A stretch of 63,844 bases of DNA from a virus. Positions within the stretch are counted from its first letter, which is position 1, and each line of letters begins with the position of its first letter. A program made the position numbers and the translations under genes. The stretch is from the UHGV virus genome UHGV-0109393. One strand, written 5' to 3'. The notes beneath the pieces are model-generated. The model was not told the DNA's origin, made no database searches, and saw only the letters and a list, made by a program, of their open reading frames with translations. Of this stretch, positions 1 through 63,844 are shown one piece after another.

Positions 1-66
1 CCGCGACGAAATTGAAAACAGCCATAAACATTAATGGCGTCAGGTTCGATGGTTCGGCTGACATTA
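1..66. repeat. Left copy of the invertible-segment inverted repeat (partial; continues left of the window)
   Basis: Positions 1..52 are the exact reverse complement of 4591..4642; the match degrades over the next ~15 bp. Confidence 0.85.
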
Positions 67-2111
67 CGTTGACTCCTAAAGATCTGGACGTTTACAGCAA
101 AAGCGAAATAGACAATAAAAAAGGGATGAGAAAATACACTTTTTCAGCGCCTGCAAATGCAGTAAGCGGTAAGTGGTATCCTATAGTATTTCGCCGATCT
201 AGAGGCGGTACCGATGAATTAGCCTCACGAGTTGTGATAACTACTTATTCCTCAGCTGGCGGATACGCCATGAATAATTGTGAATTTAATGGTTTTGTTA
301 TGCCTGGCGGTTGGTCTGATCGCGGTTCATATGCGGCTGGTTTTTTCTCAATATATTCTACTGCTGAGCGAGCTATACACTCGATTATTTCAAGTGTGAA
401 AGATGACGATTTGTGTAGTGTGTTTTACGTTGAAGCCAGAGCATTTCCTATCAAGATATTTGCTGAGGAGGGCTTGAACGTAATTGTTCCAACTACTGAC
501 TATACCGTTGGTCAAGCCACCTATAAGTGGGGGGCCACAGATCCAGTAGCAGAAAGTACAAATACTCAAACCATTCTGGATTTTAAAAATGGACGTGGTT
601 ATTACTGCTCACATCAGTTTGTTTCAAGCCTTTCAGGAAATGCAGCAACAGCAACGAAATTAGCAAGTTCAATAAACATAGGTGGTGTATCCTTTGATGG
701 TTCAGCCGATATAGATTTGCCTGGTGTTAATGCGACTGGTAATCAGAACACCACGGGGAATGCGGCGTCTGCCACGAAATTACAAACGGCAAGAACCATT
801 GGTGGCGTTTCATTTGATGGCTCCGCCAATATCAACCTGCCGGGCGTGAATATTGCTGGTAGCCAGAACACGACTGGTAATGCTGCAACCGCAACGAAAC
901 TTCAGACGGCCCGCACAATAGGCGGCGTGTCATTCGATGGTAGTGCCAATATCGACCTGCCAGGTGTGAATAAAACAGGTAATCAGAGCACAACCGGTAA
1001 TGCTGCAACTGCAACAAAACTGCAAACAGCACGCACAATAGGCGGCGTGTCATTCGATGGCTCCGCCAATATCAACCTGCCGGGTGTAAACATTGCTGGT
1101 AACCAGAACACAACCGGTAATGCAGCGACAGCGACCAAGTTACAAACCGCTAGAACTATAAATGGGGTGTCGTTTGACGGTTCTAAAAACATTGAGCTAA
1201 CTCCAAGGTCTATAGGCACGATCAACTCAGCAACAATGTCTTTTAGTGGTGGTGCCGGATGGTTCAAGCTGGCAACTGTAACCATGCCACAGGCCAGTTC
1301 CGTGGTTTACATAAGCCTGATTGGTGGTGCAGGGTATAACGTTGGCTCCCCGCAGCAAGCAGGCATCTCTGAGCTGGTTCTGCGTGCCGGAAATGGAAAT
1401 CCAAAGGGTATTACTGGTGCATTATGGCGACGGACCTCGGTTGGATTTACTAATTTTGCATGGGTGAATACATCCGGTGATACCTATGACATTTATGTAG
1501 AAATAGGTAATTACGCCACAGGTGTTAATATCCAGTGGGATTATACAAAGGATGCAACTGTACAAATTCATACATCACCAACTTATACAGCGAATAAACC
1601 AACAGGCCTGACAGATGGAACTGTATATGTAATTTACAGTTCGCACATAAAACCGACTGCTGCTGATGTTGGGGCGTTGTCATTATCTGGTGGTCAATTG
1701 AATGGTGCACTGGGTATCGGAACATCCAGTGCTCTTGGCGGTAACTCGATTGTTTTGGGTGATAATGACACGGGCTTTAAACAAAATGGCGACGGTAATC
1801 TGGACGTTTATGCTAATAACGTCCATGTTATGCGCTTTGTCTCCGGCAGCATTCAAAGTAATAAAACCATAAATATTACAGGGCGTGTTAACCCCTCGGA
1901 TTACGGTAACTTTGATTCCCGTTATGTGAAAGATGTTCGCCTGGGTACGCGTGTTGTTCAATTGATGGCGCGTGGTGGTCGTTATGAAAAAGCCGGACAC
2001 GCAATTACCGGATTAAGAATCATTGGTGAAGTAGATGGCGATGATGAAGCCATCTTCAGACCAATACAAAAATACATCAATGGCACATGGTATAACGTCG
2101 CACAGGTGTAA
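1..2111 (+). CDS. S: Tail fibre protein S, 5'-truncated by window edge (reading frame continues upstream of position 3); C-terminal variable part in expressed orientation
   Basis: Long Gly/Asn/Thr-rich ORF with about five 40-aa tandem repeats (GNAATATKLQTARTIGGVSFDGSANI-LPGVN); followed by a tail-fibre assembly gene; sits in a Cin-invertible segment. ORF track start at 12 is TTG and not the true start. Confidence 0.8.
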   Translation, partial: ATKLKTAININGVRFDGSADITLTPKDLDVYSKSEIDNKKGMRKYTFSAPANAVSGKWYPIVFRRSRGGTDELASRVVITTYSSAGGYAMNNCEFNGFVMPGGWSDRGSYAAGFFSIYSTAERAIHSIISSVKDDDLCSVFYVEARAFPIKIFAEEGLNVIVPTTDYTVGQATYKWGATDPVAESTNTQTILDFKNGRGYYCSHQFVSSLSGNAATATKLASSINIGGVSFDGSADIDLPGVNATGNQNTTGNAASATKLQTARTIGGVSFDGSANINLPGVNIAGSQNTTGNAATATKLQTARTIGGVSFDGSANIDLPGVNKTGNQSTTGNAATATKLQTARTIGGVSFDGSANINLPGVNIAGNQNTTGNAATATKLQTARTINGVSFDGSKNIELTPRSIGTINSATMSFSGGAGWFKLATVTMPQASSVVYISLIGGAGYNVGSPQQAGISELVLRAGNGNPKGITGALWRRTSVGFTNFAWVNTSGDTYDIYVEIGNYATGVNIQWDYTKDATVQIHTSPTYTANKPTGLTDGTVYVIYSSHIKPTAADVGALSLSGGQLNGALGIGTSSALGGNSIVLGDNDTGFKQNGDGNLDVYANNVHVMRFVSGSIQSNKTINITGRVNPSDYGNFDSRYVKDVRLGTRVVQLMARGGRYEKAGHAITGLRIIGEVDGDDEAIFRPIQKYINGTWYNVAQV
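640..1200 (+). repeat. About 4.5 tandem copies of a ~120-bp (40-codon) unit inside the S gene
   Basis: Direct reading: near-identical units ...accggtaatgctgcaac-gcaacgaaactgcaaacggcacgcacaataggcggcgtgtcattcgatgg... repeated in frame. Confidence 0.8.
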
Positions 2112-2114
2112 ATT

Positions 2115-2642
2115 ATGCAGCATTTAAAAAATATTAAGTCAGGAAATCCTAAAACGAAAGAACAATATCAGCTAACAAAGAATTTTGATGTTATCTGGTT
2201 ATGGTCCGAAAACGGTAAAAACTGGTATGAGGAAGTAAATAACTTTCAGGACGACACCATAAAGATTGTATACGACGAAAATAATATTATTGTTGCCATC
2301 ACCAAAGATGCCTCAACGCTTAACCCTGAAGGTTTTAGCGTCGTTGAGGTTCCCGATATTACAGCCAACCGCCGCGCTGATGATTCAGGAAAGTGGATGT
2401 TTAAGGATGGAGCTGTAGTTAAACGGATTTATACGGCAGACGAGCAGCAACAACAGGCCGAATCACAAAAGGCCGCGTTACTTTCCGAAGCGGAAAGCGT
2501 TATTCAGCCACTGGAGCGCGCTGTCAGGCTGAATATGGCGACGGATGAAGAGCGTAGCCGACTGGAAGCATGGGAACGCTACAGTGTACTGGTCAGCCGT
2601 GTGGATACGGCAAATCCTGAATGGCCACAAAAGCCTGAATAA
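2115..2642 (+). CDS. U: Tail fibre assembly protein (U/Tfa)
   Basis: 175 aa directly after S; N-terminus [14 protein letters not shown]... is paralogous to the convergent ORF at 2671..3204, the arrangement expected for U/U' in Mu and P1 invertible segments. Confidence 0.8.
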
Positions 2643-2647
2643 AAATT

Positions 2648-2667
2648 AAGGCCCGCTATCGGGCCTT
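2648..2667. terminator. Bidirectional hairpin terminator between convergent U and U'
   Basis: aaGGCCCgctatcGGGCCtt, flanked by A and T runs. Confidence 0.6.
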
Positions 2668-2670
2668 GTC

Positions 2671-3204
2671 TCATTCAGGTTGTTCGGGAAATGTTACTGG
2701 CAGGCTGGAGGTGTCTGTAGATTCGACTTTCTGCGCATAGAGCATCCACTCAGTTAATTTTTGTTTATTCTCGTCTGAAATGATACCCAGCCGTAGCTGT
2801 GAGTCCCATAGCTGGGTTTTATCCCTGACAAGTTGCAACAGGCTTTGTTTTTCATTCTCTGCCTGCTGCCTCTGTTCTTCCTCGGTATAAGTTCGCTTTA
2901 TCACTACGCCATCTTTGAACATCCATTTACCCGAAATGTCAGCACGGCGATTTGCAGTAATGTCAGCAACCTCAACAACGCTTAAACCTTCTGGATTTAT
3001 TGTAGATACGTCTTTATCTATAGCCACAATAATTCCATCTGATGTGTAAGCAATTTTTATAGTGTCATCCTGAAAGTTCTTTTGTTCCTCATACCAGTTT
3101 TTATCGTCCTCAGAATACAACCAGACAACACCGAATTGTCGCGTCAATTCATATTGTTCAACAGTTTTTGGATTTCCGGATCTGATGTTTTTCAAATGCT
3201 GCAT
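2671..3204 (-). CDS. Alternative tail fibre assembly protein U'
   Basis: 177 aa; N-terminus [21 protein letters not shown]... is a paralogue of U; opposite strand inside the invertible segment. Confidence 0.75.
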
Positions 3205-3206
3205 AA

Positions 3207-4721
3207 TTAAATACTTCCCGCGTTATACCAAGTGCCATTGATACAATACTGCACAGGTCTTGCCTGAGTTGTATCAATAAGTTCGTCCTTATTTGAGTTG
3301 ATTGAGGCAGTAACAACATAACCAGATTTATCGTTCCAACCAGGACCATTCCATGTTTGCACTGACGATTTTGTACCTAATCGAATACCTGTAATAAATC
3401 GTGAATTACATTCTGCTTTGGTATATGCACCAACATCTCCCGCTGATGGCTTACGTGTTGTAGTGTAAAATTCCGACCAGTCGGCTTCAAAGCCATAACC
3501 GTCACGCGCAGAACGATAATAAATACCGCCGTTCTTATAATTCACGCGGAACTGAACAGCCGGACAACTACCAGCTCCCATATAAAAATGAAGAATTAAC
3601 GTAGATGCTCCACCAATATTTGCGTTATAAACCCCGCTAATTGAGTTCCATCCAACAGCTTTGTCATTTCCAACTGTGCTTCCTGTCTGCCCTAAAGCAA
3701 ATGCAGGTTGCTGGTTTTTTGTGCTGTAGTCGCGCCGCCAGCCTGGGGCGTAATCTGCGCCATGGTTTATATAAGTAAATTGCGCATTAGTGGTGCCACC
3801 ACCGGTGGAAGTGCTCGGGGTGGTTACACGGATGGTCATGGCACCTTTATTACCCATAACCTCAATAACGCAACCTGCAAGATGAATAGTTCCACAGCCA
3901 GTATCGGTAATAATTTTATTATTGCCGTATGACCATGAACATTTGCACATCCAGTATGGGTGATTGAATGCCCCTTGAGAATCCAGCCATTCAATCAATT
4001 GTGCCGTTGTCCAGTTCCCTGCCCCTGTACTAATAGCACTGTGAAAAGCGCGACATGCACCAATATTTTTTGTGAAGGTATCTTTTCCTGGAATATCTGC
4101 GCCGTTCTGGTTTTTCTGCAATGATCCAGCGGCTAGTTCTACGGTTTGCTCAAGATTTAAATTTTCAGCCGTTAGCTCAATATTTTTAGAACCATCAAAC
4201 GAAACACCGTTAATAGTGCGCGCCGTCTGCAATCTGGTCGCCGTAGCAGCATTGCCGGAGGTATCCTGATCCCCTTTGGCATTGACGCCGGGAATTGAAT
4301 CTTTTGACGTATAGACCTGCGCCCATTCAGACCAGTTGGCAGAATCAGTATCCCGCCGCGAACGGATATGTACGGGCGCATGGGCACCGCTCGTGCCACT
4401 CCAGCCAATGAATAACTCACCTTCGCCAGCAGCGGTGGCACCTTTGAGGTGAAGCACATTGCCATAGGGGGAAGGGTAGCCATTGTTGTATGCCTCATAC
4501 AGCTGAATCCCGGACGTTCCCTGTGCATTCGCCCCCAGGGCCGTTACGCGACCGCGCGATACCAGAGTATTGATATTAATGTCACCAGAACCATCGAACC
4601 TGACGCCATTAATGTTTATGGCTGTTTTCAATTTCGTCGCGGTGTCGGCGTTCCCCGCCAGCGCCCCGGTGATCCCGCCATTGAAAGTCTGGCGCGCACT
4701 CCATGTGTTAGCCGTACTCAA
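3207..4721 (-). CDS. Alternative tail fibre variable cassette (S'v), not joined to the constant part in this orientation
   Basis: 504-aa ORF whose N-terminal region ([18 protein letters not shown]) is encoded by the right inverted repeat and matches the S region at the window start; carries the same [29 protein letters not shown] motif as S. Confidence 0.7.
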
Positions 4722-4751
4722 CAGGGGGATCTTTTCACCGCTGGTACCGAG
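4577..4751. repeat. Right copy of the invertible-segment inverted repeat
   Basis: 4591..4642 is the exact reverse complement of 1..52; the repeat probably extends to the cix-like site at ~4752. Confidence 0.8.
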
Positions 4752-4779
4752 TTCTCTTAAACCAAGGTTTAGGATTGAA
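4752..4779. promoter_or_regulatory. cix/gix/hix-like recombination site for the Cin-type invertase
   Basis: TTCTCTTAAACCAAGGTTTAGGATTGAA, with the AAACCAAGGTTT core typical of Hin/Gin/Cin crossover sites as recalled; lies between S'v and cin. Confidence 0.55.
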
Positions 4780-5329
4780 ATGATGACGCCGGAAACTTCT
4801 TATAAAGCGTGGAAACAGCCACATCATAGATGATTGCAACCTGCTTACGGGGGATGCCCTTCTCGAGCAATCGCCGCATTTGCTGCCATGTTTCTTCTTG
4901 GTATTTAGGCCGACGCCCACCTATACGACCTTCTGCGCGAGCTGCATCAAGTCCAGCGCGTGTACGTTCAACGATAAGCTCACGTTCCATTTCTGCCAGC
5001 GCCCCCATTACGTGAAAGAAAAAGCGCCCCATTGGTGTACTGGTGTCGATGGAGTCAGTGAGACTCCGGAAGTTAATGCCTCTGTCACGCAGCTCTTCCA
5101 CCAGCACAACTAAGTGACGCATGCTGCGCCCAAGACGATCTAACTTCCATACGACTAGGGTGTCACCTCTGGAAAGCATACGGAGAACCTTTTTTAACCC
5201 TGGGCGTTCAGCCTTTTTGCCGCTCGCCTTATCCTCAAAAATTAGCTCACATCCTGCGCTTTCAAGGGCGTTTCGTTGTAAAGCGGTGTTTTGGTCATTA
5301 GTTGATACGCGAATGTATCCAATAAGCAT
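4769..5329 (-). CDS. cin: Serine DNA invertase (Cin/Gin/Pin/Hin family)
   Basis: 186 aa; MLIGYIRVSTNDQ... catalytic serine motif, GRxGGRRP hinge, C-terminal HTH; next to the invertible tail-fibre segment. Confidence 0.92.
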   Translation of the reverse strand: MLIGYIRVSTNDQNTALQRNALESAGCELIFEDKASGKKAERPGLKKVLRMLSRGDTLVVWKLDRLGRSMRHLVVLVEELRDRGINFRSLTDSIDTSTPMGRFFFHVMGALAEMERELIVERTRAGLDAARAEGRIGGRRPKYQEETWQQMRRLLEKGIPRKQVAIIYDVAVSTLYKKFPASSFQS

Positions 5330-5434
5330 ATGTCCCCCCTTGTATGTTAAGGGGGGAGATTTTAGAAGATGTCCTGTAAGGAAATAACAAACTGACTAAG
5401 TTAGTGGCGCATTAGATGTTATTTCTGGAGGGGT

Positions 5435-5761
5435 ATGTTTGCAGATTATGAAAATCTGGCTGTAGTAGTCATAACATCCCTACTAAGTGGAACCGGCGTA
5501 TTCCTTCTCGGAGTTAGAGACGGGCGCATTTCTGCGTCCCTGCTCAATCTTGCGAGTGAATTGTTTACTGCGGTAACAGCCGGGCTTGCGGGGTATGGGG
5601 TGGCGGTTAGCCAAGAATGGCCTGAAGGTATCATTTTCTGCGTTGTTCTGATTGCCAGTAACAACGGTAGTGAAATTTTACAGGGCTTGAAGTCCAGAGC
5701 TAGTAACGTCTTGAATCTCTTAAGCGTAATAGCGAATGGGGGAAAAGGTGGAGAGAAATAA
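5435..5761 (+). CDS. Putative holin (LydA-like) small membrane protein
   Basis: 108 aa with 2-3 hydrophobic segments; ATG preceded by GGAGGGG; first gene of the operon next to cin, as lydA is in P1 (synteny recalled). Confidence 0.4.
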   Translation: MFADYENLAVVVITSLLSGTGVFLLGVRDGRISASLLNLASELFTAVTAGLAGYGVAVSQEWPEGIIFCVVLIASNNGSEILQGLKSRASNVLNLLSVIANGGKGGEK

Positions 5762-6207
5762 TGGGTAACTTTGGAAATTATTTCATTTTTATCATGGCAT
5801 TTGTTGCCATCATTGACCGTTTCATTTTTCGTCGCAAGAGTGTTGAGATTTTGAGTATTGGTGACGCTGTAGTGAAAGAATCCGCTATAGCATTTCCTGT
5901 TTCGCTACGTGTTAAACGAAGCTGGGTCAGCAATGCTCAAATCGAATATTGGTTGCAAGACCTGAAAAATCCATCTGTGGTTATTTCAGGGAAAACGCGA
6001 CCAGTTGACGCCTCAAAACGCGGTGAGAGAGAAGAGTATTTGCTCATCGATACGAAATATCTTGAGCCAACGAAGTGGGATCTGAAAGTCACATTGACTA
6101 ACGGTAACTGTCGACTGAATCCGCTTTATCGCATTTTCCCTATCAATGACTGCATAGAGCGCCAGTTTACGATCGAAAAGCGTGAAGGAGACTGGGATGT
6201 CAAATAA
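5761..6207 (+). CDS. Hypothetical protein, possible antiholin (LydB-like)
   Basis: 148 aa, N-terminal hydrophobic segment; position and size only. Confidence 0.3.
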   Translation: MGNFGNYFIFIMAFVAIIDRFIFRRKSVEILSIGDAVVKESAIAFPVSLRVKRSWVSNAQIEYWLQDLKNPSVVISGKTRPVDASKRGEREEYLLIDTKYLEPTKWDLKVTLTNGNCRLNPLYRIFPINDCIERQFTIEKREGDWDVK

Positions 6208-6817
6208 GAATAATTATGTTCTTCTTAATTATGATGAGTTAAACGAAAAGGGGCTGGCAAAACTCGTCAAAGAAATCAGCAAAGGTGGTTACAAGATAGC
6301 GAGGGTGATCCCTGCAAGTAATGGCAGGAAGAAAGATGGGATCATGACGCGCACGTTTACCCTTATTGGTATTGATGAACAGACAATGGAAGTTCAGGTT
6401 AATGATACCGGTGATATATCTGGGATCAAACTGAATGGTAAAACAGTACCGTTCAAGCCAGTAAAAACAATGTCGGCTTTGGGGCAATCTCTTGCGGCTT
6501 TATTTAATCGCGGAGCAACTTCTTTCCAGAAGTCATTAGCTCGAAAACTTGCTCGTGCAGCAAAAAATATTGATGACGGAAATAAGAAGCGGCAGGGAGT
6601 TAAATCTAACGCTCAGAAATTAGCTGAAGCGAAAGAATCACGTGATGCACTCCGTGAAGATATCGCTAATGCTAACGACAAACTGTCTAAACTCCAGAGC
6701 AAGTCAGACAAAGTAATGCAAGATACGGGTAACGTTAAAGCTGCCTTGTCTCAGGAAGTAGCTAAGACACGTGCTCTTAAAGAAGAAATCGCGCGCCTGG
6801 AGGATGAGCATGATTAA
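6182..6817 (+). CDS. Coiled-coil protein (position matches hdf of the P1 darA operon)
   Basis: 211 aa, Lys/Ala-rich coiled-coil C-terminus; true start may be the ATG at 6197; synteny only. Confidence 0.35.
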   Translation: MKETGMSNKNNYVLLNYDELNEKGLAKLVKEISKGGYKIARVIPASNGRKKDGIMTRTFTLIGIDEQTMEVQVNDTGDISGIKLNGKTVPFKPVKTMSALGQSLAALFNRGATSFQKSLARKLARAAKNIDDGNKKRQGVKSNAQKLAEAKESRDALREDIANANDKLSKLQSKSDKVMQDTGNVKAALSQEVAKTRALKEEIARLEDEHD

Positions 6818-8747
6818 CAATCCTTTACGAATTAATATTCAGTCTACTTTTGCTGATACGATCCCCGGCTATGTGCCAAGTCGCTGGTCTTCAGAAGAAT
6901 TAAGCGAAGATGACCTGATTTTTGAGGCGGCGACCTTAGAAGATATTGAGCTTGCCTATATGGGCAATGAAATTCTGGTTGTGTCTGACGAAGCTATGTT
7001 TGAGTCCATAACTACAACCAGAATTCGGTTAGCTCAAACAATGCGAGCTTTCGTCCGTGCGCTGAATCGTGGCCTGAATGGTACGAATATTATGGCAGGG
7101 ACTGATGAAGCTGGGACCGATGAAAATGGACGTAATTGTATTGGTGGTGCGATTATCGGTCGTGTACGTCGGGTAGCTAATATCCCTGTTTTGACCGCGC
7201 AGATACCGCTTACTGACGGGCAGAGTACAAGCATAATTTTCCACTCTCCAACAGCTGACGGGGCAAAAATAAAGAGTAACGACGAGCTTGTTGCATTTCA
7301 GTTTTTACTTAATAAGCGTAACGTAACTCACGTTGTCGCCCCGATTGGTGGGAGAGATGTTTCTTTAAGCCAGGTATGCCAGGCGCTATCTAATTTGATT
7401 GAGCGTAACAGCGAAAAATTTAAGAAAGCAAAAGAGCGCCAGGACAAAATGAAGGCAGATATTGAGAGTTATCTCAATGAAGCAGATAAACTGGCAGAAG
7501 AACGGTCAATAATGATTGATCAGGTGGAAGTTGCGCAACGTGGGCTGACTGAAAAGCGTGCTGCTCTTACGGAGATGCAAAAAAAACTTGATGCCCAGAA
7601 AGCCATCAACGAGGAATTACAAGCAAAACGCGATAAATTGTTGTCTGCTAAAGGTGAAAAAACGAAAGAACGAGCGTTTAGCGACCAGCTGCGACATGTA
7701 AAACATAATCTTGCCATTGACGGAAAAACAGTGCTGGATAATGGCGCTGAAGTTAATTATGTCACGTCCGGCAGTGACAATTTCGTTACGATAGTAGCAC
7801 CTGAAGGTAAATTCAGTATTGATGCCAGTGCTGTCAAAGGAGGCAGTTTGGCAGATGCTGCAACCAAATTACTTAAAGCCTACCGAGAGCATAACGCAGA
7901 TAAATATAAAGTTGATGTGTTACCAGGCCAGCAGGAAGACCCCGAACCACCACAGACAGACCCCGAGACGAACCCAGTATCACAACCAGAGAGCCAGGAT
8001 GTAGGTAAATACCACTATGCACTTCAATCTCGCCCGGCTGGTGTTGGTGCTGTGCCGGATGGAAATAAAGCCGTGCTTGATCGTCCTGACCAGGCTGATC
8101 AGTATTACGAATATGCTCGTCACGGTATCATTACGTATGACCGTAAACTGACAGATGAAGAAGTCAGCCAGTACGAGTTGCTCTATCTTCCTGATGAAGA
8201 TGAGCTGAAAGATTTTGCAGGCCAATTGGTTGTGTCCAGCATGTCGAAACATATTGATGGCTATGTAGACCTGTTTGGCAGTGACCTGAAAACATTCAAG
8301 GCGCAAGTGAAAATTCTTTTCCGCAAAGCGTTTCCAAACGTGGCGTATCCACTTGGTGATGGGGAGAACCTTTTCATTATGGACGTATATAACGCCCTTC
8401 AAAATCATTCAAACGAAGTAACGCCAGAGCCTGAATTAGCACCTGTAGTTGAGCCAGAATCACACCCACAAACAGCACCAGAGCAACAGCCAACGCCGGA
8501 AGACGCTGAAGAAGCGGCAACTGAAGCTGATCAGGAAGCAGATAAAGCGTTGGAGTACCTTAAATCCGTCCCGGTGCAGTTTACATCTCGCGATCTGACG
8601 GTAATCAGTGCCGAACTTGACCATGTGCAGGAAGCTGCAAACGCTCTTATCAGTGCTGGTCGATACGACGAGAACGAATCAACGGTTGGCGCAGCAGTTG
8701 ACTACCTGATCAACATTCTGGCTGAAATTCAGCAGGGAGGTGCTTAA
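6804..8747 (+). CDS. Large acidic virion-associated protein, DarA-like by position
   Basis: About 647 aa from the ATG at 6804, which lies just before the upstream stop (translational coupling); DarA call rests on synteny and size. Confidence 0.35.
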   Translation: MSMINNPLRINIQSTFADTIPGYVPSRWSSEELSEDDLIFEAATLEDIELAYMGNEILVVSDEAMFESITTTRIRLAQTMRAFVRALNRGLNGTNIMAGTDEAGTDENGRNCIGGAIIGRVRRVANIPVLTAQIPLTDGQSTSIIFHSPTADGAKIKSNDELVAFQFLLNKRNVTHVVAPIGGRDVSLSQVCQALSNLIERNSEKFKKAKERQDKMKADIESYLNEADKLAEERSIMIDQVEVAQRGLTEKRAALTEMQKKLDAQKAINEELQAKRDKLLSAKGEKTKERAFSDQLRHVKHNLAIDGKTVLDNGAEVNYVTSGSDNFVTIVAPEGKFSIDASAVKGGSLADAATKLLKAYREHNADKYKVDVLPGQQEDPEPPQTDPETNPVSQPESQDVGKYHYALQSRPAGVGAVPDGNKAVLDRPDQADQYYEYARHGIITYDRKLTDEEVSQYELLYLPDEDELKDFAGQLVVSSMSKHIDGYVDLFGSDLKTFKAQVKILFRKAFPNVAYPLGDGENLFIMDVYNALQNHSNEVTPEPELAPVVEPESHPQTAPEQQPTPEDAEEAATEADQEADKALEYLKSVPVQFTSRDLTVISAELDHVQEAANALISAGRYDENESTVGAAVDYLINILAEIQQGGA

Positions 8748-9121
8748 TGACTATCTCTGTTTTAGACCGTCTGAAATTGGGTAAAGAGCTATCAGATTTA
8801 ATGCAGGCGCAGAAAACCGCGCCAGTATTACAACGCGTCGCCATTGGTAAGCAGATTGTTGATCTGATGCTTAAACTGGGGTTGGGTACTGCCGCTCAAC
8901 CGATGTCGGAACCGCAACCACAACCACAGTCTGATCCTGTTGCAGATGAAGTTCCTAAGATAGTGACTGACTTCCTGGGCGGCGTGTTCACAAAGTCCAC
9001 ACAAATGGAATTTATTGATGCGCTGCGTGGGATCTCAAACTATGTTGGCGAGTTCCTTACGTTGGAGCAGGCTAAAGAACAGACCATAAGCTGGGTGAAA
9101 GCCAACGGTTATGCCGGGTAA
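8747..9121 (+). CDS. Hypothetical protein (DdrA-like by position)
   Basis: 124 aa, start overlaps the upstream stop. Confidence 0.3.
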   Translation: MTISVLDRLKLGKELSDLMQAQKTAPVLQRVAIGKQIVDLMLKLGLGTAAQPMSEPQPQPQSDPVADEVPKIVTDFLGGVFTKSTQMEFIDALRGISNYVGEFLTLEQAKEQTISWVKANGYAG

Positions 9122-9203
9122 TCAAAAGGGGGCGAAATGCCCCTTTCACTTCTCTGTTCTCACATAAATCACACTCTTTTTACACTCACAGCTTTCTCTA
9201 TAG

Positions 9204-10601
9204 TTGGAGTGTATTTTGAACAAATCAGTTACTTCTGCGCTTTCCGAGGCCGCAGATATTAACAGCGTCATTGCTCTGGTTTCTTCATTAGAGAGGAAAG
9301 AAACACGCCTGGGGCGAAGTAGCTACGTTGTCACCAGCAAAGGTGCAGAGGTAAAGACGGCTTTTAAGGTCGTTGATGCCAGCAGTCTGATCATTTCGAA
9401 CAACCTTGACGGTATGATTAACCCGGCCTTCCCGGAAGAACTCCAACCACGAGATCGTACCCGGCTATCCAGCAAACTCCAGGTTAACCGTATTGCCTCC
9501 AATTTACGCCCGGCACAATTAACGGATTCCGGTATGAGCAGCCACGGAGCGCCGATAGTTGGTCCGGACAACGTTGTTGAATCCGGCAACGGAAGGAGTA
9601 TGGGTATCTGGCGTGCCTATGAGCAAGGACAGGCGGATGAGTATCGCCAGTACCTGATCGACCATGCGAAAGAGTTTGGTCTGAATCCTGACGAAATTTC
9701 GCAAATGTCTATGCCCGTACTAGTGCGAGAAAGACTCACAGATGTAGACCGCGCTCAATTTGCCCGCGATTCAAACATTAGCGATCTGCAAGAGATGGCA
9801 GCAAGTGAAAAAGCGTATGCGGATGCGCAATTTCTCACTGAGAGCGTCATGGCGCTATTTAATCCTTCAGATGATGGAAATCTGCTGGCGCGGTCCAATG
9901 ATGCGTTTATTCGTGCGTTTTTGCGCGAAATTGGCGATACAGCGACGGCAGGCTTGCTTACTGCCGATGGGCGTCCCACGAAACAGCTTATCGATCGCAT
10001 CCAGAATGCAATTTTTGCCAAAGCGTACAAGGATGAAAGGCTTGTTCGGCTAGTGTCGGAAGAGCCAGATCCGGAAATGCGTAATATCCTGACCGCATTA
10101 AATACGGCAGCCAGCGATTTTGCGCAAATGCAGTCGCTGTCTGGCGACGCTCACCATGACGCAGTAACAGGCTTAGTGGACGGTATAGAGCAGGTTAATG
10201 GCCTGGATAAACAGGCTATTGCAGCGCTACAGGAAGCAATTAACCTTGTTCGTGAAGCAAAAGATAACGGTCAGGCAGTAGAAGAGGTGATCGCACAGCG
10301 TGGATTGTTTGGAGATAGCACTCCGGAAGCAGAAGCGCTTGCTCTGTTTATTGTTGCCAACAACCGAAGCGCTAAGCGAATGGGGGCCGCTTTCAAGAAA
10401 CTGGCGCAAAAAATTAACGATGAACTTATTCACCAACAACAAGCGTTAGGCGATATGTTCGGCGGCGGAGATGTCGATCTGCGTAGCATTTTATCTGCCG
10501 TTTCTGATGAAATTGAGGGTGAATTTGGCGAAGGGAAAGGTCTGAACTTTGCTATGTTTGAAAATTCTACAGTTCTAAATAATTGCAGTATGGAAAACTA
10601 A
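9204..10601 (+). CDS. Hypothetical protein (DdrB-like by position)
   Basis: 465 aa acidic protein in the same operon. Confidence 0.3.
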   Translation: MECILNKSVTSALSEAADINSVIALVSSLERKETRLGRSSYVVTSKGAEVKTAFKVVDASSLIISNNLDGMINPAFPEELQPRDRTRLSSKLQVNRIASNLRPAQLTDSGMSSHGAPIVGPDNVVESGNGRSMGIWRAYEQGQADEYRQYLIDHAKEFGLNPDEISQMSMPVLVRERLTDVDRAQFARDSNISDLQEMAASEKAYADAQFLTESVMALFNPSDDGNLLARSNDAFIRAFLREIGDTATAGLLTADGRPTKQLIDRIQNAIFAKAYKDERLVRLVSEEPDPEMRNILTALNTAASDFAQMQSLSGDAHHDAVTGLVDGIEQVNGLDKQAIAALQEAINLVREAKDNGQAVEEVIAQRGLFGDSTPEAEALALFIVANNRSAKRMGAAFKKLAQKINDELIHQQQALGDMFGGGDVDLRSILSAVSDEIEGEFGEGKGLNFAMFENSTVLNNCSMEN

Positions 10602-10665
10602 GCCAACCGCTGAAATCACATACTGATTATGCTGCCGCAAAACTGGAAACAATTTGCGGTGATTC

Positions 10666-12348
10666 ATGGCAACGAAAGACAAAAACAAAGGCTTTCTGTC
10701 AGCATTGAAGAAAGCCTTCAACGGTGGTGATGTTACGCCCGCCGATCCGGTCGTTTTTACGAGCGGGCATAGTGTCGTTGCTCGTTCCGGCCTGTCTGCT
10801 TTACGTCCAGGTATACTGGGGAGCAACAGCGATGGCATGACGAGTGCAGCAGATTCAATTTCTTTATCCGCTGAACTGCCCGGCGAGCGCCTGCAAAAGT
10901 ACAACATCCTGGAAACGATGGCTAAAAGCCCGACTATCTCGACGGCTTTAAACATTCACATTGCACATGCGCTTGCGCCTTCAAAAAAAACCGGACAAGC
11001 ATTCATCCTTTCGCCAAAGGATGGTTCCGATGCTGAGGCAGTAAGTAGATGTGAAGAGTTAACCGCTGATTTGGGGGCGATGATTAATGACGGACTTCCT
11101 TCATGGGCCATGATTATGGCTATCTTTGGGGTGTCTTATGTCCGACCTTATGCTGAACAGGGCAGGGGGATAACAGGCATTGAGTCCAGTTATTACACTC
11201 TGCCACACTTCGTCCAGGAGTTTTATCGTGGTAGCCAGCTGGTAGGTTTCAGTGGTGATTACATTCTGGATACGCATAGTTTGCGCAGAGTAATAACCGA
11301 ACCGTGGAATCTGGTTTCCATGAAAAATCCCTATTGGACGCCACAGCATAAAGTTATTCCGGTTAGCTACGGCACAAAAGGGTACTCACTGTTAAGTGAT
11401 CAGGCTGATAAGCCGTTAATGGAGACGCAGAATTACGGAACTTCATTCCTGGAATACAGCTATGAACCTTACCTTAATTTATGTGCTTCGCTCGCCGCGC
11501 TGAAATCAACGCGAAATAATGCAGCCAAAATTGACCGCCTGATTGCTCTTACGACGAACACACTGGACCCGGTTAATGCGGCGAACTATACGCGTGGCGT
11601 CAGCCAGGCATTGAAGCGTCATAGTGACCTGGTGGCGCAAAGGTCGATTAATGCCAACGCTATTCCGACTGTGCTTAACCATCTGATACCTGTTATGGGA
11701 GACGGGAAGAACGGCATCACCATTGATACGCAATCCATACCCGCAGATATCAGTGGTATCGAAGACGTTATGTTTCACCTCCGGCAGCTTGCTGCAAGCC
11801 TCGGCATTGACGCAACAATGCTTGGCTGGGCTGATCAGATGAGCGGAGGGCTTGGAGAAGGCGGCTGGCAGCAAACTGCTATCCAGGCTGCATTGCGTGC
11901 GAACTGGATCAGACAGGCCGCCCAGCGAACTATTTATCGGCTTCTGGACATTCACCTCGCTTATAAATACGGCAAGGTTTACACCGAAACAAACCGCCCT
12001 TATGACGTGCAATTCAACTCAATGAACACTGCTATCCAGGAAGAGGAAAACCGAGAACTGGATGCACGCGCCAACTTTGTTGCTGTCATCTCCCAAATTA
12101 TGGACCAGATCCAGAACAACCCGAAACTGGCTGGTAGCGACGCGTTTATGCGTTATCTGTTCACTGAGCAGTTGCACATCGACGATGACACTCTCAACAC
12201 CATGATCAAAGAGTTTAAGGCGAATGAATCAGAGCAAAACAACGAGCATGGTATGTACGAATCCGCGCCGTTGTCGTCCGGTGACGATCCGGAAAACTGG
12301 ACGCCAGAACAGTTAATAAACTTTGCAAAATTTGTGATGAGCAATTAA
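10666..12348 (+). CDS. Putative portal protein (Prt-like)
   Basis: 560 aa, followed by a 332-aa ORF; size and order match prt-pro of P1 as recalled; no motif verified. Confidence 0.4.
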   Translation: MATKDKNKGFLSALKKAFNGGDVTPADPVVFTSGHSVVARSGLSALRPGILGSNSDGMTSAADSISLSAELPGERLQKYNILETMAKSPTISTALNIHIAHALAPSKKTGQAFILSPKDGSDAEAVSRCEELTADLGAMINDGLPSWAMIMAIFGVSYVRPYAEQGRGITGIESSYYTLPHFVQEFYRGSQLVGFSGDYILDTHSLRRVITEPWNLVSMKNPYWTPQHKVIPVSYGTKGYSLLSDQADKPLMETQNYGTSFLEYSYEPYLNLCASLAALKSTRNNAAKIDRLIALTTNTLDPVNAANYTRGVSQALKRHSDLVAQRSINANAIPTVLNHLIPVMGDGKNGITIDTQSIPADISGIEDVMFHLRQLAASLGIDATMLGWADQMSGGLGEGGWQQTAIQAALRANWIRQAAQRTIYRLLDIHLAYKYGKVYTETNRPYDVQFNSMNTAIQEEENRELDARANFVAVISQIMDQIQNNPKLAGSDAFMRYLFTEQLHIDDDTLNTMIKEFKANESEQNNEHGMYESAPLSSGDDPENWTPEQLINFAKFVMSN

Positions 12349-12361
12349 CCGGAGGGAAATA

Positions 12362-13360
12362 ATGCAATCACTGAATACTGTTACGGATCGCTTCTCCCTG
12401 GTAGAGAAAATCCGCAAACACACACCGCAGAACAACCGAAATTACGTCATTCAGTCGGTACGAGACACATTCAACTCGCCAGAAACAAAAGAGCGTATCG
12501 CGCTGGGTGAGATGTATGGTTATTACGGTCATGGTCGCCGGGCGATGCACTATAACAAAACGAAAAGCCTGAACTTGCCGGAAGTCTCTGTTGTGATGGT
12601 AGATGGGAAGCCTGTTGTATTGGAGAACGTGCCATCCAACAGGACTATCGACATTTCGATTGACGACAACGGCATTGTTACCCATACGCAGGAAATACTG
12701 GATACAGACACCGGGCGTATTGTTCAGGGCATGATTAATTCTGGTGCTGGTGGTTGGTCGTGGGCTACATCTGGTCCAGATTCATCGGTATCCCTGGTAA
12801 AGTCTTTCCACGGCTTTGATTACGTAACTGTGCCTAACTATATCAGCCTCGACAAGAAAAGCCTGATGCTTGAATCAGCAGAAGAGCGCGATGCGGCTAT
12901 TCATGCAGCACTTATCGAACAAGGTTTTACCGATAACGCTGCTACGGATCTGGTTCACCACTTTTCAGCAATGAAAAATCAGCAAGCCATGCTCGAATCT
13001 GCACATCGTGAAGCCCTGGAATCAGAATTGATGCTCCTTGAAGTGGAAAACATACAGCTTCGAGATAAGCTGCGCGCTCAAACAGCGATGATGGAAAGCC
13101 AGGGGGAAAATGCAAAGCAATGCCGCCGGATTTTGCGTGACGCTATCCAGGAAATGCCTGTTTTTATCAGCGCAGAACAGCGTCGGGCGCTCTGCCGTAT
13201 GCAGTCTGAAGATGATGCTCGCATAGTGGCTGCGATGCTTGAATCTCTGGGGGCAAATGCGACTTATGGCTTGCCGATATCAGGCAAGAAAGAGCCGGAG
13301 TTATCGCCGAAGGAGAGCAAAAATACTACCCCATTACTCTTCGTTTCGCGACGGGCATAA
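12362..13360 (+). CDS. Putative head maturation protease/scaffold (Pro-like)
   Basis: 332 aa directly downstream of the portal candidate; coiled-coil C-terminus. Confidence 0.35.
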   Translation: MQSLNTVTDRFSLVEKIRKHTPQNNRNYVIQSVRDTFNSPETKERIALGEMYGYYGHGRRAMHYNKTKSLNLPEVSVVMVDGKPVVLENVPSNRTIDISIDDNGIVTHTQEILDTDTGRIVQGMINSGAGGWSWATSGPDSSVSLVKSFHGFDYVTVPNYISLDKKSLMLESAEERDAAIHAALIEQGFTDNAATDLVHHFSAMKNQQAMLESAHREALESELMLLEVENIQLRDKLRAQTAMMESQGENAKQCRRILRDAIQEMPVFISAEQRRALCRMQSEDDARIVAAMLESLGANATYGLPISGKKEPELSPKESKNTTPLLFVSRRA

Positions 13361-13375
13361 CCGCTGAATGAAGTT

Positions 13376-13389
13376 AAATTTCTAACATA
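13376..13389. promoter_or_regulatory. Operator-like site (TGTTAGAAA family, reverse orientation)
   Basis: AAATTTCTAACATA followed by the dyad AGTGTATttatATACACT. Confidence 0.45.
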
Positions 13390-13474
13390 GTGTATTTATA
13401 TACACTGTTGATCCTGTCCGATGTGATCGAGTAGGATCGCGGTCACTGCTCCGGTAGCGATTGCCAAAAAAAGC

Positions 13475-13498
13475 AAAAGCCGCTGAGAAGCGGCTTTT
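13475..13498. terminator. Bidirectional hairpin terminator
   Basis: aaaaGCCGCtgagaaGCGGCtttt. Confidence 0.55.
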
Positions 13499-13560
13499 GG
13501 GTGTATAAATCCACTGGCATAGATTTATACGGTAGATAGATTTTTTCACGGAACTATCTG

Positions 13561-14523
13561 GTGAATATTTTAAATTCAATTTCAGTAACTTTCAACACTT
13601 CTGAGTATAAAAACAACACTGAATACCACAAAAAAATCAAAGGTCATCAGTTGAGTTTTTTTGCTCGTCATAGCGGTTTTCTTTCCCCTTCACATAGCGC
13701 CATTATTGCCGAGTTCGCCAACCTGGCAGGAGCTACCGATGAATACATGATCCGTCGCTCATATGCTGATATGTCCGAGATTACAGGACGCAGTATTTCT
13801 ACTGTGCGCCGGGCATTTGCTGAAGCGACGAAGTGCGGAATGCTTGTTAAGCAACATCAGGTAGCGAATAACAATGCTCAGGTGTGTAACGTATACCGGT
13901 TTACAACACAATTTCTCCACTTCATTCATGTAGCAATGGAGATAGGGGGTAAGCAGGGCATCAAATTTGCGAACGCCACAAAACTGGTTAAGCAGTTGAT
14001 TTCAAAGGTTCGGTATTTTTTTGAAACTGGGAACCCCCTGTTCAAATTGAACAAGTCCCCCCATGTTCAAAATGAACAGCCAATAGAAAATAAGAGTCAC
14101 TCTATAGCCAAAAGAAGAGAAAGATCATGCGCGGTTCAGCCAAAGGCTTCACCAGCGGATAGTTCTCAAGCGGATAATGGGATGCTGGATAAAAAACCAG
14201 TAATCAGGGAAGAACATACCAACCACTGCCTGGCGGCGGCAAAAGCGAGAGCTGCAAAGCGTCGTTCAGACGAGGGGCACGCAAAACGGCAGGCTCTGTA
14301 TCGTACCGCTGAAAAGCTGGCAAAAAAATTTGCATGGATACGTAGTGCCGCTACCGCAGTGAATAAGCCTAAACAATCCAGTGCCCTGGATTTCTCAATG
14401 GATTATTCTGGCTCCCAGGGGTGTGCAACCATTGGTGAAGCCTTTGACCTGATGAAACAGCGTGGCTATCGGTCTGAATTTGACCGGGAGGATTGGTCAA
14501 TCCCTGCGGGATTTAGGGGATGA
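13561..14523 (+). CDS. Hypothetical protein with a probable helix-turn-helix region
   Basis: 320 aa; segment MSEITGRSISTVRRAFAEATKCGML looks HTH-like; function unknown. Confidence 0.4.
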   Translation: MNILNSISVTFNTSEYKNNTEYHKKIKGHQLSFFARHSGFLSPSHSAIIAEFANLAGATDEYMIRRSYADMSEITGRSISTVRRAFAEATKCGMLVKQHQVANNNAQVCNVYRFTTQFLHFIHVAMEIGGKQGIKFANATKLVKQLISKVRYFFETGNPLFKLNKSPHVQNEQPIENKSHSIAKRRERSCAVQPKASPADSSQADNGMLDKKPVIREEHTNHCLAAAKARAAKRRSDEGHAKRQALYRTAEKLAKKFAWIRSAATAVNKPKQSSALDFSMDYSGSQGCATIGEAFDLMKQRGYRSEFDREDWSIPAGFRG

Positions 14524-14839
14524 CCTGTGTGTCTACAAAACATCCCAATGATCGGAAAATGTTCTCTCGATGATTTGTATTAGAAAATTAATTTGCTGTT
14601 TCTAAATCGGAATGTATGATCTGCATCATCGACTGAAGTCATCCATTGCTGAAATTTTTAGTTGATCTTCCATGTTTTCAGGCTTATATTCATGCCGTCG
14701 TAGCAAATTCTGCGACCAGGTTTGACAGCCTGAATGTTAGTGCGGACAACCGCAGATTTCCGATATTGCGGTATTTTTGTGTCCGTAAACCGCGTTACGC
14801 CCGAATTATGGTGGGGCGTGATGGGGAGGCTTAGGCCTG

Positions 14840-14910
14840 CTGGTTTCACTAACGCCAGTCTGTCAACCCTGTCACGTCCTGCCACCTGTTTGACAGCGGG
14901 TAGCAGGTTG
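14840..14910 (+). ncRNA. Candidate c4-type antisense RNA with target sites (module 1); boundaries approximate
   Basis: GTTTGACAGC occurs at 14720 and 14889; its near-complement TCTGTCAACC sits between them at 14858; a second pair is CCTGCCACC / GGTAGCAGG; all lie just upstream of the icd-like RBS. Confidence 0.3.
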
Positions 14911-14936
14911 TTAAACCTGTTAGTGAGGCCGTAACT

Positions 14937-15161
14937 ATGGTTAATGCCAATCCTTGCTCACGTCCAGAATTCATCTGGCGTTTTCACTCCCTGCAAAAAC
15001 ACTGCGATCACTTCGCAATTGCCGCAACTGAAAAAGAAGCCCGTTCTCTGATCCCTGATCAGTATGGCGTTCTCACTGGTCGTTTCTCTACTTCCCCACA
15101 ACCAAACACCAATCCCTGGTATCGCAATATTACCAATCCCGGCATTGCGGAGGCTCACTGA
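14937..15161 (+). CDS. Icd-like small protein
   Basis: 74 aa; stop overlaps the ant start (ATGA); paralogue of 51063..51278 (shared EFIWRF...QKH...AATE-EAR motif). Confidence 0.45.
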   Translation: MVNANPCSRPEFIWRFHSLQKHCDHFAIAATEKEARSLIPDQYGVLTGRFSTSPQPNTNPWYRNITNPGIAEAH

Positions 15162-15868
15162 TGGATATCTGCATTCTCGAAAAGCCATCAATGACCAGCA
15201 TTGAGATCGCGGAGCTGGTGGGAAAACGTCATGACAATGTGAAACGCACTATTGAGACATTAGCCAAAGGTGGCGTTATTGCTCGTCCTCAAATTGAGGT
15301 TTTCGAAAAAATCAATAACTTAGGACTACGGCGTAGTGTTGAGGCTTACGTCTTCGAAGGCGAGCAAGGCAAGCGCGATAGCATTATCGTCGTCGCGCAG
15401 CTCTCTCCCGAATTCACCGCCCGGCTGGTGGACCGCTGGCGCGAACTGGAAGAACAAGTACGCCAGCCGTTGACCGAAATAGAGATGATCGCCGCAATGG
15501 CTGCAAATGCAGTTCAGCAGCAAAAGCGGCTTCATGCTGTTGAGTCAAAGGTTAGCCAGGTCGCTGAAACCGTCGAGCAAATCAAGAAAGGCAATATTCC
15601 GGAAGGCTACATTGGCTACCGACAGCTGGCGGCGAAATGTGGCCTGACTGAAGCCAAATGTCGCAACCTGGTTAACGCTTACCGGATTCCCACCGATACA
15701 CATGAGTTTTTAACTCCAGAGGGGGTATTGTCGCGTCGTTCCATCGTGGCCTTATCTCCCTTCATGAATGCTTTTAACCGGATGATGTCGGAGGCTGAAC
15801 ACCGAGGAAAACGCTGGTATCACCCCAAAATGGGGCAATTCCAGGTGATCGGTTGGGGAGGTGAATGA
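15161..15868 (+). CDS. Antirepressor, Rha/Ant family (paralogue 1)
   Basis: N-terminal MTSIEIAELVGKRHDNVKRTIETL is the Rha-family signature; paralogue of 51278..52204. Confidence 0.7.
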   Translation: MDICILEKPSMTSIEIAELVGKRHDNVKRTIETLAKGGVIARPQIEVFEKINNLGLRRSVEAYVFEGEQGKRDSIIVVAQLSPEFTARLVDRWRELEEQVRQPLTEIEMIAAMAANAVQQQKRLHAVESKVSQVAETVEQIKKGNIPEGYIGYRQLAAKCGLTEAKCRNLVNAYRIPTDTHEFLTPEGVLSRRSIVALSPFMNAFNRMMSEAEHRGKRWYHPKMGQFQVIGWGGE

Positions 15869-16065
15869 TGGACATCATGCAGGCGGTAAAAAAAATCAGG
15901 GAAGAACAGGCTGAAGTGTGCCGCCGTAAAGCATGGAGTGTTGGTGTATGGGCCTGGCCTGATAATTACTCTACTACCGGATGGTTTTGTATTAATGGAC
16001 TCCAGATCCGGGAAGTTTATTTATCGACGGCTGATATAGTCGGTAATGATTGGATCGTGACTTGA
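15865..16065 (+). CDS. Hypothetical small protein
   Basis: 66 aa, start overlaps the ant stop. Confidence 0.3.
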   Translation: MMDIMQAVKKIREEQAEVCRRKAWSVGVWAWPDNYSTTGWFCINGLQIREVYLSTADIVGNDWIVT

Positions 16066-16073
16066 TGCGTGAT

Positions 16074-16098
16074 GCCCCGGCCTGGCCGGGGCTTTTTT
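16074..16098. terminator. Bidirectional rho-independent terminator
   Basis: GCCCCGGCCtgGCCGGGGC followed by TTTTTT. Confidence 0.7.
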
Positions 16099-16583
16099 CA
16101 TGCCTCATTAGTTGAGGTTGCTGCGTTTCCGACTGGTAACAGAGCGGTATTGCGTGGTTCGCCAGCAGGCCAGCGATAGCCAGACACTCTTGATGTTGGG
16201 AATGCGCGAATATTAACCGCATCCCCCTGGTTCCCACCCAGGACAAGCAGATCGCCATTGGCGCGGCGTCCGACAACGAAGCCTACGTGCCCACCGCCTA
16301 CGCGGGTAAATACAACGATACATCCGTATGCCGGTGTATCTAATTTCTCGCCCCAATCCAGATAGGATTTTGCCGACTCAAATCTTGTTGAGCGGATGCC
16401 TACACGTTCCAGCATTGCACCGACAAATGCTGCGCACCACGGCGTTTCATCGTCTTTAATTCCGCCGCGCTTGATGTCGCGCCAGAACTGAACGATTTCA
16501 GGGTTGTGTTTAGCGCCTTTTATTTCAGTCAGGCCAATGTGCTTACGGGCTTCAATTAGCCAGCGAGGTTCAATGTTTGCCAT
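16098..16583 (-). CDS. Putative peptidoglycan hydrolase (CHAP/NlpC-P60-like) endolysin candidate
   Basis: 161 aa with conserved Cys (PWCAAFV) and His (GGGHVGFVVG) typical of this phage hydrolase class. Confidence 0.5.
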   Translation of the reverse strand: MANIEPRWLIEARKHIGLTEIKGAKHNPEIVQFWRDIKRGGIKDDETPWCAAFVGAMLERVGIRSTRFESAKSYLDWGEKLDTPAYGCIVVFTRVGGGHVGFVVGRRANGDLLVLGGNQGDAVNIRAFPTSRVSGYRWPAGEPRNTALLPVGNAATSTNEA

Positions 16584-16733
16584 ATTTTTCTCCCGGTCAT
16601 GGGTTAATAAGTAGGCAAACTATGGGGAGTATGTGATTTTGACGGTAGTATCGTCCCCCTGAAAATAACATTCTCCATACCCTCTCAACCGTACCGCATA
16701 GCGGATTTTTTACGGTTTAGAGGGGGTAATCCT

Positions 16734-19700
16734 TTGGATAAACTACTTCATTCAATCAGTGAAGCCTCCAGCTTAGGCGAACTGATTGAAATTGTTAGTC
16801 GGTTGCATAAATTACGTGCTGTTGCGACCTTTGGCGTTAAGAAAGTCGATGGTGTCAGCATTCAAAAAACACGGCGGGCAGCAAACAACGCCGCAGTAGA
16901 GCTTCTTAATTCCCTTCCGCCCGGCTTCGATGGGGCGAAATTAACTGACGAACAACGTCAGATTCTTGCCGGGTATACCGGTGAAGGCGGCCTGACAGAT
17001 GGTGAGGGCAGCCAATACGAATACTACACACCACAGTTTATGGCTGAAGGTATATGGGATCTGTTTGCTGACTACGGTATTGATGGCGGGCACGTACTGG
17101 AACCATCAGCGGGCACAGGTATTTTCCAGGAGACAAAACGGCAGGGCATGATAATGACCAGCGCCGAACTATCTCCGATTTCCGGTCGAATAAACCAGCT
17201 TTTGCACCCGGAAGACGATGTGAATATCGGGGCGTTTGAGGCGCTGGCGGCGAAAGACGCAATGTATGACCACGCTGTTGGTAACGTACCGTTTGGTGAA
17301 GGGCGTTCCGGCGTTGCCGGGCTTGATCCGGCATATGCAAACGAGAAGAACGTTGGCAATTACTTTGTGCTGCGCACGATCGACAAGGTTAAGCCTGGTG
17401 GACTAATTGTATTGGTGGTGCCGAATGGCATGACCGATGGTACGAAATACAAAAAATTGCGCGATAAAGTCAGCCGTAAAGCGGAATTTTTGGGCGCACA
17501 TCGTATGCCTTCTGGTACGTTCAGCGAATCCGGTACAGATACAGTGGTGGACGTATGGGTATTGCGTAAACACCCGGAAACCTTCCTGGAGATGATCCCC
17601 GACACGGATGATGCAACGCTCAAGTCGGCAAACGTCCTTTGGGATACCTTCCTCAAAGGGAAATGGTTTACAACCGAAGGGAAGCGATTTGTTTACGGCG
17701 ATATGGAGCGTACCAGCTTCCGCAATACCCTGGTGGTGAAAAAGGACGGTCGTGTATCCAATGAGTCGATGAAAACCGCTCTATCGCGCCGCTTTGAAAG
17801 CCGCATTAATTGGGATTTGCTTGGCGTAACTACTCAGGCATGGCAGGGCGCGAAAGTGGGCGATAAACGCCTTGTAGGCGGCATCTGGCATGAGTTTGAT
17901 GGCCTGAAATGGGTCAAGGACGCGACAACCAAATCCTCCGCTCTTGATGTAAATCGATATGGTGTTACGACGTTTGGTGATCTGCAGATCGCGTTTCAGT
18001 CAACAAATGGCATTCTGGCGTTGTCATGGGACCAGATATCGGCGATCGCGTCCGACTATCCGTCGGTTATCAGTGATGAAGTAGCGGCAATGATTCGCTT
18101 TGCTGGCAAGCAGAGAGAAAAAGACAGAGAACGCGTTATGCGCGGCGCACTGATAGGGCAGTTGATCAACAAGGCGCTTGATAAGCGTAATCTGGGGGAA
18201 AATGTTGATGATGAACTTGCTGATGCCGCGCGCCTGGCGGAAGCCGAAATTGCGAAGTATGGTCCGCCGCACGCGATTAAGCTGAATGGGATTGCTGAAG
18301 CTGGCGCTAAAAACTGGATGACTTTCACTGGCAACGTGAAACAGGACGGCTCTGCTTCTGACCTCCTTGCTGGACGACTTGATGTAACGGATGGTGCTGC
18401 CGGTATTGACTTTACACGCCCGGAACAAGTTGTAACCCACCTTTTCAGTGACGTGGCACTTAATCCAATCACACTGGACGATTTTCGTGAGGCGTTTGCT
18501 GGCGAACTGCCAGGAGACGACGATGCTGCTCTGGAATACCTGGCGAAATTTGATGATATCGCTATTGATGGGTATGGCTGCCTGCTGCCGATGGACCGCG
18601 CCACCAGCGGCGATATTGCAACCAAAACAGCATTGCTGGTGGGCTGGCGTGATGCGTCAACAGGTGAGCAGAAAGCGAACTTTGAGCGTCAGTTGGCGAA
18701 AATCGAAGAGAAACGCATTTTCACGCCACTAAATAAAGTCACCGTTAATCTGAACGCCCGCTGGCTGGATCGCCGCTTGATAAAAGAGTTCCTGGCAGAG
18801 CAGGGCTATGACGAGTTTAAGTATACAGAACCCGACCTTAAGGTTGAGGACGGCATTCTGGTATCTCCGGACGATTACGAAGGTAAGGACGGGGTATTTA
18901 CTGGCTATCAACTACGAACCGTAAACGGCAAAAACGGGAATGAGTTCAAGAAGGCCAACAATAAAGACGGCTTCCTGAACCAGTTAGAAAACTACCTGAA
19001 CGGCATTAAACCGCGTGGGCAGAACGCTAACGAGTACCTGGATAAGATTGCTCAACTGGAAATTAGCTTCAACGACTGGTTACGCACTCACCCGCAGGCT
19101 GATCAGATAGCCCGCGACTATAACGACGCATTTAATGGCTTCATCCCGTTTACGCATTCTGACGCACCGCTTGGCCTGGAGGGGATTAGTGGGAAGCGCA
19201 TTCCTCTGACTTATCAGAATGAAGAAGTTCGGCGCTTGTCAGAAGATGGGCGCGGCATCATGGGATTTGGTACCGGGCTGGGTAAAACCACGACCGCGCT
19301 TGCGCTTGAGGCGTATAACTTCGAAACAGGTCGCACTAAACGCACGTGTATTGTTGTTCCGAAGGCGGTTTATCAGAACTGGTATCACGAGGCACAGAGC
19401 TTCTACAGTGCTGATGCCTTCGCCAATATGATGTTTATCGGTCTGGATGAAGTTCGTGATGACAGCGGAAATATTCTGACCGCGCCGGTGCTTGATGAAA
19501 ATGGCGAACCACGCCTCGACAGTAACGGGCAGCCTCTTACCCGAAATGTTGTGAAAGAGTCCGCCAGCGCCGTTATCGTTCAGCGCATGAACATGATCCC
19601 GTCGTCAAATTGGCGAACGGTCATCATGACAAAAGAGCAATTCGCGTCTATCCCGCTACGAGAAGAAACCATTGAGGAAAACTCACAGCAAGCGGTCTTT

Positions 19701-22700
19701 AATGCTGTGGAAATGGGGCGTCTTGACCTGGCATCTGGCAAACACCGTGACGCGCAGAAGAAGAACAAGATTAAGGACCAGGCCGCAAATACCGGTACAA
19801 CGAAGAAGCAGAATATCCCGTACTTTGAGGATATGAACTTCGATAGCGTAATTGCCGACGAAGGACATAACTACCGCAACTCCTTTAGCGCCGGGCGCGA
19901 AGCGGGGCAACTGGCATATTTGCCTAACCCGGCAGTATCCAAAATGGCCCGCGACATGGCTGTAAAAGCTGCGTACATGATGAAACGCAACAACGGGCGT
20001 GGTGTGGTTATGCTGACGGCAACACCGCTGGTGAACAGCCCGATTGATGCTTTCAACATGCTGTCTACTGTCATTCCGCAGGAAGAGTGGATGCGCATGG
20101 GTATTGTTACGCCGGATGATTTCGTTCGCGTGTTCGGTAAAACAGCCACAGTTCAGGTTCAGAAAATTTCCGGTGAGGTGGAAGAGAAGCAGGGACTGGT
20201 GGGCTTCCAGAACCTGGATGGTCTGCGTGGTATTTTCCATCGCTGGACTACTCTGAAGACTGCTGCGGACGTCGGGGCGACGGTAAAAATCCCTGATATT
20301 GTCGAGAATACCTTGCAGATCCCGATGACAGGAGAGCAAGAGGCCATTTACGAAGAACTTCGTAAGCGTGCACAGGAGTTAAGTAGTAAAGATGCGCTGA
20401 CGGTCGATGAAAACGGGCATATCACAAACGAAAAACCGGATGATTTCATCTTCTCCATCATCCGCGACATGGATAAGGTTGCTATAGATCCTGATCTGTA
20501 TGCCAGTGCGATTACATTCCAGTTCCCCGTTGAGCTTGCAGACAAGGTAAAAGCTATTGCTGATGCCCTGCCAAAAGTAGCTGGCGGTAAAGTGGCAGAT
20601 GATGCAGACGAGGCCGAAGAAGATGGCGCTGGTGGGCTGGTCAGTACGCGTACCAGCAAGGTAGTGAAGACCACCTTTAGCGAACATCCGTCGCATGTTG
20701 AAATACGTGCTGGCATTGAACTGGAAGCTGAAATACTGAAGGCCATTGCGGCTGCCGGTATTGATATGCAGCAGGTATCACACCCCATCCCGCCGAAGTA
20801 TGCCGCGCTGGTCGAAAACCTTCGTGAAGGTCTGAAGAACGGTAAACAAATCGTCTTCATTGATGAAAAAGCCCAGCACCAGAAGCTGCGCCGTATTATT
20901 GCCAGTGCACTGCAAATGCCGGAGCAGGAGATAGGCATTATCAATGCGACGACAGTTAGCCAGGCTGGCGGCGTCAAGCTGAAGAAGGTGAATAAGCCGA
21001 CTGAACCTACGCCAAATAAAAACGGTGAATACAAAGAAGGTGCATGGCAAACCTACTACAGCAAACTTGCCCAATATGAGGATTATCTCTCAGCTAAAAA
21101 TGATGCTGGCCTTGAGGGCATGGAAGGTATTGCCGCCGACTATAACGAAGGTCGCACGCGCATCATAATCTGTAACAAGAAGGCTGAAGTAGGTATTAAC
21201 TTGCACATCGGTACAACCGATATCCACCATCTGACACTACCCTGGACTCCTGCCAGTATCGACCAACGTAATGGGCGCGGCGCTCGGGTAGGCTCACCAC
21301 AAGAAAAGGTCAATGTTCACTACTATTGTGGCAAAGGCACATTTGATGACTTCCGTCTGGATACGCTGAAACGTAAGAAGGACTGGATCAATATGGTGAT
21401 GACCTCAGACATGTCAGAGATCGCCAATGGTGATGCGGATGACGCAGATGAACGCGCCATTATGCTGGCGGCAAATCCGGAAGAACGCCGTGCAATCATG
21501 AGTCGTCAGGCGCAAGAGCGTGAAGAACGTCTGAAACTGAAAGCCCTACGCGAAGCCAATAATGCTCTCGATAACTACCTGAAAGCGGCGAATGCTGCCG
21601 GGAAAGATATCGGCATGATGGAGACAGAACTGAAAAGCGCGATGGAGCAGGTAGAGCATTACCAGCGCAATCTTGACGACCTGATTAAAGCGGGGACGAA
21701 CAGGAACGGGCAGAAATATGTTCTGGAACAGTTGCGAGACTACAGAAAACGTGTGCGGGAGCTACGCTTTGCGATCACCAGAGCTAAAGACGCTGACACC
21801 GTTATGAAACGTTCTCGTGGTGATCTGGAACGTGCGATTAAAGCCGGGGTTCTGGAGCTTGATGCCGATGTATTGCAGAACCCACAGGAGTATGTACGCA
21901 CTGAGAAAAATATCTTGTTGCACAAGGGCAGCCATTATCGCGCGATCATCGATGAGAATCACAATACGACAGCAATTGTTCGTGTTACCGCCATTGATGC
22001 GGAAAGGGGCGGGTGTACGTGCCGCATATCCTGGCTGGATGTGGCTAGTCGTTACTCTCGTTCTCCGGGGACGGCATTATTTTTGCCCTTTAACCTGATA
22101 ATTGAATCGGTAACCTTTGAAGAGGGAGTTGCAGAATCGCGTGAAACAGCTGCACGTGGTGTTCAATGCCACCAGCTATCAACAACACTTACGCGCGATC
22201 AGTTCTATGATGCTATTCGCAATGGGGTAATGAATGTCACTGCCGGGAAGCCTGGTAGAGTATGGGGCGGTGGTTCAGCTATTAAATACTGGGCTTATCG
22301 CACAGATGATGGTCAGATCGCGCTGTCATCGACCTATGATGGCGTGATAGGCCAAAAAATCGGGCGAGCATCGGATATAGCACCTGAGCGATGGATATAT
22401 CCTGATGGCAACGACGAGGCGCTGAAGCGTGAAGTGGCAAAAATACAAGCCAGTGATAACCCGCTGAATGTCGTGGACGGTGAGGGATTCCTCCAGGCAT
22501 TGTATGGATATGATTACATCCAGGGAATGCAGGCATGGGGGTCACAGGCCACGATGGATGATGTTTCCCAGGAGTTTGAAAACTGGATGGCAGGGCGTGG
22601 TTTGTCCGGTCGCTCACTTAATAAAGTTACTTCTGAAGATATTCTTAGCCTGTTCCGTAAACCGTCCGGAGAAGGGCTGGAATCTTTCTGGAAGACCGTG

Positions 22701-23573
22701 GTGGCATACCGTTTATTCCAGGGCAGGATGAAAGCCTTTAGCAACACTGATGACATTGAACGGATGTTTAATCAGGTGAAGGCCGCGAAAATTACGGCGA
22801 AAATTGAGAAAACACGAGCTGCGCTGGTGGCCTGGCGCGATGCATTGTTTGAGCAATATAAATCACTCAGCGATGCCGATGGCTGGTCGGCATTGGAGCA
22901 GCTGGCTAATAATGGTGTCGATGGAGCGAAATTAGCCATTGTTCAGGCCGATAATCCTCTGGATTCGCCAGCAGCGCAGTGGATTAAGGTGGGGGCTGTC
23001 ATCAATGCATTTGATGAAAAACACATTAGTAAGGACGATTTTGCTGATGCTGTTTCTGTTAATCGCCTGGTAGAAATGGCCACCCGTCGCGCCCGTGAGT
23101 TGAAAGACGGCGACTATGTGAATGAGTTGCCGGATGCGCTCAAATCGGCAACGTGGCAGGACTATGTATCGCTGAAAAACGGCGGGGCCACTGAATCAGA
23201 GATCGCGGAAAGGCTTGAGCAGGCTGAAAGCAAAAGAGAAGAGCAGGCGGCAGAGGCTGAAGCCAGAGCTGATGAAGCGGCGAATGATGACTATATCATT
23301 GTGGTTAATGATAAGCCGATTCGCGCTAAGGCGCGTGTTCGCGGGCGCTGGTGGAGCGTCAGCGAAGACGTTGGCGCGGTTTATCTCATTGCCGACCAGC
23401 CAGGTTCCTCGACAATACGGAACGCCAAAGACGCGATTAAGAAGATTGGCGGGCGTTTCTGGAATTTTGAAGCAAACCCGGTTGCTGATGTGAACTTTGA
23501 CCGTCCGGCGTGGATGGTATCTACGCGTTACTCGGTAGATGAACTGCGTAAAATAATCGCCGATGCGGCCTAA
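16734..23573 (+). CDS. darB: DarB-like giant protein: N-terminal N6-adenine methyltransferase fused to a DExH helicase
   Basis: 2279 aa; methyltransferase motifs LEPSAGTGIF and GNVPFG; helicase Walker A GFGTGLGKTT, DEGH box VIADEGHNY, motif VI QRNGRGARVG. Confidence 0.8.
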   Translation: MDKLLHSISEASSLGELIEIVSRLHKLRAVATFGVKKVDGVSIQKTRRAANNAAVELLNSLPPGFDGAKLTDEQRQILAGYTGEGGLTDGEGSQYEYYTPQFMAEGIWDLFADYGIDGGHVLEPSAGTGIFQETKRQGMIMTSAELSPISGRINQLLHPEDDVNIGAFEALAAKDAMYDHAVGNVPFGEGRSGVAGLDPAYANEKNVGNYFVLRTIDKVKPGGLIVLVVPNGMTDGTKYKKLRDKVSRKAEFLGAHRMPSGTFSESGTDTVVDVWVLRKHPETFLEMIPDTDDATLKSANVLWDTFLKGKWFTTEGKRFVYGDMERTSFRNTLVVKKDGRVSNESMKTALSRRFESRINWDLLGVTTQAWQGAKVGDKRLVGGIWHEFDGLKWVKDATTKSSALDVNRYGVTTFGDLQIAFQSTNGILALSWDQISAIASDYPSVISDEVAAMIRFAGKQREKDRERVMRGALIGQLINKALDKRNLGENVDDELADAARLAEAEIAKYGPPHAIKLNGIAEAGAKNWMTFTGNVKQDGSASDLLAGRLDVTDGAAGIDFTRPEQVVTHLFSDVALNPITLDDFREAFAGELPGDDDAALEYLAKFDDIAIDGYGCLLPMDRATSGDIATKTALLVGWRDASTGEQKANFERQLAKIEEKRIFTPLNKVTVNLNARWLDRRLIKEFLAEQGYDEFKYTEPDLKVEDGILVSPDDYEGKDGVFTGYQLRTVNGKNGNEFKKANNKDGFLNQLENYLNGIKPRGQNANEYLDKIAQLEISFNDWLRTHPQADQIARDYNDAFNGFIPFTHSDAPLGLEGISGKRIPLTYQNEEVRRLSEDGRGIMGFGTGLGKTTTALALEAYNFETGRTKRTCIVVPKAVYQNWYHEAQSFYSADAFANMMFIGLDEVRDDSGNILTAPVLDENGEPRLDSNGQPLTRNVVKESASAVIVQRMNMIPSSNWRTVIMTKEQFASIPLREETIEENSQQAVFNAVEMGRLDLASGKHRDAQKKNKIKDQAANTGTTKKQNIPYFEDMNFDSVIADEGHNYRNSFSAGREAGQLAYLPNPAVSKMARDMAVKAAYMMKRNNGRGVVMLTATPLVNSPIDAFNMLSTVIPQEEWMRMGIVTPDDFVRVFGKTATVQVQKISGEVEEKQGLVGFQNLDGLRGIFHRWTTLKTAADVGATVKIPDIVENTLQIPMTGEQEAIYEELRKRAQELSSKDALTVDENGHITNEKPDDFIFSIIRDMDKVAIDPDLYASAITFQFPVELADKVKAIADALPKVAGGKVADDADEAEEDGAGGLVSTRTSKVVKTTFSEHPSHVEIRAGIELEAEILKAIAAAGIDMQQVSHPIPPKYAALVENLREGLKNGKQIVFIDEKAQHQKLRRIIASALQMPEQEIGIINATTVSQAGGVKLKKVNKPTEPTPNKNGEYKEGAWQTYYSKLAQYEDYLSAKNDAGLEGMEGIAADYNEGRTRIIICNKKAEVGINLHIGTTDIHHLTLPWTPASIDQRNGRGARVGSPQEKVNVHYYCGKGTFDDFRLDTLKRKKDWINMVMTSDMSEIANGDADDADERAIMLAANPEERRAIMSRQAQEREERLKLKALREANNALDNYLKAANAAGKDIGMMETELKSAMEQVEHYQRNLDDLIKAGTNRNGQKYVLEQLRDYRKRVRELRFAITRAKDADTVMKRSRGDLERAIKAGVLELDADVLQNPQEYVRTEKNILLHKGSHYRAIIDENHNTTAIVRVTAIDAERGGCTCRISWLDVASRYSRSPGTALFLPFNLIIESVTFEEGVAESRETAARGVQCHQLSTTLTRDQFYDAIRNGVMNVTAGKPGRVWGGGSAIKYWAYRTDDGQIALSSTYDGVIGQKIGRASDIAPERWIYPDGNDEALKREVAKIQASDNPLNVVDGEGFLQALYGYDYIQGMQAWGSQATMDDVSQEFENWMAGRGLSGRSLNKVTSEDILSLFRKPSGEGLESFWKTVVAYRLFQGRMKAFSNTDDIERMFNQVKAAKITAKIEKTRAALVAWRDALFEQYKSLSDADGWSALEQLANNGVDGAKLAIVQADNPLDSPAAQWIKVGAVINAFDEKHISKDDFADAVSVNRLVEMATRRARELKDGDYVNELPDALKSATWQDYVSLKNGGATESEIAERLEQAESKREEQAAEAEARADEAANDDYIIVVNDKPIRAKARVRGRWWSVSEDVGAVYLIADQPGSSTIRNAKDAIKKIGGRFWNFEANPVADVNFDRPAWMVSTRYSVDELRKIIADAA

Positions 23574-23609
23574 CAGATAAGGAGCGGCCCCAACCGGGGC
23601 CGAATTTGA

Positions 23610-24044
23610 ATGACGACACTAATTGACACTGTAAAACCGACGGAATCCTACCTTGAGGAAATCTTGCCGCAGGCACTCAATGGCAGGAGTGAAGAAGAAT
23701 ACCTGACAGTTTATCTTGATGGCATGGTAGAAAGACTGAAGAAAAATCCACAGCTTTATCACCTTTATGGTCCGTGGTGGCCCGCGCTCAAAACGATATT
23801 GCTGGAGCGCGGCGACATATCATTTGGACAAGTTGTAGATAGTGATGTGGCAGAGATCTACAAAATGAGTCGCCCGGCGCTTACGGTTTTGGCTGGGCAT
23901 CTGTATTCGAGCGATCGCCTGGAAAATGACGCGGTATACAATCCCGTTCATGCTCTGGAAGTCGCACCTTATGCTGATGATACAGAGCCATACGTGTACA
24001 CAAGTTACGACGAGTCAATAGAGAAATATCGAATCATGGGGTAG
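23610..24044 (+). CDS. Hypothetical protein
   Basis: 144-aa ORF directly after darB. Confidence 0.4.
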   Translation: MTTLIDTVKPTESYLEEILPQALNGRSEEEYLTVYLDGMVERLKKNPQLYHLYGPWWPALKTILLERGDISFGQVVDSDVAEIYKMSRPALTVLAGHLYSSDRLENDAVYNPVHALEVAPYADDTEPYVYTSYDESIEKYRIMG

Positions 24045-24046
24045 CC

Positions 24047-24307
24047 ATGCGAAAGAATCGTAGGTTTACGGTCGAAGACCTAAAGGAATATTCCATATCG
24101 AAGGGGTATGTCCTTGAGTTTCACCGTTACAAGAAGGTTTTTACGCTGCGAAAAGCAGAAAACCCAGCGAGCTGGAGCTGGGTATACTTCCCTCATACAG
24201 AAGACAAACTGGTAGAGCTTGTTGATGATTTAACCTATGAAGGGTGGTTGATCGCAATCGACAAGACAATCACAGAAATATCCGAACCGGATAAAATAAA
24301 CCTTTAA
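24047..24307 (+). CDS. Hypothetical protein
   Basis: 86-aa ORF, closely spaced after the previous one. Confidence 0.35.
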   Translation: MRKNRRFTVEDLKEYSISKGYVLEFHRYKKVFTLRKAENPASWSWVYFPHTEDKLVELVDDLTYEGWLIAIDKTITEISEPDKINL

Positions 24308-24446
24308 AAATAACAAGTTGGGTAAATGCCATGCGATTTACCCTCCTTGTTGATTAAGGTCACTTTTTACTCTAAAAGCAAATCCGACCTGTTGCATATA
24401 GCCCAGCCTTGAGTAGTATCTCTCTTGTTTTACAAATCTAACGCAG

Positions 24447-24938
24447 TTGTTATTATTTCGCTTATTTACTATCAATGGGTGTGTTAGAAAAATAGCGAGA
24501 AAAAGAAGGCGTCGCAGTGAATATTCTGAAACGTCCCCACATGCCGCAGCTCTCAGAGAACTGGAGAAAAACCCAGATCTAATCAAAAGGAACCATGAGC
24601 ATTACGAGCAGGTACGCGTCCTGGATTGGTTGTATCGCAATATGCGCTATGTGTATGAGCATACACACGCCACTCCAAACGGCGGTCTGCGAGGCATAAG
24701 GACGGCAATAAAAATGGTGGCAGAGGGCCAAAAGAAGGGATATCCCGATCTTTCTATAGACCTTGCTTGTGGGGGATACCACGGAATGCGCATTGAGATG
24801 AAACATGGGAGAAATCGCCTGACTCCCGAACAACTCGTCTGGATGACTCGCCTCACCGAAGCAGGTTACTACTGCTTTGAGGCGCGCAGTGCCGCTGAAG
24901 CCATAAAAGCTATCACGGAATATGTTTGTCTTGATTAA
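24447..24938 (+). CDS. VRR-NUC domain (PD-(D/E)xK) nuclease
   Basis: GYPDLSIDLA...MRIEMKHG matches the VRR-NUC Asp/Glu/Lys catalytic motif. Confidence 0.55.
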   Translation: MLLFRLFTINGCVRKIARKRRRRSEYSETSPHAAALRELEKNPDLIKRNHEHYEQVRVLDWLYRNMRYVYEHTHATPNGGLRGIRTAIKMVAEGQKKGYPDLSIDLACGGYHGMRIEMKHGRNRLTPEQLVWMTRLTEAGYYCFEARSAAEAIKAITEYVCLD

Positions 24939-24952
24939 ACGGAGAAATCGTT

Positions 24953-25153
24953 TTGCGTTTACTTAACGTGGCTGAACTTATCCCTGCTGGTGCTAACGTT
25001 GTTGCTCGCCGTCGTTCCTGGCAGCAACCATTGTGTGTTGAGTTGTTGAAACACAGCAATGGAACAATAGAGGCTCGGAATATTGTCACTGGTGATAAGG
25101 TTCACATTACCCCGGAAAGTACAGGCGCTGATGATTGGGAGTTTGTACATTGA
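24953..25153 (+). CDS. Hypothetical small protein
   Basis: 66-aa ORF. Confidence 0.3.
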   Translation: MRLLNVAELIPAGANVVARRRSWQQPLCVELLKHSNGTIEARNIVTGDKVHITPESTGADDWEFVH

Positions 25154-25449
25154 GCAAAAAATATCATGTGAACCTGGCGTTTGCCGATGACGCCGGGAGG
25201 ACGCGGAGCATTACGCTCAACACTGCCCGCAAGGTGGTAACAGCGCCTTTAATCCGGGAAGCACTCAGGGAGCTGGAAATGGGGGAGAACTCGACCCTTT
25301 TGTCGGTTAGTTGGTTAGGGAAAATGTCAGAGAAGGAATACGTAGACGGAGTTACTCCCATGACAGCCATGAGGCTGCTTTCATTGCTGCAATGGGCTAT
25401 CGTACCGGTATGCATCGTGTATTTTATCTACCAGGCAATGACACAATAA
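25135..25449 (+). CDS. Hypothetical protein with C-terminal hydrophobic segment
   Basis: ORF track start is TTG and the true start is uncertain; followed by a terminator. Confidence 0.3.
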   Translation: MGVCTLSKKYHVNLAFADDAGRTRSITLNTARKVVTAPLIREALRELEMGENSTLLSVSWLGKMSEKEYVDGVTPMTAMRLLSLLQWAIVPVCIVYFIYQAMTQ

Positions 25450-25457
25450 CCGCTCAA

Positions 25458-25482
25458 AAACCCGCCGATTAGCGGGTTTTTT
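25458..25482 (+). terminator. Rho-independent terminator
   Basis: aaaCCCGCcgattaGCGGGttttttg. Confidence 0.7.
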
Positions 25483-25521
25483 GTTTATCACATCTTTCGC
25501 TCTTGTTCTCATACTAATAAA

Positions 25522-25542
25522 ATATGTTAGAAAACTAATTTT
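25522..25542. promoter_or_regulatory. Operator-like site
   Basis: ATATGTTAGAAAACTAATTTT, 10 bp upstream of the ATG at 25553. Confidence 0.5.
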
Positions 25543-25552
25543 GCAAAAAACA

Positions 25553-26773
25553 ATGGGAACTGCAATGAGTCAACAAACTGATACTTCTAATCTGGAAATC
25601 ATCTCAGCCGCGATTGAAACGCTGCGGACACAGATCGCCCTTATTCAAAAGCGGAATCCGGGGGATGACCTGTCCAGACGGTTACATGAGAGCGTCATTG
25701 CCACGACTGATAACCTGGTCGCGGAGATCAACCAGCTACTTGAGGAAGGGACGGTTGATTACAACAAGCTGGTGGATCAGTTTGAGGAATATCAACAAGC
25801 CGTTAATGATGGCTTGATCCGTTTTTCACAAGTCACAGGCGTATCAGCGACAGTTGAAAGTCTTGGCGATGCTGTTAAGCAATTTGCCGCGAGTATGCGT
25901 AGTGAGATCGGCAATCTGGAAGCGCGTCTTGAACAGGCAAACACACTGCGCAAATCCGCAGAAGCCGATTTGAGTCGTTACAAAAAAGACTATCCAGCCA
26001 GCCTGTCAAAACGACTGGATGTTGCGGAGAAGGATAACCGTGCGCTGAAAAGAGAGCGTCGGGAACTAAAAGAGCGTTTAACAGAGCTGAATAAGCAGTG
26101 CATTAAGTATCAAGGCGAAGGTGTCACACTGCGTAAAAAGTTAGCAGCAGCGCAGAACATTATTGAAACGCTGAAACGAGAGTGTTCACAGCTTGGTCAT
26201 GATCTGAACCGCGCTTGTGGTATGGGACAAAGGCCAGAGACATTCCCGCTCATGTATGACGGGGTGGATGCTATTGCCTATATCCATGAGTACCCGCATG
26301 GTCTGGTTGCGGAGACTGGTCAGCGTGGTGAAGCTCTGTTGACGGCTAATTACCATCAACAAATTAGAACCAACCGCCTGCTGACTATGGATGTGATCCC
26401 ATCAGTATGGGGAACGCCGCTTTACTATCGCCTGCCCGGCTTCGAAACGGACTGGAATACCGATATAGACGAATGCCTGGCAGATAAAATTATGGCGTAC
26501 CTGGAGACTGATTTCCCGCGCCTGCATCGCCGGATTATGGACTCTAAGGATGCGCCGATCGATGAATTGAAAATGCGCCCAGAGACGTTGGAAGCTATCA
26601 AACAGACTGCGTTTGATACCGTATTCAGCGTGGCCTGTATCCCAAGTAGTTTTCATGAAAGCATCCCCTTTATGCAGGGCGACCGTCGTCAAGAAATTAT
26701 TGATGCCTGCCGGGTGTGGGCTAACGAATGGGACAAGAAGAATGGGGGCGTAGAAGATCTTTATGGGAAATAA
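25553..26773 (+). CDS. Hypothetical coiled-coil protein
   Basis: 406 aa from the first ATG; single gene bracketed by operator-like sites at 25522 and 26773. Confidence 0.5.
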   Translation: MGTAMSQQTDTSNLEIISAAIETLRTQIALIQKRNPGDDLSRRLHESVIATTDNLVAEINQLLEEGTVDYNKLVDQFEEYQQAVNDGLIRFSQVTGVSATVESLGDAVKQFAASMRSEIGNLEARLEQANTLRKSAEADLSRYKKDYPASLSKRLDVAEKDNRALKRERRELKERLTELNKQCIKYQGEGVTLRKKLAAAQNIIETLKRECSQLGHDLNRACGMGQRPETFPLMYDGVDAIAYIHEYPHGLVAETGQRGEALLTANYHQQIRTNRLLTMDVIPSVWGTPLYYRLPGFETDWNTDIDECLADKIMAYLETDFPRLHRRIMDSKDAPIDELKMRPETLEAIKQTAFDTVFSVACIPSSFHESIPFMQGDRRQEIIDACRVWANEWDKKNGGVEDLYGK

Positions 26774-26792
26774 TATGTTAGAAATCTAATTT
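26773..26792. promoter_or_regulatory. Operator-like site
   Basis: ATATGTTAGAAATCTAATTT. Confidence 0.5.
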
Positions 26793-26928
26793 CATCAAAC
26801 GAACATATTGATTGTGAGAGTAACTTAACTTAGAATTTTCCTTGCTGGTGGAGCGTTGCCACATTTCGCTTGCTGGGCTTGATAGTCACTTATTGGTTGT
26901 TGTTCGCCCACCAGCAAATAACAAATTA

Positions 26929-26945
26929 AAGTGTTAGAAAATTAC
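26929..26945. promoter_or_regulatory. Operator-like site
   Basis: AAGTGTTAGAAAATTAC. Confidence 0.45.
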
Positions 26946-27528
26946 ATGCATACAGGGACTCGCTTTGGCACCGAGCAAGCCAAAGTTCAGCAGGTTTAGT
27001 GCGTAAAGTGGTTTCAGAGAGAGCACTTTACGGAGTAAACAACAAGACATGTTGAGCCACGGAAGGTCTTTTTAAGATGTTCATTGATGATGGTCCGGCA
27101 GAGAGTAACGGGACTCGCCGCATCGAATCATCATCAATGCACATCCTCAACATTAAGGAGGCATAGGGATTTTTTTGTGGCGATTACCTTTTGCCCTAAG
27201 TCTCCTTAATGTTGCGGTAATGCACCTATGCGGATGCGGCCTTGCATTGTGTCTTGAAAGAATGGGGTAAGGCCGGGGATATCCCCAGGGGGAGGCACCC
27301 CCGCTGCAACGAACAGCCACAGACGGCAGTCGAGTGATGGAAACGTGCAAAGACTTTAAACCTCGTTACGGCTGGCGTGGCAAACGCGACAACCGAGACA
27401 GAGCGGTGACGGGCGGAGAGAGTGCCGCATCAAGAAAGAAGCCGACTTGTGATCCCTTTCTGCGGGCATTTGAAAGTGAATCCAGCTCAGGCAGTCGGCT
27501 TCTTTCTTGTGTGAGATGTAGCGTATTT

Positions 27529-27552
27529 GCCCATCTTCGGGTGGGCTTTTTT
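27529..27552 (+). terminator. Rho-independent terminator, possible 3' end of a small RNA
   Basis: GCCCAtcttcgGGTGGGC followed by TTTTTT; preceded by a 16-bp stem (CAAGAAAGAAGCCGAC / GTCGGCTTCTTTCTTG). Confidence 0.6.
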
Positions 27553-28012
27553 AGGGTTTTCGTCATGGTTAGCGACTTTGCGGCGGTTTAGAACCCGACC
27601 ATTAAAGTAAATGCAAACGATGATCTGATGATGGTAGCGGCCTAAGAAGCCTGACGCCACGGGGTATGAGTCGTCCCCCGTCAAAAAATCGACCGCAGAG
27701 TGTCCCCGTCTGTGTATTAGGGAACGGGGAGGCATAACAGGCAAGGGCGCTGGTGTGATTAACCAGATGAATGAGAAGGGTCAGGTCTTTCTGGTCAGCG
27801 CCCTTACCTGTTACGTCCCTCCCGCGTAACAGCCATTGATTAATGGCTTTCTGGGATAACATCCTACTACGGGTATATCCCGTCATGCTGAAGGCGCTAA
27901 TCACGCTGGAAGCCAGGGTTGTGCATCCCCTGTTACCGAATTGCAGCCAGGGCGCGGTGCGCCGAAAAGCATACGGAGGTGGAAGCCCTCGCCGGAGACG
28001 TACCCGGCAAGT

Positions 28013-28089
28013 GATGGTGTAGCTCAGTAGGATAGAGCAGCAGCCTTCTAAGCTGTCGGTCGGTGGTTCGAATCCACCCACCATCGCCA
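28013..28089 (+). tRNA. tRNA-Arg (anticodon TCT)
   Basis: Hand-folded cloverleaf: acceptor GATGGTG/CACCATC, D-arm GCTC..GAGC, anticodon loop CTTCTAA, T-loop TTCGAAT, encoded CCA; resembles E. coli argU. Confidence 0.85.
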
Positions 28090-28091
28090 AT

Positions 28092-28167
28092 GCCGGTTTA
28101 GCTCAGTTGGTAGAGCGCCTGCCTTGTAAGCAGGATGTCAGCGGTTCGAGTCCGTTAACCGGCACCA
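28092..28167 (+). tRNA. tRNA-Thr (anticodon TGT)
   Basis: Acceptor GCCGGTT/AACCGGC, anticodon loop CTTGTAA, T-loop TTCGAGT, encoded CCA. Confidence 0.85.
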
Positions 28168-28168
28168 A

Positions 28169-28255
28169 CACAACAGGTAAGGGTATTTTGCGACGTCGGA
28201 GATCGCCGTGCTTGGCAGAGGGTTCGAATCCCTACGAAGTACCCTTACCGTTGTG
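28169..28255 (+). other. tRNA-like hairpin element B (pseudo-tRNA or structured RNA)
   Basis: 16-bp stem (CACAACAGGTAAGGGTA / TACCCTTACCGTTGTG, one mismatch) enclosing a T-arm-like AGGGTTCGAATCCCT; cannot be folded into a canonical cloverleaf. Confidence 0.4.
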
Positions 28256-28632
28256 ATGAAGTGCAGCTCTTTGAAGCAACCAGAAGATAAGCATCTGGCT
28301 TCACAACATAAACCGCAGGAACGACCAATAAACGGTAGTCCGTATGGAGAATACCCCGTTGAGGAAGAGGCCTGGCCGGAACCGTAACCGGCACTACAAC
28401 GTTGAGAACACTGACGTAACGGGGTCATATCCCAATCTACGAATAAATGTTGCGTTGCAGCGTGACAACCAGTGTTCTCAACGTTGTGGTGGATTCGCAG
28501 ACTGATGCGATAGCTTTCTTGGATGTTAGGGAAATGCGGCCGCAAACCTTCCCTTTCGCGAGCGGTGATCGTCCGTAGTCCTAATTGGCTGCACCGTATG
28601 CCGGAGATTCAGTACCGGCCACCACAACGGCC

Positions 28633-28719
28633 GGAGAGTAGGGAGCATGGTGCTCAAGCGGTCTTGAAAACCGTCCCATTGCGCAAGCGATGATGGTTCG
28701 ATTCCATTACTCTCCGCCA
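28633..28719 (+). tRNA. tRNA-Ser (anticodon TGA), long variable arm
   Basis: 87 nt; acceptor GGAGAGT/ACTCTCC; anticodon arm GCGGTCTTGAAAACCGT nearly identical to E. coli tRNA-Ser(UGA) as recalled; T-loop TTCGATT, CCA. D-arm fold uncertain by hand. Confidence 0.6.
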
Positions 28720-28993
28720 GCGCAACGTTAAGAGTATTTGGCTAATTAAGCGAATGCCGGAAGCAGAACCGGATCACCAAATGCGTACAGGCGTCATCGC
28801 CGCCCAGCCAGCCAAGTGCTCTTACCATTGCGGTGAATGCGGCTAAGCGCACGCGGAACAGTTAAAACAATTTTCCTCAATAGTGAAGTCAAACATCCCG
28901 GCGTTAATTGTTAACTGGTTAACGTCACCGGGAGGCACCCGGCACCGCAATCTAACAGCAATGGCGTTTTGTCTTAAAAGGTAGCTGCAAGTG

Positions 28994-29122
28994 ATGGATT
29001 TTTGGGCCTTTGCCGATAAGAACCCTGGTTGGACATTTTTATTTCTGCTGGTGGTTGCATATGGGATCGAGCAAGCGGCAAAAGCCTTACGCGGTTCTGG
29101 CAAAAAGCGTAAGCGGAATTAA
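28994..29122 (+). CDS. Candidate small membrane peptide (42 aa), hydrophobic core with basic tail
   Basis: MDFWAFADKNPGWTFLFLLVVAYGIEQAAKALRGSGKKRKRN; not in the ORF track (under 60 aa); lies between the second AGGCA hairpin and tRNA-Ile2. Confidence 0.25.
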   Translation: MDFWAFADKNPGWTFLFLLVVAYGIEQAAKALRGSGKKRKRN

Positions 29123-29131
29123 CAGTAATCT

Positions 29132-29206
29132 GGCCCTTTAGCTCAGTGGTTAGAGCTGGCGACTCATAATCGCACGGTCACCGGTTCAAGTCCGGTAGGG
29201 GCCACC
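29132..29206 (+). tRNA. tRNA-Ile2 (anticodon CAT, ileX-like lysidine type)
   Basis: Near-identical architecture to E. coli ileX as recalled (GGCCC-TTAGCTCAGTGGTTAGAGC...CTCATAA...GGTTCAAGTCC...GGGGCCACCA). Confidence 0.8.
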
Positions 29207-29660
29207 ATATTTGGTTGTAACACGGCGTATGGCACATGCGTCGTTAGCGGTCTGGTGACGTTAAAGGGGTTACCTTTTCCCCTAGCTCAGGCAACAAACC
29301 AGGTAGCCGGAATGTGCAAGCCCCGTTCATATCGTCGGACCGAGGACTCACCATCCTGGCGATTCGGTGTGACAGCCGGAAGAGTACGGCGCACAACAGG
29401 AAAAGGCGTTTAATTAGCGTGAGCGCCGTTTCCGTTGTGGTAATTGCGGCTATGCGCTCGTGACGAAGCCATTTTCATTCACTACGTTCTGATAAGTGAC
29501 GTCGCCAGGAGTGGCTAACCTGGCAGGTGGAGGCACCACCGCCACAACTCCTTTCAATTCATCATATAGCCGCTCAGGCTGTAACCCTTAATTAATACGA
29601 AGTTTCGACATCTCTATCGGTTTAACCGAGGGATGGTCGCGCGTGTAAAAAGGAGACGTT

Positions 29661-30236
29661 ATGTTAACGGCGAACGATAACGCGTATGCAGAAGCAGACC
29701 TCATATTGAGTGACTTCATCGGTCAGCGGGAACGCTGGACACAAAAGCGAGAGGAACTTTATGCCTCGTTAGTTCGCAAAGGTGTCAACATTGAAACCGC
29801 TCAAAGCGGCGATATGACGGTAGTCAGTGTTGGATTACATGGTGTGAGCGTGTCCGCAGCCAATCATGAGCCATACGTAGCGTTATCCGAGTCGATGGCA
29901 AGGCTAATTAAGTTTCTGAAGCAAACAGAAGCCAATAATGTTTTCATCGCCAAAAAGAACATCAATTTTTCTGCCGCCATGTTCTGGATGATGAAGGGGC
30001 TGGATGCCCGCCGGGCATCATGGCCTAAAGGGAGCTATTTATCGATGTTCCGTGGCAGCATTGGCAGCAAAGAAAAGCTCTTCGAATTCTTGCCGGAAGA
30101 GGCATTCGATATTGTGGAAGGGTGCGATGTGATGGTTATGCCTCGCCTGGTAATGATGAATGGGGATTTACAGGCGCAGACAGACTGGTTCGCAACTGGC
30201 GTGGATATTATCGCAACTGACTGGGAGGCATTCTGA
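29661..30236 (+). CDS. Hypothetical protein with a C-terminal W-x-K-x-G-x(3)-RR-x(2)-W motif (DUF2829-like)
   Basis: 191 aa; FSAAMFWMMKGLDARRASW...TDWEAF; paralogous motif in 37872..38534. Confidence 0.5.
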   Translation: MLTANDNAYAEADLILSDFIGQRERWTQKREELYASLVRKGVNIETAQSGDMTVVSVGLHGVSVSAANHEPYVALSESMARLIKFLKQTEANNVFIAKKNINFSAAMFWMMKGLDARRASWPKGSYLSMFRGSIGSKEKLFEFLPEEAFDIVEGCDVMVMPRLVMMNGDLQAQTDWFATGVDIIATDWEAF

Positions 30237-30628
30237 TGTACGAGACAACAAAATTAAGCATTCACGAAGTCTCCAACGTCGAGTGGAATATCGTCACCTG
30301 TAAGATTGTATCGTGTAATGCTGCGCGTACTGATGCAGGCCATAAGAGCACGATAACAGGCTACATGGTAATGGCTTATAGGGGATTGAGAGTTCGCTTT
30401 ATCTGGAAAGCTCGGCAATTGACACCATTCAGAGAGCCGTCAATGCCATTAGAGGTAGAACAGGATTATTTAAGCCTGCCGGAAATAGACGGTGCAACGC
30501 TGGTGGATTCTGATGGTCGTAAGGCTGATTTTGAAGTCAGCTTAAAGGTGGCGCAGGCCGTAATTAATAACTCACGTGGTAAGTGGATCGCTAAGGTAAA
30601 ACACGTCGTTCGCTTATCTCGCTGGTAG
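30236..30628 (+). CDS. Hypothetical protein
   Basis: 130 aa, coupled to the upstream gene by a TGATG overlap. Confidence 0.4.
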   Translation: MYETTKLSIHEVSNVEWNIVTCKIVSCNAARTDAGHKSTITGYMVMAYRGLRVRFIWKARQLTPFREPSMPLEVEQDYLSLPEIDGATLVDSDGRKADFEVSLKVAQAVINNSRGKWIAKVKHVVRLSRW

Positions 30629-30642
30629 CGTTAGATGAATGG

Positions 30643-30660
30643 AATTAATTTTCTAATATA
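30643..30660. promoter_or_regulatory. Operator-like site (variant)
   Basis: AATTAATTTTCTAATATA. Confidence 0.35.
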
Positions 30661-30736
30661 ACCAACTTTTTGCCAGTCTATACAGAAATAACATTCTCAT
30701 TATCATCCCCTCGGTCATTTCCTGCCTGGGGGATTA

Positions 30737-31129
30737 ATGGAGCATATCAGCAGCGCAGAAATTGCGGATATCATGATTAGGGCTGACTGCTATCTGACAG
30801 TCACCGAAATCACCACTCTAGCTAAAGAAAAATATCCTCACCTTCATGTTTCACGAGTAAGTGTAACCAACATCATTCGGCATTTTGTGCGGTCAAGCCG
30901 AGCTATTTGTGAGCTTGATGATCGTGTTTACCCACGGAAATACTGGTTGCATGGCCTGAACGGATATCAGTTCAAGGTGCGCGGGCGCACCCCTGAATAC
31001 GGTAGCTTACTGGTTAAAAACTGTAGCAGGAAATCAGTCGAACAGGCGCGAAAAGAGCAACGAGAGCTGGTGGACATGGCGAATAAGCTGTGGAATGCCG
31101 CCGTTAAAAAGCGTGGTGTTGCTTTATGA
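30737..31129 (+). CDS. Hypothetical protein directly upstream of terminase genes (late activator Lpa-like by position)
   Basis: 130 aa; stop overlaps the pacA start; position only. Confidence 0.3.
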   Translation: MEHISSAEIADIMIRADCYLTVTEITTLAKEKYPHLHVSRVSVTNIIRHFVRSSRAICELDDRVYPRKYWLHGLNGYQFKVRGRTPEYGSLLVKNCSRKSVEQARKEQRELVDMANKLWNAAVKKRGVAL

Positions 31130-32490
31130 GTCTGGTTAATTGGGAAGAGCACCGCGCCAAATTTATAGCGTTGCGTGAAGAAAAAGGGATCACCGTAAAG
31201 GAATACTGCGAGCAACACGACCTTAGCTTCAATACCGCCAGAAAGCATCTCAATATGAAAAAAAATGAGGTGCGGTCGCAGGTGAAGACTACAAAAAAAA
31301 GCACCAAATCACCTCAAAAAAAACGGGCAGGAAGAGCAAAAAAAAGACCAGAAGAGGGTACAGAAACAACAAAATTTACAGAAATTGACAATTCGCAGGG
31401 CACAGGTTCTTTCCGAAGTATGCCGAGAAAGAAAACTTCGGATCATGAAAATAATGCAAATAATAACAATGAGATAAAAGAATCTGTCAGGAGATCATTG
31501 CGCGAAAAAATGGCGAAAATGATCCCCACCGAAGATAAATGCGCCTCAAAAATCGAGGGATCTTCAGCAATGATCCCTGGCGGTGCTGTGCAGCGTGCCA
31601 CGTTGCCCACTACGAGTGTGGCTCGCGACATGATGAAGAACGGCGCAGAAGAGCACCTGCGGTTAGCAATTCAAATGGCGCAAGAACGCGCACTTCAGTA
31701 CCAAAGCATTGTTGATCAGGAGGCCGAACGCCTACAGGCGGAGATAGACGCCCTGGGTGATGAACAGCCAGAAGGAATGCACCCTGGGCAGCGACTTCTC
31801 GGTCTAATCAGTGACGCGGCCTACTACATGAACGATTTTATCAGTAGGTTGGCAGCGATATATCAGTCCGAACAAAAGCTGCGACAGGGTGATGAAAAAC
31901 TTCGTCAGGGTGCTCGCCAGCAAGCATTCAGAGAGGCCGAGGCCAGAGAAAAACTCGAATTAGCACGCCTACAGGCCGAACAGCGTGGCAAAGAGATTGA
32001 ATATCGCATTGGCGCTGACGCACGCGCAGCCAGAGTTATCGCCGCCGCTATACGTATGCGTGAGCGCGAGGAGCTGGACGATATCGGTGTTGCTGAATAC
32101 ATCGAGCGTCAGGGTGTCAGTGTCCCGGCTATCCTCGCGGCGCGCGCGGCGAAAGCTATCACTCTTCTCGAACCTCCAGTTTCTGACATCAATGATGTTG
32201 ATGATGAACAGCTGGACAAAGAAGCGAAGGAGTTTGCATCGCTTCAGGCTAACCATCCGCAATGGCTGGCAGAGCGCCGGGCGGATGTGGCAACCATTGT
32301 TGAAGATCTGGGGTGCGGAGATTACGACCACAATGGCGAGCGTAAGGCTGGGGAATTCGAGGCCAACGATGAAGAGTTGGACATTGACCCTTCGGCAACG
32401 GCTGAAATTTACGGTGATTATGATGCATCAGATGCAGGGTATGACGCCGGAGATGATGATATTGCGATAGAACCGCCGGAGGATGACTAA
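31126..32490 (+). CDS. pacA: Terminase small subunit (PacA-like)
   Basis: 454 aa; N-terminal putative HTH, basic region, acidic C-terminus; immediately upstream of and coupled to the large terminase. Confidence 0.6.
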   Translation: MSLVNWEEHRAKFIALREEKGITVKEYCEQHDLSFNTARKHLNMKKNEVRSQVKTTKKSTKSPQKKRAGRAKKRPEEGTETTKFTEIDNSQGTGSFRSMPRKKTSDHENNANNNNEIKESVRRSLREKMAKMIPTEDKCASKIEGSSAMIPGGAVQRATLPTTSVARDMMKNGAEEHLRLAIQMAQERALQYQSIVDQEAERLQAEIDALGDEQPEGMHPGQRLLGLISDAAYYMNDFISRLAAIYQSEQKLRQGDEKLRQGARQQAFREAEAREKLELARLQAEQRGKEIEYRIGADARAARVIAAAIRMREREELDDIGVAEYIERQGVSVPAILAARAAKAITLLEPPVSDINDVDDEQLDKEAKEFASLQANHPQWLAERRADVATIVEDLGCGDYDHNGERKAGEFEANDEELDIDPSATAEIYGDYDASDAGYDAGDDDIAIEPPEDD

Positions 32491-33998
32491 TGGCTGGTGG
32501 GCGCAAGATTAAATGCGTCACCAGCGATCCACGCTGGCGCGATATGGTAATCAAATACCGCTACAACTTTACCCAGGCTGTTGTTGATATATTCGGGATG
32601 TTTCCCTCCCACCAGCAGCAGGAGATTATCCAGTCCGTACAGCAAAAAGGGAGCAGAACCACTGTTACCTCTGGTCACGGTACAGGGAAATCGTCGCTAA
32701 CGGCTATGTTGTTGCTGATTTATTTGATTCTGTTCCCCGATGCCCGTGTCATCATTGTTGCTAACAAAATAGGTCAGGTTAAGACAGGTGTATTCAAATA
32801 CGTTAAACAGTATTGGGCGAATGCCGTTAAGCGTCATGGGTGGTTACAGACCTATTTTGTCCTGTCTGACACCATGTTTTATGAACGCTCTCGAAAGGGG
32901 ATCTGGGAAGTTCTCTGCAAAGGCTATCGACTCGGTAACGAAGAGGCTCTGGCGGGGGAGCACGCGGCACATTTGCTTCTAATTCTGGATGAAGCATCAG
33001 GTATATCTGATAAAGCGATCGGCGTAATGACTGGCGCTCTGACTGAAGAAGATAACCGAATGTTGATGCTATCCCAGCCAACAAGGCCAAGTGGTTATTT
33101 CTACGATTCGCACCATTCTCAAGCTAAAACCCCAGACAACCCGAAAGGGATCTGGACAGCAATTGTTCTTAACTCAGAAGAATCACCGTTCGTCACACCA
33201 CAATTCATCAGGCAGAAACTCCTGGAATATGGCGGGCGCGATTCTATTGAGTACATGGTCAAGGTTCTTGGTCAGTTTCCTCGGGAGATTAACGGCTATT
33301 TGCTTGGTCGTGATGAATGCGATCGCGCTGCGCGGCGCAAGGTGTTGTTGGAGAAAAACTGGGGATGGGTGGCTACTGCTGACGTTGGTAACGGGCGAGA
33401 CAAGTCAGTTCTTAATATCTGTAAAGTGTCTGGTCACCGGGAAAAGCGGCGTGTTGTTAACTTTAAGGTAATGGAAATGCCAGGGACTATGGACCCGCTG
33501 GCTTTTGCTGACTTTATATACAACGAATGCACGCCGGATAAATACCCGAATATTACAATCGCGGTTGACGCAGACGGTTTTGGTTCAGATACCTGTGCGC
33601 AGCTGGTGCGCCGTGGGGCTAATCCGGTACGGATTCGGTGGGGGAAACCCATGTTTTCGAACAAAGACAAGGAGCGTTTTGTTAACCAGCGTGCCTACGC
33701 AAATATTATGGCTCGTGATGCCATAAAGTCAGGTCGTATGCGAATAGACAGCGACCCTAAAACGGCAGAGCAAGCGTCAAAAATCCCCTTTTTACTTAAT
33801 GAAGAAGGGAAGATGGCGATGATGCGCAAGGAGCACATGCGGCAAAAGCTGAACATCAAATCACCTGACCGATGGGATACCTACTGCTTTACAATGCTGG
33901 TGGACTATGTTCCTGCTAATGAAGATATCGGCGCTGAAATGGCTACCTTCCGCGATCAGGTTCTTGCAGATGTGGAAATGCCAGATCTGGATATATAA
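32490..33998 (+). CDS. pacB: Terminase large subunit (PacB-like)
   Basis: 502 aa; Walker A VTSGHGTGKSS, acidic Walker B-like LLILDEASG, nuclease-like C-terminus. Confidence 0.75.
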   Translation: MAGGRKIKCVTSDPRWRDMVIKYRYNFTQAVVDIFGMFPSHQQQEIIQSVQQKGSRTTVTSGHGTGKSSLTAMLLLIYLILFPDARVIIVANKIGQVKTGVFKYVKQYWANAVKRHGWLQTYFVLSDTMFYERSRKGIWEVLCKGYRLGNEEALAGEHAAHLLLILDEASGISDKAIGVMTGALTEEDNRMLMLSQPTRPSGYFYDSHHSQAKTPDNPKGIWTAIVLNSEESPFVTPQFIRQKLLEYGGRDSIEYMVKVLGQFPREINGYLLGRDECDRAARRKVLLEKNWGWVATADVGNGRDKSVLNICKVSGHREKRRVVNFKVMEMPGTMDPLAFADFIYNECTPDKYPNITIAVDADGFGSDTCAQLVRRGANPVRIRWGKPMFSNKDKERFVNQRAYANIMARDAIKSGRMRIDSDPKTAEQASKIPFLLNEEGKMAMMRKEHMRQKLNIKSPDRWDTYCFTMLVDYVPANEDIGAEMATFRDQVLADVEMPDLDI

Positions 33999-34019
33999 AG
34001 CCCCGGCAATGCGGGGCTT
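33998..34019. terminator. Bidirectional terminator between pacB and the convergent gene
   Basis: aaGCCCCGgcaatGCGGGGCtt. Confidence 0.6.
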
Positions 34020-34023
34020 GTGA

Positions 34024-35061
34024 TTACCAGAGTTTAGCGGCGTGCTGTGTTTGGGAGAAAGTGAACCCGTAACGTTCTTCTATGGTTTTACCGTATCTTT
34101 TCCGCGCGTCTGTCAGTTTTATGCCTGTCAGGTCATCTCCGGATGTCATCATTACGTCTAACAACTCCAGATCCATTTTATTCAGTCGCGCCATCGCTTC
34201 GCGTGCTGTCTGTATTTTACGCTCAATGATATGGCGAATAGCCGGATCGGCTTCCTCAAGCATTTTGGCTGATTTGTTCTTTAAGCTCTCATTGCGGATG
34301 TCGATGTTTCGCAAGATGTATGACTTCGCAACATAGCTTGGTTGGTGTTTCTCCAGATCGCGAACGCGATAGAGACTAAAGTCACCAAGCAGGCCGCAAG
34401 GTATCGACTCAACCCCAGAATAAATAGTAATGCTGCGACGTTCGCCGACATTATTAACAACGGGCACTGTGGTGTTCGGAAGTTTTGCGAACACTAAGGC
34501 TCCGTGTGCGCCTACCCTGAATCGTGACAGAGCATTGCTGCCTTCAATGTTTGTTGTAAGCACTACATCTGTGTATCCATCTTTGCGCGCCCGGTAAACT
34601 TCCCCTTCAGGTTCTGATGCGAAAAAACGGCGCTCTTCTTCAAGTGCACCAACAATCTGCGAAAATATCTTGTTTTTCAGGCTTTTCTTTATAATTGCAT
34701 CATATTTTTTGAGCAGATTTTCGCGCGTAAATGAGCGGGTGGTGGTCGCGCTTTGCACAACAATATGCGTGCTTTGATTTGTGTCCTCGATAATGAATGG
34801 GATCGGAGAATATACAGACTCAACAATGTTAGACGCTTTGCCGTCAGCGTTACGGCACAAGTCAACAAAGGCTTTCCATTCTGTGAGGCACTTTTCAGCT
34901 TCTTCTAGCACATTCTGATCATGTGTTAGTGCAACATGGCGGAATTCCTCGCCGGAATAACTGGTATCATGGAAAACAGAGTTTGCGACCACCAGCTCTT
35001 TCCACCGTTCAGCGGTTTGCAGGAACCGTTTGTACTCTTTCTCGATCGACTTCTTACTCAT
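34024..35061 (-). CDS. Hypothetical protein in the c1-equivalent position (between terminase and lox-cre)
   Basis: 345 aa; an operator-like site lies 14 bp upstream of its start codon; no recognisable motif. Confidence 0.45.
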   Translation of the reverse strand: MSKKSIEKEYKRFLQTAERWKELVVANSVFHDTSYSGEEFRHVALTHDQNVLEEAEKCLTEWKAFVDLCRNADGKASNIVESVYSPIPFIIEDTNQSTHIVVQSATTTRSFTRENLLKKYDAIIKKSLKNKIFSQIVGALEEERRFFASEPEGEVYRARKDGYTDVVLTTNIEGSNALSRFRVGAHGALVFAKLPNTTVPVVNNVGERRSITIYSGVESIPCGLLGDFSLYRVRDLEKHQPSYVAKSYILRNIDIRNESLKNKSAKMLEEADPAIRHIIERKIQTAREAMARLNKMDLELLDVMMTSGDDLTGIKLTDARKRYGKTIEERYGFTFSQTQHAAKLW

Positions 35062-35074
35062 TATTCCTACTCGA

Positions 35075-35095
35075 TTTAGTTTTCTAACATAAAAT
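35075..35095. promoter_or_regulatory. Operator-like site
   Basis: TTTAGTTTTCTAACATAAAAT. Confidence 0.5.
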
Positions 35096-35255
35096 TACTA
35101 TGACAAATCTATGCCGAATAACAGGGTGAGTAAAGGATCAAGATGCATTTTTTTATCATCCAATTTAGAAAATTCTGCTTAAAAACTGCCAGGCATAACT
35201 TAAAGCCCACACCAGCAATGCATTGCCCATCTGCGCGGAAAGGAAAAAAATTCCT

Positions 35256-35268
35256 AAATTTCTAACTT
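35256..35268. promoter_or_regulatory. Operator-like site overlapping the left arm of the lox-like site
   Basis: AAATTTCTAACTT. Confidence 0.4.
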
Positions 35269-35295
35269 TAGATAATTGGCATTATTTAAAGTTAG
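35262..35295. other. lox-like recombination site (13-bp inverted arms, 8-bp spacer)
   Basis: CTAACTTTAGATA-ATTGGCAT-TATTTAAAGTTAG; arms match 12/13 to each other; same 13-8-13 geometry as loxP; 152 bp upstream of the Cre-like gene. Confidence 0.55.
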
Positions 35296-35446
35296 GCTAT
35301 AATCATGTGTAGATGAACAGTGTTGACATCACTGAAAATACGTGCCTCGAATCAAAGGCTTGTATTTTGAAAATTAACTTATAGCTACCCTGTCATTTTT
35401 ATATTTTTCGCGTAGCGTCATCTGTATATAGAGGTCAAATAGTTTC

Positions 35447-36475
35447 ATGGGTGAATTAATTATCTCTGGCAGTTCCGGTGGTTTTCTGCGCAACATTGGC
35501 AAAGAGTACCAGGAAGCCGCAGAAAACTTTATGCGGTTCATGAATGACCAGGGGGCTTATGCGCCGAATACTCTGCGCGACCTCCGGTTAGTGTTTCATT
35601 CCTGGGCGCGCTGGTGTCACGCTCGCCAGCTTGCCTGGTTTCCGATCTCACCAGAAATGGCCCGCGAGTATTTTCTTCAGCTGCATGATGCCGATCTGGC
35701 TTCGACCACCATTGATAAGCACTACGCCATGCTGAACATGCTGCTTTCGCATTGTGGCCTTCCGCCACTTTCGGATGATAAAAGTGTTTCTCTGGCTATG
35801 CGGCGCATCCGGCGCGAAGCGGCAACTGAAAAAGGCGAACGAACAGGCCAGGCTATTCCTTTGCGGTGGGATGATCTGAAACTGATCGACGTCCTGTTGT
35901 CCAGGTCAGAACGGCTGGTGGACCTGCGCAACCGGGCTTTTCTCTTTGTTGCATACAATACGCTGATGCGTATGTCGGAAATCTCGCGTATTCGCATAAG
36001 AGATCTGGACCAAACAGGTGACACTGTCACGTTGCATATTTCACACACGAAGACAATAACGACCGCAGCCGGGCTTGATAAAGTGCTTTCCCGTCGCACT
36101 ACTGCTGTGCTGAATGACTGGCTGGAGGCTTCCGGGCTTCGTGAACATCCTGACGCGGTGCTGTTCCCGCCGGTACACCGTAGCAATAAGGCCAGGATTA
36201 CGGCAACGCCCCTTACTGCACCTGCAATGGAGAAAATATTCAGCGACGCCTGGGTGTTGCTGAATAAAGGAGATGCTACGCCAAACAAAGGAAGATACCG
36301 GACGTGGACCGGGCATAGTGCACGCGTCGGGGCCGCTATCGATATGGCTGAAAAGCAGGTGTCTATGGTGGAGATTATGCAGGAAGGAACCTGGAAGAAA
36401 CCGGAAACACTTATGCGGTATCTGCGCCGTGGCGGCGTGTCTGTGGGGGCTAATAGCCGCCTGATGGATTTATAA
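35447..36475 (+). CDS. cre: Cre-like tyrosine recombinase (divergent from P1 Cre)
   Basis: 342 aa; C-terminal WTGHSARVGAAIDMAE...LMRYL aligns with Cre's WSGHSARVGAARDMA...VMNYI; similar length and domain order. Confidence 0.8.
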   Translation: MGELIISGSSGGFLRNIGKEYQEAAENFMRFMNDQGAYAPNTLRDLRLVFHSWARWCHARQLAWFPISPEMAREYFLQLHDADLASTTIDKHYAMLNMLLSHCGLPPLSDDKSVSLAMRRIRREAATEKGERTGQAIPLRWDDLKLIDVLLSRSERLVDLRNRAFLFVAYNTLMRMSEISRIRIRDLDQTGDTVTLHISHTKTITTAAGLDKVLSRRTTAVLNDWLEASGLREHPDAVLFPPVHRSNKARITATPLTAPAMEKIFSDAWVLLNKGDATPNKGRYRTWTGHSARVGAAIDMAEKQVSMVEIMQEGTWKKPETLMRYLRRGGVSVGANSRLMDL

Positions 36476-36494
36476 ATTAAATTTCTAACACATC
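36475..36494. promoter_or_regulatory. Operator-like site
   Basis: AATTAAATTTCTAACACATC, immediately after the cre stop. Confidence 0.45.
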
Positions 36495-36548
36495 TTTTTA
36501 GATTAACATCTTTGCTGTAAAGTACCCTCGCCTATTTAGGAGGGTGCT

Positions 36549-36893
36549 TTGCAGAGTCAAATCACGGAATCAAGACGCTTCAAGGTGGATGGTTACACCG
36601 TAACCTTCGCCGCTGGTGTTAAGAACAGTCATGCTGTCGTTGTGTTCGGCATCATGACCGGGCTTGAGGCCGTCCCTGTGTTTACCCTCGAAAAAAACTG
36701 GCGAAATCTGGAGGAAGCAGAAAGCTACGTCCGGAAAGTAACCATCATTGCCGCCGAAAAACTCCTGGCCCACTATCAGGAAAATTATCGCACTATGGTC
36801 GAGAAGATTAATCTCGCTTTCACTCGCCCCACTACCGGCTTTATTGCACCGGATACTAATGCAGGTCGCTATCCTGCAAGGGGGCGTCGGTGA
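36549..36893 (+). CDS. Hypothetical protein
   Basis: 114-aa ORF. Confidence 0.4.
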   Translation: MQSQITESRRFKVDGYTVTFAAGVKNSHAVVVFGIMTGLEAVPVFTLEKNWRNLEEAESYVRKVTIIAAEKLLAHYQENYRTMVEKINLAFTRPTTGFIAPDTNAGRYPARGRR

Positions 36894-37366
36894 AAACTTA
36901 TTACACATCTCTGAATTGTTACCCGTCTTCCTATCCAGAATTGTCCGGGAAGCTGTTAGCTCTATTAGCTAAAGCACCTACGGAATGGTTTAAGCCAGTC
37001 ATTATCAATCCACACTTCCTGGATTACGGATCTGTTCGCACTCGTAACGAACTCAAAAACCTACTGGCGCATGGATTCATTCGACACCGTGCCGGGAAAG
37101 GCTATCAGTTAGCGATTGCGCCAGAAGAGGCCGTGCGGCTATTCGCATATCGTGACAGCCAGACAAAAGCTCGGGTAATAGCTCAAATACTTCATAACGG
37201 CAGCACCTATGCCCGCCAGTTTGGCGGCGACACGTCGCAGTTCTTGCGGGCGGTGCGATCGCTGGAGGAACAAGGAGTTATTGAAAGTTCCTGTCTTCCT
37301 GTTCCTACCGTTCCACATATCAAACGTCGGGTTTACACCTTCACGCAGAGAGCTAAAAAACAATGA
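36890..37366 (+). CDS. Hypothetical protein
   Basis: 158-aa ORF overlapping the upstream stop. Confidence 0.4.
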   Translation: MKTYYTSLNCYPSSYPELSGKLLALLAKAPTEWFKPVIINPHFLDYGSVRTRNELKNLLAHGFIRHRAGKGYQLAIAPEEAVRLFAYRDSQTKARVIAQILHNGSTYARQFGGDTSQFLRAVRSLEEQGVIESSCLPVPTVPHIKRRVYTFTQRAKKQ

Positions 37367-37857
37367 TTTACGTAAAAGTGAAACGCCTACATCCGGCAGC
37401 AAAACTTCCAGCTTATGCCACCTCCGGATCGGCGGCGATGGATTTTGAGGCTGTTGAAATAAAACCATGTGTCGATAGCAATGGTGCAATTTCCTCAAGC
37501 TGGTGGGTGTACACCGGACTGGCTATGGAGATCCCGCCCGGCTGGTGTCTGAAACTCTATCCGCGTTCCGGATTGGGCTGCAAAAAACATACTCGCCTGG
37601 CTAACTGCGTAGGAATTATCGACTCCGATTATCGCGGTGAAATCATGGCAAAACTGATTACAGATCCCGGTGGTGAAGGCGTTTGCCTCAAGCCAGGAAT
37701 GGCGGTCATGCAAGGCATTTTTGAGCGTGTTGAACCGGTATCGCTGGTAGAAGTTGATGAACTCGATGAAACAGAGCGAGGCGCTGGTGGCTTTGGTAGC
37801 ACATCGGAAGACCGCGTTGAAATCAAGCGTACACCGCTTCAGTACGCAAAGTTTTAA
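37363..37857 (+). CDS. dut: dUTPase (trimeric dUTP diphosphatase)
   Basis: YPRSGLG, GIIDSDYRGE, RGAGGFGSTS correspond to dUTPase motifs 2, 3 and 5. Confidence 0.85.
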   Translation: MIYVKVKRLHPAAKLPAYATSGSAAMDFEAVEIKPCVDSNGAISSSWWVYTGLAMEIPPGWCLKLYPRSGLGCKKHTRLANCVGIIDSDYRGEIMAKLITDPGGEGVCLKPGMAVMQGIFERVEPVSLVEVDELDETERGAGGFGSTSEDRVEIKRTPLQYAKF

Positions 37858-37871
37858 GTAGAGGAAGGATT

Positions 37872-38534
37872 ATGGTCAGCACTTTTCAGGTGTTCCCCAA
37901 ATACAAATGCCACAGCATCATTCGGGCATCGAAAATCAAAGATATTGTTATTGTCGGCAAAGCTTATGCGCCCATTTTTGGCAGTATCGAAGTCGTTGAG
38001 CCAAAAGGAATGACGCTTCGTGTTGATGGTGTGTTCTTGGAAAAATTCCGACCGCAAATAGGAGGATATCTCGTCACTGCTGAAAATGGCTATCTGGTCT
38101 ATGTGCCAGAGAAAGCATTTGAAAAATGCTATAGCCGGGTTAACGACGCCTCCGAAAATGGGGTATCGCTCAGCATTGAAGGTCACAATGGGGTGACATT
38201 CATTACAGCCAGGGACGTAACTATTTCTGCTGGCGGTATCGCTACTCTACAAGAAGAAATCGACCTTGAAGCAGCCGACTTTTCTGACGCGCTGATGTGG
38301 CTGAAGGATGGCAAGAAAGTTGCCCGGCGCGGGTGGAACGGCGAAAACCAATTCTGCTGGCTGGTTCCTGAAGGACAGTACCCGGCACGAATGGAAGCCA
38401 TTAAGGGATATTTCCCCGGCGATCTCGTTCCGTATGGTGCTTATTTCGCCTTAAAAAATGCACAAGGTGTAGTTGTTCCGTGGTTGCCTTCTGTAGGCGA
38501 CTTGCTGGCATGTGACTGGTTTGTAGTGGAGTGA
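37872..38534 (+). CDS. Hypothetical protein with C-terminal DUF2829-like motif
   Basis: 220 aa; FSDALMWLKDGKKVARRGW...CDWFVVE. Confidence 0.5.
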   Translation: MVSTFQVFPKYKCHSIIRASKIKDIVIVGKAYAPIFGSIEVVEPKGMTLRVDGVFLEKFRPQIGGYLVTAENGYLVYVPEKAFEKCYSRVNDASENGVSLSIEGHNGVTFITARDVTISAGGIATLQEEIDLEAADFSDALMWLKDGKKVARRGWNGENQFCWLVPEGQYPARMEAIKGYFPGDLVPYGAYFALKNAQGVVVPWLPSVGDLLACDWFVVE

Positions 38535-38540
38535 TTTAAC

Positions 38541-39341
38541 GTGGAAAATACTAAAGCAATTCAATACCGCTTGCGTAATGGCCTGCTGGTGGCTGTTAAC
38601 GCCGACATGTCACTGCCGTTTGACACGATTGAACGTACTATCATGACGTATCTCGGCTTTAATGAAGAGCTGAATGAAGAGCATGGCGTAGCTATATGGA
38701 GTGATGCAGAAAGCGGCGTTCATCGTTACATCACCGCCAGGGGCAAAGACTACTCTCTGGAAGAACTGTTTACCCTTGCACAGTCTTTCGAATGTGTAGC
38801 ATTAGACATGTTTAATGATCCTGCTATAGCGCAACGACTTATACGCGAGCTTGGGCTATCCGTTACACCAATTATCTTTAAGAATGGCAGCCTGACTGGC
38901 ACATGGCGCGTAGAACGCATCTCAAACTACCTTCCATATAACCGACAGTTAAATGGAGTAATCTCCGGCGTTAATCAGCCCGTAGCGTGTGAAAATGTAA
39001 ACCTGGTTGCCGCTGTTTTGGCAACCGCATGTCGTGTTATCGGTTTGGCTAAACAGGCTTTTATTCATTTCCCAAATGGTGCAGAAGGTAGCGCAGAGAT
39101 TATCGCGTGTGATTTCGAATTTACCTGGATGCTACGCGAATATCTTGACCAAACAGTGTTCCGCGCCGAAGAACTGGATATGTATATCACGTCAATGATT
39201 CCTGATGATGTGCGTGCTGAAGCAATCGCCACAGCAAGGGCCAAATGCCGTGCGGCGATTGCAGAGCAGGCCAAAGAAGAACCGTCCGATGAAGCCGTGG
39301 CTGATGTTGAAGCAGAGGTAGCGGAGGATGCTGACGCCTAA
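38541..39341 (+). CDS. Hypothetical acidic protein
   Basis: 266-aa ORF. Confidence 0.4.
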   Translation: MENTKAIQYRLRNGLLVAVNADMSLPFDTIERTIMTYLGFNEELNEEHGVAIWSDAESGVHRYITARGKDYSLEELFTLAQSFECVALDMFNDPAIAQRLIRELGLSVTPIIFKNGSLTGTWRVERISNYLPYNRQLNGVISGVNQPVACENVNLVAAVLATACRVIGLAKQAFIHFPNGAEGSAEIIACDFEFTWMLREYLDQTVFRAEELDMYITSMIPDDVRAEAIATARAKCRAAIAEQAKEEPSDEAVADVEAEVAEDADA

Positions 39342-39395
39342 AAACATCACCGAATTAGCTGGCTGACAGCAGAAAAAATCATTGAGTGATAGTAG

Positions 39396-39425
39396 GAAGC
39401 CCGCCTGGTTGAGCGGGCTTCTTTT
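39396..39425. terminator. Bidirectional terminator
   Basis: GAAGCCCGCctggttgaGCGGGCTTC followed by TTTT. Confidence 0.65.
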
Positions 39426-39805
39426 CAAATATTGGAACCAAATAATTCACGTAGTTTTTCCGCTACTGAAGATACGGGGATTTCACCAGTTGCGGCCCCC
39501 ACCGCAAGTTCCACCAGCACGGGAGAATCATATACCTGTATACCGTTACGGCGTAGAAATAGCAGCGCACTGTTTAGCGCGGTACGCTTATTGGCATCAT
39601 TGAATATATGCCCTCTCGCCGTAGCCACCAGGTAGGTGGCGGAGACTTCGAAAAGGTCGGTGATCTCTTCGTAGGCAACTCTGGCCTGAACTCTCCCGAT
39701 AATGGCCTCTGCCCTACCCGGATCTGACATTCCCGGCAGGCCGCCGTAGCGGCTTATATTCGCATCATGAAGCGCGATAAGTTCTTCCGGTGATATATGC
39801 CTCAT
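39425..39805 (-). CDS. doc: Doc toxin (Fic-fold kinase, death on curing)
   Basis: 126 aa; Fic-type motif HIFNDANKR; sequence essentially as recalled for P1 Doc. Confidence 0.92.
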
Positions 39806-40026
39806 TATCGGTTAACCAGTTCCTTGTTGGTGGAGTCCAGGGTGTCAAACAGGGATGCAAATTCAGCATCCAGCGCCGCTTTTTTGTAGGCTTCAAAAGT
39901 AGCCTTGCTGACAATTACTGCTGGCTCTCGGCCTCTGCGGGTGATTTCAACCTCTTCCCCGGCTTCAACATTGTTGAGCACTTCAGAAAGGTTGCCGCGC
40001 GCGGTACGGAAGTTAATGGATTGCAT
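39805..40026 (-). CDS. phd: Phd antitoxin
   Basis: [41 protein letters not shown]... matches P1 Phd as recalled; the ORF track adds two upstream codons. Confidence 0.9.
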
Positions 40027-40098
40027 AAACACCTCATGTACTCGTTATGTGTACACAACTATAAACTTCACAGGTATAAAGCACCAGCACTTTGCAGC

Positions 40099-40488
40099 TT
40101 AAATCACCGGACAATCGTCAAACTCCCCACTTCGGACATCATTGATGACATGAGTGATCACACCAAAAACAGCATTACTCCCCGTGCATCCATCGTCATC
40201 CACTGGTAACGCCTCTTTCCTCCCGGTGCTTAAATCCTCCAGGTGCTGGCGCGGATACTTCCTGTATCTCTTTATGCGATATTCACCCTCCATAGCGCAC
40301 ACAAGCAGAGAACCATCAACCGGAGTAAGCGAGGAATCAACCACCAGCAAAGCACCCTGCAATATTCCCTCACGGTGATGGCTATCAGCTGCCCGCATGA
40401 AGTAGGTTGCTGATGGATGCCTGATTAGTTGCTGATCAAGAGAAATACGGCTCTCAGCATAATCCGCCGCAGGAGAAGGGAAGCCCAT
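40099..40488 (-). CDS. humD: UmuD'-like SOS mutagenesis protein (HumD)
   Basis: 129 aa; S24 peptidase C-terminal fold, FGVITHVIN cf. UmuD FGVVIHVVK; adjacent to phd-doc as in P1. Confidence 0.75.
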   Translation of the reverse strand: MGFPSPAADYAESRISLDQQLIRHPSATYFMRAADSHHREGILQGALLVVDSSLTPVDGSLLVCAMEGEYRIKRYRKYPRQHLEDLSTGRKEALPVDDDGCTGSNAVFGVITHVINDVRSGEFDDCPVI

Positions 40489-40586
40489 AGCGTTTTCACC
40501 TCAGAATACTGTTTATTCATACAGTATACATTAAAGATGCTTGAAGTGTGCAATAGCGCGATGCTTTGCGCTCGCCTGGTGGTGCG

Positions 40587-40838
40587 TTATTTTTTGGCTA
40601 TATCTTCTTTCTGATACACCGGATCGCTCCCTTTTGGCAACTGGAGGCTTAACTGCCGGTAGTGCCGTAGCCGTTCCATGAAATAGGCGCGCAGGTTTTC
40701 CGGTTGCTCACGGGCCACCTGCTCTGCAATCACAGGTATATTCAGCCGTTCTTTGTAAGCAACGCCGCTGGCGGCAAGGTCTACGTTCACCTTGTCTCGC
40801 TCTTCCTGGCTTTTAGCTGCTATATTTCGATCTGACAC
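40587..40838 (-). CDS. Hypothetical protein
   Basis: 83-aa ORF. Confidence 0.35.
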
Positions 40839-40870
40839 AAGAAACCTCCAGGAGTTAGTGGATCAGGCAC

Positions 40871-41221
40871 ATGCACAATAACGTTCTCAATGTTAGCCGT
40901 TCAATTCAGACAATCAGAGACTGCACCAGTGTGGTGGCATCAATCCCATTGCGAAACAGCATAGACGAACTGCAAATTCGTGTATTGAATCCGAATCAGG
41001 CTAATAAGCAATTGCGCTTTATTTTGACGCTGAAAAGTGAAACAGAGGGGATAAAGCACAGCGTAAAAGTGTTTTCTGAGGCCATTCTGCTTAATGGGAA
41101 GCTCCGGCATCTGGTAAGGCCAGAACGTCAATATCCTGACGTCCTGGCGCGTGAAAAAGACCTTCTTTCTGAAGTTCAGGATAGGGTGATCGATTTCGTC
41201 AAATGCTATCCCCTGCATTGA
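40871..41221 (+). CDS. Hypothetical protein
   Basis: 116-aa ORF. Confidence 0.35.
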   Translation: MHNNVLNVSRSIQTIRDCTSVVASIPLRNSIDELQIRVLNPNQANKQLRFILTLKSETEGIKHSVKVFSEAILLNGKLRHLVRPERQYPDVLAREKDLLSEVQDRVIDFVKCYPLH

Positions 41222-41490
41222 GGGCAGGTGTTCCCTTCCGCAAAGTAGGGAAAACTGCTATCAAGTTCATCACACCATCTGCGATGGTCGTAGCACCAAA
41301 ACGCCTCCCACGGTGCAAGGAAATACTTCATCCACCAGGACACTCGATCAGGTATATCTGCTGGTGGCAGTTCTTCTGGCAATAATTTGCCTGATAATTC
41401 CCTTTCCGCCCGCGACAGCATTTTTTTGAGGCTCGCGTTCTCTTTTTCAAGCTCATCTACGCGCACCTGTAATTCAGCTTTCGTTGGCAT
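41206..41490 (-). CDS. Hypothetical protein (coiled coil, C-terminal CPQC)
   Basis: ORF trimmed to an internal Met so it does not overlap the upstream gene. Confidence 0.3.
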   Translation of the reverse strand: MPTKAELQVRVDELEKENASLKKMLSRAERELSGKLLPEELPPADIPDRVSWWMKYFLAPWEAFWCYDHRRWCDELDSSFPYFAEGNTCPQCRG

Positions 41491-42175
41491 GGTCCGCCTC
41501 ATGCTTTTCAGCCACCAGCGGCAATAAAGCCCTGGCCATCTTATGAACCAATAGTGCATCAATAATGCCAAGCGTATGCCCCGGCTTAATGTTTAATGCC
41601 GTCTCAAGGTGACACCTTTCCAGGCCACTTTTCTCGGCTTGTTTATGATGATCTGGTGTAATAACGTCGCTTTCCCGAAAGTTTCCGGACTGAAGCATGA
41701 CTGCGCGGCAGGCATCCTCGACGCCCTTAACTGCATCTGCGCAGTAGTTATAGCGATTGCATTCCACTAATTTCTGCTTGAGATTTTCAATTGCTTGCGC
41801 GACATCAGCCTGTATTACCGGCGCTGGCGGTGCGATATAAAACTTCGTCCCCAACGGCAACAACTTCATCGCTTTTTCTCCCTTAATGATGCGATAAGTT
41901 GATTTCCCGCCAAGGTCTACCGTTCCATCCATAACAAGGCCGTGTCGCTTCTCTGAAACTTCACCAATAGGCTCTGCTTCCAGCGATGCCAGTGCAATCC
42001 GTGCCAGCTCACGCACAACTTCCGGCGGCGCGTAACGGTCATTCAGGTCATCCCACAGGCGTAGCATGTTATCGCTACCAGGGTGAACATCCTCGTTAGT
42101 TCCGGCAAGCGCACTAATAACCTCATCGGCTGCCTCAATAATTTTCAGAGCTTGTTCTCTGGTAATAGTGGTCAT
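41474..42175 (-). CDS. Hypothetical protein
   Basis: 233-aa ORF. Confidence 0.4.
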   Translation of the reverse strand: MTTITREQALKIIEAADEVISALAGTNEDVHPGSDNMLRLWDDLNDRYAPPEVVRELARIALASLEAEPIGEVSEKRHGLVMDGTVDLGGKSTYRIIKGEKAMKLLPLGTKFYIAPPAPVIQADVAQAIENLKQKLVECNRYNYCADAVKGVEDACRAVMLQSGNFRESDVITPDHHKQAEKSGLERCHLETALNIKPGHTLGIIDALLVHKMARALLPLVAEKHEADHANES

Positions 42176-42453
42176 TTGTTAATCCTCAAAACTTTATGCC
42201 CAGGCGCAAAAGCACGTGTTTTGTCTTTGCTTATTCGCCAGCCATCCTTACGCGCCTCTTTTGCACAACCAGCCCATGACGTACCGATATACTCTCCGAA
42301 GTCTGGCACTGGATATACACCTTCCGTACACTGGCGGCAGTCACAATAGAGATGCATGGTGTAACTTGCGGCAATAGCCATATCACTCTCCTTTAGTACG
42401 CAAGTGGTTTTTCCAGCGGTTTTGCGCCGCGCTGGGCTTTTTGCAAAAACCAC
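42172..42453 (-). CDS. Hypothetical small Cys-rich protein
   Basis: Contains CDCRQC...C. Confidence 0.3.
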   Translation of the reverse strand: MVFAKSPARRKTAGKTTCVLKESDMAIAASYTMHLYCDCRQCTEGVYPVPDFGEYIGTSWAGCAKEARKDGWRISKDKTRAFAPGHKVLRINK

Positions 42454-42743
42454 AATCCATCATCCCGTAATGTTTCATTAACCCCACCCGTCGGTTGCTG
42501 AGTCTCACCCACTGCCAGACGCCAGGAGCGTTTCTACGAACTAACAGAATCTTTGCTTTACGGTTTTTCATCGTTTTGCTCTCCTGCGTTTCTTTGCTGC
42601 TCGTCGTGCCGATGCAATACCGGTATGGCGGCGCTTTGGTGCCGGGATGATGTTGTCAGCCATCAGGACATGCGGCTTTGCAATTAGCGCAGAAGCCCAA
42701 AAACGAGTCGGGTACGGTAACAAGCCGATACATGCCACACGCA

Positions 42744-43190
42744 TTACTCACCTCCTTTGATGCGAATGCCTGTTGCAATGCTGTTTATGATGCTGTCAGT
42801 GCATGGGGTAGAAAGCTGGGCATCTCCAGCAATTCTCATAACCTCAACATCTGCATATCGAATACCGAGGTGTATCAGACCGGCTATACCTGACTTAAGC
42901 CGGGCATTTTCCATAAATAGATCCTTTGCCCGCTGTTTTTCTGCCTCAAGCTCAACGCGCAGCTTCCCAACCGTTAGCGCAATATCCTCGTTCTCCTGAT
43001 CGCGGCGTTTTATGTATTGCTGGTTTCTTTCCCATTCATCCAACAATGCCAGCGCGATATCTGGCGAAAAGTGCTTCATAAAATCGTTAAGCGCATTAAT
43101 TCGCTGATCGAAAGGCATTACAGGTGCTTCACCAGCAATTTTTGTTTTTTCAGCGATTTCACGAAGCTTTTGATAATCAATCTTGCTCAT
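42744..43190 (-). CDS. Hypothetical protein, member of a four-paralogue family (Ea22-like?)
   Basis: N-terminus MSKIDYQKLREIAEK..., paralogous to 43187..43885. Confidence 0.4.
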   Translation of the reverse strand: MSKIDYQKLREIAEKTKIAGEAPVMPFDQRINALNDFMKHFSPDIALALLDEWERNQQYIKRRDQENEDIALTVGKLRVELEAEKQRAKDLFMENARLKSGIAGLIHLGIRYADVEVMRIAGDAQLSTPCTDSIINSIATGIRIKGGE

Positions 43191-43885
43191 TGGATGACTC
43201 CTTTACGAAGCTGTTCGGCGATATCTTCGAGAACGCCATCAGAGAATGAGCGATCAAAATCGCCTTCCGGCGCATTAGCCATAAACTCAGTAGAGGTAAG
43301 GATCATCCGGGCAATATCCGCGGCGTTCTTCGCAGTATCATCAATAAAACCAGCTTTCCAGGCTGCCAACATTCTGTTCGCCACAAAATAAGCGCCTTCC
43401 TTGCGTGCTTCAGTCTTCCCTTCAGCCAGAAAAGCATCGGTGGCTGGGGTTTCGCTGTGGTGCAGAGCATCGTTGATTATCATTGCAGCAACTCCGGCCT
43501 GCCCTGCATCCGTGACCGACACATGATTAAGAGTTACAGCCATTGCGAGTTTCAGCCCGGCGTTCTCTGCCACCAGAGCCGCGAGCTTAGTCTCAAGCGG
43601 TGCTATTCGGCACATAGCATCAATATTTGTGTCCTCCAGGCGCTTAATTTCGCCCAGGAGTGCCAGCGCAACTTTTGGTGGGATAGCCGCGATATAACGG
43701 GCATTAGCACCAGCATTCCTTTGTCCATCAATGCCAGGCCAGTCAATAAAGTATCCGCAATGCCTACCCTCAGACGTGCGCGCAGGATAAATGCCGTTAT
43801 GACCCGGCAAAATATATGCTACCCATTCATCTTGCGTTGCCTGTTCCGCCGCCTCGCGCAGTTCTTGATAGTTAATTTTGATCAC
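43187..43885 (-). CDS. Hypothetical protein, paralogue family
   Basis: N-terminus MIKINYQELREAAEQ; C-terminal TDAFLAE motif shared with 46769..47524 and 47784..48485. Confidence 0.4.
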   Translation of the reverse strand: MIKINYQELREAAEQATQDEWVAYILPGHNGIYPARTSEGRHCGYFIDWPGIDGQRNAGANARYIAAIPPKVALALLGEIKRLEDTNIDAMCRIAPLETKLAALVAENAGLKLAMAVTLNHVSVTDAGQAGVAAMIINDALHHSETPATDAFLAEGKTEARKEGAYFVANRMLAAWKAGFIDDTAKNAADIARMILTSTEFMANAPEGDFDRSFSDGVLEDIAEQLRKGVIQ

Positions 43886-44171
43886 TGGTTGCCTCCGCTT
43901 CCCACGTTTTCAGACTTTCACCACAGAACGGGCAAAATGAAATTCGAATCGGCGATTTAGAAAGCTCGCCTGACCGCAGCATGATCAGGTCTTGTGAATG
44001 AATTAATTCATGGTTATAGATTTTGTATTTCAGCAGACCTTTCCGCGTCGTGTATTCAGCATCCTGCTCCAGGGATTGTGCCAACGCCGCGCACGGTTCT
44101 ATTTTTTTGTCATTAATCAAACAAGTGGAGATTCTGCACTTTGCAGCTCCGTCACCATTACCTTGACTCAT
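43872..44171 (-). CDS. Hypothetical small protein with C-terminal CPFCG
   Basis: 99-aa ORF. Confidence 0.3.
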   Translation of the reverse strand: MSQGNGDGAAKCRISTCLINDKKIEPCAALAQSLEQDAEYTTRKGLLKYKIYNHELIHSQDLIMLRSGELSKSPIRISFCPFCGESLKTWEAEATSDQN

Positions 44172-44184
44172 TGCATTGTTCCCA

Positions 44185-45180
44185 TCAGTTATTGAACGTG
44201 ATCACTCCGCGCTCGATGGCGAAGTCGAAAAGCTGGTTGGCGGCTACGTAAAGGCGTATGCCATGTGCTTTTTCCCATGCCCGGACATCGTTTTCTGCGC
44301 TTCTGGCGCATTCATCGCAAAGAGGAACGGCCCAGCGATCGTGTTCGTTTAACGAGCGGGCGCGGTACATGAACGGGTGGTTAACTTTGCCACCGCATCC
44401 GATGCACGGACGAGAAACCACAAACCGGAGATAAGCCGGGCTTTTACCGAGGACCGCTTTTGGTCGGCGCATATACAGCAGGCCGGAATCCTCATCTACA
44501 GACAGGTTGACGATCTGCTCTGCGGTTATGTCCACCAGCTCACGGGTGCTGTGCTCCCAGGTGATATCCGATTCTTTCAGTGTGCCGGTAGGGATTTCCT
44601 GTTTTGGCTGACAAAATGCAATGCGACCGGCTTCATCTGGCAGCTCGTCTTTCAGATTCCGGCGAATGGCCCAAAAAGTGAGTTCAACCATGCTCAGATC
44701 GCGTTCTGGCGGTAGTTTTAACTCGCTCGCAGCCCAGTTCATAACCCAGTTGGCACGATTCAGGGATAACTGGTCATCCAGCTTGCCGTACCCCTTCATC
44801 ATGTATTCCGCATCATGCTTCCAGCACAGGCGAACGGCAGAGCCGTTATAGAAATGAGTGGTTAGCTGGTGGCTGCAATCGCGCTTATCGTGCGCCTGGC
44901 AATCGTGGATATTGGAACTTACCCAATGAACAAGCGAATCTTCACCGCCTAATGCGTTAAATACGCGCTCGCTTTGAAAAAATGCTTTCAGAGACTGGTT
45001 GGCAACCAGCGAATAGTTCAGATCCACTACGCCATCTGGCGTGTTTTCAGCCTGTTCGCGCGGAAGTGGAGAGATAATGAAACGGCGACCTGCGCCAATG
45101 TAGTTGCTGGTGGGCTTGTCTACCGGAAAGACAGCCACACCAGCTCCGTTTACGAAATGAGGTGTGATTATTGCACTCAT
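44185..45180 (-). CDS. Hypothetical protein with Cys/His cluster (possible zinc-binding nuclease-like)
   Basis: 331 aa; CIGCGG...H...CDEC near the C-terminus. Confidence 0.4.
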   Translation of the reverse strand: MSAIITPHFVNGAGVAVFPVDKPTSNYIGAGRRFIISPLPREQAENTPDGVVDLNYSLVANQSLKAFFQSERVFNALGGEDSLVHWVSSNIHDCQAHDKRDCSHQLTTHFYNGSAVRLCWKHDAEYMMKGYGKLDDQLSLNRANWVMNWAASELKLPPERDLSMVELTFWAIRRNLKDELPDEAGRIAFCQPKQEIPTGTLKESDITWEHSTRELVDITAEQIVNLSVDEDSGLLYMRRPKAVLGKSPAYLRFVVSRPCIGCGGKVNHPFMYRARSLNEHDRWAVPLCDECARSAENDVRAWEKAHGIRLYVAANQLFDFAIERGVITFNN

Positions 45181-45214
45181 AATGTATACCGACTCTGTTT
45201 TGTTCCGAGCGGTA

Positions 45215-45252
45215 AAATAATATGTTAGAAAACTAAAATCAACGTTCTAACG
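45215..45252. promoter_or_regulatory. Operator-like site, tandem pair
   Basis: AATAATATGTTAGAAAACTAAAATC then AACGTTCTAACG, upstream of the leftward gene at 45180. Confidence 0.45.
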
Positions 45253-45278
45253 CTTTTTTGAGTGCGTAAATGATTTGA

Positions 45279-45971
45279 TCAGACTTTAAGCTGCCCTCCC
45301 TTCACCTGCATTAGCGTCAGATTTCCGCAAAAAACCGCGCCCGTGTCTATGTAGTGCTGATTCCAGTATGCTTTTGGTCTTCGTACCGGTGTGTGCCCAA
45401 AGATAAAGCGATCTGCGCCTGTGATTTCTCCACCAATGCCATCTATCGAATCACCGACGCGACTGCGCGACCAGACAACATCAAAAAGCGACACATCCTT
45501 ACCGAACTGGTACTCTCCACCTGGATAGTCGGCATGGGCTATAACGATAGTTTCATGCCCGGTGTTCAGCTCAATGATATAGGGCAGACGCTTTACCAGC
45601 TCCACCAGCGCCCTGGCTAATATTTCCTGATCAGTGTCCAGCATGAAGAACCATTGACCGCCATTCATTAGCCAGTTATTCACATTGCCTGCGGGACTTA
45701 ACGCATCGATCATTAATCGCTCGTGGTTTCCCATAACCGACCGAAACCAGGGCATCTGCAATAGCTCCAGGCATTCAACATTTTCGGTGCCGCGATCGAT
45801 AAGGTCGCCAACCGATATCAGTAAATCCTGTGTCGGGTCAAAATCCACACGATGGAGTTCATTCATAAGTAGGGTGCAGCAACCGTGCAAATCACCAACA
45901 ACCCATATGTTTCTGTAGCCTGAACCATCAATACGGCTATATAAATTCACTTCATGCAGCGCCTGATTCAT
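45279..45971 (-). CDS. Ser/Thr protein phosphatase (lambda-PPase/metallophosphoesterase family)
   Basis: GDLHG, GDLIDRG, GNHE motifs; start taken at internal MNQALHEV. Confidence 0.75.
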
Positions 45972-46279
45972 GCGGCAACCTTCTCCCGCAGCCAGATACA
46001 AACCGGGCCATCTTCAGTGTCATGAATAGAGCCAACAAACCATCCTTCGCCCTCTGGTCGCTCTGGTTCCCAGGCGGCAATATCGGGACCATCTGCGTCC
46101 AGATTAAAATGATCTTCATCCATACTGCGAATAGTCCACTGAAGATTATTTTCCTTCATCCAGGCGTCAAATTCCTCAGTGGATATATATTCACGACCTG
46201 CGCAAAACTTTTCATACTCCGGATGTGTCCAGCAGCCATATTCATCACGTTCTACCGGCATTTCTTTAATTGTGTTCAC
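45968..46279 (-). CDS. Hypothetical protein
   Basis: 103-aa ORF coupled to the downstream gene. Confidence 0.35.
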
Positions 46280-46500
46280 TCTTCATCCTCCAAATCAGCA
46301 ACCGCGTCCATCACATCAGAACCGCGAATAACTTCAAAAGCGCGGCAGGCCATTTGAAATACCCGTTGCTCTTGCGGGTGCGGAGACTCCCAATATTTGA
46401 AGCCTGGGCGATGCGTGTACCCCATCATGGAATAAAAATCGCCAGCAAGTTCAATCGCGGCATCAACAAGTTCGCGATTTGTCATCGTCTGTTCTGTCAT
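46276..46500 (-). CDS. Hypothetical protein
   Basis: 74-aa ORF. Confidence 0.3.
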   Translation of the reverse strand: MTEQTMTNRELVDAAIELAGDFYSMMGYTHRPGFKYWESPHPQEQRVFQMACRAFEVIRGSDVMDAVADLEDEE

Positions 46501-46772
46501 TTGGTTTTCTCCTGTCTGAACATCACTATCATCAGGTCGCCTTTTGTCGCTATCCTCGCTGTTGTGCCTGGTTCAATGCTGCCAAGTTCAAATGCGTCAT
46601 AGAACGCCTCCAACGCTTTCTGGCGTTTTTCCTGTTTGCGGCGCTTTCCCCACTGCTTTAGAAAAACAGAGGCCGCCCACTTCCCCGCACTGAACATGAT
46701 GAAAAACCAACCGAGAAGCGCCAGACCGGTATTCAGGAGCGTATCGATCGTTATTGTCGTGTCGATATTCAC
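46497..46772 (-). CDS. Hypothetical small membrane protein
   Basis: 91 aa with a hydrophobic segment. Confidence 0.3.
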   Translation of the reverse strand: MNIDTTITIDTLLNTGLALLGWFFIMFSAGKWAASVFLKQWGKRRKQEKRQKALEAFYDAFELGSIEPGTTARIATKGDLMIVMFRQEKTK

Positions 46773-47524
46773 TGGCTGCTTCCTCTTCGAAGCTCATCGG
46801 CAAAGTCAGTTGCATGTTCACCGAGTAGTTTCCAGTTATCGCGTATATCAGATGCAAGCGACTGTTCGGATTTTGAGTTACATTTCTGTGCAAACATCTC
46901 CAATCCCTGCGCCCGGACTTCAGCCAGGAAAGCATCAGTGGTTGGCGTTTCAGGTATCTGTCTCCTCATCCGTTCTATTGCATGATTGAACCCGAAGTCT
47001 TCCGCGAGAGATACGTCATCCATATTGTCATTGTCATCCTCAATATCCCGTGATTCTGGAATTGCAGACTTTATTCCCGCATTCTCCGCCGCCAGCGCCG
47101 CGCAATTACCCTCCAGCTCTGCAATGCGCTGTTTTGCGGCATCAAGTTCAATCGATAATTTTTCCAACTGCTCTTTATGCTTCTTGTATTCCTGATATGC
47201 GTGCCAGGACTGACCTTTGCGCACACTATCAGTAATATCAGTAATCTGTTCTGGTGTTAGCGTGGTCAGTGGCTGTGCTGGGAAAATCAGCACCTTCCCG
47301 GAATCCCAATCAAAACCAGCGTGAATTGACTGAACCTCAACTGAAGGTGTTGAACCAATGCTGCCAGGCGAATGAACAACGATCGTTACATCCATATCGC
47401 GACGATGGCTGTGGTTGTTGGACAAAATACGATTCACCAACTCAGAAAATTTGGAAAATTTCATGCTGATTCCCTTTGATCTTCCTGGATAATGTTGTTG
47501 CAATCTTTCACGCACTCGTTGCAT
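46769..47524 (-). CDS. Hypothetical protein, paralogue family
   Basis: 251 aa; coiled coil plus C-terminal [14 protein letters not shown] motif. Confidence 0.4.
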
Positions 47525-47787
47525 ATGAAAGCGTTGTCCCCGGCAATTAACTTTTTAACGGTGTGCTGGGATTTGTTGCAGAAGCTGCAATAAAGCGTTG
47601 GACTGGCTGATACGGATGGTGCGCCAGATGTCAGCCGCGCGATGTCGTTCTTGCGACGCAATATCACACGGCTGCACTCAACCAGCATCTCCGGGGATAT
47701 CTCCTCCTCCGTAGAGAGCGTCTCTAATCGTTCGAGTATGTGGAAGGCTTTTTCCTGGGTAATTGCAGAATGAGATGTGGTCATCAT
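47461..47787 (-). CDS. Small protein with a ClpX-type N-terminal zinc-binding-domain-like C4 motif
   Basis: [36 protein letters not shown] vs E. coli ClpX [36 protein letters not shown] (recalled). Confidence 0.5.
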
Positions 47788-48485
47788 CTTTCCCCTTCAA
47801 AGTTCGGGCGCAGGCAGGATTGTCCTTTACGAAGCAGGGCTGCGAACCTGTCGGCCGCATCCGCGCAAGCAGAAGCAACGGAATCAAAAAATGGATCATC
47901 TCCGGTATCGCGCATCGTCAAAGCGAATGCCTCCAATCCCTGAGCCTGTATTTCTACAAGATAAGCCTCAGATATAGTGCTTTTCGCTTCACCTAACTCG
48001 TTATGAGCTATGTTCGCTACGCATGCGATGTCTATATCTGGATGATTAATTGGGAGATGGCTAAGAATTGCCTCAAGTGCTGCTTTTTTATTTTGGCATT
48101 CCGCCACCAGCGCCCCGCTATTGCTTTCCAGCTCTGCAATACACTTTTTAGCGGCCTCCAGCTCAACACGCAGCTTCTCAAGCGTTAGGGCCATCTCCAC
48201 GTTCTCGTCCAGCAGTTCAATCACATCAGGATCGCTACCATCAACTACTGATATGCGCGAATTTTTGTAATGCTCGTCAGCATAAGTTCGTCCAGTTTTG
48301 AAGCATCCGTCATCCTCCATGCCGGAACAGGCATAAACAACATGTGATCCAGATATGCGCTGCATTGACATTTCCTCGCCACAAACAGGGCATTTAGGCG
48401 CTGGTTTCGGTGAATAACGTTCACGTAACGGATAGTAAAGCTCGATCTCCGCCAGTTGCTCTGGCGTTAAACCTTCAGACTTCAT
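47784..48485 (-). CDS. Hypothetical protein, paralogue family
   Basis: 233 aa; N-terminal CxxC...C motif, coiled coil, C-terminal [13 protein letters not shown] motif. Confidence 0.4.
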
Positions 48486-48792
48486 GTACTCTCCTTTCGA
48501 AATAAACGTACTGATTAATCATGCCCAGGGGCATTTCGAGTTTTTCCGCGATCTCACGGCGGGGAACACCACACTGATGAAGCTGCCGTGCCAGTTCTAT
48601 ATCGCTCTGCCGGTATTTGGCTGACGGATGAAAGTCTCCTTTCAGAATCATGCTGATCCCCAACTCCCGCGCTTTAGTCCTGACGGCATCACCGGTACGA
48701 CCGATCAGCTTCCCAATACTCTCGACCGTCATAGTTCCGGCGCACTGGCGGAGTATCATGATTTCTGCCCTTCCCCATCCCCGCCAGCTCAC
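48475..48792 (-). CDS. Hypothetical HTH DNA-binding protein
   Basis: 105 aa; HTH-like segment(s), e.g. IGKLIGRTGDAVRTKARELG. Confidence 0.35.
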   Translation of the reverse strand: MSWRGWGRAEIMILRQCAGTMTVESIGKLIGRTGDAVRTKARELGISMILKGDFHPSAKYRQSDIELARQLHQCGVPRREIAEKLEMPLGMINQYVYFERRVHEV

Positions 48793-49427
48793 GCAGAACT
48801 CCTTCTAACCAAAAGAACGCCATCTTCAGAAACAACGTTGCAGGACTTCAGGTAATTCATTGCCTCTTTCGGTAATGGATTCTTTGGATCGGCGTTTGCC
48901 AGGGATTTCGATAACTTCATGATAAATTTGATCATTACCTTCTGGCGGAGCTTGTGCTCATGAGATAAAGAAAGGTAATAGGAAATGGTATGGGCTAAAC
49001 GCTCACGAAGCTGTTCTGTGCCGTGATATACAGCAGCGATATCACGCAGTGCATTGACCAGTTCCCGGTAAATATGCGGAGCAACCTGGCATTCAATGTT
49101 GGTTGGTGACTCATAAATTACAGTCAGCCCCAGCTTTTCAGCCAGCGCGTGCTCTGCACGAGCACCAACCGAATCTTCCCATCGATTGAGCAAATAGATC
49201 GCATCAGCAGAACGCACCATTGCCAGGCAAATATCCATGTATTCACTCTGACAAAGGCCACCAGGTAACACAGCTGGATTCAGAACGATATGCCCTTCAG
49301 CCATCAAATCGCTCGCTTTCGCATTAAACGCCGCACGGTTGTAATCTGGATAACCAGTCATCGGCCCCGCGATGTAAATTTTCAAAACACGTTTCACCAT
49401 CAAAATTTCCCCAGAATCGTGACGCAA
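48789..49427 (-). CDS. Hypothetical protein (possible nucleoside 2-deoxyribosyltransferase-like fold)
   Basis: KIYIAGPMTGYPDYN... resembles Rossmann-like YxAGP families; weak. Confidence 0.3.
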   Translation of the reverse strand: MRHDSGEILMVKRVLKIYIAGPMTGYPDYNRAAFNAKASDLMAEGHIVLNPAVLPGGLCQSEYMDICLAMVRSADAIYLLNRWEDSVGARAEHALAEKLGLTVIYESPTNIECQVAPHIYRELVNALRDIAAVYHGTEQLRERLAHTISYYLSLSHEHKLRQKVMIKFIMKLSKSLANADPKNPLPKEAMNYLKSCNVVSEDGVLLVRRSSA

Positions 49428-49592
49428 AACATAAGCACTGCGAAAAGCTCAATACCAAGCTCAAGTAGCGCCAACGCCCCGAAAACCAACACATAGAACA
49501 GGCCAATCTCATTCACAGATGGCTGGTGGATCGCACTTAAAGCTATAAGCATCATGTCCTCCAAACAGTTATCAGGAATGATATTAATGTTT

Positions 49593-49625
49593 TGTGTTAG
49601 AAAATCAATTTTGAATATCTAACCA
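49593..49625. promoter_or_regulatory. Operator-like site(s) in a divergent promoter region
   Basis: TGTGTTAGAAAATCAATTTT plus ATATCTAACCA; between the leftward operon and ref. Confidence 0.45.
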
Positions 49626-49672
49626 TTTTGATCAATCATAGAAAAATCGTTGAAAAGTAAGAGACTGCCATC

Positions 49673-50251
49673 ATGCAGAAACAGAGTTATTGGGAGAAAC
49701 AGAGACAAAAAGCCATGCAAAAATTGGCTGACCCGGCCTGGCGAGAGGAACAAAGGGCAAAGCGCCTTCAACAAGCTCAACGCCAGCAGCAGCGAGCGAG
49801 AGAAAAAGCCGCATCGCCTGAATATCGGCAAAAGAAAATTGAAAAAGCAAAGCAATATGAACAGCGGAGAAAAGATAAAGCTGTATCCGCTCCGCCCAAA
49901 AAAACACGCACGTCACGCGGCCTGAAGGGCAGATCACTCACAGCCGATGAACGCCGGATACAGACCGCTATCGGTACTCTCCCCTGCATTGCCTGCCATA
50001 TTCACGGGCAACATAGCCCAGTAGTATCCCTGCACCATATCTTCGGGAGAACGGCAGAGAACGCGCATAAATATGTCCTCCCTTTGTGTAAATGGCACCA
50101 CCAGTACGCAGCGCCAGCCGAGGTCCGAGAACAATATCCCTGGCTGGTCCCTGTTCATGCTGATGGAAAAATAGGCGGAAAAGCAGATTTCATACGGCAC
50201 AATGCCGATGAAATGGCGTTGTATCAGATGGCGATTGAATTGATAAATTAG
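49673..50251 (+). CDS. ref: Ref-like HNH endonuclease
   Basis: 192 aa; basic low-complexity N-terminus plus HNH core (CIACHIHGQH...LHHIFGR...CKWHH). Confidence 0.7.
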   Translation: MQKQSYWEKQRQKAMQKLADPAWREEQRAKRLQQAQRQQQRAREKAASPEYRQKKIEKAKQYEQRRKDKAVSAPPKKTRTSRGLKGRSLTADERRIQTAIGTLPCIACHIHGQHSPVVSLHHIFGRTAENAHKYVLPLCKWHHQYAAPAEVREQYPWLVPVHADGKIGGKADFIRHNADEMALYQMAIELIN

Positions 50252-50267
50252 TTTTCTAACATTTTAA
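50246..50267. promoter_or_regulatory. Operator-like site
   Basis: AAATTAGTTTTCTAACATTTTA, overlapping the ref stop. Confidence 0.45.
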
Positions 50268-50582
50268 GTTGAATTGTAAATTTCCCCGATGTACATTCAC
50301 TACCGATTGGCACACCGGTCAACTTTTTGAGACAAACTGTTTAGTTTTTCGTATTATTGCCGCCGCTATACCTATGGCGGTGCAATATAGGTGGCTGAAA
50401 AGCCCCCGTTGACTCACGGTGTTCCAGCCTTTATTGCGCCGCCACCAGACCGTGGAACAGTCAATGGCGGCTCCGAAAGCAAGGAGTCACTACACTATGA
50501 ACAACTACAGTCTTTTACCATCACTCTTCGTCCACCACTCACGCGATAATCTGCATTCTTTACTCGCGCTGGGGGTGTCAAA

Positions 50583-50750
50583 ATGACGGTTCGCTACCTC
50601 AACTTTCAAATCAAGAACATTACTGGCGGTTGCTATGACTGGTTTGTCACTCTCGGAAAAGAAGTGATCACCGGGAAGCTGGATGAAGTGAAAGCTAAAG
50701 CAATGGCCTACGCCTGCAAGCAAGCCCGGAAGAAATCCGCCAAAGCATAA
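50583..50750 (+). CDS. Candidate small protein (55 aa) upstream of immI-like module 2
   Basis: ATG preceded by GGGGGTG; MTVRYLNFQIKNITGGCYDWFV...; not in the ORF track (under 60 aa). Confidence 0.3.
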   Translation: MTVRYLNFQIKNITGGCYDWFVTLGKEVITGKLDEVKAKAMAYACKQARKKSAKA

Positions 50751-50855
50751 AATACTGACTGTTGCGCCCTGGCATTATCGTGGGGTATATTTCTACGGCA
50801 CCTTAGAAAAACGGGTGCCGGGATTGGAACCCCGGATAATGCAAAAGGCGACACA

Positions 50856-50877
50856 GACGCCGAAAGCGTCTTTTTTT
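50856..50877 (+). terminator. Rho-independent terminator
   Basis: GACGCcgaaaGCGTC followed by TTTTTTT. Confidence 0.7.
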
Positions 50878-50899
50878 GTGTCATGCCATCGCACAGCCA

Positions 50900-51035
50900 T
50901 ACGTAGCGTTTAGCTCAGAGATCAATGGTAGTGCTGGCTGGGCTGCCGAAAGGCAGGCCGGTTCCCTTTTGCGCCGGTAGTTCCAACCCAGTCAGTGCTA
51001 CCGCCATTGAGATTGGAACCTCACGCGGTAGCTCC
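50900..51035 (+). ncRNA. Candidate c4-type antisense RNA with target sites (module 2); boundaries approximate
   Basis: GATTGGAACC at 50821 and 51011 with its complement GTTCCAACC at 50980; second pair GCTACCG (50997) / CGGTAGC (51026); tRNA-like TAGCTCAGAG stretch; immediately upstream of the icd-like RBS. Confidence 0.3.
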
Positions 51036-51062
51036 TTAAATTAGCAAAAGGAGGCTGCCATT

Positions 51063-51278
51063 ATGGCTACTACCCCTACCCCAACTCATTCTGAATTTAT
51101 CTGGCGTTTCTATTCCTGCCAAAAACACCTCTATATCTGCGTCATGGCTGCTACCGAAGCAGAAGCGCGCTCATACCTTCCCGAAGAACCCTGCATTTTT
51201 GCTGCTCGCTTCACTCTTGATGCGATGGAGATCCTCAATTACTGGAATCTGCCGATGAACTGCGTGGAGGTGCACTGA
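51063..51278 (+). CDS. Icd-like small protein (paralogue 2)
   Basis: 71 aa; paralogue of 14937..15161; stop overlaps the ant start. Confidence 0.45.
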   Translation: MATTPTPTHSEFIWRFYSCQKHLYICVMAATEAEARSYLPEEPCIFAARFTLDAMEILNYWNLPMNCVEVH

Positions 51279-52204
51279 TGAATCTGTCCATCTCTCAAAA
51301 AGCGACAATGACCAGCATTGAGATCGCGGAACTGGTAGGTAAGCGCCCTGATAACGTTAAACGCACCATTGAACACCTGGCGGAACGGGGCGTAATATCT
51401 TTTCCTCAAATTGAGGAAAAGCCCACCGCAGGCCGCCCGGCGAGCTATTACGTCTTCGAAGGCGAGCAAGGCAAGCGCGATAGTATTGTCGTCGTCGCGC
51501 AGCTCTCTCCCGAATTCACCGCCCGGCTGGTGGACCGCTGGCGCGAACTGGAGAATGCCCGGGTACAGTTAAAATCAAAAGCCGAAATTCTGGCTGAAAT
51601 GGCGCAAATGCATCTTGAGCATGAACGCCGGATCAACGCCGTAAATGCCCAGGTAGCCGAGGTATCAGCACAAGTATCGATGGTCGCTGAAACACTCGAG
51701 CAAATAAAGAAAGGCAATATTCCGGAAGGCTACATTGGCTACCGCCAGCTGGCGGCGAAATGTGGCCTGACTGAAGCCAAATGCCGAAACCTGGTCAACG
51801 CTTACCGGATTCCCACCGATACGCATGAGTTTTTAACTCCCGATGGTTTGCTTGCGCGACGCTCCATTGTGGCCATGGCCCCCTTCCGGAAAGCCTTTAA
51901 GCAGGTGATGTCGGAGGCAGAACCACGCAATAAACGCTGGTATCATCCAAAGATGGGGATGTTTCAGGCAATCCACCATCCTGTGCCTGAAAGTCCAAAG
52001 GCAAACCTGTCGTTGCATACCGCCAGAGAGAGGATTAAAACAGGCTATGCAATCGTATGCCGTCGAGCATCCTGGCCTGAAGGTGTATGGGTGTGGCCCG
52101 AAGGTGGATCACGAAAGCACTGGCGCACTATCCGGGATGGGAAAATCCATGCGATTGATTTAGCTCCAGAGGATGTTGTTGCTACGGACTGGATTGTTAG
52201 TTAA
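51278..52204 (+). CDS. Antirepressor, Rha/Ant family (paralogue 2)
   Basis: MTSIEIAELVGKRPDNVKRTIEHL; the first ~100 and last ~80 residues are near-identical to 15161..15868, with a different middle. Confidence 0.7.
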   Translation: MNLSISQKATMTSIEIAELVGKRPDNVKRTIEHLAERGVISFPQIEEKPTAGRPASYYVFEGEQGKRDSIVVVAQLSPEFTARLVDRWRELENARVQLKSKAEILAEMAQMHLEHERRINAVNAQVAEVSAQVSMVAETLEQIKKGNIPEGYIGYRQLAAKCGLTEAKCRNLVNAYRIPTDTHEFLTPDGLLARRSIVAMAPFRKAFKQVMSEAEPRNKRWYHPKMGMFQAIHHPVPESPKANLSLHTARERIKTGYAIVCRRASWPEGVWVWPEGGSRKHWRTIRDGKIHAIDLAPEDVVATDWIVS

Positions 52205-52212
52205 TTACTGTT

Positions 52213-52234
52213 GCCCCGGCCTGTCCGGGGCTTT
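52213..52234 (+). terminator. Rho-independent terminator
   Basis: GCCCCGGCCtgtCCGGGGC followed by TTT; same hairpin type as after ant paralogue 1. Confidence 0.6.
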
Positions 52235-52263
52235 AACTACTAAATAACCGGATTCTCCGCACG

Positions 52264-52548
52264 ATGAAGAAAATAGATTTCACTTACTCTGCTGCCACAA
52301 TCCAGCGACGTTTCAGTCTCATAAGGGAAGTGGAACTATCAAAAAACTGCTATCAAATTCTACTGGATGAAGAGTTTTCACTGATGGTTATAGCAGAAAA
52401 ATTGGCTATGCCGAATGACCGGCACAAGGTCATAGCCAGCCTGGATCTGGTGACAAACAGATACTGGGAATACGAGGAACTACTTGAAGTTGGCTTGATA
52501 CGCGAGATGATAGAACAGGCTGTTCCCCTCCACTTACAGCAACCATAA
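52264..52548 (+). CDS. Hypothetical protein
   Basis: 94-aa ORF. Confidence 0.35.
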   Translation: MKKIDFTYSAATIQRRFSLIREVELSKNCYQILLDEEFSLMVIAEKLAMPNDRHKVIASLDLVTNRYWEYEELLEVGLIREMIEQAVPLHLQQP

Positions 52549-52684
52549 TTGAAAGGTCTTAACGATAGTCTGCCACGAATAGTTACTTCCACTGCCTAAA
52601 GTTATTTAATTGCATTACAAAGTGTAAATTAGTAACATTAGAATCTCACACAGCACTATAACTATATGTTTTTTATGTAAAAGG

Positions 52685-53044
52685 ATGATAATCGTGGCTA
52701 CTAAAATTAAACTTGAAAACCCTCAAACTGGCGAATCAATCACCGGTTTTTATGGTTTTTCCTGGACTACATTCTTGTTTGGTGCTTTTCCAGCTTTGTT
52801 CAGGAAAGACTTTATAACTTTTATTGGGGTATTTGTAGTGATGCTGATACTGGCATTCCTCACAGCCGGAATTGGCCCGTGGATTGCCTCATTTATCTGG
52901 GCGTTCATGTATAATAAATATTTCACCGTAAATAAGATAAAACAAGGCTTCATTTTTGCTGGTTCTCACACAGAAAATGAGTTGGCTGCTAGCAAGCTAG
53001 GATTGTCATTAAATCAAAACAACTGCAAAACTATTACCGAGTAA
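52685..53044 (+). CDS. Small integral membrane protein (AT-rich moron)
   Basis: About 116 aa with two hydrophobic helices; likely GTG start at ~52695; locally AT-rich. Confidence 0.4.
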   Translation: MIIVATKIKLENPQTGESITGFYGFSWTTFLFGAFPALFRKDFITFIGVFVVMLILAFLTAGIGPWIASFIWAFMYNKYFTVNKIKQGFIFAGSHTENELAASKLGLSLNQNNCKTITE

Positions 53045-53083
53045 AGCCAAAAAGCAGGCTTAATAGTAAGCCTGCTATGTCAA

Positions 53084-53917
53084 TCACGAATCTCTCTGAC
53101 AATTCAGAAACATAAACGCCCGCTTGTCTGTTAAATCCGTAACATAATACTCTCTCATGCCTGTAGGTTTTATTCTACGAGCATATACAAACTTATGAAC
53201 TGGTTGTTTTTCCCCATAACTTACATCAGTCCTAAATTCATCAACCACGCTACCATCTTTTTCAGTTTCCTTTCTCACTAGCTGATTTTCTAATACAGGC
53301 TTTGATTCGTCCATGCCACTAAAAGCATCCTGACCTGTGCTGTTGCCTCGGTTTCCGCGTGGCAAATCCCATGAAAAATAAGTGCCATAGTCAGTAATCA
53401 CACGATCCCATGTTCCGGAATCCCCCATATAGTTAGAACGCTCCCCCTTGTAAGTTACAGCCACCTTACAGGCATACGTTTCACCATTATTTTTTTTATC
53501 ATGTCCAGCCATGCTTGCAGGAGTTGCAGGGGAATTATGAATAGATGCGCTTACATCATCCTGCGTTAATTCCTCAACTGGAGCAAATTCATATATGGGT
53601 GTGCCGAGGCTATTTAAATATAACTTATATCTAACCCTAAGCGCACTTCCATCAGAGAATTCATACGTTCCCAGACATTGGAGCTTATTTTTTTCTCTTA
53701 TCTCATTGATCTGATTATAAGCATCAATTACAGAGATTGCTTCCTGATCGTCCTTCAGCAGTTCATTATAATCATCGATTAACATCTGTCTGGTTTTAGG
53801 GGCATTACAGTCAATTTTGCTAAAATCATAAGCAAAGGCAAATGTGGGAACAGAGAGAGCAACAACAGTAGCAAGTATTGTTGAGGAACATCTTTTTCCA
53901 TTTTTTATAAAAAACAT
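53084..53917 (-). CDS. Secreted/periplasmic protein with signal peptide (AT-rich moron)
   Basis: Start at MFFIKNGKRCSSTILATVVALSVPTFAFA (GGAG RBS), predicted cleavage after AFA; about 278 aa; AT-rich codon usage unlike neighbours. Confidence 0.5.
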   Translation of the reverse strand: MFFIKNGKRCSSTILATVVALSVPTFAFAYDFSKIDCNAPKTRQMLIDDYNELLKDDQEAISVIDAYNQINEIREKNKLQCLGTYEFSDGSALRVRYKLYLNSLGTPIYEFAPVEELTQDDVSASIHNSPATPASMAGHDKKNNGETYACKVAVTYKGERSNYMGDSGTWDRVITDYGTYFSWDLPRGNRGNSTGQDAFSGMDESKPVLENQLVRKETEKDGSVVDEFRTDVSYGEKQPVHKFVYARRIKPTGMREYYVTDLTDKRAFMFLNCQRDS

Positions 53918-54263
53918 TTCATTAACTCCATACTTTACCATCTTAGCCGCGAGCGCGGTCCCTAAAACCCTTAACTTCACTACCCCGTCCTTCATGTAAA
54001 CAAAATGAGGTTTTATGTTATAAAAACAATCAACTACATCAACATGATTTAGGCCAAGTTTCGGTCAAATAATAAAATCCTCAAAAAGTGGTTGACACTA
54101 TTCTGGAAATCACAAACTGCACATAATCCATCGCGCTAACGGCTCCCGTTGAAGGTTCTTTTGACGATTAACTTTCAGCCGAAGCGCGGTAGGGAGTCAT
54201 AACGCCAAAGCAGGCCGCCATGTGCGGCCTTTTTTTGTATCCGTCATCCGTGGAGGAAGGACA

Positions 54264-54917
54264 ATGGAAAAGATCGCAATATTCAGCCTGACCACCAGCA
54301 AGCCTCAAATGCTCACTGCAATACTGAAAGACGGTGCTCTCATTATTAACGAAGTAAAACCCCTTCCCGCGTCAGCATTGGAGCAAAAGCAAAAAATTCC
54401 TCCAGCTATAGCAGCCCTGCGGAAAAGCAAATTTAAGGTACTGGTAGACGAAATTACGCCAACGATCTCCGCTGGCACCGGAGCAAGCCAGGTGACTCTC
54501 AAGACCCGTCATGCCGATGGCAGAGCAGCAATCATCGTCGGGATGGAAAGATACAGAGAGTTAAAACTCCAGAAGCTATTATCCCTGCCGCAAAATAACA
54601 AAGGTGCTTTCGAAATCCCCGACTCTATCGTTGATACCGAATACAACGGTAACGGAGAAGAAGTCTACAGGGTGAACTGGCAGGATATCAGGCCGGAGCA
54701 TATTCTGATGATCCTGTGTTGCTACGCGACCGTATACCACAACGTTGCCAGTGCGGATTACGTAGAGCAGATGATCGGTACAGTCGAGAAAGAGCAAAAA
54801 ACAGGCATACTCGCTTCGTTCCTGTCCATTATTGGGCATGAAAAAGTTAAAGCAGGCACCTCCCAGCCAAAGTCACTGACTGGGAAAGAAGTTGATGAAG
54901 ATACCGTGATACTTTGA
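54264..54917 (+). CDS. Hypothetical protein
   Basis: 217 aa from the ATG with GGAGGAAGG RBS. Confidence 0.45.
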   Translation: MEKIAIFSLTTSKPQMLTAILKDGALIINEVKPLPASALEQKQKIPPAIAALRKSKFKVLVDEITPTISAGTGASQVTLKTRHADGRAAIIVGMERYRELKLQKLLSLPQNNKGAFEIPDSIVDTEYNGNGEEVYRVNWQDIRPEHILMILCCYATVYHNVASADYVEQMIGTVEKEQKTGILASFLSIIGHEKVKAGTSQPKSLTGKEVDEDTVIL

Positions 54918-55245
54918 TCACATTAGTAGCTTTGTTAACTCCCTCAATACCAGGTAGAAGAGTAACAAAAATATTGACGCCAGTATTTGAGTGGTCAATG
55001 AGGCGTTCATAAACAGATCAATAAGCTTTAACAATTCTAGAATAACATCCATGTCATTCACTCCGTTTAATTTTTAATCTAATGCCAGCAAATGAAGCTG
55101 GCCCCCGCATAAAGATTAATGAAAGTCACTTGTCACCAGTGAGGGGATTTATGAACCACATCCCCCTGAACTGGTGGCCTGTCTGTTTCTCGCATTTCAC
55201 ACCCTGCATACAGTTTCCACCAGGTTATGACTGAGAGGCTTTGTT

Positions 55246-55575
55246 ATGGGCTATAGCAGACTCGACGATAGGTACATTGAAGACGATATTTTTCGTGCGC
55301 TGTTTCACCAGGAAATGATTAAGCGGGTATCGGAGTATCACTCTGATAATTTCCAGTACACGATAAAGATTGATGAAGTATATCGTTCAGACCTTGCAGC
55401 CTACAGGGCGTATGGCAATGCAGATTTGCGCTGGGTATTCCGGGTGCTGGTGGGCCATGAGTCAGAAATGGAAGAAATGCCCGCCGGGACCACGTTAACT
55501 CTTCCTGATGTCGCATGGCTGAGGAACAAGATCCGTGATTACGCGAGCGCGGAACCGGAGATAGAAAATGCCTGA
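55246..55575 (+). CDS. Hypothetical protein
   Basis: 109-aa ORF coupled to the next gene. Confidence 0.4.
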   Translation: MGYSRLDDRYIEDDIFRALFHQEMIKRVSEYHSDNFQYTIKIDEVYRSDLAAYRAYGNADLRWVFRVLVGHESEMEEMPAGTTLTLPDVAWLRNKIRDYASAEPEIENA

Positions 55576-56764
55576 TTTCCTGAAAAACCAGGACGGGCGA
55601 TATATCACTGATGGCCTGTCCTCTAAGGACTTCACGCGTTTATTCGACCTTATCAGTAAAGAACAAACCCGTAAGCGCCGACAAGCTCACCGGACGCTGA
55701 CGCCCGGCAGACTGAGGAACAAATCCGCCGAAGATATTCTCAAGTTGGGGAAGAAGAAAGGCGGCACGTTCTTTACGCGAGACGATCTGAAAGGCTTCGA
55801 AAAGCTACGGAGTAAAACGCGCGAAAAATATGACAGTAAGACGGCAGGCATCACATACGCCCAGCTGGTGGCATCCAGCCAGGCTATCGATATTAAGCGT
55901 GCAAATAACGCCGTGGATGACGGATCTGGTATCAAAAGAGCTACACCCGTATCTCTTCGCCACAATGTGATTAATATCCGCGTAGAAGCATCGGATATAT
56001 CCGTCCACCAGCACCATATCGTCCGTATACGCTTTGAAGAATGGGATCAGATGGTCGATGACATCGCAGAAGACGATAAATCAGCTCTGAAAATCACTAA
56101 ATCACTGTGCGCCGGGCGGGTGTCTTTCGATTGTGACTGTGGTCGTCATCAATACTGGTATCGTTACATTGCTACTGCGGGTAACTTTGCCCTGGCCCCG
56201 CCAAAAGAATACGCCTATCCAAAAGTTCGTAACCCTAAGCTACAAGGCGTCGCCTGTAAACACGTGATCCACTCAATGACGCGGTTACAGTCCGCCAGTT
56301 GGCAAATGAGTATTGCTCGTGCGTTACAAAAGGCCGCAACGCAAATTGCATTTGGTGACGATCGCCGCCGTACAACTAAACACTTCTCAAAAGAAGACGA
56401 GAAGGAGTTTAATCGCAATCGTAGCAGTAAAACGAACGTTGAAGCCGCCAAACGCGAATGGAGGCTCTATCAGAAACGCCAGGCCGCTTTAAGCACAAAA
56501 CTGGCAAAGGACAACGGGAAGATTGACAAGCTACGTGACCAGCTGACCAGGGCCAGAAAGTTGTCCGATGCACAGAAAAAACGGGCAGCAGCAAAAGAAG
56601 CAGCCTTGCAACGTGAGAAACAGAAAAACAAGGAGCTTCAGCAACGCCTTGCCGATCAATTCGCACTGAAGAAGCAAGCGTTCATTGATGCACTGGTCAT
56701 GGCAGGAACGTCACCTGAGCAAGCTGAAAAAATGTTTATGGAGTACGTGAAGAAAGGTTCTTGA
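55568..56764 (+). CDS. SWIM zinc-finger-like protein with basic coiled-coil C-terminus
   Basis: 398 aa; FDCDCGRHQYW...GVACKHVIH fits the CxCxnCxH SWIM pattern. Confidence 0.45.
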   Translation: MPDFLKNQDGRYITDGLSSKDFTRLFDLISKEQTRKRRQAHRTLTPGRLRNKSAEDILKLGKKKGGTFFTRDDLKGFEKLRSKTREKYDSKTAGITYAQLVASSQAIDIKRANNAVDDGSGIKRATPVSLRHNVINIRVEASDISVHQHHIVRIRFEEWDQMVDDIAEDDKSALKITKSLCAGRVSFDCDCGRHQYWYRYIATAGNFALAPPKEYAYPKVRNPKLQGVACKHVIHSMTRLQSASWQMSIARALQKAATQIAFGDDRRRTTKHFSKEDEKEFNRNRSSKTNVEAAKREWRLYQKRQAALSTKLAKDNGKIDKLRDQLTRARKLSDAQKKRAAAKEAALQREKQKNKELQQRLADQFALKKQAFIDALVMAGTSPEQAEKMFMEYVKKGS

Positions 56765-56798
56765 TTGACAACAAAGGCGGTCATACAGACCGCCAAAC

Positions 56799-57158
56799 TC
56801 ATACACCAACCAGGCTTTCAAGAGGAATGCCAAACTGGGAATGTAAACGACGAATCATAGGTAACGTTAAATTTCGTGTCCCATTTAGCACTTCGTAAAC
56901 ACGATTTGACTTACCAATCGCCGGTTCCAGATCCTTCACGGTCAGCCCTTGCTGTTCCATACGGAATTTAATGGCTTCAATAGGTGATGGTGGCTCAATT
57001 GGGTAATGCTTTTTCTCGTACTCTTCAATGAGCAGGCACATTACTTCAAAGAAATCGCCTTCCGGTGTGTTCATTTCCGGTTCGTTATCGAACATCGGTT
57101 CGACCGCACGCAGTGCGGCCTCATAATCTTGTTCTGTACGGATAGGTTTAATGTTCAT
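56799..57158 (-). CDS. higA: HigA-like antitoxin (HTH-XRE)
   Basis: 119 aa; C-terminal HTH LTVKDLEPAIGKSNRVYEVLNGTRNLTLPMIRRLHSQFGIPLESL; directly downstream of the toxin. Confidence 0.7.
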   Translation of the reverse strand: MNIKPIRTEQDYEAALRAVEPMFDNEPEMNTPEGDFFEVMCLLIEEYEKKHYPIEPPSPIEAIKFRMEQQGLTVKDLEPAIGKSNRVYEVLNGTRNLTLPMIRRLHSQFGIPLESLVGV

Positions 57159-57161
57159 GAT

Positions 57162-57464
57162 TTACTCCAGTTCTATTGTATCCGCTTCAATGGCATCGTA
57201 TTCCTTATGTGTTCCAATAAACTTAACGAACATCCATCCTCGCTGATAAGCAATTGCGACAATTAACCTGTAATCATTTCCCTTAATATTGAACACCACG
57301 CGCCTGTTTTTAAGGATGCTGGCTGTCCGGTACTGTTCTTTGATCTCAGCCGGATTTTTCCAGTCAGCCTTTGTTGCTTCATCAACCCATGCCTTTAATG
57401 GCTGTTCTGCATCGGGATTCTTCGCCCAGAAATCCCTTAGTGTTTTTACCGAAATTATTTTCAT
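57162..57464 (-). CDS. higB: HigB-like toxin (RelE/ParE superfamily)
   Basis: Start at MKIISVKTL; FNIKGNDYRLIVAI...FIGTHKEYD is typical of HigB; toxin-first gene order. Confidence 0.7.
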   Translation of the reverse strand: MKIISVKTLRDFWAKNPDAEQPLKAWVDEATKADWKNPAEIKEQYRTASILKNRRVVFNIKGNDYRLIVAIAYQRGWMFVKFIGTHKEYDAIEADTIELE

Positions 57465-57494
57465 CACAGATTCCTTCTCGCTGAAAGTATAGTA

Positions 57495-57540
57495 GTCCCA
57501 ATATGGGACAATGTAAAGCACTTTAGTCCCATGCTGGGAT
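57495..57540. promoter_or_regulatory. Palindromic operator pair in the higBA promoter
   Basis: GTCCCAatatGGGAC and GTCCCAtgcTGGGAT just upstream of higB. Confidence 0.5.
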
Positions 57541-57567
57541 ATGAATTGAAATCACAATCTCCAGACA

Positions 57568-58401
57568 ATGCACCCTCGATACCTGATAAATCGACCTTTG
57601 AGGATGCTTATGGGCCGTTTTGACGAATGGTTTGCTGACGATGCAAGCCTGGCAAGTAAGGAGTCAGAACATGACAGCACGCAGAGAGAAACGCCAGCGC
57701 CGATTGAAGCGAATGCAGGAGGTGCGCCGGAACATGGCAATACCGGTTCGGATTCATTCAGCATTCTGGAAGAGCAACCCGCCGCCAAAGCTGATAGCCA
57801 TGATAATTTTGCTGATAGCAACGCTGGCCTTACTCCGGATACTGGCGAATCAGATATAGCCATACTCCCATCTTCCCTGGCTGGCAGAGAACCAACTCCA
57901 CAGCTAAAAGTACGCTATAACGGGCATAAAGCCTTTAACGACCAAATCCGCGCAGACTGGATGCTGATTATTGAATCCAGCCCAGACGCGTTTCAGGCTC
58001 TCTTATATCGACCAGATGTTGGCACATATGGGGTAGTCAGCGACGAAACAGGAGAAGAGTCATTCACTGAACTGGATAACAACCAGCGCGAACTGACTTA
58101 CCAGGAACCTGAAATCGTTTATGTGCTGGATAACCCGGACGGGCGTGACTCTTTCCATGCGATTGACGCAGACGGTGAGCAGGATGGCTTAACCGATGAT
58201 GTTCTGATTCTGCGTATTGCAGCAAATTACGTCCCCGTCGGATCAATTCTTGAATGGAATGAAGAGATGGTAAACGGCGTAGCCCGCCGCTGGTGGTACG
58301 TGCACCGTATTTTTAGCTACGGCACACAGCATGTTGGTTCGCTTTACTACTGCATACCTGCCAGGAATTTTGATACGACTCAAAACGGAGTGATCGAATG
58401 A
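57568..58401 (+). CDS. Hypothetical acidic protein
   Basis: 277-aa ORF. Confidence 0.4.
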   Translation: MHPRYLINRPLRMLMGRFDEWFADDASLASKESEHDSTQRETPAPIEANAGGAPEHGNTGSDSFSILEEQPAAKADSHDNFADSNAGLTPDTGESDIAILPSSLAGREPTPQLKVRYNGHKAFNDQIRADWMLIIESSPDAFQALLYRPDVGTYGVVSDETGEESFTELDNNQRELTYQEPEIVYVLDNPDGRDSFHAIDADGEQDGLTDDVLILRIAANYVPVGSILEWNEEMVNGVARRWWYVHRIFSYGTQHVGSLYYCIPARNFDTTQNGVIE

Positions 58402-59165
58402 CTTCAAATAAAACCCTCCTGGCGCGAACAGGTGAATGGCAAACCTCACGCACAGGGAAATTCCAGACCACGGGCTTTGAAAACGTGGATAACGCGTTTG
58501 CTACGCTAATCAGCAATATCTTTTCTGATATCTTACTGGTGGCCCCCGCGCCGGAAGAAAAACGCTTTGCGTCATTCCTGAATCGTCCACCAGCAGAGCG
58601 TGTCTATGTGGCCCGTTTCGACAATGCGATCGAGTTTCTTAAAGCAGTTCGTCGCGCAAATGCCGGGCAAGGAAGAAAACCGGAAAACCAGAACATTAAT
58701 CGCGATGCCTTGCCGTTGATCAACATCTCCCGGTCTATGGATATCAGCTATATCAATGATGATCAGCAGATAGACCGCAGGCAAACTGCCAGTTTTTGCA
58801 ACCCGGATACTGGAATGCCTTTAGCGACTCTGGAATACACCCAGGCTATCCTGACTTATGACGTTACGTTAATGGCTACTGATAAAGCAACCATGAGTCT
58901 GATGTGTAATTCGCTGGGCGCGCGGCTCCGCCTGATGACCGGAACACAATTTGAGGCAAACACTAACCTGGTGCGTGTTCCTGTTCCTCTGATTTGCTCC
59001 ATTCAGGATGCTAAAGACGTTGGATTTACGGATGTTTCGGCACCAGTGGGAGAAGAGAGGATTTATGCTACTCAGGCACCTGTAAGCGTCATTGCGGATG
59101 TAATCACAGCCTGGGAATTGGACGCGAAACGCGTTGTTACTGAAACCTCGCTGGCTATGGGGTAA
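58398..59165 (+). CDS. Hypothetical protein
   Basis: 255 aa, coupled to the upstream gene. Confidence 0.4.
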   Translation: MTSNKTLLARTGEWQTSRTGKFQTTGFENVDNAFATLISNIFSDILLVAPAPEEKRFASFLNRPPAERVYVARFDNAIEFLKAVRRANAGQGRKPENQNINRDALPLINISRSMDISYINDDQQIDRRQTASFCNPDTGMPLATLEYTQAILTYDVTLMATDKATMSLMCNSLGARLRLMTGTQFEANTNLVRVPVPLICSIQDAKDVGFTDVSAPVGEERIYATQAPVSVIADVITAWELDAKRVVTETSLAMG

Positions 59166-59168
59166 TCA

Positions 59169-60149
59169 ATGTCCCAGGAGTTACAACAATACTTCCTCCA
59201 GTCAGTCACAATTAACGATAACAAAGTGCCACGAGACTGGATTTTTACCGCAGTGTACGTGGAAAAGAGCAGCCTTAAAGCGCCGTTATTGAAGCTGGAA
59301 ATTCATGACATGACAGGCACCATAATTGATGACTGGAAAGCTAAATACGGTGCATCGCTGGTGGCTGAAATGGGCGATCCAAACGGTAATGCAGGCACTT
59401 TTAAAACAACTTTTTTTGTTACGTCAGCAATGCTGGCTGGGGATGTAGTTACCGTTATTGCGGTCAGTGAAGACGTGCATCGGTTTAAGATCCCCTCCCC
59501 TCGCACCAATCTACACACGAACAAAACGCCGGACACCATATTCAAGGCGTATAGCGGCAATCTTAAAATTTCCAGCAGTGTCTTAAAGCGTGCGGTTACA
59601 TATCACCTGAACGCAGGCGAAAAACCGTCAAAAATGCTCTCGCAGATAGCGCGAGACAAAGGTGCATTATGTTGGGTATGCCGGGGGGAATTTAACTTTT
59701 ACACCCTGGCTGATCTGATGAAGCAAACGCCATCATTTACCTACGAGGGGAATAACCCTAAAGCAGAATACACTTTGTCCAAAATGCGCCTACTCCAACA
59801 GGAACATGCGACAACAGCAAAGAATCATTATCGTTTTGTTGGGTATTCCATGACCGATGGCTACGTCGAATATGGCGATAGCTCACTCCCAGTGCGTTAT
59901 ATATCCGACTCTGATATGGAAACTCTTCGCAATATGCAGCTGTCTCTCGTCCCCAAAATGGATATAGAAGTCGCAGGCAATCCGGATATAAAACCGGGGA
60001 TGGTAATAGAGATTATCGTATACCGCTATGACCAGGAAAACCGCATTGATGAATCAATGCCCCGTAAGCTGATAGTAAAAAATGTTGCGCACTTTGAAGA
60101 CCGCGTAGGCTACACAACACGAATGATATTAGGAGTGCCGAACAAATGA
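59169..60149 (+). CDS. Hypothetical protein
   Basis: 326-aa ORF. Confidence 0.4.
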   Translation: MSQELQQYFLQSVTINDNKVPRDWIFTAVYVEKSSLKAPLLKLEIHDMTGTIIDDWKAKYGASLVAEMGDPNGNAGTFKTTFFVTSAMLAGDVVTVIAVSEDVHRFKIPSPRTNLHTNKTPDTIFKAYSGNLKISSSVLKRAVTYHLNAGEKPSKMLSQIARDKGALCWVCRGEFNFYTLADLMKQTPSFTYEGNNPKAEYTLSKMRLLQQEHATTAKNHYRFVGYSMTDGYVEYGDSSLPVRYISDSDMETLRNMQLSLVPKMDIEVAGNPDIKPGMVIEIIVYRYDQENRIDESMPRKLIVKNVAHFEDRVGYTTRMILGVPNK

Positions 60150-60799
60150 AGCGTAGAGCGCAAATTGTTGGAACTGTGCACCCGGCAGGGCTTATGCGTG
60201 CTCAAGTCCGTGTTTTACCTGACTGGAATGGCGTTCCTGATGACGATCTACCCTGGGCGGAATACCTGTTACCCATCGGAAACGCTTTTGTACCCACAGT
60301 CAAAGGTGACCTGGTCTGGGTAGAGTTTCCTTATTTAGATGTTAACGGTCGAATAGACACCAGACGCCCAATGATAGTTGGTGCCGCTCAGGATGCACCG
60401 GGAGGAATTCCAAACGTTGCACCAGAAGCATCTGGCAAAGGCAACGGCTGGACGCCGCCGGAAGTAGATGGAGCACCTCCCCGCCCCCAAATCTCAGCAA
60501 CGAAAGACTTCGTTATTCACCGCAACAATATTCTTGAAGTACGAACTGCTGGTGGCGGCTATGAAATTGCCAATACGGCAGCAGGCTCAAGGATTGGCAT
60601 GAATGAGTCAGGGCAGATATATATCATTGGTCCGGCTGATGTAATCGTGAATGCAGGAGGGAGTGTTAACGTCAAATCAGCCAACAACATCAATGTTAAT
60701 GGGGAAAATATAGCTGTCACCGCTAACGGAGACATAGCTTTCAAGGCAGGAGGAACCTTTCAGGCCACTGCTGGCAACTTCGATTTCAAGAAAGGATAG
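60146..60799 (+). CDS. Hypothetical Gly-rich protein
   Basis: 217-aa ORF. Confidence 0.4.
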   Translation: MKRRAQIVGTVHPAGLMRAQVRVLPDWNGVPDDDLPWAEYLLPIGNAFVPTVKGDLVWVEFPYLDVNGRIDTRRPMIVGAAQDAPGGIPNVAPEASGKGNGWTPPEVDGAPPRPQISATKDFVIHRNNILEVRTAGGGYEIANTAAGSRIGMNESGQIYIIGPADVIVNAGGSVNVKSANNINVNGENIAVTANGDIAFKAGGTFQATAGNFDFKKG

Positions 60800-60810
60800 A
60801 AAATGCACCC

Positions 60811-60850
60811 ATTTGTGTTAGATAATTAACATGTATTTTCTAACACAAAT
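60811..60850. promoter_or_regulatory. Operator-like dyad (two inverted TGTTAGA half-sites)
   Basis: ATTTGTGTTAGA...TCTAACACAAAT, a perfect 12-bp inverted repeat with 16-bp spacer, just upstream of rdgC. Confidence 0.5.
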
Positions 60851-60858
60851 GGTGAGAC

Positions 60859-61764
60859 ATGAGATCAGTCGCTTTCAAAAATATCTTCATCTATCGTCTT
60901 TCACGCGAAGTTAGCTGGGATACTGCAGCGGTAAACGCTGCTCTTGGCAAATTTGTGTTTACCCCATGCGGTTCTCAGGACATGGTTAAAGCTGGTTGGA
61001 CGCCTGTTCTTGGCAACAACCTCACACATGAATACCAGGGTTTTCTTCTGATACAGCATAAACGAGAGGAAAAAATCCTACCTTCTCAAGTGCTCAAAGA
61101 AGAGTTACAGAAAAAAATCCTGACACTTGAAGAAGAGCAAGACAGAAAGCTGAAGAAGACCGAAAAAGATTCGCTGAAGGATGAAGTGCTTCACTCTCTT
61201 CTTCCTCGTGCTTTCACGAGAAAATCACTCGCCAAAATCCTGATCGACCGCAGCAACCATCTGGTATTCGTTGAGGCAAGCAGCGCCAAAAAGGCAGAGG
61301 ACCAGCTGGCTTTATTGCGAAAATCGCTCGGCAGCCTGCCTGTCATTCCATTCACACCACGCGAACCGCTGGAAATTACAATGACCGAGTGGTTTAAAAA
61401 CGGCTTCCCTGCCGGATTTACAGCAGGTGAAGACGCCACATTAAAGGGTCTGCTCGATAATGGTGGTGCCGTTCGCTGCAACAAAGTTGATCTACAGTCC
61501 GACGAGATTATGTCTCACATTGAGGCGGGGAAAGTAGCTACGACCGTTGCAATTAACTGGATGGACCGCGCGTCGTTCAGAGTCAACGATGATATGAGTA
61601 TCAAAGCCCTGACATTCTGTGATGATCTCTATGACCAGAACGACGATATCGACCGGGAGGATGTAGCACAACGATTTGATGCTGATTTCGTGCTCTTTAC
61701 GGGCGAATTATCTGCACTGTTTAACGCGCTGGTGGAGGCCATTGGCGGTGAAGCAGAACGATAA
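60859..61764 (+). CDS. rdgC: Recombination-associated protein RdgC
   Basis: 301 aa; long blocks match E. coli RdgC as recalled (KKTEKDSLKDEVLHSLLPRAF, ASSAKKAEDQLALLRKSLGSLPV, DIDREDVAQRFDADFVLFTGEL). Confidence 0.85.
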   Translation: MRSVAFKNIFIYRLSREVSWDTAAVNAALGKFVFTPCGSQDMVKAGWTPVLGNNLTHEYQGFLLIQHKREEKILPSQVLKEELQKKILTLEEEQDRKLKKTEKDSLKDEVLHSLLPRAFTRKSLAKILIDRSNHLVFVEASSAKKAEDQLALLRKSLGSLPVIPFTPREPLEITMTEWFKNGFPAGFTAGEDATLKGLLDNGGAVRCNKVDLQSDEIMSHIEAGKVATTVAINWMDRASFRVNDDMSIKALTFCDDLYDQNDDIDREDVAQRFDADFVLFTGELSALFNALVEAIGGEAER

Positions 61765-61780
61765 TAACCGACAGCTTGTT

Positions 61781-62428
61781 GTGAGTCTTTGTGATTTTAC
61801 GGGGGCAATGGTTGCCCCCTGGCTGGAATACGGTGTCGATGCCGCTATCGTCGATCCACAGCACTTATCGACCAGTGACGAGCGGATGCAATCAGGTGCC
61901 GTTCTGACGCGTATTAGTGCGATCATCGATAGCGATGAAGTATACGCTTTTCTCCGTAAGAATTTGCAGCGCATCGTGTTTCTGGCCGGGTTCCCACCGT
62001 GTACTGACCTGGCTGTTTCCGGCGCGCGCTGGTTTTCGGACAAGGCTAATAAAGATCCGGTTTTCCAGTTCAAAGCAATGCAGGTTGTCTGGCAGTGTTA
62101 TGACATTGCAAAGATGATCGGTTGTCCGTACATGATTGAAAATCCGGTCAGCAAAATATCGACATTCTGGCGTAAGCCAGATCACATCTTTCACCCTTAC
62201 TTCTTCACTGCATATTGCCAGGAAGATAACTACACCAAAAAAACATGCCTCTGGAGCGGCCAGGGCTTTGTCATGCCTGATGCCCTAATGGACGAATCAT
62301 TAGGCAAGCCAGATAACAGAATCCATGCCGCGCCACCAGGGCCTGACAGGGCTAATTTTCGAAGTGCTACTCCACATGGATTCGCAAAGGCAGTTTTCGA
62401 AGCGAATAAGGGGGTGCTCTATGAGTAA
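61781..62428 (+). CDS. Putative C5-cytosine methyltransferase-like protein (degenerate motifs)
   Basis: Start taken at the GTG after the rdgC stop; DFTGAMV (motif I-like), FPPCTDLAVSG (PC catalytic motif), ENPV (ENV-like). Confidence 0.45.
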   Translation: MSLCDFTGAMVAPWLEYGVDAAIVDPQHLSTSDERMQSGAVLTRISAIIDSDEVYAFLRKNLQRIVFLAGFPPCTDLAVSGARWFSDKANKDPVFQFKAMQVVWQCYDIAKMIGCPYMIENPVSKISTFWRKPDHIFHPYFFTAYCQEDNYTKKTCLWSGQGFVMPDALMDESLGKPDNRIHAAPPGPDRANFRSATPHGFAKAVFEANKGVLYE

Positions 62429-63326
62429 ATCTATAGCAAGCATAGCCATAGAAAAACAGGATACGATGGCTGAAATTAGCTATATGCGCACCATTCGGAC
62501 TCCGGATGAATATGAGCGTCCGATATTCAAATGGGTAGGTGGTAAATTCTCAGAATTGCCTACAGTGCTTGAGCATCTACCACACGGTAAGCGGTTAATA
62601 GAACCATTCGTTGGTGGCGGTTCCGTATTTACGAATGCAGGATTTCGCCACAACCTGCTTAATGATATTAACGGTGACCTGATTAACTTCTATCAGACAT
62701 TGCAGCGAGAAGGACATTCGCTTGTCACGCTGTCATATAGTTTTTTCCAAAATTACAACAACGCTGACGCTTACCTCGAAGTGCGTGAGGCATTTAACAG
62801 AGGAAAGTATGACCAGCTACATCATGCTGCCGCCTTTTTGTACCTTAATCGGCACTGTTTTAATGGCGTAACGCGGTACAACCAAAATGGCGAGTTCAAC
62901 GTGGGGTATGGCAAATACAAAGCGCCCTACTTCCCACATGCAGAGATGGAGGCATTTTTGGCTGATGACGTACTCAAAAACACGTCCTTTGTATCAGGTG
63001 ACTTTGCTGGCGTCATCGAGGCGGCTGGTGAAGGCGATGTGATTTTTTGCGATCCGCCGTATGAACCGCTGCCGGATACAGAAGGGTTTACCAGTTATTC
63101 AGGAAATAGCTTCCGTTTCGACGAACAGAAACGGCTGGTATCTCTATTGGTGGAAGCCCACCAGCGCGGCGCTAAGGTAGTGATAACAAATAGTGGTGCG
63201 CCAAACATCCGTGAACTATATGAAGGAAACGGGTTTAAAGTACATCATATGGCAGCCAGACGGTCGGTGTCCTGCAAGGCGTCAACACGTGTAGTTGCTA
63301 ACGATATAATTGCAATAATGAAGTAA
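62421..63326 (+). CDS. dam: Dam-family N6-adenine DNA methyltransferase
   Basis: KWVGGKF, EPFVGGGSV (SAM-binding), DPPY catalytic motif; ATG at 62421 overlaps the upstream stop. Confidence 0.8.
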   Translation: MSKSIASIAIEKQDTMAEISYMRTIRTPDEYERPIFKWVGGKFSELPTVLEHLPHGKRLIEPFVGGGSVFTNAGFRHNLLNDINGDLINFYQTLQREGHSLVTLSYSFFQNYNNADAYLEVREAFNRGKYDQLHHAAAFLYLNRHCFNGVTRYNQNGEFNVGYGKYKAPYFPHAEMEAFLADDVLKNTSFVSGDFAGVIEAAGEGDVIFCDPPYEPLPDTEGFTSYSGNSFRFDEQKRLVSLLVEAHQRGAKVVITNSGAPNIRELYEGNGFKVHHMAARRSVSCKASTRVVANDIIAIMK

Positions 63327-63357
63327 AAAACGCCGCAGTAGCGGCGTTTACTTTTTT
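63325..63357. terminator. Bidirectional terminator at the phage-host junction
   Basis: aaaaaACGCCGCagtaGCGGCGTttacttttttatg. Confidence 0.65.
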
Positions 63358-63374
63358 ATGTGGCGAAATACCTA

Positions 63375-63844
63375 TTAACCTAACTTCGCCCAGGTATCAC
63401 GCAGCCCAACGGTGCGGTTAAATACCGGTTTTTCCGCCGTAGAATGGCGGCTGTCGAGGCAGAAATAACCTTCACGCTCAAACTGGAATGCTTTACCCGC
63501 TACCGCTTCTTTCAGCGACGGTTCAGCAAAACCCTGTTTGATCACCAGCGATTCCGGGTTAATCACCGACAGGAAATCATCCGCAGCACCTGGGTTAGGC
63601 ACGCTGAACAGACGGTCATACAAACGGATTTCAACCGGCAGCGCATGTGCCGCGCTCACCCAGTGAATAACGCCTTTCACTTTACGACCATCTGCCGGAT
63701 CTTTGCTTAAGGTGTCGGCGTCATAAGTACAGAAGATGGTGGTGATATTGCCTTCGGCATCTTTCTCCACGCGTTCAGCCTTAATGACGTAAGCATTACG
63801 CAGACGCACTTCTTTACCCAGCACCAGACGTTTGTACTGCTTGT
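63375..63844 (-). CDS. glnS: Glutaminyl-tRNA synthetase, 3' end (host gene, truncated by window edge)
   Basis: Translation ...[73 protein letters not shown]... matches the C-terminal anticodon-binding domain of E. coli GlnRS as recalled; ORF runs off the window. Confidence 0.85.

Follow-up and report, generated by a model that had tools for sequence, protein, structure and literature searches.

DarB of phage P1 (YP_006479.1, 2255 aa) is a head protein present in about 40 copies per virion and carries an N-terminal targeting signal; its first 30 amino acids suffice to send a reporter into capsids (PMC9024508). It protects against EcoB and EcoK, acting in cis (PMC12810830; PMC12707154), and its incorporation in P1 needs a partner, Ulx. 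The mechanism of DarB has been described as not defined (PMC11109961). For polyvalent proteins, a methylase-helicase dyad has been hypothesised (Iyer et al. 2017, PMC5512222), in which an LPD36 domain with a GxGU motif and a TP motif stand before an EcoKI/TaqI-like adenine methyltransferase and a SWI2/SNF2 ATPase follows it. Orf15 of phage D6 (D6_15, ASR76325.1) is annotated as 'defense against restriction; similar to P1 gene darB', and our literature search found no experiment on D6-type DarB.

Here we describe a darB gene in a window of viral DNA, the whole stretch of 63,844 nucleotides of UHGV virus genome UHGV-0109393. The gene is a single uninterrupted open reading frame (ORF), and judged by its sequence the product of 16734-23573 is almost certainly the orthologue of DarB in an E. 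coli plasmid prophage that is D6-like and of P1 type. The DarB assignment itself was already known, the D6 counterpart being annotated as darB-like. The gene and its parts are as follows.

16720..16726, plus strand: Shine-Dalgarno sequence GAGGGGG, read from the sequence, 7 nt 5' of the TTG and conserved in D6
16734..23573, plus strand: darB orthologue, coding sequence with TTG start, 2279 aa, about 252.5 kDa, pI 5.4
16734..16823, plus strand: N-terminal 30 residues, in position matching the capsid-targeting signal of P1 DarB
16851..17018, plus strand: LPD36-like helical domain (domain defined in PMC5512222) with the GxGG motif as GEGG, aa 83-86
17019..17633, plus strand: predicted gamma-class N6-adenine DNA methyltransferase core with TP (aa 99-100), EPSAGTGIF (aa 123-131) and NVPF (aa 184-187)
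17634..19193, plus strand: middle region, aa 301-820, predicted to be folded (pLDDT mostly 80-93)
19194..20378, plus strand: SNF2-type ATPase N-lobe with motif I GTGLGKTT (K851), motif II DEGH and motif III LTATP
20379..21113, plus strand: insertion splitting the two ATPase lobes, no match in Pfam
21114..21653, plus strand: helicase C-lobe with motif VI QRNGRGARVG
21654..23570, plus strand: C-terminal module, aa 1641-2279, shared by close P1/D6-like relatives only and mosaic among alleles

Chance origin of an open frame of 2279 codons is excluded, since (61/64)^2279 is about e^-109. The TTG start is favoured because the alignment with P1 DarB begins at residue 1 and D6 shares the same start; the next in-frame methionine is residue 103, and starting there would cost conserved N-terminal motifs. 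Each motif cited in the first-pass annotation occurs exactly once: SAGTGIF (aa 125-131, nt 17106-17126), NVPFG (aa 184-188, nt 17283-17297), GKTT (aa 850-853, nt 19281-19292), DEGH (aa 1042-1045, nt 19857-19868) and QRNGRGARVG (aa 1511-1520, nt 21264-21293).

The resemblance to P1 DarB proposed there was borne out. By BLASTP the two proteins are colinear and 40% identical over the full length (1524 bits, E = 0), and tblastn with P1 DarB gave 43.8% identity across aa 1-1887. Both are built of LPD36, a methyltransferase and an SNF2 helicase, and both have the motifs GNVPFG, GTGLGKTT and DEGH. PHROG searches returned phrog_10089 ('DarB-like antirestriction') and, over the full length, phrog_1685. 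D6 orf15 is closer still, with 95% amino acid and 92.9% nucleotide identity, 2278 versus 2279 residues and a near-identical upstream region; its 115 amino acid changes are concentrated in the patch aa 1701-1800, and dN/dS against D6 is 0-0.28 across all 100-codon bins. The darB DNA is 100% identical in an E. coli plasmid (NZ_CP149812.1), 113 plasmids cover at least 80% of the gene, and the darB family comprises 8050 clusters at E <= 0.001. Motif conservation was read from 150 family representatives, clustered at 50% identity and reaching down to about 40% identity.

The N-terminal 30 residues align by position with the P1 targeting segment, which has diverged, and are weakly conserved; what sequence the signal needs is undefined (PMC9024508). 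Two short helices are predicted here at low pLDDT. In the domain that follows, the family alignments show no variation at G83, G85 or G86. An N6-adenine methyltransferase-like N-terminus had been claimed, and profile and structure comparisons agree with it. The family profile of the domain matches HsdM structures (7eew at 7e-11, also StySJI M and EcoKI M), and Foldseek searches of the PDB with an AF2 model of aa 1-830 (mean pLDDT 81.8) gave HsdM, BsaXI, PacII, M.BseCI, M.TaqI and CamA as top matches (E 7e-9 to 1e-5, probability 1.0). By modelling, its adenine-N6 fold is predicted to be of the gamma class, like that of type I HsdM and of TaqI. HsdM proteins (V. vulnificus 7eew/3ufb, EcoKI M 2ar0/2y7c, StySJI M 2okc) give the best profile and fold matches to aa 90-300, with motif IV in register and a sequence identity of only about 15-18%. 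Unlike HsdM, DarB comes without HsdS or HsdR partners and is fused to an SNF2 motor of its own, and whereas HsdM serves cellular defence, DarB would by analogy be a virion-carried counter-defence. The Pfam model N6_Mtase (PF02384), proposed earlier as a check, fell just short for the present sequence, at 20.1 bits against a gathering cut-off of 20.4; many darB orthologues have a precomputed match to it.

Motif I (xPxxGxGxF) is EPSAGTGIF, N-terminal to motif IV, with P124, G127, G129 and F131 invariant; together with the TP and GxGG motifs it is essentially invariant among the representatives. Motif IV was described in the first-pass annotation as a degenerate NPPY-like motif. The NVPF is indeed there, but the sequences speak against degeneracy. 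N-[V/I/L]-P-F-G is almost invariant in the family, mostly as NVPF: family-wide the first proline is replaced by valine (by isoleucine or leucine in few members), and the asparagine, the second proline and the phenylalanine are kept. P1 DarB also carries NVPF, and the motif falls in the same alignment columns as NPPF of M.EcoKI; it also aligns with NPPF of StySJI M and G-V-P-F of 7eew. The wider family of PMC5512222 has NPP(Y/F) instead. From these alignments NVPF is the conserved family form of motif IV and not a decayed one. The invariant N-V-P-F pocket may conceivably mark a separate subclass of adenine methyltransferases, sequence-unspecific and borne by an SNF2 motor.

The departure from (D/N/S)PP(Y/F/W) at the second position of motif IV also suits the extreme form of the non-canonical methyltransferase suggested in the first-pass annotation: a DarB whose methyltransferase domain does not methylate and is only a SAM- or DNA-binding module, while the SNF2 motor, or steric shielding of the incoming DNA, gives the protection. 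The subthreshold Pfam score points the same way, as do the strictly cis action of Dar, hence the hypothesis of physical occlusion (PMC12707154), and the fact that methyltransferase activity has not been reported for any DarB (PMC11109961). We nevertheless consider a non-methylating DarB unlikely. Asn184, Pro186, Phe187 and Gly188 are invariant among proteins only 40% identical, and so are the GxG SAM loop with F131 and the TP motif, which touches the catalytic asparagine. Such invariance would suit a catalytic pocket that has been kept, not a relic. The valine is itself fixed, which is not random decay, 7eew, the closest solved HsdM, likewise reads V-P-F, and dN/dS is 0-0.13 in the methyltransferase bins. 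That methylation is the protective chemistry is a tentative reading, to which we give somewhat less than an even chance.

The middle region had no match in a Pfam search; phrog_29705 (function not known) spans aa 9-765, and over aa 301-820 roughly half of the representatives can be aligned. For the motor, the two kinds of Pfam model named in the first-pass annotation both scored above their gathering cut-offs: SNF2-rel_dom on the N-lobe (1.2e-13, 51.2 bits versus 24.9; ResIII matched also) and Helicase_C (24.1 bits versus 23.5). GKT, DEGH, TATP and QRNGRGxRxG are conserved across the family, those of the N-lobe in about 120-130 representatives. By its motifs the helicase part is an SNF2-family SF2 ATPase; the earlier designation as a DExH helicase holds for the motifs and for the helicase, but not for DExH-box in the narrow sense.

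A methylase fused to a helicase may also bring to mind a prophage defence or restriction-modification enzyme (ISP/IIG, or DISARM, BREX or Zorya-like), guarding the lysogen against other phages and not injected as a counter-defence. The helicase lobes do weakly match DrmD, ZorD, DpdE and BrxHII models, and the methyltransferase weakly matches 'MTase_II' and 'mad2'. The scores, however, are far below the NCBIfam cut-offs (DrmD 43.8 bits versus 610, DpdE 31.6 versus 500, dnd_restrict_1 27.7 versus 600), and the PADLOC matches span only 30-200 aa of generic helicase motifs. No nuclease domain was found in DarB by Pfam, the protein is, from end to end, the orthologue of one proven to be in virions, and ulx and head genes accompany darB in every relative examined. 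A defence enzyme of this kind is therefore very improbable.

The DarB reading is set in a neighbourhood that comprises the following features.

6182-6817, plus strand: hdf (tblastn with P1 Hdf, 40% identity)
6771-8747, plus strand: darA (tblastn with P1 DarA, 38% identity)
8747-9121, plus strand: ddrA (tblastn with P1 DdrA, 33% identity)
9204-10601, plus strand: short ddrB, 465 aa (tblastn with P1 DdrB, 64% identity, N-terminal 442 of 995 aa only)
14937-15868: icd/ant
16074..16092, no strand assigned: strong bidirectional intrinsic terminator, 8 G-C pairs with T runs on both sides
16098-16583, minus strand: gene of a CHAP-domain peptidoglycan hydrolase, upstream neighbour of darB
16631..16666, plus strand: candidate promoter, a consensus match only, in a region identical in D6
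23610..24044, plus strand: ulx orthologue, 144 aa, 48% identical to P1 Ulx (phrog_1629, 'Ulx-like anti-restriction', 5e-59)

As claimed earlier, darB lies near a cell-wall hydrolase gene and an antirepressor module, here CHAP and icd/ant. It also stands apart from the dar-like operon (6182-10601), 6 kb upstream. This separation is no peculiarity but the normal P1-type layout: in P1, too, ulx directly follows darB on its 3' side, and hdf-darA-ddrA-ddrB lie elsewhere with prt and pro intervening. PHROG names agree for hdf, darA, ddrA and ddrB, and all six Dar genes are present in the window. The ulx gene directly downstream of darB was absent from the earlier description. The adjacency of darB and ulx is kept in Enterobacter and Aeromonas relatives, even with the Aeromonas Ulx only 31% identical. 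The window is colinear with D6, in which a CHAP gene likewise lies upstream and ulx, orf13 and pmgM downstream; the window lacks orf23 and orf24, which D6 has between ddrB and prt. In P1 and in the Enterobacter and Aeromonas relatives prt-pro is divergent from darB, whereas in the window and in D6 they are co-directional; unlike in P1, repL, icd, ant, orf17 and the CHAP gene stand between prt-pro and darB in both.

The terminator at 16074-16092 ends both the CHAP gene and, convergent with it, the repL/icd/ant unit. Since it closes the neighbouring units, darB requires a promoter of its own. A canonical P1-type late promoter was looked for in the region upstream of darB and none was found. By consensus match, a sigma-70-like site, TTGACG-16-GAAAAT, occupies 16639-16666 of the candidate promoter region. 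Overlapping with this site is ATGTGATTT, which agrees at 8/9 positions with the -22 box of LPlyz, a late promoter of P1; 6 nt separate this -22-like box from a TAGTAT -10 hexamer, versus 4 nt expected.

Overall, the best explanation is a D6-like prophage DarB that, by analogy with P1, is probably virion-borne and acts in anti-restriction. The sequence analysis shows the orthology, a full set of Dar genes, catalytic motifs that are intact and under selection, and the predicted folds; packaging, ejection and anti-restriction we infer from P1 genetics. As in P1, DarB would be made in the lytic cycle and enter the procapsid by way of its N-terminus, a step that would depend on Hdf/DarA and then on DdrA, DdrB and Ulx, all encoded in the window. 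It would leave the virion together with the DNA, enter the next host and there protect the same molecule in cis from type I restriction of the EcoKI/EcoBI sort. The window holds 6 EcoKI and 12 EcoBI recognition sites, so its DNA would be a type I target. Because the anatomy comprises LPD36, a methyltransferase, an SNF2-type dsDNA translocase and a variable C-terminal module, DarB may ride along the entering DNA by means of ATP and either methylate adenines or displace or block the type I enzymes, themselves translocases. We hypothesise that translocation is coupled to methylation.

The virion-borne anti-restriction role, which we regard as likely for D6-like DarB by that same analogy, has to be weighed against a main role in head assembly or in DNA transactions of the phage itself (for instance ejection or early replication), with anti-restriction secondary or absent in D6-type phages. 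P1 DarA and Hdf double as head-morphogenesis factors (PMC12810830), darB is situated among morphogenetic genes, and the C-terminal module and DdrB of the D6 type are strongly unlike those of P1. However, the association of darB with ulx and the dar operon is conserved and indicates the same Dar system, and we hold such a main role to be improbable. DdrB corresponds to the N-terminal half of P1 DdrB only, and therefore the assembly pathway may differ.

Compared with the giant multi-effector polyvalent proteins, the DarB described here is a stand-alone dyad with a tail specific to P1/D6-like phages. It is in this tail that our analysis goes beyond existing annotation, with the module's restriction to one group of phages and its allelic exchange. 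Small SH3/Tudor-like barrels are its sole recognisable fold. Because the module is thus restricted, swapped and largely without recognisable fold, it may conceivably set which host defences (type I restriction-modification families, BREX, others) a given DarB neutralises, a role we put forward as a possibility that is not the probable one. If true, D6-type and P1-type DarB, and the two C-terminal types of E. coli D6-like phages, would differ in their anti-defence spectrum. The C-terminal 640 amino acids are only 12-25% identical to P1 DarB, and therefore the target spectrum may differ. The module is swapped via recombination among alleles that are 96-100% identical elsewhere, and against D6 the recombinant patch aa 1701-1800 is 66% identical, with a dS of 1.7.

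The open reading frame at 16734-23573 is intact and encodes 2279 aa, precisely where the first-pass annotation had placed a DarB-like protein, and all five motifs quoted there for its methyltransferase and helicase parts are present.

16734-23573, plus strand: darB coding sequence, TTG start, 2279 codons, predicted protein of about 252.5 kDa
7 nt before the darB TTG, plus strand: ribosome-binding site GAGGGGG
DarB aa 125-131: SAGTGIF, single occurrence
DarB aa 184-188: NVPFG, single occurrence
DarB aa 850-853: GKTT, single occurrence
DarB aa 1042-1045: DEGH, single occurrence
DarB aa 1511-1520: QRNGRGARVG, single occurrence

The proposed relationship to DarB is borne out by several lines of evidence. 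P1 DarB (2255 aa) aligns from the first residue with 40% identity (E = 0). Phage D6 carries orf15, annotated as "defense against restriction; similar to P1 gene darB", which shares 92.9% DNA and 95% protein identity with the window gene. Among the PHROGs, phrog_1685 is matched over the full length and phrog_10089 ("DarB-like antirestriction") is matched as well. TTG is the correct start, since the P1 alignment begins at residue 1, D6 uses the same TTG behind a nearly identical leader, and the earliest internal Met (residue 103) already lies within the conserved motifs. The darB finding as such is already known, because D6 already has it as an annotated gene and it occurs everywhere among the plasmid prophages of E. 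coli; with a darB-like gene deposited for D6 and an identical copy in RefSeq E. coli plasmids, it adds little. A literature search found no experiment on D6 DarB.

The first-pass annotation proposed a Pfam domain search for both enzymatic parts. For the helicase, all three profiles are above their cut-offs; the methyltransferase profile fell marginally short.

SNF2-rel_dom: 51.2 bits, cut-off 24.9
ResIII: 24.1 bits, cut-off 22.5
Helicase_C: 24.1 bits, cut-off 23.5
N6_Mtase: 20.1 bits, cut-off 20.4, just below

Regarding the methyltransferase, DarB aa 1-350 were searched against 1.84 billion cluster representatives, yielding 8050 matches at E <= 0.001, many of them proteins of 2000-2600 aa. Motif conservation was read in the best 150 of these 8050, whose identities lie between 70% and about 40%. 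In these 150, the LPD36 GxGG motif, the Y/F-T-P motif, motif I (xPxxGxGxF) and motif IV are essentially invariant, the last being mostly N-V-P-F-G; a few members have I or L instead of V. Searched as a profile against the PDB, the domain matches modification subunits of type I systems (7eew, 7e-11; StySJI M and EcoKI M, about 1e-7 to 1e-8), and each position of DarB NVPFG has its counterpart in NPPFG of EcoKI M. For aa 1-830, AlphaFold2 gives a model (mean pLDDT 81.8) that retrieves HsdM, BsaXI, PacII, M.BseCI, M.TaqI and CamA by Foldseek with probability 1.0. Because of these family motifs, profile matches and structural matches, we assign the domain to a predicted gamma-class adenine-N6 DNA methyltransferase fold. 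The catalytic motif had been regarded as degenerate. This reading has to be abandoned: NVPF is near-invariant in the family and common to P1 DarB; it is the fixed family version of the motif, a selected hallmark and not a sign of decay. In the textbook mechanism of M.TaqI, the adenine N6 is held by the Asn side chain of the motif together with the backbone carbonyl of the next residue, and the base is stacked against the aromatic residue. With Val as the second residue of motif IV, this backbone contact might in principle be retained. The domain assignment agrees with the "methylase-helicase dyad" described by Iyer et al. (PMC5512222).

In the helicase part, conservation across the family extends to motifs I, II (DEGH or DEAH), III and VI. 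The earlier description as a DExH helicase stands insofar as a helicase with the quoted motifs is present; its class, judged by the profile scores, is that of an SNF2-type dsDNA translocase and not of a DExH-box helicase proper. Outside the recognised domains, Pfam searches (E <= 1) gave nothing credible in the middle region, in the insert between the helicase lobes or in the C-terminal region.

When the window darB is compared codon by codon with that of D6, dN/dS is 0-0.28 in all 100-codon bins. The gene is therefore functional from end to end, and the whole ORF, methyltransferase included, is under strong purifying selection. Together with the intact frame, this rules out a pseudogene or artefact. 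Among the bins, dS ranges from 0.05 to 1.7, which makes the gene a mosaic produced by recombination. One patch, aa 1701-1800, is 66% identical to D6; positive selection was considered for it and rejected, since dN/dS is 0.15 at a dS of 1.7, values that mark it as an imported divergent segment. Four darB alleles carried by other D6-like plasmids of E. coli (P0152, P0159, P0161, P0162) are largely 96-100% identical over aa 1-1600 (78-86% in three bins for P0161 and P0162) and only 57-89% identical over aa 1601-2279 (21534-23570), a pattern that indicates recombinational exchange of a C-terminal module. The last 640 residues are only 12-25% identical to P1 DarB, and in the wider family at most 16% of representatives align past aa 1700. 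Because of these allele, P1 and family comparisons, the methyltransferase and motor core is ancient and fixed, and the C-terminal third is an exchangeable module restricted to the P1/D6-like group. This makes the C-terminal third the obvious place to seek target specificity. For those working on DarB, the NVPF signature, the purifying selection on the whole ORF and the recombining C-terminal third may serve as pointers.

P1 DarB resides inside the head at about 40 copies per virion and is the last addition to the capsid; for targeting, the first 30 residues are enough (PMC9024508). A further report (PMC12810830) gives the packaging order as Hdf/DarA, DdrA, DdrB, DarB, Ulx; it also states that the Dar proteins leave the capsid along with the ejected DNA and that protection from EcoB and EcoK requires DarB, Ulx and DdrB. 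Protection acts in cis only (PMC12707154). From this literature and by orthology, the window DarB is a presumed virion-delivered counter-restriction factor. Caveats for the D6 type are a targeting segment at the N-terminus that differs from the P1 one, a half-length DdrB and the lack of a canonical P1 late promoter upstream of darB. The biochemical mechanism of DarB is described as "not defined", and restriction alleviation that depends on Chi and EcoKI sites confounds assays done with plasmids (PMC11109961). The protective chemistry of this injected 250-kDa methyltransferase-helicase has been a puzzle for 35 years. Iyer et al. (PMC5512222) proposed the most economical mechanism, a tracking motor joined to a methyltransferase. 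The SNF2 motor would track along the entering duplex, and on the way either the fused methyltransferase would modify adenines or the complex would displace the translocating type I enzyme. Methylation as the protective chemistry is rated somewhat less likely than not, and protection by a methylation-independent motor or shield is unlikely but deserves consideration. Very unlikely is a restriction-modification or defence enzyme protecting the lysogen. NCBIfam and PADLOC do return helicase and methyltransferase matches, but these are generic and sub-threshold (DrmD, ZorD, DpdE and BrxHII lie far under the cut-off), so that membership of a defence system is not claimed; moreover, Pfam shows no nuclease domain in DarB, and its P1 orthologue is a proven virion protein.

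The window also encodes the remaining P1 Dar system, listed here together with a CHAP-domain gene and a terminator upstream of darB.

6182-6817: hdf
6771-8747: darA
8747-9121: ddrA
9204-10601: ddrB, 465 aa
23610-24044: ulx, immediately 3' of darB
16098-16583, minus strand: stand-alone CHAP-domain gene, 161 aa
16074-16092: strong bidirectional terminator, perfect 8-bp G-C, closing the unit upstream of darB

Its match to P1 DdrB (995 aa) is confined to the N-terminal 442 aa, with 64% identity for the window DdrB; the short form is present in D6 too, the C-terminal half of P1 DdrB being missing in D6-type phages. The darB-ulx pair is retained even in an Aeromonas P1-like plasmid (L007) whose Ulx is only 31% identical. 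There, a few kb 3' of darB-ulx (L007 14647-16239), lies a gene with a PAAR motif and a T6SS Tle1-like lipase, an unexpected cargo for a P1-like element. The position of darB apart from the dar operon had been singled out. The separation of 6.1 kb is real, but it is no oddity, as in P1 prt and pro also separate the two and this layout is standard. In D6-type genomes prt-pro is co-directional with darB, whereas in the Enterobacter and Aeromonas relatives it is divergent, as in P1. Moreover, D6-type genomes carry repL, icd, ant, a small ORF and the convergent CHAP-domain hydrolase gene between prt-pro and darB. The top PHROG match of the CHAP protein is the C-terminal part of the 'baseplate hub subunit and tail lysozyme' family; its gene and the icd/ant unit share the terminator. 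In the Enterobacter relative a CHAP gene lies near ddrB too.

As this terminator ends the upstream unit, darB must have its own promoter. The canonical P1 late promoter (-22 box AAGTGAYTW, 4 nt, TAnnnT) was searched for upstream of darB and not found; an 8/9 match to the -22 box occurs with wrong spacing, overlapping a weak sigma-70-like site. The leader further contains nested inverted repeats at 16690-16716 (AACCGTA...TACGGTT around CCGC-ATA-GCGG, then a T6 run), which sit just 5' of the Shine-Dalgarno sequence and are kept in D6.

Since the window in its entirety is colinear, in the opposite orientation and at about 89-98% identity, with D6, a temperate P1-like phage, it represents a D6-like plasmid prophage. 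The darB DNA is 100% identical to E. coli plasmid NZ_CP149812.1; 113 plasmids, nearly all from E. coli, Salmonella or Shigella, cover 80% or more of the gene, and the 90%-identity protein cluster containing the window DarB has 4384 member sequences. Between ddrB and the portal gene, D6 has about 1.1 kb with orf23 and orf24, which the window lacks (10561-10613). A second icd/antirepressor-like module (51266-51958) cross-hybridises at about 74% identity with that upstream of darB (15149-15835), the two matching D6 orf82/83 and orf18/19. Chi sites (GCTGGTGG) are hugely enriched, with 29 on the plus and 16 on the minus strand against about 0.84 per strand expected from base composition. Six lie inside darB (18601, 18635, 20628, 22169, 22823, 23347); P1 shares the enrichment, and its darB is reported to carry 11 (PMC11109961).

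Follow-up and report, generated by a model that had tools for sequence, protein, structure and literature searches.

The DNA analysed here, referred to as the window, is a stretch of 63,844 nucleotides from a virus (UHGV-0109393). It represents a D6/P1-like plasmid prophage, and the three elements described below are found in its tRNA region, a tRNA-rich stretch between a pmgS-like gene and a Tad2-like gene (Table 1). Four tRNA genes are interspersed with the elements and placed on the same strand. Element 2 is followed at 42 nt by the start of a small ORF with a membrane-like product, comparable to P1 tciC, which had no Pfam match and which was also found after the element in another contig (L114). 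The first gene downstream of element 3 is a homologue of D6 orf6, whose 191-aa product carries a Tad2-like domain (PF11195, E 1.5e-9). Additionally, a DicF-like RNA was located beside the elements (27426-27556), and a 'dicF-like region' is likewise present in P1. The only terminator-like sites of the + strand in this region were those at 27529, 28495 and 29405, and no such site was found after any of the three elements, the window copies having neither a promoter nor a terminator of their own. Since no P1-type C1 operator was detected in the window, a ban-operon-like, C1-controlled promoter could not be shown.

Table 1. Positions of the three elements, their helices and the neighbouring genes in the window.
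Feature	Position	Strand	Sequence or description
Element 1	27211..27310	+	100 nt, most diverged type
Element 1 P1	27211-27218 / 27303-27310		then linker AAT
Element 1 P2	27222-27237		GCACC-UAUGC-GG-A-UGC
Element 1 pseudoknot	27238-27243 / 27269-27274		GGCCUU with AAGGCC
Element 1 P4	27264-27267 / 27283-27286		GGGG / CCCC, assigned by homology; then A 27287
Element 1 P5	27288..27302	+	GGGGG-AGGCA-CCCCC (first hairpin)
tRNA-Arg(TCT)	28013-28089	+	ARAGORN, Rfam
tRNA-Thr(TGT)	28092-28167	+	ARAGORN, Rfam
tRNA-Ser(TGA)	28633-28719	+	ARAGORN, Rfam
Element 2	28827..28951	+	125 nt
Element 2 P1	28827-28835 / 28943-28951		ATTGCGGTG / CACCGCAAT; then linker AAT
Element 2 P2	28839-28854		
Element 2 P3	28855-28856 / 28898-28899		GG / CC
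Element 2 pseudoknot	28859-28865 / 28911-28917		CAGTTAA with TTAACTG
Element 2 P4	28900-28907 / 28919-28926		GGCGTTAA / TTAACGTC; then A 28927
Element 2 P5	28928..28942	+	CCGGG-AGGCA-CCCGG (second hairpin)
Small ORF	28994..29122	+	42 aa
tRNA-Met/Ile(CAT)	29132-29207	+	ARAGORN, Rfam
Element 3	29434..29548	+	115 nt
Element 3 P1	29434-29441 / 29541-29548		GTTGTGGT / GCCACAAC; then linker AATT
Element 3 P2	29446-29461		
Element 3 P3	29462-29465 / 29500-29503		GACG / CGTC
Element 3 pseudoknot	29467-29471 / 29512-29516		AGCCA with TGGCT
Element 3 P4	29504-29509 / 29519-29524		GCCAGG / CCTGGC; then A 29525
Element 3 P5	29526..29540	+	GGTGG-AGGCA-CCACC (third hairpin)
D6 orf6 homologue	29661..30236	+	191 aa

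The first-pass annotation of this DNA had drawn attention to three hairpins that keep an AGGCA loop while their 5-bp stems change, and all three were recovered exactly at the positions claimed (P5 in Table 1). When both strands of the window were scanned for AGGCA enclosed by any 5-bp Watson-Crick stem, only these three hairpins were obtained, all on the + strand and inside 2.3 kb. The pentamer alone is not enriched in the window (137 sites versus 141 expected), and 0.165 AGGCA hairpins are expected per window, three or more having occurred in 0 of 200 dinucleotide shuffles. However, when the choice of loop was left free, some loop was found in three hairpins in 10 of 200 shuffles, so that the bare count is weak evidence. 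Therefore, the copies were judged real on account of their extended homology and structure, and not of the number of hairpins.

The C-rich tails that had been noticed after the hairpins, GCTGCAAC, CACCGCAAT and GCCACAAC, are indeed present, but they are not mere tails, as each forms the 3′ strand of a closing stem by pairing with GTTGCGGT, ATTGCGGTG and GTTGTGGT, respectively, 80-115 nt upstream. It follows that each hairpin forms helix P5 of a domain of 100-125 nt. Thus, the proposal that the compensatory hairpin is a selected structure was upheld, whereas its description as an autonomous 15-nt site was not, since it corresponds to the 3′-terminal helix of a five-helix, pseudoknotted domain. 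The location claimed for the third copy, upstream of the gene at 29661, was also correct, the hairpin ending 120 nt and the whole element 112 nt before the ATG.

In this domain, five helices are arranged round one junction. The closing stem P1 (8-9 bp) is followed by a linker of 3-4 nt (AAU or AAUU) and by the P2 hairpin, which has 5 bp, a 1-nt bulge and a UAUGC or UAAGC loop in the three window copies; the loop is UNNGC in most of the family, with 4-nt loops in a few relatives. P3 is a short helix that encloses a variable insert, after which come hairpin P4, a single A and P5, whose pattern is N3-GG-AGGCA-CC-N3. The 3′ strand of P1 follows directly, with no linker, and P5 can therefore stack on P1. 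A pseudoknot of 5-7 bp connects the segment just after P2/P3 with the P4 loop. In the case of element 1, it is possible that these bases are nested instead, as GGCCUUGC/GUAAGGCC plus GGGG-AUAU-CCCC. Minimum-free-energy folds gave the same multi-helix layout in all three copies, and the fold of element 1 had a z-score of -2.8.

Homology searches placed the three elements in a described family. The Rfam model STnc100 (RF02076, 'Gammaproteobacterial sRNA STnc100'), which describes a small RNA encoded by prophages of Salmonella and pathogenic E. coli, aligned with element 2 over model positions 31-147 of 206 (43.9 bits, E 1e-8), a score below the gathering threshold of 47, and elements 1 and 3 had no Rfam match at E<=10. 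The copies of D6, P1, K-12 and LASTA were likewise not called by this model at its gathering threshold. A covariance model, R1, was built from relatives of types 2 and 3 only, including neither a window copy nor any type 1 sequence. In the window, R1 found exactly the three elements, with 123 bits for element 2, 63 bits for element 3 (E 1e-14) and 44.9 bits for element 1 (E 7e-10); all three aligned full-length, and the next best score was 9.5 bits. R1 also matched the cores of STnc100 genes that pass the Rfam threshold, in the phage contigs L196 and L204, at 49-64 bits. We describe the window copies as core-only, diverged variants and paralogues within the STnc100 family, whose core fold (closing stem, P2, P4 and a terminal AGGCA hairpin abutting the closing stem) is present in all three. 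The first-pass annotation had not identified the module as a member of this described family, to which PasD is related.

The refutation that had been anticipated, namely copies absent from related phages or without a conserved stem there, is not what was observed. D6, the closest relative, has all three copies, and its copy 2 carries CCTGG/CCAGG where the window has CCGGG/CCCGG, which is a compensatory change between close relatives. Outside the window, element 1 was found only in D6, with 99% identity. The blastn relatives of element 2 come from P7, D6, lambdoid, Stx and Klebsiella phages, with matches bounded by the closing stem at both ends, and those of element 3 from the Klebsiella phages LASTA, SJM3, SopranoGao and ZX1 and from Escherichia phages, the closing stem again being the match limit. 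In each of two scans, the family was detected in at least 120 viral contigs. Additionally, a search was made with the motif of the 5′ part alone. Among the matches listed, 129 were instances of the motif, and 120 of these 129 had the P5 and P1 arrangement. A genome-wide scan of 596 Gb with the 19-nt motif, in which ~35 chance matches are expected, gave many matches in unrelated phyla that served as negative control, the arrangement occurring in none of these ~34 chance matches. The P5 loop of the 120 relatives listed was AGGCA in 114, AAGCA in 3 and AGGAA in 3.

The earlier view that compensatory stem changes denote a selected structure is strongly supported by covariation counts. Across 34 sequences in an unfitted MAFFT alignment, pairing holds in 89.9% of the cells, against 31-38% with the partners slid, and 21 of 33 pairs change on both sides, the observed values being reached in 0 of 500 shuffles. 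In this set, P5 is 100% paired, with CG/GC, CG/GC and UA/GC swaps. When 92 distinct sequences were aligned to the model, 96.6% of the cells were paired and 22 of 26 pairs changed on both sides. P2 also covaries in the family (GCGGC/GC-CGC, CCCCC/GG-GGG, CCUUUC/GAAAGG, CUCACC/GGUGGG, CCCUC/GA-GGG, and GCACC/GG-UGC in copy 1). As for the pseudoknot, ~10 different complementary duplexes were observed in a first set, with a mean of 6.65 contiguous bp for cognate versus 3.8 for non-cognate segments, and ~50 duplexes in a second set (5.4 versus 3.5). G·U pairs exceeded A·C pairs (46 versus 7), and therefore the + strand is the folding strand. The structure was specified by hand and a covariance model was used in place of RNAalifold on the raw MAFFT alignment; the RNAalifold fold paired the 5′ part wrongly and was discarded, the mispairing being due to a one-register offset of the closing stem in types 1 and 3.

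The genes that accompany the relatives were also considered, their orientation being judged from annotated records and from the immediately downstream ORF; a test based on the ORF density of the strands was uninformative (198 kb versus 203 kb). In viral contigs, the next ORF preceded by a Shine-Dalgarno (SD) sequence most commonly begins 20-39 nt past the element (108 of 258 cases), with DicB (PF05358, E 2e-40), a KilR-like protein and TciA as the most frequent products. Genes found in the same orientation, 20-45 nt downstream of the element, are dicB, kilR, tciA and small ORFs; in lambdoid phages the element lies just upstream of kil or dicB and far from the nut sites. In E. coli K-12, two relatives fill the dicF-dicB gap of Qin and the kilS-kilR gap of Rac, just past the terminators of DicF and KilS. 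Elsewhere a tRNA, a terminator or unrelated ORFs come after the element, with no expression platform seen. In LASTA the element is 3 nt upstream of tRNA-Arg, and arrays of STnc100 modules adjoining tRNA genes recur in L196 and L204. Finally, copies of type S stand alone as genes that have a terminator of their own and no ORF, and in the L196 gene the terminator is found 25 nt past the core.

Taken together, the three hairpins are the P5 helices of a + strand STnc100-core domain, which is probably co-transcribed with its neighbours and lasts both as a stable RNA and as an ORF leader. The elements would be transcribed rightward with the tRNAs and small ORFs, and the domain would fold co-transcriptionally into a compact, nuclease-resistant knot. 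The nucleases of tRNA processing and mRNA decay could then cut the transcript, the knot persisting as a stable small RNA, in parallel with the stand-alone relatives, which accumulate and associate with Hfq. The ORF that usually starts 20-45 nt downstream may also receive from the domain a structured 5′ cap or leader. A partner would most likely make contact with the top of P5, which is invariant (GG-AGGCA-CC), and with the conserved loop of P2. For the window elements, co-transcription, processing and stability are inferred. A protective or stable-module role does not by itself account for the invariance of the P5 loop or for so elaborate a pseudoknot, and both suggest a specific ligand or partner. 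The functions that had been put forward for the hairpin, namely an antitermination site, a protein-binding site or a processing signal, are possible roles, of which the boxB/nut version fits poorly. Cleavage of the element by RNase III was considered and found no support in the work on DicF maturation, since the RNase III site described there is upstream of dicF, outside the element's long closing stem (bioRxiv 10.1101/2023.04.14.536235).

Other readings of these elements were weighed against the preferred one. That they are not RNA at all, being palindromes that arose by chance or sites acting at the DNA level (inverted repeats bound by proteins, recombination sites or single-stranded DNA hairpins, for example), could draw on the marginal bare count with free loop choice and on homology boundaries that are sharp and cassette-like. 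However, this reading is effectively refuted by the full-length, model-based detection of three copies and nothing else in the window, by covariation over five helices and the pseudoknot, by the strand-asymmetric excess of G·U over A·C and by the detection of relatives as RNAs (PMC8550237, PMC5331693), while the freely varying arm sequences speak against a sequence-specific dsDNA site. A resemblance to integron attC sites (GTT...AAC ends) was dropped, as the core sites come in reverse order and are missing from type 2 copies. If the element were instead a cis-regulatory leader, a riboswitch-like aptamer or protein operator that senses a ligand or factor and sets the translation or stability of the ORF immediately downstream, which as a rule encodes a toxic inhibitor of cell division or a small membrane protein, then the compact pseudoknotted fold with invariant junction and loop nucleotides and a tolerated variable insert would be the usual look of an aptamer, and the prevailing 20-39 nt spacing, the frequent DicB, KilR-like and TciA products and the occupied dicF-dicB and kilS-kilR gaps would be in agreement with it. 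This explanation is unlikely, though, as the downstream genes are heterogeneous, LASTA has a tRNA and type S copies have no ORF downstream, neither a conserved expression platform nor a terminator or SD-sequestering helix was seen between element and start codon, and copy 3 of the window is 112 nt from its gene. CsrA binding was dropped, the loop having no GGA, and the idea that GGAGG mimics an SD lost strength given that P1 itself carries GGAAGCACC.

The position among tRNA genes (in the window, in LASTA and in the L196 and L204 arrays) could also indicate a tRNA-derived mimic, a class-II-like cloverleaf in which P1 is the acceptor, P2 the D arm, P3 the anticodon arm, P4 the variable arm and P5 the T arm, offering tRNA-processing enzymes or tRNA-targeting nucleases a substrate, guide or decoy. 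Helix order and linkers (3, 0, 0, 1 and 0 nt) fit such a cloverleaf, and P5 abuts P1 as a T arm abuts the acceptor stem. It is nevertheless quite doubtful: ARAGORN finds only the four true tRNAs, the Rfam models for tRNA, tmRNA and YrlA gave no match at E<=10, the P5 loop has 5 nt instead of the 7 nt of a T loop and lacks the UUCRANY signature, CCA and discriminator context are missing, tRNA has nothing equivalent to the pseudoknot, and many copies are far from tRNA genes, such as the dicB and kilR leaders. Likewise, it appears very unlikely that the hairpins are nut/boxB-like or put-like sites where an antitermination factor is loaded or RNA polymerase is modified so as to read through the structured tRNA region. 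The hairpin has boxB dimensions (5-bp stem, 5-nt loop), a boxA-like UGCUCUUA is directly 5′ of element 2 (28817-28824), UGCUCUUU precedes P1-type copies, the long operons hold terminator-like hairpins (e.g. 27529-27546 and 29405-29427), and the location of the K-12 copies past terminators would suit this role. On the other hand, the hairpin is locked into a five-helix domain and is not autonomous, and at no window copy was a boxA (CGCUCUUA or UGCUCUUU) found within a few nt 5′ of the hairpin; neither copies 1 and 3 nor the lambdoid copies are preceded by the boxA-like motif, which at element 2 is ~100 nt from P5. The boxB pentaloops of lambda and P22 are GNRA-like (GAAAA, GAAGA, GACAA), a type to which AGGCA does not belong, and the lambdoid element is downstream of N and several ORFs, off the nut positions.

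A wider reading is offered tentatively, and we regard it as rather unlikely: the STnc100 core could be a modular phage RNA class that binds a host or phage factor or a ligand, gating toxic genes or acting as a decoy. A five-helix, tRNA-shaped junction with a hypervariable pseudoknot and an invariant GG-AGGCA-CC tip would be more than the body of an Hfq-associated sRNA, and phages would place the module before dicB, kilR and tciA, beside anti-defence genes and inside tRNA arrays. If this were true, a regulatory or anti-defence RNA device would have been missed by current annotation, two copies in E. coli K-12 included.

Members of the family are very frequent in phages and prophages of enterobacteria, and the Rfam model covers only the stand-alone sRNA, missing the embedded cores of P1-like, D6-like, lambdoid, Rac/Qin and Klebsiella phages; the fold also has a well-supported pseudoknot that is missing from the Rfam consensus structure. 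As the module directly precedes dicB and kilR in K-12, its function is open to standard genetics in the best-studied bacterium. For annotation, the three sites should be labelled as STnc100-like structured RNA modules and not left as blank intergenic DNA.

Compared with known systems, the closest is STnc100 itself. Its Rfam consensus (31-147) shares with the window copies the closing stem (GGUG...CACC), the AAU linker, P2 and P4, and its P5 is identical to that of element 2; the consensus structure is drawn without the pseudoknot. Both STnc100 and the window copies are phage-derived, present in multiple copies per genome and found near phage tRNA genes (PMC5331693). However, STnc100 at the Rfam threshold is a stand-alone gene of ~206 nt that is extended on its promoter-proximal 5′ side and has a Rho-independent terminator, whereas the window holds 100-125-nt cores in an operon, and the sequences of P2, pseudoknot and insert differ. 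In EDL933, 11 transcribed copies of STnc100 were reported, one of them confirmed by Northern blot (PMC5331693). PasD1 and PasD2 of enteropathogenic E. coli are structural homologues of STnc100 by their authors' report (bioRxiv 10.64898/2026.05.13.724894); PasD is encoded by lambdoid prophages, was detected by Northern blot and RIL-seq and depends on Hfq for stability (PMC8550237). PasD provides the best evidence that an STnc100-type fold accumulates as RNA, its link to the window running through the literature only. As a trans-acting sRNA gene near Q and the lysis genes, it differs from the window copies, which have no terminators and belong to a tRNA region of P1-like type. Accumulation as a discrete small RNA and Hfq association are known only for the relatives (PMC8550237, PMC5331693), and since the window copies lack the terminator and U-tail of the stand-alone relatives, Hfq association may not carry over.

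Element 2 has true homologues in the K-12 dicF-dicB and kilS-kilR leaders, which R1 scored at 115.7 and 113.1 bits and which share its P2, pseudoknot (CAGUUAA/UUAACUG), P4 and P5. Neither K-12 copy has an RNA-gene annotation, and P5 of the Rac copy is decayed (CCTGG/CCAGA). Their closing stem is ~21 bp and ends a few nt before the dicB or kilR SD, compared with 8-9 bp in the window. Like the window hairpins, the nut sites of lambda and P22 have a 15-nt hairpin (stem of 5 bp, loop of 5 nt) within a phage operon, and one window copy has a boxA-like octamer beside it; loop type, spacing and context differ, and the window hairpin sits in a larger fold.

Folding and alignment of the ~110-135 nt surrounding each of the three AGGCA hairpins demonstrated that the C-rich tail described in the first-pass annotation is present, but it is not a mere tail, being paired with a segment located 80-115 nt upstream (GTTGCGGT/GCTGCAAC, ATTGCGGTG/CACCGCAAT and GTTGTGGT/GCCACAAC in the three copies). 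Therefore, each hairpin is P5, the last helix of a multi-helix element. From 5′ to 3′, this comprises the closing stem P1, an AAU linker, P2, P3, P4, a single A, P5 and the 3′ strand of P1; P3 encloses the 5′ strand of a pseudoknot and a variable insert, and the P4 loop carries the 3′ pseudoknot strand.

Coordinates of the three elements and of neighbouring features in the window
Feature	Position	Strand	Remarks
Element 1	27211-27310		
Long hairpin AAGAAAGAAGCCGACU...AGUCGGCUUCUUUCUU, then strong intrinsic terminator	27426-27556	+	
Long stable hairpin CAGGCAAGGGCGCTGG...CAGCGCCCTTACCTG	27700-27830	+	z-score -4.0; upstream of tRNA-Arg
Four tRNA genes	28013-29207	+	
Degenerate tRNA-like sequence	28176-28249	+	directly 3′ of tRNA-Thr
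Very stable hairpin, branched interior	28392-28491	+	between tRNA genes
Element 2	28827-28951		
Element 3	29434-29548		

In an unfitted MAFFT alignment (n = 34) with a hand-specified structure, 89.9% of cells were paired, versus 31-38% with slid partners, and both-side changes were verified in 21 of 33 pairs, the observed values being matched in 0 of 500 shuffles; here, P5 was 100% paired, with three covarying positions. When 92 distinct sequences were aligned to the model, in an alignment fitted to that model and with P5 fixed by the manner of sequence collection, 96.6% of cells were paired and 22 of 26 pairs presented both-side changes. Whole-helix swaps were observed in P2 (GCGGC/GC-CGC, CCCCC/GG-GGG, CCUUUC/GAAAGG and CUCACC/GGUGGG, with GCACC/GG-UGC in window copy 1), and P3, of 2-5 bp, also covaried (GG/CC, GA/UC, GACG/CGUC). 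The pseudoknot was represented by ~10 distinct duplexes in a first set, including CAGUUAA/UUAACUG, UGGUUAU/AUAACCA, AGCCA/UGGCU, GAACUG/CAGUUC and, in copy 1, GGCCUU/AAGGCC, and by ~50 more in a second. In these two sets, cognate strands formed 6.65 and 5.4 contiguous Watson-Crick bp, versus 3.8 and 3.5 for non-cognate combinations submitted to the same search procedure. Additionally, G·U pairs exceeded A·C pairs (46 vs 7) and, therefore, the folding strand is the + strand, which is also the sense strand for the genes nearby.

By blastn, relatives of element 1 were found only in phage D6, those of element 2 in D6, P7, lambdoid, Stx and Klebsiella phages, and those of element 3 in Klebsiella phages (LASTA, SopranoGao and others) and some Escherichia phages, the similarity ending at the closing stem in all three cases. 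The first-pass annotation would have been contradicted by copies absent or without stem conservation in related phages; the copies are present there and the stem is conserved, as in P5 of copy 2, which is CCTGG/CCAGG in D6 and CCGGG/CCCGG in the window. A 19-nt motif taken from the 5′ half only, GGTRAWTGCGGCTAWGCGC, was found in at least 129 instances in viral contigs, and among the 129 instances listed, 120 presented a hairpin (5 bp, 5-nt loop) with an immediately adjoining closing strand (6 bp or more); AGGCA was the loop in 114, AAGCA in 3 and AGGAA in 3. In 596 Gb of genomes, the same motif recovered 26 parsed elements with this arrangement, all from Enterobacterales except two MAG contigs resembling E. 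coli contamination, and none of the ~34 chance matches in unrelated phyla carried the hairpin. In the reciprocal scan, made with the 3′ motif CACCGGGAGGCACCCGGCACC, 104 of the 132 matches listed also had the 5′ half, and many P2 variants came to light.

The three 15-mers are located where the first-pass annotation had placed them, and no other AGGCA-loop hairpin with a 5-bp Watson-Crick stem occurs on either strand of the 63.8-kb window, where the pentamer itself is not enriched. Only 0.165 such hairpins are expected by chance, and three were reached in 0 of 200 shuffles; with free choice of loop, 5% of shuffles contain some loop shared by three hairpins. Taken alone, the hairpin count is only suggestive; the case rests on the fold, the relatives and the covariation, which establish that the three hairpins are homologous and selected for structure. 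A DNA-level or chance origin of the sites was excluded. A nut/boxB reading of the hairpins, as one form of the antitermination role proposed in the first-pass annotation, was not supported by the loop type, the boxA placement or the context. For a tRNA mimic, the only features in favour are the helix order and the neighbourhood. Within the conserved RNA domain, a specific partner is suggested by the invariant P5 tip and P2 loop; this could be another RNA, a ligand or a protein.

The hairpins belong to a pseudoknotted domain forming the core of the STnc100 prophage RNA family (RF02076). At a permissive threshold, Rfam assigned element 2 to this family (43.9 bits vs a gathering score of 47, E 1e-8; model positions 31-147 of 206), whose consensus includes CCGGGAGGCACCCGG exactly, with CACC next to it on the 3′ side; for elements 1 and 3, this search had no match. 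A covariance-model scan was performed with R1, a model built from 30 relatives, leaving out the window copies and the relatives of element 1. With filters off, exactly three sites were detected in the window, each full length (123.2 bits, E 2e-30; 63.1 bits, E 1e-14; 44.9 bits, E 7e-10); no other score exceeded 9.5 bits. R1 gave 49-64 bits to the STnc100 cores called at the Rfam threshold in two viral contigs (L196 and L204). At the Rfam gathering threshold, only type S copies, stand-alone genes with a terminator ~25 nt past the core, were called, and the D6, P1, window, K-12 and LASTA copies were not.

Lambdoid phages carry the element within their leftward early operon, immediately upstream of kil. 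In E. coli K-12, it occupies the gap from the DicF terminator to dicB in Qin (L315 1940-2100; NC_000913.3 ~1649439-1649599; 115.7 bits with R1) and from the KilS terminator to kilR in Rac (L126 6258-6405; ~1418257-1418404, minus strand; 113.1 bits). Both are full, unannotated elements with a closing stem of ~21 bp ending a few nt ahead of the SD, and in the Rac copy one pair of P5 is broken (CCTGG/CCAGA). The dicF-dicB element is undescribed in a recent study of dicBF regulation (bioRxiv 10.1101/2023.04.14.536235). In P1 and D6, tciA comes after the element; in LASTA, 3 nt separate its end from tRNA-Arg; in L196 and L204, up to four modules form an array after tRNA genes. Tandem arrays of 3-5 modules with ~255-670 nt spacing, adjoining tRNA genes, were seen in L204 (2265-3380), L254, L211 and L222, the pseudoknot sequence differing from copy to copy. 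Among the 258 modules in the matches listed, the distance downstream to the start of the next SD-preceded ORF is most often 20-39 nt, DicB (PF05358) being the commonest product, followed by KilR-like and TciA proteins. The domains would be co-transcribed with tRNAs, and could then persist as stable modules and/or act as structured leaders of downstream ORFs.

Positions 27000-30000 of the window share 95% identity with Escherichia phage D6, which is a P1-like plasmid prophage; they are partly common to P7 and P1, and their counterpart there is the tRNA/tci region, located upstream of ban. A 42-aa ORF starts 42 nt past element 2, and a gene with a Tad2-like domain begins 112 nt past element 3. 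The former (28994-29122, tciC-like) is the single ORF between element 2 and the tRNA(CAT) gene, tciA and tciB being missing (28951-29130), unlike in D6 (L001 4950-5600). The latter (29661-30236, +; 191 aa) is D6 orf6, annotated as hypothetical, with the Tad2-like (Thoeris anti-defence 2) domain (PF11195) at C-terminal residues 102-190 (E 1.5e-9). The D6 record (NC_050154; L001 4009-4714) annotates its tRNA genes on the opposite strand from the Rfam tRNA model matches (4009-4081 and 4087-4159, + in locus orientation), and names tRNA-Asn the first, whose window homologue is tRNA-Arg(TCT) according to ARAGORN.

Other structures were observed nearby. The tRNA-like sequence is missed by both ARAGORN and the Rfam model for tRNA. 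It combines an acceptor-like stem of 10 bp (GGTAAGGGTA...TACCCTTACC) with a canonical T arm (GGGTTCGAATCCC), but lacks a proper D or anticodon arm (fold z-score -3.6). The very stable hairpin (-52 kcal/mol, z-score -8.65), whose 22-bp stem is perfect (CACTACAACGTTGAGAACACTG...CAGTGTTCTCAACGTTGTGGTG), is a candidate RNase III substrate. The terminator reads GCCCATCTTCGGGTGGGC-TTTTTT (27529-27546), and P1/P7 homology begins within this hairpin/terminator region, at ~27526; the Rfam DicF model had no match there, and the P1 record annotates a 'dicF-like region' before its tRNA genes. A boxA-like octamer, UGCUCUUA (28817-28824, +), directly adjoins the 5′ side of the element 2 closing stem and is absent ahead of elements 1 and 3; P1-type copies carry UGCUCUUU, identical to the first 8 nt of rrn boxA, and several module types share a conserved AGUG ~11 nt before the stem. 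AGTGATGG occurs three times in the region (27333-27340, 28010-28017 and 28990-28997, +), each where a feature begins (a possible ORF past element 1, the tRNA-Arg 5′ end and the 42-aa ORF start codon); the window holds 4, with 1.7 expected, and 4 were reached in 7 of 100 shuffles. Two separate C4 antisense-RNA loci were detected with Rfam C4 (14804-14889 and 50921-51008, +), preceded by an a1/b1 target motif (14684-14736) and an isrK-like RNA (50798-50876), respectively; P1 is usually described with one c4 locus.

The feature is real, and represents a known RNA family in a diverged, embedded form. This matters mainly for the wide distribution of the family, and the module function is now easy to test in K-12. 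In one account (bioRxiv 10.64898/2026.05.13.724894), STnc100 and PasD are related prophage sRNAs of unknown function; PasD is abundant, Hfq-dependent and confirmed by Northern blot (PMC8550237), 11 transcribed STnc100 copies are found in EDL933 (PMC5331693), and stx2 is followed, 75 nt further downstream, by one STnc100 copy (PMC12370729).

Follow-up and report, generated by a model that had tools for sequence, protein, structure and literature searches.

The leader region and its relatives

The window, that is, the whole 63.8-kb stretch of viral DNA that was analysed, is on sequence comparison a P1/D6-like phage-plasmid. Over the leader region it is 96.7% identical to D6, its closest relative, and approximately 92% identical to P7 and P1. 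This leader, whose P1 counterpart is the leader of the ban operon, is a 2.9-kb stretch in which a search of window positions 26773-29661 gave no convincing ORF, and its sense strand carries four tRNAs together with the two hairpins, A and B, from which our analysis starts (Table 1). In the P1 and P7 records, the tRNAs and the downstream genes tciA and ban lie on the + strand in the orientation of the window, 3' of the C1-controlled promoter Pban; a C1 operator was looked for in the window and was not found, so Pban control of the leader is to be read as a feature of P1 and P7. ARAGORN called all four tRNAs of the window on the + strand, and the deposited record of D6 places its three tRNAs antisense to the flanking genes. 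The relatives differ in their tRNA sets: Asn alternates with Arg, and Tyr and Ser are each present in some and missing from others. P1 and D6 have a tRNA-Asn at the position of the window's tRNA-Arg(UCU). In the region 5' of 27526, the window and D6 are without homology to P1, and in D6 a pmgS-like gene occupies the region upstream of the leader.

Nearly all of the leader is folded in the minimum-energy prediction, and a terminator scan of the window lists 27526-27546, 28495, and 29405. The P1 genome paper of Lobocka from 2004 is said to give the sequence and annotation of the ban-operon leader; to our knowledge, the P1 leader comprises 2-3 kb of non-coding DNA to which no function has been assigned beyond three tRNAs and a "dicF-like" region. 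The P1 record has a dubious minus-strand ORF (plp) annotated over hairpin B, and the publication on the D6-like plasmid makes no mention of the hairpins. A tmRNA-like tag template (ANDDLMMVAA*) is located at 27613-27645, about 90 nt 5' of A.

Table 1. Structured elements and tRNAs in the leader region, in window coordinates.
Feature	Position	Strand	Limits and basis
Hairpin G, candidate distant member	27149..27213	+	CAACAUUAAGGAGGCAUAGGG / CCCUAAGUCUCCUUAAUGUUG; arm scan
Hairpin A	27733..27815	+	arms 27733-27752 / 27796-27815; R2 match and fold
tRNA-Arg(UCU)	28013..28089	+	ARAGORN; Rfam tRNA 72.1 bits
tRNA-Thr(UGU)	28092..28167	+	ARAGORN; Rfam tRNA 74.9 bits; CCA 28165-28167
Hairpin B	28169..28255	+	arms 28169-28190 / 28235-28255; cargo 28191-28234
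Small domain 3' of B	28250..28308	+	closed by GUUGUGAUGAAG / CUUCACAAC; sequence and MFE fold
Hairpin C	28392..28491	+	22-bp stem CACUACAACGUUGAGAACACUG / CAGUGUUCUCAACGUUGUGGUG, 95% complementary
Domain X	28482..28629	+	11-bp helix CGUUGUGGUGG / CCACCACAACG, 100% complementary; ends 4 nt 5' of tRNA-Ser
tRNA-Ser(UGA)	28633..28719	+	ARAGORN; encoded CCA 28717-28719
Hairpin E	28721..28832	+	arms CGCAAC-G-UUAAGAGUAUUUGGCU / AGCCAAGUGCUCUUACCAUUGCG
STnc100-like domain	28829..28949	+	Rfam RF02076 43.9 bits, gathering 47
tRNA, anticodon CAU	29132..29207	+	ARAGORN; P1 counterpart annotated tRNA-Ile2
Hairpin F (short cargo)	29392..29439	+	CACAAC-A-GGAAAAGGCG...CGCCGUUUCC-GUUGUG

Hairpins A and B share their stems and differ in their interiors

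The initial annotation had described two related hairpins with shared terminal stems, and both are real: they fold stably, their basal arms are near-identical, and each was independently matched by our covariance model R2, described below. In A, the arm CATAACAGGCAAGGGCGCTG pairs with CAGCGCCCTTACCTGTTACG with a single C.A mismatch, and an inverted-repeat search extends the helix to about 27 bp (27726-27822), mismatches included. The limits proposed earlier for this hairpin, 27736..27812, placed it correctly and fell 3 nt short on each side. In B, CACAAC-A-GGTAAGGGTATTTTG pairs with CGAAGTACCCTTACC-GTTGTG in a helix of 6 + 15 bp with A28175 bulged; the equivalent A of hairpin A is paired (AACAGG/CCUGUU), and the C.A mismatch lies one position further in. 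The limits of B and its place directly 3' of tRNA-Thr were as described, with a 1-nt gap after the encoded CCA. The predicted folds have energies of -48.3 kcal/mol for A and -40.8 kcal/mol for B, with z = -5.3 in both cases, and none of 200 shuffles of either hairpin was as stable. The likeness between the two also exceeds chance, as had been expected: the 12-mer AACAGGTAAGGG is present in both, with exact copies at 27801-27812 (-) and 28172-28183 (+) and a copy at 27736-27747 (+) that has one mismatch, while chance predicts about 0.008 exact copies in 2 x 63.8 kb. In the fourth arm (28243-28252), a 1-nt deletion sets the sequence apart from this 12-mer.

The interiors, which we call cargos, are unrelated in A and B, in line with the first description. 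That of A (27753-27795) includes the conserved GGUGUGAUUAACCAGAUGAA. Across 23 P1-like variants of A, the 5' half of the cargo shows no variation; read on the + strand, 702 of the 710 cells are paired, and G.U cells outnumber A.C cells by 86 to 5. No tRNA feature was found in A, where ARAGORN made no call and the Rfam tRNA model gave no match at E <= 10. The cargo of B holds, at 28220-28232, the T-arm-like GGGTTCGAATCCC (GGGUUCGAAUCCC in RNA letters) that had been pointed out before, adjoined by a 7-bp acceptor-like helix, UAUUUUG/CGAAGUA; the T-arm-like piece is absent from the minimum-energy fold of B. It had also been stated that B cannot form a full cloverleaf, and tRNA software was proposed as the check. 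ARAGORN called no tRNA at B, and the Rfam tRNA model (RF00005) gave no match at E <= 10; B is not a tRNA, as D, anticodon, and T arms above threshold, which make up the cloverleaf, were not found. In P7, the same B stem encloses another, T-arm-free cargo, and the rest of the locus is unchanged.

Several known kinds of element were considered for A and B and set aside. Neither is an intrinsic terminator: the terminator scan gave none at A or B, whose 3' flanks are ACGUCCCUCC and AUGAAGUGC, respectively, and the combination of a G+C-rich hairpin with a U-tract is absent. A split tmRNA with B as its tRNA-like domain is unsupported, since B has U3.G70 instead of G3.U70, is without a free CCA, and is separated from the tag template by two real tRNAs. 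The YrlA Y RNA model (RF02553) gave a sole match of 24.4 bits (gathering 69), which falls on the T-arms of tRNA-Arg and tRNA-Thr, and the order of modules in YrlA (Ro-binding stem, T-arm, acceptor hairpin, D-arm) differs from that in B, where the T-arm comes last, ahead of the 3' strand. None of the YrlA, STnc100, or miRNA-like Rfam matches is meaningful at A or B, and STnc100 (RF02076) has no match over either hairpin. A promoter inside the hairpin was rejected as well, the -10-like TATTTT having no -35 partner and the promoter scan having found nothing there.

The hairpins belong to a widespread family

The count of two elements proved too low. Our first model, R1, consisted of the arms joined by an artificial T8 linker and found only F (45.3 bits, E = 2.4e-11), because a cargo of more than about 30 nt exceeds its window. 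It was replaced by R2, a covariance model of 26 hairpins from viral contigs not collected as P1-type (a choice by collection, not by kinship), which includes no sequence from the window. Over the 63.8-kb window, R2 matched B (55.1 bits, E = 7.5e-12), F (42.5 bits), A (32.9 bits, E = 2.9e-6), C (30.1 bits, E = 1.5e-5), and E (18.1 bits, E = 0.015), and everything else had E >= 0.5. On the - strand, B, F, and E scored 33.3, 17.7, and 7.9 bits, respectively, so that in these three the + strand is 10-25 bits ahead. The predicted folds of C (-52 kcal/mol, z = -7.4), E (-44.9 kcal/mol, z = -3.95), and F (z = -5.0) are also stable. Judged by these matches, A, B, C, E, and F are paralogues of one hairpin family, the window holds at least five copies, and the earlier suggestion of paralogy stands, with A and B as paralogous structured RNA elements inside the tRNA cluster. 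Hairpin G folds stably (z = -5.7) and has a weak R1 match (10.1 bits, E = 2.3).

The modules adjoining the hairpins recur elsewhere. Hairpin E starts 1 nt past the CCA of tRNA-Ser, and the stretch of lambda directly 3' of lambda's own hairpin is a homologue of the E cargo. The outer helix of the STnc100-like domain, AUUGCGGUG (28827-28835) / CACCGCAAU (28944-28952), overlaps the base of the 3' arm of E, and domain X is homologous to the GGUGAAU...CCGGAGAUCAGCACCGGCCACCACAAC domain found 3' of the hairpin in lambdoid contigs (consensus of 58 contigs).

Beyond the window, R2 detected 3-5 copies each in D6, P1, P7, L004, and L101, and one member in lambda (44787-44862, 63.3 bits, E = 1.2e-14), 6 nt 3' of the U-tract of tR'. 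In another 100 viral loci, several of which hold 2-3 copies, it gave 97 matches at E < 1e-4; approximately 60 contigs besides the window and lambda are matched. The phages that carry the hairpins are unrelated (P1-like, lambdoid, and Mu/P2-like), and tRNAs are present in 13 of 55 family loci. The hairpin lies on the same strand just 3' of a Q antiterminator gene in L146, L166, L143, L123, L193, and ES2, just 3' of a cI-type repressor gene in L165, L160, and SfV, and on the same strand 3' of a Cro/C1-type HTH gene in L100; the flanking ORFs of L140, L118, and L214 gave no Pfam match. The family is not present in Rfam 15, and the cryptic prophages of E. coli K-12 have one weak member only, in Qin (20 bits). 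A scan of 185,579 species genomes for CAACAGGTAAGRG-N40-70-CYCTTACC returned one P1-like Escherichia contig and otherwise only chance matches, which indicates that the exact P1-type arms are narrow in distribution and that recovery of the broader family needed the anchor formed by the 3' arm and GGTGAAT.

Positions resembling those of nutL, nutR, and late leaders raised the idea of a processive antitermination RNA, which is unsupported. R2 has no match in the HK022 region, and the putR region is without the CACAAC and GGUGAAU motifs, which sets aside the put RNA of HK022. Antitermination through boxA and Nus factors, considered for UGCUCUUACC in the 3' arms and GCUCUUUGAA after B, was rejected because the motifs are not enriched (TGCTCTTTAACAA, allowing 3 mismatches, 24 sites against 21.9 expected; GCTCTTW, 20 sites against 17.6 expected) and a copy in an arm would be double-stranded. 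A miniature transposable or REP-type repeat does not fit either, given that the interiors are not near-identical: those of A and B are unrelated, and the cargos of 53 hairpins fall into 40 clusters.

The basal helix is constrained as a folded strand

The conserved part of the family is a basal helix of about 19-21 bp, CACAAC-A-GGUAAGAGCAUUG / CAGUGCUCUUUCC-GUUGUG, which starts with CA(C/U)AAC and ends with GUUG(U/C)G, an A being usually bulged after CAYAAC; the 5' arm has the consensus CACAAC, bulged A, GGUAAGRGYAUUG. Outer helices measure 16-22 bp in the 53 unique hairpins, with a median of 19 bp, and 48 of these hairpins have the bulged A. In an alignment of 39 arm pairs, 88.8% of the cells pair, compared with 36-56% in slid controls; changes on both sides occur at 10 of the 21 pairs, and none of 500 shuffles reached the observed values. 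With two mismatch-prone positions set aside, 44 cells are G.U and 4 are A.C, the G.U cells including a U18.G35 wobble in 21 of the 39 sequences. The bulged A, the compensatory changes, and the many G.U pairs indicate that the helix folds as sense-strand RNA. One copy in L051, which scores better on the strand opposed to the flanking genes, counts against this. From the substitution pattern, we conclude that the hairpins are constrained as folded sense-strand nucleic acid, which we take to be RNA since the sense strand is the transcribed one.

The GUUGUG that ends the helix has a second, covarying partner further 3' in lambda (GUUGUGCUG/CAGCACAAC), in C (GUUGUGGUGG/CCACCACAAC), and in E, where it is the outer helix of the STnc100-like domain; in B, the closing helix of the small domain likewise gives the GUUGUG of the 3' arm a downstream partner. 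The base of the hairpin may thus not always be closed.

Proposed processing by RNase III

The reading we prefer, to which we give a probability of about 0.5, is that A and B belong to a set of five or more copies of a conserved phage RNA hairpin module whose basal helix is an RNase III site in a tRNA-rich leader transcript. According to this model, A, B, C, E, and F would fold in the sense transcript of a long untranslated leader (in P1, from the C1-controlled ban promoter to ban), their basal helices would be substrates of the host's double-strand-specific endonuclease RNase III, and cuts in these helices would separate the units of the polycistronic precursor. At B and E, cleavage in the 5' arm would provide tRNA-Thr and tRNA-Ser, respectively, with a short trailer for exonuclease trimming; without it, a stable hairpin would block the 3' end of the tRNA and leave RNase E almost no single-stranded RNA. 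As a by-effect visible in comparisons, the repeated arms also act as recombination joints that reshuffle cargo and tRNA cassettes among relatives. Both the enzyme and the role of cleavage as a step of tRNA maturation are what we infer from these features. The first description had offered "tRNA-derived processing elements" as one possibility; processing is most likely here too, and a derivation of the stems from tRNAs does not hold, the family being found in lambda and in many tRNA-less contigs.

RNase III accommodates about 22 bp of double-stranded RNA, and cleavage sites of the E. coli enzyme have been found in intergenic regions by tRNAs (PMC6212723). A helix of two turns (about 20-22 bp in that source) is present in A (about 27 bp with mismatches), B (21 bp and a bulge), C (22 bp), and E (about 24 bp). 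Some helices are short for a classical substrate, approximately 12 bp in SfV and 15-19 bp with bulges in F, which counts against the RNase III reading, as does the second partner of GUUGUG. A further point against it is that the arms are conserved in sequence besides structure, for which RNase III alone has no obvious need; this conservation may stem from a partner that recognises the sequence or from common ancestry in the recent past. The 40 unrelated cargo clusters are the expected outcome if only the basal helix matters. Lineages keep cargo families about as well as arms, for instance a B-type T-arm cargo that is also present in L214 and a 55-nt cargo shared by six contigs, which argues against the cargo being mere filler. 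The RNase III model has the value of making the release of phage-borne tRNAs from their precursor testable.

Alternative readings

The stem could be a handle that displays apical hairpins, set free by RNase III or other enzymes as small RNAs that act in trans, either as antisense RNAs or as T-arm decoys of tRNA-binding enzymes or defence nucleases. That cargo types are discrete and kept within lineages (40 clusters, one with 6 members) speaks for such a scaffold, together with the invariant 5' half of the A cargo in the 23 variants, the sRNA-like character of the adjoining modules (STnc100/PasD family), and a T-loop-like GGGUUCGAnUCCC shared by five or more cargos with no other relationship (L123, L143, L193, L205, and L214) and also present in the P1-type B and in B of L004. 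The exchange of the T-arm cargo of B for an unrelated one in P7, a cargo length that ranges from 24 to 136 nt with F almost cargo-free, and the position of the T-arm of B outside the minimum-energy fold are difficult to reconcile with it, and we regard it as unlikely. A combined version, in which a conserved RNase III stem displays and releases a hypervariable small RNA in the manner of clustered microRNA precursors and the T-arm cargos are functional tRNA mimics, seems improbable to us; if it were true, these cargos could decoy tRNA-targeting defence nucleases or tRNA-binding enzymes, or one could be the tRNA-like partner of the tag template 5' of A, and the turnover of cargo would reflect an arms race. 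In any case, both the exchangeability of the cargo and the tmRNA-like tag template near A offer leads for new phage RNA biology. It is also doubtful that the hairpins are passive insulators with no dedicated nuclease, the structured 2.9-kb untranslated RNA serving to bar Rho loading and to stall 3' exonucleases: an ORF-free, almost fully folded leader with hairpins placed after terminators and tRNAs would suit this, but generic structure would not call for an arm sequence, a bulged A, a U.U mismatch, and a U.G wobble that are conserved between unrelated phages.

The initial annotation had suggested a site-specific recombination target, and in this reading tRNA or sRNA cassettes would be mobilised through the inverted repeats, serving as cassette boundaries or as recombination sites that are attC-like or used by another recombinase. 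The breakpoints of the window against P1, P7, L004, L012, L056, and L101 do fall at the arms or at an adjacent GGUGAAUGCGG motif, deletion hybrids join C to E and the CACUACAAC of C to CACCACAAC 5' of tRNA-Ser, and tRNA content varies among the relatives; these breakpoints, however, are accounted for by ordinary homologous recombination at short repeats. The attC sites of integrons are imperfect hairpins with a conserved AAC...GTT base, extrahelical bases, and a variable terminal part, and our hairpins have the same general form, but the R''/R' consensus RYYYAAC/GTTRRRY is departed from in each arm (ACACAAC/GTTGTGA in B, GCATAAC/GTTACGT in A), and the helix is continuous save for one bulge or mismatch, leaving no unpaired central spacer. 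No integron-type integrase is linked to the locus, the host phages are unrelated and without a common recombinase, and the G.U-rich substitutions fit the transcribed strand, all of which makes a DNA-level element very improbable. Still harder to sustain is the view that A and B are degenerate tRNA genes, functionless remnants that decayed within the cluster. The T-arm-like hairpin of B and its acceptor-like helix are what speaks for it, against which stand the negative results of ARAGORN and the Rfam tRNA model, shared arms that have no tRNA counterpart and are under structural selection, the lack of any tRNA feature in A, and the abundance of the family at loci without a nearby tRNA. For the stems this view is largely refuted, and it remains only as an origin of some cargos.

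Comparison with known systems

The cargo of B resembles the tRNA-like domains of tRNA, tmRNA, and YrlA in having its T-arm-like hairpin by an acceptor-like helix and in being without an anticodon arm; unlike these, the "acceptor" runs into a 15-bp helix and has no free NCCA end. It differs from tmRNA also in that ARAGORN makes no tmRNA call and that the cargo is missing in P7. With STnc100/PasD (RF02076), the family shares its occurrence in prophage leaders, and the 3' arm of the hairpin in E, SfV, and many contigs enters the GGUGAAU... start of an STnc100-like domain, whereas the hairpin itself is outside the Rfam model, the start of which falls within or after it.

Long double-stranded helices punctuate polycistronic stable-RNA precursors in the stems of rRNA operons and in the early region of T7, where RNase III sites within one genome share sequence. 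The hairpins of the window would be comparable as helices that punctuate a polycistronic precursor, and they differ in that they do not resemble the T7 or rrn sites in sequence and are local structures beside tRNAs, whereas the rRNA stems are formed by the sequences that flank the product.

The closest comparison is with the late leader of lambda. Daniels et al. in 1988 (Virology 167:568) reportedly described how RNase III processes the Q-dependent late transcript of lambda. That work is cited in PMC7547250. The lambda member of our family is one of two long helices in the short late leader, and the long tR' hairpin (about 44725-44781), not 44787-44862, could be where the RNase III sites are located. 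Lambda and the window share the basal helix, and in both a long leader carries it on the sense strand. The lambda hairpin lies between the terminator tR' and a domain that GUUGUGNNN/NNNCACAAC closes; it is a single copy without tRNAs, whereas the window has its copies among four tRNAs in the leader of an early, repressor-controlled operon, and the cargos differ. The family ties together P1-like phage-plasmids, the lambda late leader, and many prophages, which share a leader grammar of hairpin, closed domain, and tRNA or sRNA, and if the RNase III link to lambda is true, the 1988 observation would gain a sequence family and a covariance model.

Hairpins A and B in the leader

The window is a P1-like phage-plasmid. 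Its leader, a tRNA-rich stretch without a convincing ORF (26773-29661), shares 96.7% identity with phage D6 and about 92% with P7 and P1. In P1, the ban-operon leader follows the order C1-controlled Pban promoter, "dicF-like" region, tRNA-Asn, tRNA-Thr, tciABC, tRNA-Ile, and ban. Upstream of 27526 the window matches D6, which has a pmgS-like gene there, and not P1. ARAGORN places four tRNAs on the + strand of the leader: Arg-UCU, Thr-UGU, Ser-UGA, and a CAU tRNA.

The sequence description of hairpins A and B in the initial annotation matches the sequence as read. Their folding energies are -48.3 and -40.8 kcal/mol, respectively (z about -5.3 for both; 0 of 200 shuffles as good), and the helix of A can be extended to about 27 bp (27726-27822). 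Their likeness exceeds chance: the 12-mer AACAGGTAAGGG occurs in two exact copies and one with a single mismatch, all confined to the A and B arms; chance alone predicts about 0.008 exact copies. The interior of B contains GGGTTCGAATCCC (28220-28232), and, in line with the noted lack of a full cloverleaf, neither ARAGORN nor the Rfam tRNA model (E <= 10) predicts a tRNA at this site; Rfam matches over A or B do not rise above hairpin-shaped noise. Both hairpins are kept in D6, P1, and P7, and the P7 B stem, which shows compensating changes, carries an unrelated, shorter apical part (cargo) without a T-arm. The label "tRNA-like" suits the exchangeable cargo of B and not the stems common to A and B.

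A search by repeat finding, folding, and motif scan extended the proposed pair, since hairpins C, E, and F, and possibly G, share its design (see table). B starts one nucleotide past the encoded CCA of tRNA-Thr, and E one nucleotide past the CCA of tRNA-Ser.

Hairpins of the window leader and second partners of the 3'-arm GUUGUG
Feature	Position	Strand	Paired sequences (5' / 3')	Remark
Hairpin A	27733-27752 / 27796-27815	+	CATAACAGGCAAGGGCGCTG / CAGCGCCCTTACCTGTTACG	one C.A mismatch
Hairpin B	28169-28190 / 28235-28255	+	CACAAC-A-GGTAAGGGTATTTTG / CGAAGTACCCTTACC-GTTGTG	A28175 bulged
Hairpin C	28392-28491			22-bp stem
Hairpin E	28721-28832			
Hairpin F	29392-29439			
Hairpin G	27149-27213			possible member
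Second partner, window C			CGUUGUGGUGG / CCACCACAACG	11 bp
Second partner, window E			AUUGCGGUG / CACCGCAAU	
Second partner, P1 E-type			GUUGCGGUG / CACCGCAAC	
Second partner, lambda			GUUGUGCUG / CAGCACAAC	

A family of hairpins with exchangeable cargo

Pattern scans of viral contigs revealed P1-type arms with new cargos in unrelated phages, including a copy between baseplate genes (L051) and another after a Cro-like gene (L100). The 3' arm and the following GGTGAAT, used as an anchor, retrieved at least 120 loci. Among the matches listed, the CAYAAC...GUUGUG hairpin is closed in 62 of 116 unique upstream regions, and a stricter outer-helix check leaves 53 unique hairpins, of which 48 have the bulged A; the outer helices measure 16-22 bp (median 19), and the cargos, 24-136 nt long, sort into 40 unrelated clusters and include five that are T-loop-like. 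The family consensus is CACAAC-A-GGUAAGAGCAUUG ... CAGUGCUCUUUCC-GUUGUG. In 39 arm pairs, 88.8% of the cells are paired vs 36-56% with the partner slid, both sides change in 10 of 21 pairs, and 0 of 500 shuffles attain the observed pairing values.

R2, a covariance model built from 26 family hairpins of other viral contigs, without window sequence or B-type cargo, scores B at 55.1, F at 42.5, A at 32.9, C at 30.1, and E at 18.1 bits; all other matches across the 63.8 kb have E >= 0.5. It finds three to five copies each in D6, P1, P7, and two related loci (L004, L101), and further copies in Cronobacter phage ES2, L166, L100, and L051. In another 100 loci it gives 97 hits at E < 1e-4. A weak member (20 bits, E = 0.0017) lies between cspB and essQ in the Qin prophage of E. 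coli K-12 MG1655 (1641166-1641223; L241 6167-6224, - strand); the DLP12 prophage of E. coli K-12 has none. The family is not in Rfam 15 and, as far as could be checked, neither the family as such nor the variability of its cargo nor its occurrence in P1 has been described.

Judged by the pattern of substitutions, these hairpins probably fold as sense-strand RNA. Of 710 cells counted over 23 P1-like A variants, 616 hold Watson-Crick pairs, 86 G.U, and only 5 A.C; the wider family has 44 G.U against 4 A.C cells, two mismatch-prone positions excluded, and a U.G wobble occurs in 21 of 39 sequences. Since G.U cells would be mismatches on the opposite strand, the hairpins are read as RNA of the sense strand. 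R2 favors the + over the - strand by 10-25 bits for B, E, and F, and the element lies directly downstream of a Q antiterminator gene, on the same strand, in six loci and of a cI-type repressor gene in three.

Proposed processing or recombination

We give about an even chance (roughly 0.5) to the hairpins being RNase III-type processing sites. The conserved unit is a two-turn dsRNA helix with a freely varying apex, and cleavage at the basal helices would separate the tRNA and sRNA units of the leader. This reading is favored by the helix length, the free apex, and the abutment on tRNA 3' ends with almost no single-stranded RNA between, as well as by the approximately 22 bp of dsRNA that RNase III accommodates and the cuts of the E. 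coli enzyme in intergenic regions adjoining tRNAs (PMC6212723). However, the arms are conserved in sequence and not in structure alone, short-helix members occur (about 12 bp in SfV), cargo is kept within lineages, and the GUUGUG of the 3' arm has a second, covarying downstream partner that closes the next domain. With these second partners the leader reads as a series of alternating hairpins and closed domains with common CACAAC/GUUGUG junctions.

The elements had also been proposed as remnants of a site-specific recombination target. Homology breakpoints between the window and its relatives do lie at the arms or the adjoining GGUGAAUGCGG motif, and the variants found in nature correspond to deletion or fusion between copies (L012, L056/L028/L008) or have an extra copy (L101). 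In sequence comparison this pattern fits homologous recombination at repeats, and nothing was found that requires a site-specific system. Exchange may extend to tRNAs: the first tRNA, Arg(UCU) in the window (28013-28089) and L004, is replaced by Asn(GUU) in P1 (L002 2994-3069) and D6, with identical acceptor stems (GATGGTG/CACCATC) and different D, anticodon, and T arms, so that the tRNA body looks swapped inside a conserved frame. tRNA-Tyr and tRNA-Ser are gained or lost among relatives.

Other features of the leaders

Three GCCGGA-N-CCGG mini-hairpins (27991-28007, 28375-28391, and 28756-28772; spacing 384 and 381 nt), each 5' of a tRNA or hairpin module, hint that the leader grew as a block of about 380 nt was duplicated. 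With the Rfam model of tRNA-Sec, tRNA-Ser(UGA) (28633-28719) scores 46.6 bits vs a gathering score of 47, and tRNAscan-SE assigned no amino acid to its counterpart in the D6 record. Hairpin B lies wholly within the annotated P1 gene plp (L002 3118-3495, - strand), which also takes in the 3' end of tRNA-Thr. In lambda, orf-64 (44621-44815) overlaps tR' and the hairpin behind it, of which it includes the first 29 nt; both look like doubtful ORF calls. In region 27431-27552, which the Rfam DicF model does not match, a perfect 17-bp hairpin (27431-27447 / 27493-27509) lies in D6-type sequence without a P1 counterpart; the terminator-like GCCCATCTTCGGGTGGGC and T6 that follow align with P1, where they reach into the end of the stretch annotated as "dicF-like". 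Outside the leader, two C4 antisense RNA matches (14684-14889 and 50798-51008, + strand; 68.2 and 76.7 bits), one with an a1/b1 target element and the other with an isrK match upstream, suggest that the window holds two immunity modules of the immI type.

A tmRNA-like tag template (27613-27645, + strand) lies inside a closed domain (about 27570-27702): GCAAACGATGATCTGATGATGGTAGCGGCC and TAA, preceded by AAAGUAAAU, encode ANDDLMMVAA*. The E. coli ssrA tag is ANDENYALAA*. Tags in related phage loci (ANDDLMMAAA, ANDDVVLMAA, ANDDLMLMAA, ANDDLMLAAA, ANDEQFLAVA, ANDDQFLAVA, and ANDEQFLMVA) all have 10 codons and a hydrophobic end with AA or VA last. The template gives weak matches to Rfam tmRNA_permuted and tmRNA (22.8 bits), and the same 15-mer is part of genuine permuted tmRNAs in other contigs; ARAGORN calls no tmRNA in the tag-bearing phage loci, and no tRNA-like domain was found for the template, which is perhaps a phage-borne mimic of tmRNA or a relic.

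An STnc100/PasD-like sRNA domain (28829-28949) scores 43.9 bits vs a gathering score of 47. A GAGGCA-loop mini-hairpin occurs in three copies, in that region, at 27286-27310, and at 29528-29548, with covarying stems (GGGGG/CCCCC, CCGGG/CCCGG, and GGUGG/CCACC); its tail looks like the 3' end of a tRNA, then CAAC. SfV, SfII, SfIV, ST64B, mEp460, and others share a 25-nt form, AACCGGGAGGCACCCGGCACCACAACC, with 100% conservation. The lambdoid late leader at L166 264-330 (- strand) has the order Q gene, tR', hairpin, tag-like module, hairpin, domain X, terminator, and int-alpA RNA (RF02996; 43.7 bits, exceeding the gathering score), which indicates that several orphan RNA motifs are common to such leaders.

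Comparison with phage lambda

R2 also matches lambda at 44787-44862 (63.3 bits, E = 1.2e-14), in the late leader before S, where the hairpin lies 6 nt past the tR' U-tract; tR' terminates the 6S RNA. RNase III processing of the lambda Q-dependent late transcript was reportedly described by Daniels et al. in 1988, a paper cited in PMC7547250, and the connection of those sites with this hairpin is a strong lead. A and B belong with a kind of phage leader hairpin to which a processing role is ascribed; the function of its lambda representative has apparently been known since that year.

Follow-up and report, generated by a model that had tools for sequence, protein, structure and literature searches.

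The 63,844-nucleotide stretch of viral DNA analysed here (UHGV virus genome UHGV-0109393, hereafter the window) carries a recombinase gene and an adjacent inverted repeat that almost certainly form the Dre/rox module of a phage-plasmid, a D6-like plasmid prophage from E. coli or a closely related bacterium. The initial annotation had proposed a recombination pair with new specificity. The pair is indeed distinct from Cre/loxP, but it is not new, being equivalent to the Dre/rox pair of 2004; the window thus holds a natural allele of a system that is already known. Dre/rox was first reported in 2004, from phage D6 (Sauer and McDermott), and genome engineers have used it widely as a standard orthogonal tool. 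For two decades it has complemented Cre/lox in that capacity, so the discovery value of the pair is small. The one-base variant found in its target site is a common allele, and the enzyme shows no change to match it.

Identity of the target site and the recombinase

A 34-bp dyad, CTAACTTTAGATAATTGGCATTATTTAAAGTTAG, occupies positions 35262–35295. The lox-like site that had been reported here, read as CTAACTTTAGATA-ATTGGCAT-TATTTAAAGTTAG, was confirmed letter for letter, including the 9 of 13 positions at which each arm agrees with loxP and a spacer unlike that of loxP. The dyad lies upstream of the recombinase gene, with a gap of 151 bp to the gene start. It is present in a single copy in the window even when three mismatches are allowed, and none of 100 shuffled sequences gave a match. 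The proposed 13-8-13 geometry holds as a parse, with symmetry at 12 of the 13 arm positions, but the published geometry of rox is 14-4-14, for which 13 of the 14 arm positions are symmetrical. Mutational data in the literature suggest that the functional crossover region of rox is nearer to that of loxP in length.

The rox core (35263–35294, no strand assigned) is identical at 31 of 32 positions to the annotated rox of D6 (AY753669, misc_recomb 4909–4940). A rox site of 32 bp consists of 14-bp inverted repeats and a 4-bp TGGC/GCCA centre, and this is what the window contains, apart from one substitution in the left arm. The left, c1-proximal arm TAACTTTAGATAAT spans 35263–35276, the spacer TGGC 35277–35280, and the right arm ATTATTTAAAGTTA 35281–35294. 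Written on the window strand, the D6 core is TAACTTTAAATAAT-TGGC-ATTATTTAAAGTTA, with which the spacer and the right arm of the window are identical. The substitution is a G in place of the A of canonical rox at 35271, which is position 9 of the c1-proximal arm (loxP-style position 10). We refer to the two forms as G-rox and A-rox.

The recombinase gene, dre (35447–36475, plus strand), encodes a Cre-like tyrosine recombinase of 342 amino acids, 332 of which are identical to D6 Dre. At the DNA level it is 96.5% identical to D6 dre and 100% identical to dre of CP056796. At the ten positions where the protein departs from D6 Dre, the window residues are G2, I147, I184, R185, E227, A228, V243, A253, G275 and L342. 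The earlier description of a diverged, Cre-like 342-residue recombinase was borne out: the protein shows 40.1% identity to P1 Cre and contains a Pfam Phage_integrase domain (PF00589; E = 1.1e-16), and Cre crystal-structure sequences match its residues 22–341 with E = 1.6e-69. When it was aligned to Cre, as the initial annotation had suggested for the R-K-H-R-W-Y residues, all the catalytic residues were found. The complete set in the window protein is R175, E178, K202, H290, R293, W316 and Y325, corresponding to R173, E176, K201, H289, R292, W315 and Y324 of Cre, and the published catalytic positions of Dre coincide with them. The specificity residues R44, P259 and K263 are also present and are unchanged in all 13 Dre alleles compared. 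Karimova et al. found that the substitutions K43R, R259P and G263K in Cre, which introduce the Dre/Panto residues, make Cre active on rox (PMC4957104). The changes in rox and in Dre leave the known specificity determinants untouched.

A megablast search of positions 35100–36600 against phage genomes matched only Escherichia phage D6, in two records (AY753669 and MF356679) and at 96–97% identity. The GenBank record of D6 labels the homologous gene dre and the homologous 32 bp "crossover (rox) site for Dre recombinase". The surroundings agree as well, the order lpa-pacA-pacB-c1-rox-dre-orf-orf-dut being common to the window and D6. The c1 repressor gene (34024–35061, minus strand; 345 amino acids) is divergently oriented to dre and about 84% identical to D6 c1 at the DNA level. 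The packaging module lpa-pacA-pacB (30737–33998) adjoins c1-rox-dre in the D6-like arrangement, with lpa at 30737–31129, pacA at 31126–32490 and pacB at 32490–33998, all on the plus strand and all with ORF sizes as in D6 AY753669. To the right of dre are two small ORFs and dut, with phd/doc a few kb beyond. The window module and that of D6 are therefore alike in the gene (97% at the amino acid level), the site, the location between c1 and dre, the flanking genes, and the catalytic and specificity residues; they differ by the single A to G change, ten amino acids, another c1 allele and a region between c1 and rox that is 73% identical. Judged from sequence, every defining feature of Dre/rox is present in the window module.

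The P1 Cre/loxP system belongs to the same fold family and has the same catalytic R-E-K-H-R-W-Y set. Its site, too, has inverted arms on either side of a short asymmetric core and adjoins the recombinase gene near c1 and pac genes, and the roles of the system (cyclisation and dimer resolution) are presumed to be alike. In contrast, its protein (40% identity), its arms (9 of 13 positions) and its spacer are unlike those of the window, and Cre/loxP itself is therefore the wrong label for the pair. In the literature, Dre is described as recombining rox, and cross-reaction between Cre and Dre as absent.

The phd/doc region (39425–40032, minus strand) had been described as identical to that of P1. 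This is true of Phd, which matches P1 Phd at 73 of 73 residues, and of about the first 88 residues of Doc, but the C-terminus of Doc diverges, with 10 differences in residues 89–124.

The A/G polymorphism in the rox arm

An allele-specific 32-mer search of PLSDB found G-rox in 28 records and canonical A-rox in 110, which puts the G-rox share of natural rox sites at about 20%. The flanks of G-rox fall into at least three widely differing types, among them those of E. fergusonii plasmids and of an IncHI1B plasmid with a Dre of only about 88–89% identity. Homologues with 88–90% identical Dre and about 70% identical flanks show no variation in the rox core other than the A/G site. Two plasmids, L003 and L005, carry a Dre identical to the D6 protein beside G-rox; conversely, the Dre allele of the window stands beside canonical rox in plasmid L012, and the rox of CP056796 is also canonical. 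The rox alleles and the Dre alleles assort independently. G-rox is a common natural allele, and its free pairing with different Dre alleles, a D6-identical one included, gives no hint that specificity has changed.

Two other interpretations of the substitution were considered and rejected. The G allele is not tied to the left flank of the window, as CP149812 has the same flank and carries A. The "one point mutation" of E. coli DEC12A is not G-rox either, as it refers to the Dre protein (99.7%).

The base at 35271 falls within the three arm positions that separate rox from loxP (PMC4957104), so a modest effect of G on the affinity of Dre is conceivable. Related systems provide a comparison. In Panto/pox of Pantoea sp. 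aB, the pox and rox arms are alike but for a single position, and each of the two enzymes, Dre and Panto, acts on the site of the other; Panto shares 52% identity with Dre, pox has a different spacer, and recombination between rox and pox is absent (PMC4957104). Native pox, like the rox of the window, bears one arm asymmetry, and a natural single-base asymmetry of the arms is reported both for vox and for native pox. The spacer of rox is what sets site compatibility.

A truly new specificity, orthogonal to loxP as well as to canonical rox and with the arm change matched by changes in the enzyme, could draw on the location of the G at 35271, one of three arm positions by which rox is told from loxP, and on the ten residues by which the window Dre differs from that of D6. 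We nevertheless regard it as very improbable. Only one arm is altered; with the other canonical, the enzyme has to retain its binding to half-sites of the canonical form. Moreover, the Dre of CP056796 is identical to that of the window and is paired with canonical rox, while the D6-identical Dre of L003 and L005 is paired with G-rox; R44, P259 and K263 are constant among the 13 alleles, and the compatibility-setting spacer is unaltered. A milder reading, in which the G arm is an attenuated or asymmetric half-site that lowers Dre affinity, biases the order of strand exchange or damps recombination and leaves specificity intact, is unlikely. The G does break the perfect 14-bp symmetry in a region of base contacts, and its presence in about a fifth of the sites and in three flank lineages suggests tolerance or selection of the variant and not a defect of recent origin. 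However, in natural lox-like sites a single arm asymmetry is frequent and is not known to have any effect, vox and native pox being examples, and the A of CP149812, in a plasmid with the left flank of the window, fits a neutral polymorphism.

The window site would be expected to be recombined by the window Dre; the indirect evidence consists of a lineage switch within rox, the strict conservation of the site and published assays on canonical rox. Judging from natural populations, Dre tolerates A as well as G at position 9 of the arm, a latitude that may help in designing half-site variants.

Predicted transcriptional signals around rox and proposed roles of the module

A sigma-70-like promoter (TTGGCA-16-TATAAT; score 11 of 12) is predicted on the plus strand at 35276–35303, directed toward dre. 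It is the sole promoter-like site in 34950–36650, and its −35 hexamer spans the rox spacer. The TATAAT hexamer, a second TTGACA (35323–35328) and the block CGAATCAAAGGCTT do not vary among homologues whose flanks share about 70% identity; the second TTGACA and the block lie in the dre leader, at 35323–35360. The gene is probably transcribed from this rox-embedded promoter. Dre at rox would occupy the dre promoter and cover it, so autoregulation is plausible.

The initial annotation had noted that the site overlaps an operator-like motif. A dispersed motif is real: the 16-bp asymmetric sequence TTAnnTTTCTAACAyA has 13 copies in the window at up to 3 mismatches, against 0.6 expected, starting at 13374, 14576 (minus strand), 25523 (minus), 26774 (minus), 30645, 35076, 35254, 36477, 45221 (minus), 49593 (minus), 50248, 53131 and 60814 (minus). 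A strong copy (35076–35091, plus strand) lies just upstream of the c1 start codon and is kept in D6, L012 and L014, another lies 77 bp upstream of lpa (30645–30660), and a third directly follows the dre stop codon (36477–36492, plus strand). These three positions, near c1, lpa and dre, are conserved in D6. The copy that overlaps rox (35254–35269, plus strand) reaches 7 bp into the left arm from its outer end, but it is weak (13 of 16 positions) and confined to the left-flank lineage of the window: plasmids that share this flank (L014) have it, whereas D6 and CP056796 lack it. Nor is the motif a P1-type C1 operator, an identification that was rejected: the 17-bp P1 consensus ATTGCTCTAATAAATTT had no match across the window at up to 3 mismatches. 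The C1 operators of P1 stand at similar places. This resemblance in placement makes TTAnnTTTCTAACAyA a candidate for the C1 operator of D6-type phages.

With a near-consensus promoter over its spacer and right arm and a weak operator-like motif over its left arm, the dyad might be thought to be a mere transcriptional control element, a promoter or operator for dre or c1 at which no recombination takes place. We give this reading next to no probability. The dyad is identical at 31 of 32 positions to an annotated and experimentally used rox, the entire 32 bp and not the promoter hexamers alone is invariant in diverged homologues, a switch between lineages maps inside it, and regulation and recombination can coexist. 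A combination of the two is also imaginable. The left arm lies under the operator-like motif and the spacer forms the −35 element of the likely dre promoter, so repressor and Dre occupancy might gate each other and thereby tie both dre expression and the accessibility of rox to the immunity state. This proposal is improbable in our estimation; if true, it would be a regulatory layer undescribed for Cre/lox-type systems, and within it the A to G change in the arm could tune the balance between repressor and Dre.

The Dre/rox identification suggests how the module would work. If Dre acts as Cre does on loxP, one monomer would bind each of the two 14-bp arms of rox, and two rox sites would synapse as a tetramer. 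Tyr325 would cleave, and the strands would be exchanged in the central region. One role of such a reaction may be to circularise incoming, terminally redundant phage DNA. Another may be to resolve plasmid dimers and multimers before partition, so that the low-copy prophage would be partitioned faithfully. Multimer resolution has been assigned to the Dre/rox module of a D6-like Salmonella plasmid in the literature. Both circularisation and multimer resolution are thus probable roles in the element of the window, by analogy with the related systems.

Mosaic structure at rox and distribution on plasmids

The window is a natural recombinant of two lineages. Left of the site, 25 kb (10300–35261) are 100.0% identical to NZ_CP149812, with 0 differences. 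To the right, 35296–36740 has 0 differences from CP056796, and the identity to that plasmid is 98.8% over 24.7 kb (35296–60000), whereas the left flank of CP056796 is only 73–84% identical to the window. All 257 informative sites up to 35262 are of the CP149812 type and all 93 from 35296 onward are of the CP056796 type; the lineage switch therefore lies within 35263–35295, which is the rox site. CP149812 and CP056796 were rejected as the exact parents, as both have A at 35271. The true left parent would accordingly be a close relative that carries G, such as CP116989 or CP095127, and with CP116989 as the left parent the switch interval becomes 35272–35307. In plasmid L003 identity to the window extends as far as 35435, so the history may have been different.

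The lineage switch within rox could be a trace of Dre/rox activity in nature, with other histories allowed by L003 and by homologous recombination. Ordinary homologous recombination at the edge of a diverged immunity module, with no part played by Dre, is a possible but not a favoured origin of the switch. To the left of rox the lineages are only 73–84% identical, so homologous exchange would be confined to the right of that edge, and the match of L003 up to 35435 implies another pair of parents and a wider interval. On the other hand, the closest left relative, with 0 differences in 25 kb, gives a 33-bp interval that coincides with rox, although 2.8 kb or more on the right, where the DNA is about 96% identical, were equally open to exchange. 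Under an assumption of uniform exchange, the chance of a switch in rox would be about 1%. In addition, all four close left-flank relatives part from the window 1–27 bp past rox.

The segment comprising c1 and the spacer between c1 and rox (34024–35261) is an immunity allele unlike that of D6, with 84% identity in c1 and 73% in the 200 bp beside rox. To the right of rox, identity across lineages is 96–100%. The contrast between a diverged left and a conserved right side makes rox one edge of a variable immunity module, and a position at a module boundary in D6-like phage-plasmids agrees with the expected role of rox. When L005 (NZ_CP034790) was compared with the window, 72 differences were found in the 530 bp of the c1/pacB region at 33870–34400, followed by 0 differences up to rox. 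L005 thus has a second sharp mosaic boundary, and recombination is frequent throughout the D6-like family.

The dre/rox module was found in 116 plasmid records. Among 5426 complete E. coli genomes it is present in 101, and it is plasmid-borne in every case. The carriers are mostly non-mobilizable plasmids of about 90 kb that belong to rep_cluster_1704; about 100 carriers of this size span plasmids of E. coli, Salmonella and Shigella. These module-bearing plasmids of about 90 kb are D6-like plasmid prophages.

The module also occurs on large non-phage plasmids. L016 (NZ_CP029493, a 179-kb IncFIB/IncHI1B plasmid) has a perfect canonical rox and a 342-residue Dre homologue with 90% identity at 3501–4713, and L011 (AP024695, 147 kb, IncHI1B) has G-rox and a Dre homologue at 1502–2715. 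In L015 (NZ_AP027776, 44 kb, IncFIB) the longest ORF of the corresponding region (3501–4712) is 287 amino acids, and dre may be disrupted. On these three plasmids rox and the Dre homologue are flanked by IS26 and IS903B, and the Dre/rox module has apparently been captured by plasmids of the resistance type.
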